Shown in pieces: positions 1 through 19,245 of a stretch of DNA of 19,245 nucleotides; the first letter of the stretch is position 1, and every line of letters begins with the position of its first letter. Origin of the DNA: Gemmatimonadota bacterium. GTDB lineage: Bacteria; Latescibacterota; UBA2968; UBA8231. Under the pieces are notes generated by a model. That model saw only the letters and a program-made list of their open reading frames with translations, searched no databases and was not told where the DNA came from. The translations under genes and the position numbers were made by a program. The stretch spans positions 95,782 through 115,026 of the forward strand of contig JAYOYH010000010.1 in assembly GCA_038153405.1 (NCBI GenBank), given 5' to 3'.

Positions 1-820
1 GGAACGAGTTCGTGCTGCCTTTTGAGCGAAACACCGAGTACCCCGTCAGCCCCGTTAACTGACCGCCGTCCGAATCGAGCGTCGACGCGTTCCAGCTGAC
101 CGTCACCCGGCCAAAATCGGCCTCGTCGGCCACCGCCGAAAGATTCTGCGGTGCGGCCGGGGCCATCTGGTCGGGGCCCTCCGTGCGCACCTGCACCGCA
201 ACCGCCCGCGCGCTCTCATTGCCCGAATCATCGGCCGCCGTCACCGTGTAGTAATACGTCGTCAGCTCATCGAGACCCGTATCCACATACTGGCGCACAT
301 TGGCATCCACCGTCGACACCAGTTGGAACGAGTTCGTGCTGCCTTTTGAGCGAAACACCGAGTACCCCGTCAGCCCCGTCAGGTCGCTGCCGTCGGCATC
401 TCGAGACGGCGCGTTCCAGCTGACCGTCACCCGACCAAAGTCGGCCTCGTCGGCCACCGCCGACACGTTTTGCGGCGCAGCCGGCGCCACTTGGTCTGCC
501 CCCTCCGTGCGCACTTGTACCGAAACCGCCCGCGCGCTCTCATTGCCCGCCCCATCGACCGCCGTCACCGTGTAGTAATACGTCGTCAGTTCGTCGAGGC
601 CAGCATCTACATACTGTCGCGTGTTTGAATCGACCGTCGACACCAGTTGGAACGAGTTCGTGCTGCCCTTTGAGCGAAACACCGAGTACCCGTTCAAACC
701 GGTCAGCTGCCCCCCACCCGCATCGACAGTCGAGGCGTTCCAACTGACCGTTACCCGACCAAAGTCGGCCTCGTCGGCCACCGCCGACACGTTTTGCGGC
801 GCGGCCGGCGCCACTTCGTC
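1..820 (-). repeat. Intragenic tandem repeat, 324-nt (108-aa) unit: 497-820, 173-496, partial 1-172
   Basis: GGAACGAGTTCGTGCTGCC recurs at 1, 325 and 649 (period 324). Each unit encodes one FN3-like domain starting D(E/Q)(V/M)APAAPQN. Confidence 0.95.
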
Positions 821-1846
821 GACGAGAGCCGTAGCACCGACAAAAACGGACAGCTCGCTCACCAAGGTACCGCGGCCAACGGCCTGAACCTTGTAGAAGA
901 AGCTCTCGCCGCCGACCATGCCCGAATCGACGTAGGTCGTCAGCCCCGTGGTAAACTGTGTGCCCTCTTGGCTCGGCAGCATTTCATACCCCTGATCCGA
1001 GCGCAGCGAACGATAGATATTGTAGCCGAGTAGGTCGCTTTCGTTGACGCTATTCCATTGGACTTCAATGCGGCCGATGGCGCCCGTTGCCACGACGTTG
1101 GACGGCGTGGGCAGGCCAAGGGTACTGGCCTGCTGCGGTGCAGTCAGCTGACTCTTATTGTCCTTAGCATCAAAGGCGAGAATCCGATAAGCATAGGTCG
1201 TCAGCGCCTTGAGCCCCTCGTCCGTGTAGTTCTGGACATCTGCCTCTAGCGTATCGATCGGCACGTAGCCCTGATCCCCCTCGGCGCGGAACAACACAAA
1301 ACCTGCCAAACCGGTCAGCGCGCCCCCCCCCACATCGGTGCGCGGCAGCGTCCAGCGCACGATAATGCGTCCGGCCTCGGCGTCGTCGGCCACGACCGAC
1401 AAATTCGCCGGGGGTTCGGGCGGCGTTATATCTTCGATGATAGTCGCGCCAACAAAGTTCGATAATTCGCTGAGTAAACCGGTCGTATCAACGGCTGCCA
1501 CCCGGTAGAAAAACGTCTGTCCTGGCGCGTCGAGCGAGTCGATAAAGCTGACTTTACCCGTGGTAATCTGCAGCGTGCTGTCGCCATCGCCCGACACAAA
1601 GGCGTAGCTCCCGTTGGACTGGGCTGCGCGAAATACGGCGTAGCCGGCCAAGTCGGCCGCGTCCACGGCCTGCCATCCCAGCAGGATGCGTCCGACACCC
1701 GGTTGTATCTGCAGCCCCGCGGGCGTATCCGGTCGCAGGACGAGCACAGCGGCCTGAGGATCGATTGGATTGCTGCGTTCTCGATCACAGCTCAACAGGA
1801 GAAACACAGCGCTCAGCGCCATCAAATGGACATAGATTTTTTTCAT
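2..1846 (-). CDS. Large lipoprotein with tandem fibronectin type III-like domains (3' end beyond window)
   Basis: Hand translation from ATG 1846 gives 615 codons with no stop to the window edge. N-terminus MKKIYVHLMALSAVFLLLS-C20 is a lipobox. Five complete and one partial FN3-like domains follow, with the pattern P..P.N/GL...V.W...L.GY.VFRS...Y.D..L....YYY.V.A.D..GNES. Confidence 0.9.
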   Translation of the reverse strand, partial: MKKIYVHLMALSAVFLLLSCDRERSNPIDPQAAVLVLRPDTPAGLQIQPGVGRILLGWQAVDAADLAGYAVFRAAQSNGSYAFVSGDGDSTLQITTGKVSFIDSLDAPGQTFFYRVAAVDTTGLLSELSNFVGATIIEDITPPEPPANLSVVADDAEAGRIIVRWTLPRTDVGGGALTGLAGFVLFRAEGDQGYVPIDTLEADVQNYTDEGLKALTTYAYRILAFDAKDNKSQLTAPQQASTLGLPTPSNVVATGAIGRIEVQWNSVNESDLLGYNIYRSLRSDQGYEMLPSQEGTQFTTGLTTYVDSGMVGGESFFYKVQAVGRGTLVSELSVFVGATALVDEVAPAAPQNVSAVADEADFGRVTVSWNASTVDAGGGQLTGLNGYSVFRSKGSTNSFQLVSTVDSNTRQYVDAGLDELTTYYYTVTAVDGAGNESARAVSVQVRTEGADQVAPAAPQNVSAVADEADFGRVTVSWNAPSRDADGSDLTGLTGYSVFRSKGSTNSFQLVSTVDANVRQYVDTGLDELTTYYYTVTAADDSGNESARAVAVQVRTEGPDQMAPAAPQNLSAVADEADFGRVTVSWNASTLDSDGGQLTGLTGYSVFRSKGSTNSF

Positions 1847-1915
1847 ATTTTTTGCTGACTTCGGCTAAATAGGGAAATCCCTGGGCGAGATACGAGGTTT
1901 GAAAATGGTGTCCGT

Positions 1916-2374
1916 TTAGAACGATCGCTTGACGACGAGCCCAATGCGCCGGGCGGCCAGTTGCGGCTCTACGGCAAAGCGCGGAGTGGACAACGCCCCT
2001 GCTCCGCTGCGATACGCGCGCGCGGAGGCCTCGCCTCCCTGCAATAGGAGGCGCACTCCACTCACGGTAAAGGCAGCGGCCAGGGCCCAACTTACCTGGC
2101 TCTTTACGTCCCTGTTGTTGGTGCGCTCATACAGGCGAACGGCATCTTCGGCCGTATCGGCAGCCTGGTAGCGAGCATAGAGTTCATCGGCCTCGCTATT
2201 AAAGTCAAAGCCCTGTTTAACGAGGGCGGCACTTCCCCCTATAAACAGCAACCCCAGCGAACGGCGCGCGGTGAGAAAGCCCTGTCCCTCTTCTGCTGCA
2301 ACGGGTTGCACAACGCCTGCGATACCCGTGACGGATACCAGCGCCAAAACGACTACGCGAGATAGTTTATCCAT
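1916..2374 (-). CDS. Hypothetical exported membrane protein (signal peptide, two hydrophobic helices, C-terminal beta-hairpin ending in Phe)
   Basis: 152-aa ORF with GAGG 8 nt upstream of the ATG. Signal peptide ends ...QPVAA; C-terminus RIGLVVKRSF. Confidence 0.8.
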   Translation of the reverse strand: MDKLSRVVVLALVSVTGIAGVVQPVAAEEGQGFLTARRSLGLLFIGGSAALVKQGFDFNSEADELYARYQAADTAEDAVRLYERTNNRDVKSQVSWALAAAFTVSGVRLLLQGGEASARAYRSGAGALSTPRFAVEPQLAARRIGLVVKRSF

Positions 2375-2473
2375 GTTATTTGCCTCTAAATATACCGTAA
2401 ATAACGACCTGCTGTCTCACTTAATTCTCTAAACTACTTGCACTTAGAAAGACTAATGATCCGATCCGGTCTA

Positions 2474-2502
2474 AGATTATCCACAAGAGTGAACTTTGTC
2501 AA
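2474..2502 (-). promoter_or_regulatory. Sigma70-type promoter for the leftward genes
   Basis: Minus strand TTGACA (2502-2497), 17-nt spacer, TAATCT (2479-2474). Confidence 0.7.
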
Positions 2503-2580
2503 CACGATGAATGGGCATCGAGCCGCTGTCTCGCAATGCGCTACAGTGGCGCAAACAATAGACTTAGCTCACAAATCGCC

Positions 2581-2609
2581 TTGACAAATGAACTTATGTG
2601 CAGTAATGT
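2581..2609 (+). promoter_or_regulatory. Sigma70-type lexA promoter
   Basis: TTGACA (2581-2586), 17-nt spacer, TAATGT (2604-2609). TAGAAT at 2609-2614 is an alternative -10. Confidence 0.65.
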
Positions 2610-2625
2610 AGAATACATCTGTTCA
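2589..2625. promoter_or_regulatory. Two candidate LexA (SOS) boxes
   Basis: TGAAC-TTAT-GTGCA (2589-2602) lies in the promoter spacer and AATAC-ATCT-GTTCA (2612-2625) just downstream of the -10. Both resemble the GAAC-N4-GTTC box, and lexA is typically autoregulated. Confidence 0.7.
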
Positions 2626-2658
2626 CATTTTCACTATTCCTCCCCACAGGAGGCCACG

Positions 2659-3288
2659 ATGCGCAAAAAGCTCACTGAACGGCAGCAGGCGATCTACGAC
2701 TTTATCGCCGATGCGATCCGCAGCCGCGGCGCCCCTCCCACCATACGCGAAATCATGGACGTCTTCCAAATCAACTCGACCAACGGCGTGCGCACAACGC
2801 TGGCCGCCCTAGAAAAGAAGGGCCATATCCGCCGGCACGCCCGCCTTTCGCGCGGCATCGAGCTGGTCGACTACGTCGAACCAGCCGCGCTGACGTCGGA
2901 GCTGCGCGAAGTACCGCTGGTCGGGCGCGTGGCCGCCGGCGAACCCATTCTCGCCACCGAAAATATTGAGTCGACGCTGCAGATCGACCGCGCGCTAGTA
3001 CCGGCTTCTGGAACGATCTTTGCCCTGCGCGTGCACGGTGAGAGCATGAAAAACGCCGGCATTCTAAACGGCGATATCGTCATGGCGCGCCGCCAGGAAA
3101 GCGCCGAGCGCGGCGATATTATCGTGGCGCAGATTGGCGACGAGGCAACGGTCAAACGCTACGCCCCCGATCACGACTGCATTCGGCTCCTACCCGAAAA
3201 CGATTCGTTTGAGCCCATCGTCGTACCGCTCGACGCCGTGGATTTCAGCATTGCCGGCAAAGTCGTTGGCCTTATGCGCCGCATGTAG
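2659..3288 (+). CDS. lexA: LexA repressor (209 aa)
   Basis: Winged-HTH LTERQ...PPTIREI...STNGV...LEKKGHI, Ala-Gly cleavage site in VGRVAAG, catalytic Ser (GESM) and Lys (TVKR). Start set at ATG 2659 because AGGAGG lies at 2648-2653. Confidence 0.97.
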   Translation: MRKKLTERQQAIYDFIADAIRSRGAPPTIREIMDVFQINSTNGVRTTLAALEKKGHIRRHARLSRGIELVDYVEPAALTSELREVPLVGRVAAGEPILATENIESTLQIDRALVPASGTIFALRVHGESMKNAGILNGDIVMARRQESAERGDIIVAQIGDEATVKRYAPDHDCIRLLPENDSFEPIVVPLDAVDFSIAGKVVGLMRRM

Positions 3289-3294
3289 GCATCC

Positions 3295-4632
3295 GTGTCT
3301 GCCGAGTCCGACCCGCGCCTCCACACCGACGCCCGCGCCATATTCGCCGCAGCAATCGCATCGGCCCAGCCCCGCCGGTGTGTGCTCGACGCCCTATCGC
3401 TAGACGGATCGCAGCTGCGCATAGGCGACTGGCACTGCGACCTAAAGCAGCGCACTCGCCTAGTCGTGCTCGGCGCGGGAAAGGCCACGCCCGCTATGGC
3501 CGCTGCCGTAGAGGAAGTGCTCGGCGAGCGGATCGATGCCGGCCTCATCAACACCAAGTATGGGCATCGCTTGCCCCTCGAGCGCATCGAAACCGTGGAA
3601 TGTGGCCACCCCGTTCCGGACGAGCGCGGCATAGAGGGCACGCTGCGCCAACTCGCCCTGCTCGAATCGCTCGATGAAGACGCGCTCGTTCTCTGCCTCT
3701 TTTCTGGGGGAGGCTCGGCTCTGCTGCCAGCGCCAGCGCCGGGCATTAGCTTGGAAGATAAGGGACAGACGACCCGGCTCCTGCTGAGCTGTGGGGCCAC
3801 CATCGACGAAATCAATGCCATACGCAAGCACCTATCGGCCATCAAAGGCGGCCAACTCTGTGCGCGCGCCCATCCCGCTCGGGTCGTTTCTCTGATGATG
3901 TCCGACGTGATCGGCGATCCACTCGGGACCATAGCCTCGGGACCGACGTTCCCCGATTCGTCCACCTTTGCAACCTGCCTCGAATTAGTCGACCGCTACG
4001 AACTCCGCGCGGCACTGCCGGCCGCCGTGCGCTACCGCCTAGAAAGCGGTGCGAGAGGCACAGTAGACGAGACCCCCAATGCCGACGACCCATGCTTCGC
4101 AGGCGTTCACAACGCGGTTATTGGCAACAGCGCGTTGGCCATTGACGCTGCCGTGCGACACGCGCGCGGCTTGGGCTATGAGCCCCTAGTGCTGACCTCG
4201 CGCCTGCAGGGCGAAGCGCGCGAAATCGGTCCTGCGCTGGTGGCCATCGCACAGGAGGTGCGCACGCATGGGCGCCCTCTTGCCCCCCCCGCCTGCATTA
4301 TCGCCGGCGGAGAAACCACCGTCACGCTGCGCGGCCAAGGCAAAGGCGGGCGCAACCAGGAGTTGGCCCTCGCTGCTGCAATAGACCTCGACGGCTGGCC
4401 CCATATCGCCCTGCTGTCGGGCGGCACCGATGGCACCGACGGACCGACCGATGCGGCCGGCGCAATCGCCGACGGATCGACCATTGCGCGCGCTGCGGCG
4501 CGCCAGCTGTCAGCGCGTGCGCACCTGCGCGACAACGACGCCTACCACTTCTTTGCCCCGCTGGGCGACCTGCTCATAACCGGCGCTACCGGCACCAACG
4601 TAATGGACCTGCAACTAGTCCTTGTTCGCTGA
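3295..4632 (+). CDS. ttuD: Glycerate kinase, MOFRL/class II family (TtuD/GckA-like)
   Basis: Motifs GAGKA, GHPVPD, SGGGSAL, INAIRKHLSAIKGGQL, SDVIGD, IASGPT, GGETTV, GGRNQE, TDGTDG, TGTNVMD. GTG start 6 nt after the lexA stop. Confidence 0.93.
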   Translation: MSAESDPRLHTDARAIFAAAIASAQPRRCVLDALSLDGSQLRIGDWHCDLKQRTRLVVLGAGKATPAMAAAVEEVLGERIDAGLINTKYGHRLPLERIETVECGHPVPDERGIEGTLRQLALLESLDEDALVLCLFSGGGSALLPAPAPGISLEDKGQTTRLLLSCGATIDEINAIRKHLSAIKGGQLCARAHPARVVSLMMSDVIGDPLGTIASGPTFPDSSTFATCLELVDRYELRAALPAAVRYRLESGARGTVDETPNADDPCFAGVHNAVIGNSALAIDAAVRHARGLGYEPLVLTSRLQGEAREIGPALVAIAQEVRTHGRPLAPPACIIAGGETTVTLRGQGKGGRNQELALAAAIDLDGWPHIALLSGGTDGTDGPTDAAGAIADGSTIARAAARQLSARAHLRDNDAYHFFAPLGDLLITGATGTNVMDLQLVLVR

Positions 4633-4648
4633 GCCGGCCGGCTCAGCG
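4627..4648. other. Perfect 22-bp palindrome overlapping the glycerate kinase stop codon
   Basis: CGCTGAGCCGGCCGGCTCAGCG equals its own reverse complement. No U-tract follows. Confidence 0.8.
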
Positions 4649-4652
4649 CAGC

Positions 4653-4681
4653 TTGACAGCACATGCGCCTTCTCTTAGTAT
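4653..4681 (+). promoter_or_regulatory. Sigma70-type promoter for the porV-like/era/purD genes
   Basis: TTGACA (4653-4658), 17-nt spacer, TAGTAT (4676-4681). Confidence 0.7.
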
Positions 4682-4716
4682 TCACCTGTTCACAATTCCT
4701 TTTATTTCAATGCCCT

Positions 4717-5649
4717 ATGCACAGAATAGTCACGGCTGTTTTCCTCTTTCTTTCGACGGCGGGCAGTGCTGCTGCCGCGTCTGCATTTGCCGGTGAGTTT
4801 CTCTCGCTGGGCGCCGGCGCACGCGCCATGGCATTGGGCAGCGCCTTTGTCGCCATCGCCGATGACCCGACGGCCACCTATTGGAACCCAGCTGGCCTTA
4901 CGCGGCTTACCGACCGACAGGTGCACCTCATGCACGCCGAGCGCTTCTCCGGCCTGGTAGACCACGACTTTGCGGCCGTTGCCCGCCCCGGTCGCCGCCT
5001 GCACGGCATGGGCATTGCGCTGCTGCGCGTGGGCGTCAGCGACATCCCCTTCACCGAATTGACCGATCCCGGCCGACCGCTTAGCGAGACCAATCGCCCC
5101 TATATCTCCTCGACGGAGACGAGTGCCGACTATGCGCTCTACCTATCTTTTGCCCACCGCCTGCGCGAGTCGATTTCGCTGGGCACCTCGCTCAAGCTGA
5201 TCTATCGCCAGATCGCCTCATTCAGCGCCTATGGCATGGGTGTGGATATCGGCATGAACGTTCAGCTGCGACCCGGTTTAGCACTGGCCGTCAGCCTGCG
5301 CGACGCCACCACGACGCCCATGGTCTGGGATACCGATGCGAGCGATCGCATCCAGCCCTCTCTCGTGCTGGGGGCCACCTACCGTCTAGCGCTGGCCGGG
5401 GGCAGTGCGACCCTGGCGCTGGGCTCGCGCACAGGAGGCAACGCCGACGACATCGGCCAGGGCAATCCGCTGCTGTCCGGCATCGAATACCGCTATCGGG
5501 CGCTGGCGCTGCGCGGCGGCCTGGAAGAAGGCCGCCAGTCCTTTGGCATTGGTCTGCAGCCGCATCAGCGCATCGCCCTCGATCTCGCCTATATGCAACA
5601 CGACCAACTCGAGTCGACTTATCAGCTCTCTGCCAACCTCTCCTTCTGA
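4717..5649 (+). CDS. PorV/PorQ (FadL-like, UPF0164) family outer-membrane beta-barrel
   Basis: Signal peptide followed by FLSLGAGARAMALGSAFVAIADDPTATYWNPAGL, amphipathic strands and a terminal Phe. ATG 4717 is preferred because ATG 4663 lies inside the predicted promoter. Confidence 0.85.
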   Translation: MHRIVTAVFLFLSTAGSAAAASAFAGEFLSLGAGARAMALGSAFVAIADDPTATYWNPAGLTRLTDRQVHLMHAERFSGLVDHDFAAVARPGRRLHGMGIALLRVGVSDIPFTELTDPGRPLSETNRPYISSTETSADYALYLSFAHRLRESISLGTSLKLIYRQIASFSAYGMGVDIGMNVQLRPGLALAVSLRDATTTPMVWDTDASDRIQPSLVLGATYRLALAGGSATLALGSRTGGNADDIGQGNPLLSGIEYRYRALALRGGLEEGRQSFGIGLQPHQRIALDLAYMQHDQLESTYQLSANLSF

Positions 5650-6526
5650 AACGCGCTGCGGCTACGTCGCACTCGTCGGACGGCCAAACGCCGGCAAATC
5701 GACCCTGTTCAACGCCTTTCTCGGCCAGCGCCTATCCATTGTAACGGCCAAGCCGCAGACGACCCGCGGCCGCGTGCTCGGCATTTTGACGCGCCCAGAG
5801 AGCCAGGTGGTCTTCCTCGATACGCCTGGTCTGCTCGAACCCAGTTACAAGCTACACGAAAGCATGGAGCGCCAAATCGAACTGGCCGCGCGCGAAGCCG
5901 ATGTCGCTCTACTGCTGATCGATGCTAGCAAACCGCGCGATCGCGCCCAACTCGTGAAGCGCTTTATCCAACAGGCGCGCACGCCCGTTATCGCCGCGCT
6001 CAACAAGATCGACCTGCTAGGTCCGGGCATTGTTGAAAACCTGCAGAAACAGCTTCTGGACGAATATGGACTGACCGAACTGCTGCCCATATCGGCGCTG
6101 CACAAAACACATATAGACGGGATGCTTCAACAGATCGATGCCCGACTGCCAACCGGCCCCAAGCTGTATCCTGACGATATGGTAGCCGAACAGCCCGAGC
6201 GCTTTTTTGCCGCTGAGCTCATACGCGAAGCAGCCTTTGAGCACCTAGAAAACGAGTTGCCCTACTCCATCAACATATCCATCGAAGAGTTCAAAGAGCG
6301 CACGGCCAGTAAGACCTATATCAGCGCCGTGATTTACGTCGAGCGCGACAGCCAGAAAGGCATTGTCATAGGCCGCAAAGGCGCGCGGCTACAGGCCATT
6401 GGCAAGGAAGCGCGCAAGGGCATTGAAGAGTTAATCGAGCAATCCGTTTACCTCGAATTGTGGGTCAAAGTGCGCCCGGGGTGGCGCAACCAAGAGCGCG
6501 ATCTGCGCGAATTCGGCTATATCTGA
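5630..6526 (+). CDS. era: GTPase Era (start codon uncertain)
   Basis: G1 GRPNAGKSTL, KPQTTR, DTPG, NKID, ISA, ELPYS and KH-domain SQKGIVIGRKG. The recognisable N-terminus (RCGYVALVG) begins near 5654. The in-frame CTG at 5630 is taken as a provisional start. Confidence 0.93.
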   Translation: MPTSPSETRCGYVALVGRPNAGKSTLFNAFLGQRLSIVTAKPQTTRGRVLGILTRPESQVVFLDTPGLLEPSYKLHESMERQIELAAREADVALLLIDASKPRDRAQLVKRFIQQARTPVIAALNKIDLLGPGIVENLQKQLLDEYGLTELLPISALHKTHIDGMLQQIDARLPTGPKLYPDDMVAEQPERFFAAELIREAAFEHLENELPYSINISIEEFKERTASKTYISAVIYVERDSQKGIVIGRKGARLQAIGKEARKGIEELIEQSVYLELWVKVRPGWRNQERDLREFGYI

Positions 6527-6545
6527 GCGATAGAGGAGAGACGCC

Positions 6546-7853
6546 ATGAACGTGCTGGTAGTCGGCAAGGGCGGCCGCGAACACGCGCTGGTGTGGAAAC
6601 TGGCGCAGAGCCCGCGCATTGAGAACCTATACGCCGCACCGGGCAACCCCGGTATGGCCTCGCTGGCGACGCTGGTTCCCATCCGCGTCGACACGCCCGT
6701 GTCCAACGCCGAAAAACTCTCGGCTGAAATTGCAAAGTTGGCCGATTGGGCTCTCGCCGAAGGCATCGATTTGACGGTCGTAGGTCCCGACGACGCGCTG
6801 GCCGGCGGCATTGTCGATCACTTTCAGGAGCGCGGTCTAAAAATTTTTGGTCCCACTCAGGCGGCGGCGCGCATCGAGAGCAGCAAGGCCTTTGCCAAAG
6901 ACCTGATGCAGCGCATCGGCGTGCCTACGGCGGCGCACCGCTCTTTTACGCAGGCCGACGCGGCGAGCGCCTATATCCGCGAGCGCGGGGCTCCCATCGT
7001 AGTCAAAGCCAGCGGCCTAGCGGCGGGTAAGGGCGCCGTGGTCTGCATGGATGAGCAGACCGCCGTTGAAACAGCGCAAGAAATGCTAGCGGGCAGCGCG
7101 TTTGGCAGCGCCGGCAGCGAAGTAGTCGTCGAGGATTTTATGCGTGGGGAAGAAGTATCGCTCTTCGCCCTGTGCGACGGAACCGATTTTCTAACGCTGG
7201 CTCCCGCCCAGGATCACAAGGCTATCTTCGATGGCGACAGAGGCCCCAACACCGGCGGCATGGGTGCTTACGCACCAGCCCCTGCCCTCACCCCAGCACT
7301 CCAGCAAGCAGCAGAAGAGCGCATTATCGCCCCTGTCCTCAAGGAAATGGAGCGCATGGGCTGCCCCTTTCGCGGCGTGCTCTACTGCGGTCTCATGCTA
7401 ACGGAAGATGGCCCACAGGTCGTCGAGTTCAACGCGCGCTTCGGCGATCCCGAATGCCAGATCCTTCTACCGCTGATAGAAAACGATTTACTCGACGTGC
7501 TGGAGGCGGCCTGCGACGGCCGGCTCGGTCAAATTGAAATTAAAAATGCCCCGCGCGCCTGCGTATGCGTCGTCATGGCTGCCGCAGGATATCCCGATTC
7601 CTATCCCAAGGGCATGCCCATCTCGGGCCTCGAACAGTGGGGATCTGACGGAGAAACCGTCGTATTCCACGCCGGCACCGAACTGCTCGACGGTCAGTTG
7701 GTCACTAGCGGGGGGCGCGTGCTCGGGGTGATGGCCCTAGGCGACGCGATCGGAGATGCCGTTGCAAACGCCTATGCAGCAGTCGAAGCGATCCACTTTG
7801 AGCAGTCCTACTACCGAAGAGACATCGCCCATAAAGCGCTTTCCCGCCCATAG
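6546..7853 (+). CDS. purD: Phosphoribosylamine--glycine ligase
   Basis: GGREHAL, APGNPG, KASGLAAGKG, QDHK...GPNTGGMGAYAP, EFNARFGDPE, GGRVL, YRRDIA. GAGGAG RBS upstream. Confidence 0.98.
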   Translation: MNVLVVGKGGREHALVWKLAQSPRIENLYAAPGNPGMASLATLVPIRVDTPVSNAEKLSAEIAKLADWALAEGIDLTVVGPDDALAGGIVDHFQERGLKIFGPTQAAARIESSKAFAKDLMQRIGVPTAAHRSFTQADAASAYIRERGAPIVVKASGLAAGKGAVVCMDEQTAVETAQEMLAGSAFGSAGSEVVVEDFMRGEEVSLFALCDGTDFLTLAPAQDHKAIFDGDRGPNTGGMGAYAPAPALTPALQQAAEERIIAPVLKEMERMGCPFRGVLYCGLMLTEDGPQVVEFNARFGDPECQILLPLIENDLLDVLEAACDGRLGQIEIKNAPRACVCVVMAAAGYPDSYPKGMPISGLEQWGSDGETVVFHAGTELLDGQLVTSGGRVLGVMALGDAIGDAVANAYAAVEAIHFEQSYYRRDIAHKALSRP

Positions 7854-7880
7854 CCTGCACGGACTCGCCTACAACGACAA

Positions 7881-7919
7881 CGCGCCGCCGGCACATGAGT
7901 CCGGTGGCGCGCATTTTTT
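7881..7919 (+). terminator. Intrinsic terminator after purD
   Basis: 11-bp stem CGCGCCGCCGG / CCGGTGGCGCG with one G-U pair, 9-nt loop, followed by CATTTTTT. Confidence 0.75.
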
Positions 7920-7936
7920 CGAGCAGGAGCGTTCGA

Positions 7937-8239
7937 TCAGGCCAGCGTATCGACTACCTGACCGCGTCCCTGCTGTTGTTCTATCTCTAAGCGCTGGCTC
8001 TGATTTTCGCTGCGCTGGCGGCTTTGCTGAGAAGCCTGCTGCTGACGCGCCTGCTCGGCGCGCTGAGTCTGCTGCGCTTCTTCTGTGCGCTCTGTGCGCT
8101 GACGCTCTTCCTGGCGGCGGCTTTCGGCCTCTTCAGCGCGGCGCTCCTGCATCGCGCGGCGATTGCTCTGCGCCTCTTGTGCGCCGCCAGAACCGCCGGA
8201 CTGCATAGCCCCGCTGCGCGTCGACGAGACTTCGGACAT
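7937..8239 (-). CDS. Small low-complexity Q/R/E-rich protein (100 aa) with C-terminal GQVVDTLA motif
   Basis: Perfect AAGGAGGT RBS 5 nt before ATG 8239, own predicted promoter, and the ORF fills the purD-folB gap. Confidence 0.8.
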   Translation of the reverse strand: MSEVSSTRSGAMQSGGSGGAQEAQSNRRAMQERRAEEAESRRQEERQRTERTEEAQQTQRAEQARQQQASQQSRQRSENQSQRLEIEQQQGRGQVVDTLA

Positions 8240-8278
8240 TCGCTACCTCCTTGGGGTGTATCATCCTTGATACCTAGC

Positions 8279-8307
8279 AATATACTCAACGCTGAGACCG
8301 AAATCAA
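8279..8307 (-). promoter_or_regulatory. Candidate sigma70-type promoter of the small Q/R/E-rich gene
   Basis: Minus strand TTGATT (8307-8302), 17-nt spacer, TATATT (8284-8279). Confidence 0.5.
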
Positions 8308-8337
8308 GCGCGTCAAAAGCAGACCGATGTCGAGCGA

Positions 8338-8365
8338 TTGACAGGCCTAAGACCCTTTCTATATT
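8338..8365 (+). promoter_or_regulatory. Sigma70-type promoter for folB-folK-panC
   Basis: TTGACA (8338-8343), 16-nt spacer, TATATT (8360-8365). Confidence 0.6.
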
Positions 8366-8390
8366 CATGCCCACCAACCGAGGATATGCC

Positions 8391-8756
8391 ATGCCATCTG
8401 ATGCCATTCGCCTGCGCAATATGCGCTTTTATGCCTACCACGGACTGTATCCGGAAGAAGCCCGCCTCGGCCAGCGCTTTGAGGTGGATTTGGAATTAGT
8501 CAGCGATCTGCACCCAGCCGGCCGCAACGACGACATCGAACAGTCGATCAATTACGCAGAAGTGTACGAGCACGTAGCAGCCGTCGTCACGCAGCAGCGG
8601 TTCAAACTGGTGGAAGCCGTTGCCGAACACATCGCCGAGCGCGTTGGAACAGCATACGCTCCCCTGACGCTCACCGTGCGCGTGCGCAAACCTCACCCGC
8701 CCGTGCCCGGCGATTTTGACGGAATCGAAATCGAGATAACCCGCCGCTATGAGTGA
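8391..8756 (+). CDS. folB: Dihydroneopterin aldolase
   Basis: FYAYHGLYPEE...GQRFEVDLEL, SINYAEV, FKLVEAVAE, VRKPHPP. GAGGA RBS precedes ATG 8391. Confidence 0.96.
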   Translation: MPSDAIRLRNMRFYAYHGLYPEEARLGQRFEVDLELVSDLHPAGRNDDIEQSINYAEVYEHVAAVVTQQRFKLVEAVAEHIAERVGTAYAPLTLTVRVRKPHPPVPGDFDGIEIEITRRYE

Positions 8757-9270
8757 GCGCGTTTTCATCGCTCTCGGCTCCAACATCGGCCAGCGCCTCG
8801 ACTACCTGCAAATGGGATTGAACGAGCTGCACGCCCTTAGGGGAATGGACGTGTTATCCGCTTCCAGCGTCTATGAAACGGCGCCGCTGGGCTATACCGA
8901 ACAACCGGCCTTCCTCAACGCCGTGTGCTGCGCGCGCACCGAGGGCACGCCAGCCGACCTACTAGCGGCCATGCAAGCTATTGAGCATCGCCACGGACGC
9001 CAGCGCACCATCCACTGGGGGCCGCGCACGCTCGACCTGGATCTGCTCCTATTCGGCGATACCTGTGTTAACAGCCCCACACTCACGCTGCCGCATCCCC
9101 ATATCACAGTGCGCGATTTCGTACTCGTTCCCCTGCTGCAAATTGCACCAGACGCACGCGATCCGAGCACCGCGCTGCCCTACGCGCACTACCTCGAACG
9201 GCTCGGCGCTGCAGAATTACCTGCCGTCGCCGAACTCACCCTACCGGTAGCCGATGCCCGCGCTCATTGA
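8749..9270 (+). CDS. folK: 6-hydroxymethyl-7,8-dihydropterin pyrophosphokinase (HPPK)
   Basis: IALGSNIG, SSVYETAP, FLNAV, WGPRTLDLDLL, LPHP, RDFVLVPL. Overlaps the folB stop. Confidence 0.97.
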   Translation: MSERVFIALGSNIGQRLDYLQMGLNELHALRGMDVLSASSVYETAPLGYTEQPAFLNAVCCARTEGTPADLLAAMQAIEHRHGRQRTIHWGPRTLDLDLLLFGDTCVNSPTLTLPHPHITVRDFVLVPLLQIAPDARDPSTALPYAHYLERLGAAELPAVAELTLPVADARAH

Positions 9271-10129
9271 AACAACGCGAGCCATGCAGCGGCAGGCCGA
9301 CGCCTGGCGACAGTGCGGAGAGCGCATCGTCCTCGTGCCGACAATGGGCTATTTACACCGCGGCCACCTCAGCCTCGTCGAACGCGCACAATCGCTTGGA
9401 CAGCGCTGCGTTGTGAGCGTGTTTGTCAACCCGCTGCAGTTTGGCCCCAAGGAGGACTTTGCCATTTATCCGCGCGATCTCGAGCGCGATTTGGAGTTGT
9501 TGAACAACGGTGGAGTAGATGCCGTCTTCCATCCATCCGTAGACGATTTCTACTCCCCATCCTTTTCCACGTATGTCGAAGTAGAAGGGCTTACGGACGG
9601 CCTGTGCGGCGCGTTCCGCCCGGGTCATTTCCGCGGCGTCACCACGGTTGTCGCCAAGCTGTTTACCACTGTTAAACCGCACGTGGCCGTCTTTGGCCAA
9701 AAGGACTATCAGCAGGTCGCCGTTATCCGACGCATGGTTTCCGACCTCAGTATCGACGTCGATATCGACACGGCGCCCACCGTGCGCGAAGTGGACGGAC
9801 TGGCGATGAGTTCGCGCAATATCCGCCTGAGTGATGAAGAGCGCCGACGGGCCCCCATCCTCTACCAATCGCTGTGCCGAGCGCGCGACCTGCTCGCCAA
9901 CGGTCAGCGCGACACCCACCCCCTCATAGCCGAGATGCGCGCGGCCATTGAGCACCAACTCACGCGCGATATCGACTATATATCCATCGTCGATCCCGAT
10001 TCGCTGGCAGATCTCCAGCGCGTAGAGCAGTCCGCCGTAATCGCCCTGGCCGTGCGCCTGTCCACAGTGCGCCTCATCGACAACGTCCTCTTCACCGCCG
10101 GGCAAAAAAAAGACGAGGACGCCTCGTAG
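9254..10129 (+). CDS. panC: Pantoate--beta-alanine ligase
   Basis: VPTMGYLHRGH, SVFVNPLQF, RPGHFRGV, FGQKDYQQ, REVDGLAMSSRN, RLIDN. Confidence 0.98.
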   Translation: MPALIETTRAMQRQADAWRQCGERIVLVPTMGYLHRGHLSLVERAQSLGQRCVVSVFVNPLQFGPKEDFAIYPRDLERDLELLNNGGVDAVFHPSVDDFYSPSFSTYVEVEGLTDGLCGAFRPGHFRGVTTVVAKLFTTVKPHVAVFGQKDYQQVAVIRRMVSDLSIDVDIDTAPTVREVDGLAMSSRNIRLSDEERRRAPILYQSLCRARDLLANGQRDTHPLIAEMRAAIEHQLTRDIDYISIVDPDSLADLQRVEQSAVIALAVRLSTVRLIDNVLFTAGQKKDEDAS

Positions 10130-10139
10130 GCCCCTCGTC
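10104..10139 (-). terminator. Intrinsic terminator of the minus-strand envelope operon
   Basis: On the minus strand GACGAGG...CCTCGTC forms a stem with an inner GCCT/AGGC pairing, followed by eight T (A8 at 10104-10111 on plus). Confidence 0.8.
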
Positions 10140-10162
10140 ACACTGCGCGCACCTGTTTTCTG

Positions 10163-11788
10163 CTACTTGACCAACGTCAGTCCACGCACGAACACCGCTT
10201 CACCGATATGGGCTATGGCGTAGTACTGCCCGCTGCCCACGGCGCGCCCCATATCGTCGCGTCCATCCCAGTGCTGCCGGTGCGATCCGGCATCCATCGG
10301 ACCGCGTACTAGCCGGCGAACGCGCTGCCCCAGGCTATTGTATATCGATATCTCTACCATCGCGTGGCGCGCCACTTCGACGGGTAGCAGCACCTGCCCA
10401 TTAAACGGATTGGGATATGCTGCCCCCAGCGCAAAATGCACATCGGCTTGCCCCACTTCGCCGACTGCCGTGGGAATGGGCTCTGGCTCGTACGGACGCA
10501 CCGCCAGAGAGAATGATCCCCCCGCCAACGCCGTGCGGCCAACTACAAAGCCGATGCTATCGACACCGGCCCACTGAACGCTACCGGCATTGTTGTCGTC
10601 GAGTTCCACGGCGACCATTTCGCCGGTGCGCCCGCGCAAGCCGTATCCCCATACCGCATAGCGGCCTTCCGCCGCACCGCGAAACTCGACTTCCACGTTG
10701 CCCGGTGTGTGCAGTGAAAAGTTGATCGTGCCCCACTGCTGCCCGACCCCGCCTTCAGCCGGCCCAAACGGCATTTGGTCAATGGCGAAAGAGCGCACGC
10801 GCCGACCGCGCAAAGCGCGGTAGCCATAGTAGGTATCGCCGGAGGCGTAATTGCCCGCAATCCACAGGCGCCACGCACCGACAAAGTTTTCCACCGCACC
10901 GACGTCCTTAAAGGCCTCGTCTATTCCAAAGGTGCCGTTGCGCCCTTCGGCGACGAGGGCGCGGATCAGTTCAGGTCCGTAGCGCTCACGCAGAAACGAA
11001 GCAAATAAGTAGGTGGCCCCATAGTGGGGAATGGCCGCCCCGACCACCGAGGGCCAAGTCGTCAAATTGAGATCGGGCGCGTCGAGAAACTGCGGCACCA
11101 TATTGGGATCGGTTTCGGCAAATCCTACCAGCTCTTCCGCATAGCCCGATAGCCCCTCGTCGACCCAGGCTTCTTCGTCGTCATCGTGTCCCCAGTGAAT
11201 AAGGTGTTGGAACTCGTGCGCCAGCGTGCCGCGCGCCAGCGTCGGATTTGAATTGAGGTGAAACGCGTCGAGAAAGAGTGCATCGCGCCGCAGCTGCGGG
11301 TCGATATGGGTGGCGATGCGCGGGTCGAAAAAGCCGACAATGCGGTTGTCGGGCATATCGACCACAAAAATAAAGATGCGCTTATCGCCGTCGACGTCGG
11401 GCGCTTCGCCAAAGGCCTCTGTCGCCAATTCATAAATGCCGCGCGCCGGATCGGCCGGCGTCGCTTCGTCAAACAGGGCGCCTAGGCGATCGATGGACGG
11501 CTGCACCACGACCACATCCCAGACGCGATCCTCGACGAAGATATAGGCGTTGTCGCCAACGTAGCGGCAGGTCGTCGAGCGCAGGAACGCGTCGCCGAAC
11601 AGCGCCGTAGCCAGCGTAGTGCCCACGGCAATTTCCTCGCTCTGCAGTGCTTTGGCCGCCTTGCCCGCCGTCGGCAGCGGCCGATTGCCCGCCTGCTCGG
11701 CCAGCCAACGAGTGCCGCACTGGTGCGGCAGGGCAGCCGAAGCCAGCGGCGCACCAAGGATCGCCCCTATAAGCAGTAGCGCATACAT
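10163..11788 (-). CDS. Secreted zinc metallopeptidase (HEXXH...E, M30/MA-clan-like) with C-terminal FlgD-Ig/T9SS-like sorting domain
   Basis: Signal peptide from ATG 11788, 4 nt after the upstream stop. TLAHEFQH (HEFQH at 11204-11218), then WVDEGLS. Tail YPNPFN...IYNSLGQRVRRL...WDGRDDMGRAVGSGQYY. Confidence 0.85.
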   Translation of the reverse strand: MYALLLIGAILGAPLASAALPHQCGTRWLAEQAGNRPLPTAGKAAKALQSEEIAVGTTLATALFGDAFLRSTTCRYVGDNAYIFVEDRVWDVVVVQPSIDRLGALFDEATPADPARGIYELATEAFGEAPDVDGDKRIFIFVVDMPDNRIVGFFDPRIATHIDPQLRRDALFLDAFHLNSNPTLARGTLAHEFQHLIHWGHDDDEEAWVDEGLSGYAEELVGFAETDPNMVPQFLDAPDLNLTTWPSVVGAAIPHYGATYLFASFLRERYGPELIRALVAEGRNGTFGIDEAFKDVGAVENFVGAWRLWIAGNYASGDTYYGYRALRGRRVRSFAIDQMPFGPAEGGVGQQWGTINFSLHTPGNVEVEFRGAAEGRYAVWGYGLRGRTGEMVAVELDDNNAGSVQWAGVDSIGFVVGRTALAGGSFSLAVRPYEPEPIPTAVGEVGQADVHFALGAAYPNPFNGQVLLPVEVARHAMVEISIYNSLGQRVRRLVRGPMDAGSHRQHWDGRDDMGRAVGSGQYYAIAHIGEAVFVRGLTLVK

Positions 11789-11792
11789 GAGA

Positions 11793-12410
11793 TTAGAAAC
11801 GGCGCACCAGCGACCAGCGCATACCACCGGGCTGAGGAATAAGCTGCGCGTGTACGGCAGCCGTATGGCCGGGCTCTTTGCCCACGCTGCGCCCAGCGTG
11901 AATAGCAGCAATCAGATGATTGGCGACGATCAGGCCGGTTGCATAGAGCGCCTGGCGCTTGGCCAACTGGCTCTCGTTGCGCATGCCGCGGTAGCGCTCG
12001 CGCGCCGCATCGCCATCCCACTCCCAGTCGAAGTCGGGACCGACCGCGTAGAGCTGCGCGTTGGGCCCATCTTCGCGCCGGGCAAATTGATTGTGCTGGA
12101 CGCGGCTCTGGTAAAAACCCAAATCGTCGAGAAAGCGCCGCCCCTTGCCGCGCGAATCGGCGCCGCCCCGTTCGGCCGCATAGGCGTGAAAGCGGTCGGC
12201 GCGCACCTCGGCAAGGCGGTTCAAGGCCGCATAGCTGAGCCACAGCGCGCCTTCGGCCGCCAGAAAACGCCCTCCTCCACCGCTGGCGTAGTGCTGTCCC
12301 CAGCCCGGCAAGAGTAACGAGCGCCAAAACGCACCGGCCCCCGTCTGCGCCGACGCCGAGGTGACTAGCGCCAATACGGCAGAAAAGGCGATGAATATCT
12401 TGGACGACAT
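11793..12410 (-). CDS. Hypothetical exported membrane protein with SLLxPGxGQ motif (205 aa)
   Basis: Signal peptide MSSKIFIAFSAVLALVTSASA, then SLLLPGWGQHY, two hydrophobic helices and C-terminal RWSLVRRF. Starts 7 nt after the upstream stop. Confidence 0.8.
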   Translation of the reverse strand: MSSKIFIAFSAVLALVTSASAQTGAGAFWRSLLLPGWGQHYASGGGGRFLAAEGALWLSYAALNRLAEVRADRFHAYAAERGGADSRGKGRRFLDDLGFYQSRVQHNQFARREDGPNAQLYAVGPDFDWEWDGDAARERYRGMRNESQLAKRQALYATGLIVANHLIAAIHAGRSVGKEPGHTAAVHAQLIPQPGGMRWSLVRRF

Positions 12411-12417
12411 CGCCGGC

Positions 12418-13305
12418 CTAGGGAAAGGGCTTGTAGGCCATGAGCATGGGCACGCGCGCGCGCTGGCCTCCATGCATGACAACCGCAAAACGCGTGCGTC
12501 GCTCGATGGCCTCGGCCGTGGCCCCCTCGGCGCGCGACCGCGCCACGCGCGCCGCGTCAATGGCGCTGATGACGTGGTTGACCAATAGCAGGCCCGTCAC
12601 CGAACTAGCGCGCTTTAAAAATCGGTTGCTGTCGTCGCGCTGCACTTCGTAGGCCAGTCGCGTCTCCGACAGGAAATTTTCCACCGAGTCCACCTGCGTA
12701 GCCTCTGCGGAACCGCCGGTTTCAGCGTGTACCAAATCGGTCCATCCCGAAACGAATTGGTCGTATTTGCCGATGAGCTCGTAGTACTGCTGCACCTCGG
12801 CATCGGGACAGCGACCAAAGTCGCCGGTATCCAGATAGTCGTCGATATAGGTCGAGCACGGCAGGGCGTGCGTGATGGACGAATTGCGCGAAATGGTCGC
12901 GTCGCGCCAAGCGAGATAGCCCTGCGGGTCCCACTTATCGTCGGCGACCTGGCGAAACTCTTTTTCCGCATCGTTGCCCTGACCGCTCCAATTGACGTAC
13001 AGCCCCAAGCCCACCGCTTCGAGCCCCATAAACAGCGCGCCGCGCATCGTCGCGCCGTTCATTATTTGCCCCAGGCCCGGCACTAGCAGTGAATAGAGAA
13101 AGGCGCGGCGCGGCGTCGTGCCTCCCTTGTCTTCCTGCGGCAAACGGCGCTTGGGGGCGGGTCCATTTTCCTGCGCAACGGCGAGTGGCCCCATTAGGAA
13201 GTGCTGCCCCTCCTCGCTAAACAAACTGGGCAGCTGCTCGGCACCAAGCGGTGCACTGTTTAGTAACGCGCCCAGCGCAAGCACTGCAATCACTCGTATA
13301 CTCAT
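12418..13305 (-). CDS. Hypothetical exported membrane protein with SLLxPGxGQ motif (295 aa)
   Basis: GGGGAGAG RBS before ATG 13305, signal peptide, SLLVPGLGQ, QQYYELIGKYDQFVSGW, NHVISAIDA. Confidence 0.82.
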   Translation of the reverse strand: MSIRVIAVLALGALLNSAPLGAEQLPSLFSEEGQHFLMGPLAVAQENGPAPKRRLPQEDKGGTTPRRAFLYSLLVPGLGQIMNGATMRGALFMGLEAVGLGLYVNWSGQGNDAEKEFRQVADDKWDPQGYLAWRDATISRNSSITHALPCSTYIDDYLDTGDFGRCPDAEVQQYYELIGKYDQFVSGWTDLVHAETGGSAEATQVDSVENFLSETRLAYEVQRDDSNRFLKRASSVTGLLLVNHVISAIDAARVARSRAEGATAEAIERRTRFAVVMHGGQRARVPMLMAYKPFP

Positions 13306-13347
13306 TTGCTCTCTCCCCTGCAAAAACCACGCTCCCCTAGCGGGCGT

Positions 13348-16300
13348 TTATAAATATCCAAACAGCACCGTTAAATAGAACTTCCACGGACTGCGCTCGG
13401 CCACTTCGTCGATGCCATAGGCCAGATCGACCTGCACGCGCGTAGGCACACTATAATAGGAGTTCAGATCAAAGCGCAATTGCCCGCCGACGTCGCGCAG
13501 CGGCGCCTTCCGCCCGTAAAACGAATCGGGCTCGTCCAATGCGCGATCCCATGCTTTGCCAATATCGCCGTAGACCGCGCCGTAGACCTTGTCTACGTAG
13601 ACGTGTAAGAAGCGCGCGCCCCAGTGCGCTATCAGTGGGAAGCGCAACGTGGCGGTGCCCATGGCGGCCTTGCGCCCCTCAATGCTGTAAAAAGTATAGC
13701 CCTTCATAAAGCTCAGCCCGCCCAAATGGTAGTCAAAGAAATCATTGACCGCCTCTTTATCGTCAACCGCATCGCTGGCAATCCAGCCGCCGAAAAAGCG
13801 CAGGCCGAGGCGCCCGTTCCACGGCAGCGCTATATATTCGTTCCATTCGAGCGTAAACTGGTTGTAGAACAGCTTAATAAACTCCTCGTCAATAAACGAT
13901 GCCTGTTCGTTAAACGAGTCGAGAAAGTAGTTGTACATTCTATCGTAGCGCGCGTAAATCTTGCGTCCCACCGGGCTGATCTCGCGGTCGCGGCGGCGCG
14001 CCAGCAGGTCGAGGCGGTAGGTTAGCCCGAGGCCAAAGCCGTTCAGATAGGTATAGCCAAACGGCTTCTGGTTCTCCAACAACAGGCCAATATTGCCATC
14101 GCGACGCGGCACGAAGGCGCGCCATTGGACGCTGGCATCATAGCGGTCATAGGTGGCCGAGGCCGTCAGCTCGCCGTGGCGCCCCAGGCGACCGCGCGCA
14201 CCGATGCTAATCTGATTGAGGCTGAAGTTGACGCCGTCAATAATCGCGTCGCGCGCATCGGTGCTATCGCCGCGCGCCGAGTGGCGCTTCTGGTGAAACG
14301 CTTCCAGAAACAAGGTCGGACGCAGACCGCTATATTCGTATAGGGCAAAGAGATCGCGATCGCCATTGGCCGGGGCTAGCGCCGCCCCAACAAAGACGTT
14401 CTGGCGATAGAGCACATCGCTTGACGACGCGTAGAGACCCGGCTTAAAGCGCCCCTCGTCGATGCTCAGCCGAGGCAAGATAGAGGTCTTGAGGAAATCC
14501 GTTCCGTAGGGTTGCCCGCTTCGTGCAGACACCGTCGAAGGACGGCGCAGATGCACATCGTTGGCCCCGCTAACGCGGCGCTCCAGAGAAACGCTTGTGC
14601 CCTCACTATCAATCCTGCGAATTTCAAACCCATCGGCCGCGTAGGCGGAAAAATACACCTGCCCCTTGGCGTTAACCGTCGGGTTGAACGCCCCACCCCT
14701 GACGTTGGTAATCTGCTGGACGGTTCCCGTTGCCAGCTCAATCGAATAGATATTAAAAATCCCGCTGATATCGGACGAGAAGTATAGGCGCGTGCCGTCA
14801 GGGCTCCAGGCCGGATCGCGGTCTGTGCCCGACGTAGACACGAGCAGTTCCCAGCGATCTTCGGCGCGGAGCTGCCCGTTTTCTTCGCGCACGCGCAGCA
14901 GGGCAATATCGCGCTGGCCATCGCGCGCGATAGACAGCGCAATATGCGCACCATCGGGGGCAAAGCGCGGGCTGTAGAGCTGGGTGCCGTCGGCAATCTC
15001 CGTCAGGTAGTGCACATCGCTGCCGTCGGCGCGCATCGTCCCTAAGTTGTTGTTAGTACCCTCGTTGTGCACAAAGGCAATCCACTGGCCGTCGGGCGAG
15101 TGGGCCGGATACAATCCACGCAAACCGCGACTCAGGCGCCCCTCGCGCGCCGGTTCGGCGCCATAGCCGCGCACCAACGTCGGCACTAGCCACGCCGCGC
15201 CGTGGACCAAACCCGGCTCCTCAATGGAGAAGTCGTATGCGTAGATGTCGGACTGGCGCGAGCCGTAGCGGTCGGCACGGTCTATGCGCGCAAAGACCAG
15301 CTTGTCCTCCGTCGGCGAAAAGCTCAGCGCCGAGGCGGCCACCGCCGGCGCAATGACTTCGTCTTCGCCGCTTTCCAGATCGCGCACGACCAGCAAGTGC
15401 GGACCGTAGTGGCGCTTTTTTGTCGATAGATAGGCCAGGCGCTGACCGTCGGATGAGAGGCGCGGACGCATATTGGAAAAGCCCTCGTCGACGACGACCT
15501 CCCCCTCGCGCAGCGGCCCCAAGCTGGCCACCTGCGCCTCGTAGCGCACGCGCATATCGGCAATCCAATCGGCGTGCAGCTGATCGACGGTCCGACCGAG
15601 CTTTTCGGCAAAGAGGCCGTCTACATTGAGATTGTGCCAGCGCGCAGCACCCCGATACAACTCAGCCAGCATTTCGTCGCCGTATTCGCGCGCGATATAG
15701 CGCGTCAGACCAAAGCCGTGATCGTAGACGTACTCGTTGCCAAAGCCGCATTTGCCAAAGACGCCCATCTCGTCAAACGAGAGTGGGGCCCCCTCCAGCA
15801 CCTGCATGCGCAGCACCATATCGCGGTGCGCATCCCAGCGATCGCGCCGTGCCCCTTCGGCCATATACTGAGCGGCGCCTTCGGCAAACCACATGGGCAC
15901 CACCGTGCTCATTACCGGATAAGAGGCAATCGCTTCGGGATAGCCGACCAGAATATCGGGGCGGTTTTTCTCGCGCTGGTAGCCAAAGTACTGCAGGTAG
16001 AGGGCCGGCACGCGCTGCACCGTCTTGCGCGAAACGCCCAGCGAAATAATGTGGGTAAACTCGTGGGTGATTACGTTGCGCAGCCAGTCGCTGGTTCCGC
16101 GCAGCTCGTAGTCGTGGTCGAGCGAAGTCGTCCAGATCTCTATGGTATCGTGATAAAAAAAAGCGGCGCCGTTGGCGTAGTCATCAAAGTCTTTCAGGAC
16201 GATGCGCACCTTTTCGCTCGGCTCATAATCGTAGAGCCGCGTGATCGGCCCGTACGCTTCTTCGGCGATCTGCCCCGCACGGCTGGCAGCCACTTCCAAG

Positions 16301-16425
16301 CCCTGATGGTAGAGCACGCGAAAGTGATCTGTTTCAAAAACCTGCCACTGCAATTCGGGGTGGTTCTGCGCATGGGCGCCGCGCAACCACAGAAGGGAAA
16401 ACAGCAGGACGCCCCATGCCCTCAC
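13348..16425 (-). CDS. Peptidase MA-like domain + PD40/TolB-like beta-propeller + Omp85/BamA-like C-terminal barrel (about 1025 aa)
   Basis: GTG start overlaps the upstream TGA (GTGA). Signal peptide ends AHA. HEFTH at 16051-16065 and WFAEGAA. Repeated P.(W/F)SPDG motifs. C-terminal aromatic-rich amphipathic strands with LGG..FMKGY and YGDIGKAW, resembling the Omp85 VRGY and FxDxG motifs. Confidence 0.8.
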   Translation of the reverse strand: MRAWGVLLFSLLWLRGAHAQNHPELQWQVFETDHFRVLYHQGLEVAASRAGQIAEEAYGPITRLYDYEPSEKVRIVLKDFDDYANGAAFFYHDTIEIWTTSLDHDYELRGTSDWLRNVITHEFTHIISLGVSRKTVQRVPALYLQYFGYQREKNRPDILVGYPEAIASYPVMSTVVPMWFAEGAAQYMAEGARRDRWDAHRDMVLRMQVLEGAPLSFDEMGVFGKCGFGNEYVYDHGFGLTRYIAREYGDEMLAELYRGAARWHNLNVDGLFAEKLGRTVDQLHADWIADMRVRYEAQVASLGPLREGEVVVDEGFSNMRPRLSSDGQRLAYLSTKKRHYGPHLLVVRDLESGEDEVIAPAVAASALSFSPTEDKLVFARIDRADRYGSRQSDIYAYDFSIEEPGLVHGAAWLVPTLVRGYGAEPAREGRLSRGLRGLYPAHSPDGQWIAFVHNEGTNNNLGTMRADGSDVHYLTEIADGTQLYSPRFAPDGAHIALSIARDGQRDIALLRVREENGQLRAEDRWELLVSTSGTDRDPAWSPDGTRLYFSSDISGIFNIYSIELATGTVQQITNVRGGAFNPTVNAKGQVYFSAYAADGFEIRRIDSEGTSVSLERRVSGANDVHLRRPSTVSARSGQPYGTDFLKTSILPRLSIDEGRFKPGLYASSSDVLYRQNVFVGAALAPANGDRDLFALYEYSGLRPTLFLEAFHQKRHSARGDSTDARDAIIDGVNFSLNQISIGARGRLGRHGELTASATYDRYDASVQWRAFVPRRDGNIGLLLENQKPFGYTYLNGFGLGLTYRLDLLARRRDREISPVGRKIYARYDRMYNYFLDSFNEQASFIDEEFIKLFYNQFTLEWNEYIALPWNGRLGLRFFGGWIASDAVDDKEAVNDFFDYHLGGLSFMKGYTFYSIEGRKAAMGTATLRFPLIAHWGARFLHVYVDKVYGAVYGDIGKAWDRALDEPDSFYGRKAPLRDVGGQLRFDLNSYYSVPTRVQVDLAYGIDEVAERSPWKFYLTVLFGYL

Positions 16426-19244
16426 TGGCTCACCGCCATTTTTACGAGCGCACTGGCACTGCGCGAGGCGGTTTTTGCGCGCAGCTTCAGCAGGTACACC
16501 CCGCTGGCATACGCATCCACATCCCAAGCCGTATCATTTTCTCCGAGGTGGCCGGCCAGCGCCATGCGCTCGACGAGCGCACCCAGCGCATCGTAGACTT
16601 CCACCTCAACCGAAGCGTCTTCTCGCAGGAAAAAGCGCAGATGGGCGCGCGCGCCGTCGGCCACGGGGTTGGGATAGCAGTAGACGCCTTCCAAAATACG
16701 GGCTGCGCTATCAGGCCCCTGTACGAGGCCGTCCGAGCGGACAAAGCGCATACCGTCGGCCCGTCCGTCGGCCTGCCCCCAATCGGCCGCCGTGCCCACG
16801 TACTGCGGATCGACCGCGCGCAGATCCCAGACGTAGAGCGCGTCCTCTGCAAGAGCTGCAATATCGAGCAAACCGTCCCCATCGAAATCGGCTACCACCG
16901 GCGCATAGACCGGAGGTACTGCCATGAGCAAGGGAAACTCCGGCACCATATCCCCCGTATGGTCCATCGCATAGATGCCGTGCGCACCGGCCAAGACGAT
17001 CTCTCCATCGCCGCGCCCATCGAGATCGGCTATCACCGGCTCGTAGAGCAAGCGCCCAGCCTGCACATAGCGCGGCAGCACCGCGGGAAAATGGGCCTTC
17101 TGCACGCCGTTGGCATCCAGCACGTGCACCCCGTTCACTGCTGCAAAAACGCCTTCCAACAAACCGTCGCCGTCGACGTCGCCCAGCGCCGGTGCGGCCA
17201 CCAGCGAGTCGTTCAGCACCACGACCTGTTCACCCAACAGAATGTGGCCGCCATTCCCTGCCACGAACGTATGCACTTCGTCGCCCTGCTCGGCCCACAG
17301 GCCGGGCAGGGGCTGCTGCTGGCCATCGCCCAGCGCGTTGGCCAGCACCCCGCTGAATCCCACTTCGTTGCCGTAGAGCGATTGAAAGTTGCCGTCTTCG
17401 CTCTCGATTATGGCGCGCAGCACACCGTCGCGCGCATCGATCTCCTCGACGTGGCCAGCTACGATCAGGGCGAGCGTCGGCTCGATAGCGCTACCGGTGC
17501 GGCGAAAGCGCCCAAAGAGCGCATCGCGCACATCTCCCGACAGCGCGTGCTGCCACAAGGGGTTCTCGTCACCTACCTGCCAGGCCTCGACCGCACCGTC
17601 TCGCCGCACAAAGAGTTCGGCGCGGCCATCGCCATCGATATCGCCGGCCGCGAGAAATTGGCCTCCACCAATGCGCCACGGCGAGAGGCCGCCGTCCCAT
17701 TCGGCATAGCGCAAACCGGACGCGTCTTCAACCAGCAATTCGACGTGGCCATCGCCGTCGATATCGGCCGCCTGCAAACGCCGGCCGCCCTCTACGGCCT
17801 GCGGCCAGCCCGCCGCCTGGCGCGCAAAGCGAATAGCCACTTGAACGACGTCGTTGCTCTCCGCCAGCACTTCAATCTCTAAGCCAGTGGCCCACCCGTC
17901 GTTGCTGCGCGAGTTGGGCTGGGTTTCCGCGCCGAACATGCGCGGACCATCGGCGCGAAACGGATCGTCCCGCGAACCCTCAATCTGCCGCAGGCGCTCA
18001 AATAGCGGATAGCCGATATCGCGGTAGCCGTCAGCCTCTTCGAGGGCGATGCCCGGCTGCACGGGATCGTTGTTCATCGCGCCGGCCGGCCTCTCGCTTA
18101 TGACCCGCTCGTCGACGTGCCAAATGAGCAGGCCGGAGCCCGGCACGAACGCATCGTATTCATCCACACCCAACCACACGCCCTCATTTGCTCCTGAAAA
18201 ATCGATTTCGTCTTCGCCAATCCAGGCGATTTCATCGGGATCGGCCCCGATGACCTGCATGCCCTGGGGGGCGCCCTGGCGAGCGCGGCGCTGGCGATAC
18301 TCCAGCAGAAAATACTCCTCATCGTCGATGGGAATGCGCACGGCCTTAGACCATTCGCCCGCGCGATCGGTAGCTAGGATCGATACCACCGTATCGCGCA
18401 GCACCTCAAGCGGCTCGATCCACCCCAGGCGCGCTTTGCTCCAGGCCATGGGATGGGGGGCGACAAAACCTACGACGGGATCCAAGCTATCGCGGCGCAC
18501 AAAGCCCAGCGCGTTGGCCCCCACGTCCATCAGACTCCAACCGCCCAACGCAGGCAGTCCATCGGCGAAATTCGACAGGCCCGGCAGACCGAGTTGGTGG
18601 CCAAAAAACTTAGCCATCAAACCGTTTAACCCACCGCGTCCACTGTCGCTAGGCGACTCGGGCAGAATCCACGCTCGTCTAATGTCAACGCCGCCAATGC
18701 GCAGGGGCCCGCCGGCGTACTGGGCGAAGTCGCTCTCCTCCAAAAACACCGAGCGGATATCGTTTAGCTGTCCGGTCTCGTGTCCGACCCCGGCGTGCAG
18801 TATGAGAAAGCTGTTAAAATCGCTCAGGTTGGGGCCGTCGGGATCGGCAGCGGCTCGTTCCAGTGCATCGCGCAGCAGTTCGATCCAGCGCTGACCTATT
18901 TCTTCGCTGCTGCGCCCGTTGCCATAGTGCAGCATGCGCTGAGGCAGCGTATACGCCGCGCTATTGGCGCGCGGATACACCGCATAGTCAATAGCAACGC
19001 GGCCCTCCGACACCACGTCGTAGTAGCGGCGCAGCGCCTCCAAATGATGCTCGAAATACGTGCGGTCGTGCGGGGGCAAATCGTAGGGGAGCGCGTAACC
19101 GGAGCGCGCCTCGTCGGCGCTGCGCAAGTCAAATTGCCCCCGACCCGTCGTGGTGAATTCGTCCGTATCTTCGTAGGGAAAATCGACTCTCAGAGCGAGG
19201 ATCCGCCACTCCTGTGCACTGACTGCAGCAGTGCACAAAAGCAG
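16422..19244 (-). CDS. M6 (immune inhibitor A)-like metalloprotease homologue with degenerate zinc motif, FG-GAP-like repeats and C-terminal T9SS-like sorting domain (5' end beyond window)
   Basis: Frame stays open to the window edge within a signal peptide (LLLCTAAVSA). M6-like motifs ILALRVDF, ILHAGVG, GHQLGLP, WSLMDVG, AWSKARLGW, EYFLLEYR, GLLIWHVDE. Five DxDGxG repeats. Tail YCYPNPV...VYDALG...WDVDAYASGVYLLKL. Confidence 0.85.
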   Translation of the reverse strand: MLLCTAAVSAQEWRILALRVDFPYEDTDEFTTTGRGQFDLRSADEARSGYALPYDLPPHDRTYFEHHLEALRRYYDVVSEGRVAIDYAVYPRANSAAYTLPQRMLHYGNGRSSEEIGQRWIELLRDALERAAADPDGPNLSDFNSFLILHAGVGHETGQLNDIRSVFLEESDFAQYAGGPLRIGGVDIRRAWILPESPSDSGRGGLNGLMAKFFGHQLGLPGLSNFADGLPALGGWSLMDVGANALGFVRRDSLDPVVGFVAPHPMAWSKARLGWIEPLEVLRDTVVSILATDRAGEWSKAVRIPIDDEEYFLLEYRQRRARQGAPQGMQVIGADPDEIAWIGEDEIDFSGANEGVWLGVDEYDAFVPGSGLLIWHVDERVISERPAGAMNNDPVQPGIALEEADGYRDIGYPLFERLRQIEGSRDDPFRADGPRMFGAETQPNSRSNDGWATGLEIEVLAESNDVVQVAIRFARQAAGWPQAVEGGRRLQAADIDGDGHVELLVEDASGLRYAEWDGGLSPWRIGGGQFLAAGDIDGDGRAELFVRRDGAVEAWQVGDENPLWQHALSGDVRDALFGRFRRTGSAIEPTLALIVAGHVEEIDARDGVLRAIIESEDGNFQSLYGNEVGFSGVLANALGDGQQQPLPGLWAEQGDEVHTFVAGNGGHILLGEQVVVLNDSLVAAPALGDVDGDGLLEGVFAAVNGVHVLDANGVQKAHFPAVLPRYVQAGRLLYEPVIADLDGRGDGEIVLAGAHGIYAMDHTGDMVPEFPLLMAVPPVYAPVVADFDGDGLLDIAALAEDALYVWDLRAVDPQYVGTAADWGQADGRADGMRFVRSDGLVQGPDSAARILEGVYCYPNPVADGARAHLRFFLREDASVEVEVYDALGALVERMALAGHLGENDTAWDVDAYASGVYLLKLRAKTASRSASALVKMAVSQ

Positions 19245-19245
19245 C

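Follow-up and report, generated by a model that had tools for sequence, protein, structure and literature searches.

The five genes studied here, g1 to g5, are the tail of an operon headed by porU and porV, and the products of four of them, g1 to g4, may make up an accessory module in the outer membrane that serves a T9SS with no recognisable motor, a reading to which we give even chances. The grounds for an accessory role in the T9SS are that the operon with porU-porV is kept across many phyla that are pore-positive and show no recognisable motor. We are fairly confident of the less specific statement that porV, g1 and the g3/g4 pair, with g2 where present, belong to a T9SS without the known motor. 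What is known of the T9SS mechanism comes from Bacteroidia, where a proton-driven motor draws cargo off the SprA pore. Many phyla have the pore and the shuttle and no recognisable motor, and in them the same few unstudied genes stand behind porV. The genome at hand holds about a hundred CTD cargo frames, yet no motor is recognisable in it, and the operon genes are concrete candidates for what a motor-less T9SS uses instead. The question is testable because relatives are found, among the matches listed, in Ignavibacteria and Caldithrix, groups with cultured members.

The first-pass annotation had presented the five genes as a five-gene operon. The gene row is real: all five genes are on the minus strand of the window, the whole stretch of 19,245 nucleotides that was analysed, and the gaps of -4, 42, 7 and 4 nt were reproduced (Table 1). 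The operon, however, has seven genes. Contig C10 stops where the window stops, and the start codon of g1 therefore falls outside both. It is supplied by contig C91, which shares a unique 55-nt overlap with the window end and, directly upstream of g1, encodes a PorV-family protein of 349 aa and a PorU of 1243 aa. PorU scores 665 bits against NF033707 (cut-off 420) and PorV 257 bits against NF033709 (cut-off 90), the latter reaching 175 bits with the PorV equivalog NF033710, below the cut-off of 250. The identical seven-gene row is present on a single contig in two genomes of the same genus. Instead of standing free, then, the genes end a porU-porV operon, with SprA and a PorZ-like protein encoded elsewhere in the genome. 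The closest named relatives among the matches listed are Latescibacterota MAGs.

Table 1. Positions of the operon genes, their motifs and related genes (window positions, unless a locus is given)
Feature	Position	Strand	Description
g1	16422->19245	-	M6-like pseudo-protease with FG-GAP beta-propeller and type A CTD; truncated 5' by the contig end
g1 degenerate zinc motif	18597-18611	-	KFFGH in the HEXXH position
g2	13348-16425	-	gluzincin peptidase, TolB-like propeller, Omp85-type barrel, no POTRA
g2 zinc motif	16051-16065	-	HEFTH
g2 hydrophobic beta-hairpin	15898..16020	-	within the HEXXH-WxxEG spacer; conserved, predicted at the barrel strand 1 position
g2 MKGY	13696-13707	-	G and Y invariant
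g3	12418-13305	-	DUF5683-like membrane protein
g4	11793-12410	-	paralogue of g3
g5	10163-11788	-	M30-like gluzincin with CTD; lineage-restricted operon member
g5 zinc motif	11204-11218	-	HEFQH
Terminator-like hairpin and T-run	10104..10127	-	overlaps the end of a convergent panC-like gene
porU (contig C91)	L071:1334-5065		upstream PorU
Peptidase-propeller-barrel paralogues, own genome	L072:9343-12732, L073:7505-10309, L074:7804-11088		

Signal peptides, claimed earlier for all five proteins, were assigned by eye, that of g1 from a signal-like N-terminus on C91, beyond the window. The single terminator said to close the operon exists as a hairpin (10127-10113) followed by T8, but it is no better than chance: the window has 21 terminator-like sites where 18.1 would be expected, and the fold z is -0.60. 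RNA evidence comes from three metatranscriptomes of one study, in small shares (0.05-0.11); the contigs, short and near-identical, map in all five genes and cannot establish a transcript. No match to the locus was found among viral contigs.

Gene order was surveyed in 129 distinct loci, which remained after removal of nine duplicates and two g1-less loci from 40 loci of the phylum picked via g2, the best 80 of at least 585 GTDB loci picked by g1 alignment, and a Bacteroidota sample (20 of 53 carriers). The order turned out to be conserved across FCB genomes, as the first-pass annotation had anticipated: porV is directly upstream of g1 in 115 of the 117 loci with upstream DNA, the best 80 of at least 585 included. 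These loci span Latescibacterota, KSB1, Calditrichota, Zixibacteria, Fermentibacterota and non-Bacteroidia Bacteroidota. porU and porV occur together in 68 of 100 loci of this set (again with the best 80 of at least 585). By group (Latescibacterota, other FCB from the best 80 of at least 585, and the Bacteroidota sample, labels that are partly at odds with the tree), porV is upstream in 46/46, 49/51 and 20/20 loci; porU-porV is found in 28/44, 24/37 and 16/19; g2 comes next in 50/50 (in 40 Latescibacterota loci by construction, because these were picked through g2), 26/44 and 16/20; g3/g4 follow in 45/46 (in the sole miss the pair sits behind an insert), 37/41 and 16/20; and g5 follows in 37/43, 5/33 and 0/16. 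For the 79 non-Latescibacterota loci, all obtained via g1 and including the best 80 of at least 585, the counts are 69/71 for porV, 42/64 for g2 next and 53/61 for g3/g4. The gene order is far beyond chance, and the porV-g1 adjacency is held at about 25-35% protein identity across phyla. g2 is dispensable in several phyla; g5 is lineage-restricted and not core to the operon.

Two peculiarities of the surveyed loci can be added. In six Zixibacteria-like loci (L107, L101, L106, L122, L139 and L152) the PorV upstream of g1 is 770-940 aa long where complete, which suggests a fused extra domain. One genome, G043, has two near-identical operon copies on different contigs (L067, L068), through either duplication or bin contamination.

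The genes may be linked and nonetheless independent, sharing co-regulation only: g1 and g5 would be ordinary CTD cargo, g2 would serve in outer-membrane quality control or assembly at large, and g3/g4 would be envelope proteins of general function. g2 is indeed not found in 7 genomes and is unlinked from g1 in 7 others, which weakens the case for strict co-function of the two; three peptidase-propeller-barrel paralogues stand in unrelated settings, and g5 is variable. Independent genes, however, do not readily account for a porV-g1 adjacency in 115/117 loci across phyla (best 80 of at least 585 included), for a g1 motif state that tracks the presence of g2, or for the occurrence of the g1 family in 0/29 genomes with the canonical motor. 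We regard independence as unlikely.

The pore of the T9SS is readily recognised. SprA (TIGR04189) scores over cut-off in the genome itself and in 38/38 carriers, which bears out the co-occurrence with sprA suggested earlier; with porU-porV leading the operon and CTDs on g1 and g5, the proposed link to CTD export is also upheld. About 104 frames of the genome end in a CTD-like domain. A divergent PorZ-like gene (contig C9, 738 aa) scores 30.7 bits against PF21544 (cut-off 27) and has an E of 1.9e-37 with a Bacteroidota PorZ profile. Co-occurrence with porKLMN, on the other hand, did not hold. GldN was over cut-off in 0/43 and GldM in 0/42 carriers, against 8/8 controls for each, in an HMM search that a divergent motor could escape. 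In the phylum of genome G192 the GldN search was run without a positive control. The genome at hand, which is 93% complete, was searched with four profiles built from 19 Bacteroidota motor operons and labelled in this analysis; it gave no GldN, no GldL, GldM at E 0.16 only, and with the GldK profile only shorter proteins of 313-381 aa without the profile's middle. The sprA neighbourhoods of 20 genomes held no conserved T9SS-like partner, and the commonest neighbours are what we take to be LptF/G- and ComEA-like genes. Among 121 evenly sampled Bacteroidota genomes, GldN was present in 29, the M6 family (scored on 5 candidates per genome) in 53, both in 0 and neither in 39. The GldN-positive genomes are probably one class; this mutual exclusion is confounded by kinship and may represent a single replacement.

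The missing motor matters because in F. johnsoniae, according to passages of PMC10994853, the motor is required to release the carrier-cargo complex from SprA. The module might replace this step, the PorV-cargo complex being extracted or released from SprA by proteolysis or some other energy coupling. Such a role would fit the mutual exclusion of the module and GldN/GldM among the genomes searched. That exclusivity may nevertheless reflect one event, nothing in the make-up of the five proteins suggests an energy transducer, and in Zixibacteria and Fermentibacterota g2 is missing as well as GldN/GldM. Replacement of the motor step therefore seems to us decidedly unlikely.

The upstream PorU is itself unusual. 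It keeps its His and, unlike P. gingivalis PorU, has Ser at the column of the catalytic C690; passages of PMC5562754 call C690A a catalytic mutant of the P. gingivalis protein, and the available text of PMC8545088 has no passage on the catalytic residue. Ser occupies the column in 23/28 Latescibacterota rows, all of one clade, and Cys in 37/37 others. Canonical PorU was found in 0/56 genomes of three related families, in which a longer C25 protein retains both His and Cys. A PorU2-like C25 protein of 1867 aa with His and Cys intact is also encoded at C48:6415-8913 (L075). Four PorU-less genomes were checked, and their sole PorU-type matches are its relatives of about 1900-2000 aa, which makes the C48 protein a candidate CTD peptidase.

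Three metallopeptidase-type domains, one of them dead, and YPNP-type sorting domains on the first and last proteins had been noticed earlier, and both observations stand: g1 has KFFGH where g2 and g5 have intact HEFTH and HEFQH, and YPNP occurs near the C-termini of g1 and g5. The best match of g1, across its N- and C-terminal parts, is NF052323 ('T9SS-dependent M6-like inactivated metalloprotease'), at 300.5 bits and below the cut-off of 600. Members of NF052323 over cut-off show the same porV-g1-g2-g3 order, and g1 is by gene order their syntenic orthologue. The family is known as a model name, and no paper on it was found in the open-access literature. FG-GAP and Por_Secre_tail are over cut-off in g1, its type A CTD scores 29 bits with TIGR04183 (cut-off 23), and its profile matches InhA (4yu5) with an E of 2e-13. 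HEXXH is intact in 0/49 Latescibacterota loci; the catalytic Glu is retained in 36/137 distant relatives, about a quarter. The presence of a PorZ-like gene in 29/42 carriers, including the genome at hand, rules out g1 as a PorZ substitute. NF052322 and NF052326 are unrelated. An apparent g1-g2 fusion in G167 (1946 aa) is likely a frameshift because the g1 CTD is in a different frame.

The state of the M6 motif follows that of g2. HEXXH of g1 is intact in 19/128 loci (best 80 of at least 585 included), all outside Latescibacterota and the Bacteroidota sample. All 15 intact-M6 loci with downstream DNA are without an adjacent g2, and 7 of 8 intact-M6 genomes are without a full-length g2 orthologue, the exception, G178, having a divergent full-length g2-like gene (E 1e-73) together with its active M6. 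Conversely, the dead-M6 genomes without an adjacent g2 carry one elsewhere in 7 cases out of 7. In an M6 tree of 93 rows, in which the motif columns were left out, 32 Latescibacterota rows thinned and short rows dropped, dead and active forms are separated by one change (branch support 38). This is compatible with proteolysis having passed from g1 to g2, as one event and not as independent replication.

g2 combines three parts. Its zinc site consists of HEFTH and WFAEG, with H102, E103, H106 and E163 invariant in 118 sequences. The propeller scores 69.9 bits with PD40, and the AlphaFold model (pLDDT 88.5, pTM 0.88) superposes on TolB with a VIA Z of 25.6. The barrel has no Pfam or NCBIfam Omp85 match in g2 itself, PF01103 being present on some homologues, and phmmer found nothing for it in the PDB; Foldseek with g2 returned propellers only. 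The model, however, contains 16 long strands at residues 629-1003 and aligns with BamA (8xnb; VIA Z 22.1, rmsd 4.3, 317 residues aligned) and TamA (VIA Z 20.1). The loop-6 motif of Omp85 proteins is (V/I)RG(Y/F); MKGY of g2, with invariant G and Y, aligns with LRG of a paralogue. BamA and TamA are POTRA-bearing insertases, whereas in the g2 model the N-terminal part is occupied by peptidase and propeller and no POTRA domain was found. The spacer between HEXXH and WxxEG is 52-54 aa in 102/102 orthologue rows against 26 aa in 7/7 paralogue rows. As the BamA and TamA alignments start at model residues 117-121, the hairpin in this spacer would lie, in the model, at the strand 1 position of those barrels. 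Co-evolution analysis of hairpin and barrel, with an effective depth of about 105, gave mostly noise, and complex prediction with the g2 peptidase and g1 M6 domains scored 0.02 against a mark of 0.32, which is not evidence either way. A g2 match at E <= 1e-20 occurs in 165/168 genomes of the phylum, a count that includes paralogue-only matches. Elsewhere in the genome at hand, in unrelated settings, are three more peptidase-propeller-barrel paralogues (Table 1). The one on C23 (L072) has a spacer of intermediate length after HEXXH, and that on C14 (L074) has two HEXXH-like stretches.

The Omp85-type barrel invites two further explanations. g2 could be an insertase dedicated to g3/g4 or to barrels of the PorV family, its peptidase serving in proof-reading: g3 and g4 directly follow g2 and end in beta-signal-like hairpins. 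Both, however, persist where g2 is absent, in at least 15 loci and 7 genomes, POTRA is lacking, and the hairpin of g2 itself fills the strand-1 seam position in the model, so we allow a dedicated insertase only a slim chance. Alternatively, g2 could be a translocator of the two-partner type exporting g1 and g5 independently of SprA, as an Omp85 barrel adjoining secreted proteins might suggest. With CTDs on both putative substrates, SprA in 38/38 carriers and g1 present without g2 in whole phyla, we find this highly improbable.

g3 and g4, described earlier as paralogous membrane proteins, were confirmed as paralogues (HHalign probability 99.9, E 2.6e-33). Against DUF5683 (PF18935) g3 scores 26.2 bits, just under the cut-off of 26.7, and g4 gives no match; among orthologues 61/78 of g3 and 48/66 of g4 match the domain at E <= 0.01. 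The likeness lies in an N-terminal helical segment common to g3/g4 orthologues, which differ from DUF5683 in an extra conserved cap domain with no solved fold. The g3 model (pLDDT 87.6) shows a long helical hairpin, the cap and a C-terminal beta-hairpin, and has no PDB match beyond generic helical hairpins (best Z 7.0). F, W or Y is among the last three residues in 63/78 g3 and 61/66 g4 rows, and the g3 cap has no cysteines or one pair in 76/78 rows. These terminal aromatics and paired cap cysteines suggest that g3 and g4 are outer-membrane proteins with an extracytoplasmic cap. One DUF5683 protein appears in vesicle proteomes of P. gingivalis, its location given as 'unknown' (parts of PMC13744359); the domain is mentioned in the open-access literature, where no dedicated study was found.

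g5 has, beside HEFQH, a DEG motif, and HEXXH is kept in 29/29 orthologues listed. Its CTD scores 37.8 bits with FlgD_ig (cut-off 27) and only 18.9 with TIGR04183; it matches lugdulysin (7bb8) at E 4.9e-7 and has no PF10460 match, an atlas neighbour having PF10460 on 13% of its members. A second peptidase-propeller-barrel gene replaces g5 in 6/43 Latescibacterota loci; such a peptidase-propeller-Omp85 gene is seen in the g5 slot of several Latescibacterota families (L053, L056-L060 and L062). g5 is in the operon of families with a serine or missing PorU. The idea that it replaces a dead PorU was considered and found weak: the serine forms are one clade, g5 homologues elsewhere occur in cysteine-PorU families, Fermentibacterota have both, and the second C25 protein retains its dyad.

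How does the operon compare with known systems? The PorU-PorV-PorZ-PorQ attachment complex of P. gingivalis, as described in parts of PMC5562754 (PorU structure 6za2), shares the porU-porV pair, which here heads an operon, as well as CTD-bearing surface proteins, PorV-family barrels, a PorZ-like protein and SprA; the present system differs in four extra conserved partners and in that no GldKLMN was found. The WD40-Omp85 subfamily (Heinz and Lithgow, 2014; PMC4104836) likewise fuses a TolB-like propeller to an Omp85 barrel, to which g2 adds a gluzincin domain and an orthologue-specific hairpin. In the portions of its main text at hand, the words 'peptidase' and 'operon' are absent and gene context is not given; what it calls the 'Metallo' class is another domain, PF00149. 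The Bacteroidota BAM complex BamA-D-G-H-M-P, in the sections of PMC12611786 available, is similar in pairing an Omp85 barrel with FCB-specific partners, whereas T9SS components are not in it and g2 has no POTRA. The available parts of PMC11285876, PMC5837995, PMC11205867, PMC12635249, PMC12611786 and PMC5445135 do not describe the gene row, and the earlier statement that no characterised system has this make-up agrees with the open-access literature, in which none was found. As one module, g1 to g4 are deeply conserved and apparently unpublished.

The accessory-module reading, which we prefer, would work as follows. g1 would be exported through SprA via its own CTD and stay at the surface, held by the PorV-family barrel, as a non-catalytic scaffold. 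g2 would be an outer-membrane protein whose zinc peptidase and propeller face the periplasm, taking over the proteolysis formerly provided by an ancestral M6 protein, and would most plausibly clear or mature CTD cargo and shuttle intermediates. g3 and g4 may be structural partners in the outer membrane, anchored by their helices and the C-terminal beta-signal-like hairpin, with a surface cap. g5 would be a CTD cargo like any other, drawn into the operon in certain lineages. It should be noted that both anticorrelations (GldN with M6, and M6 state with g2) are phylogenetically confounded, and that a surface protease is not simply replaced by a peptidase located in the periplasm.

A bolder extension can be drawn from the same comparisons. 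The T9SS may exist in two forms, the GldKLMN-driven form of Bacteroidia being derived and an older, motor-less form serving most other FCB phyla; in the latter the PorV-linked module, made of an M6 or pseudo-M6 protein, a g2 barrel with a seam-closing hairpin and DUF5683-like proteins, would free cargo from SprA, and the proteolytic role would have moved once from a surface M6 enzyme to a barrel-fused peptidase. We think this extension unlikely.

The rest of the window offers a few minor observations. A second PorV/PorQ-family barrel (4663-5649, plus strand) scores 94.6 bits with NF033709 and 164.7 with NF052325 (PorV2), under the cut-off of the latter; it sits in a housekeeping row of what are presumably era-, purD-, folB-, folK- and panC-like genes and stays near the operon in the family. 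A low-complexity ORF of 100 aa, rich in Gln, Arg and Glu (7937-8239, minus), is kept in three same-genus loci. A protein of 152 aa (1916-2374, minus) is built on the plan of g3/g4: its N-terminus resembles a signal peptide, it has two hydrophobic helices, and the last residue of its C-terminal beta-hairpin is F. It has no Pfam or NCBIfam match, however, and no BLAST link. At the other end of the window (2-1846, minus), a lipoprotein-like frame with tandem, near-identical fibronectin type III repeats runs off the sequence.
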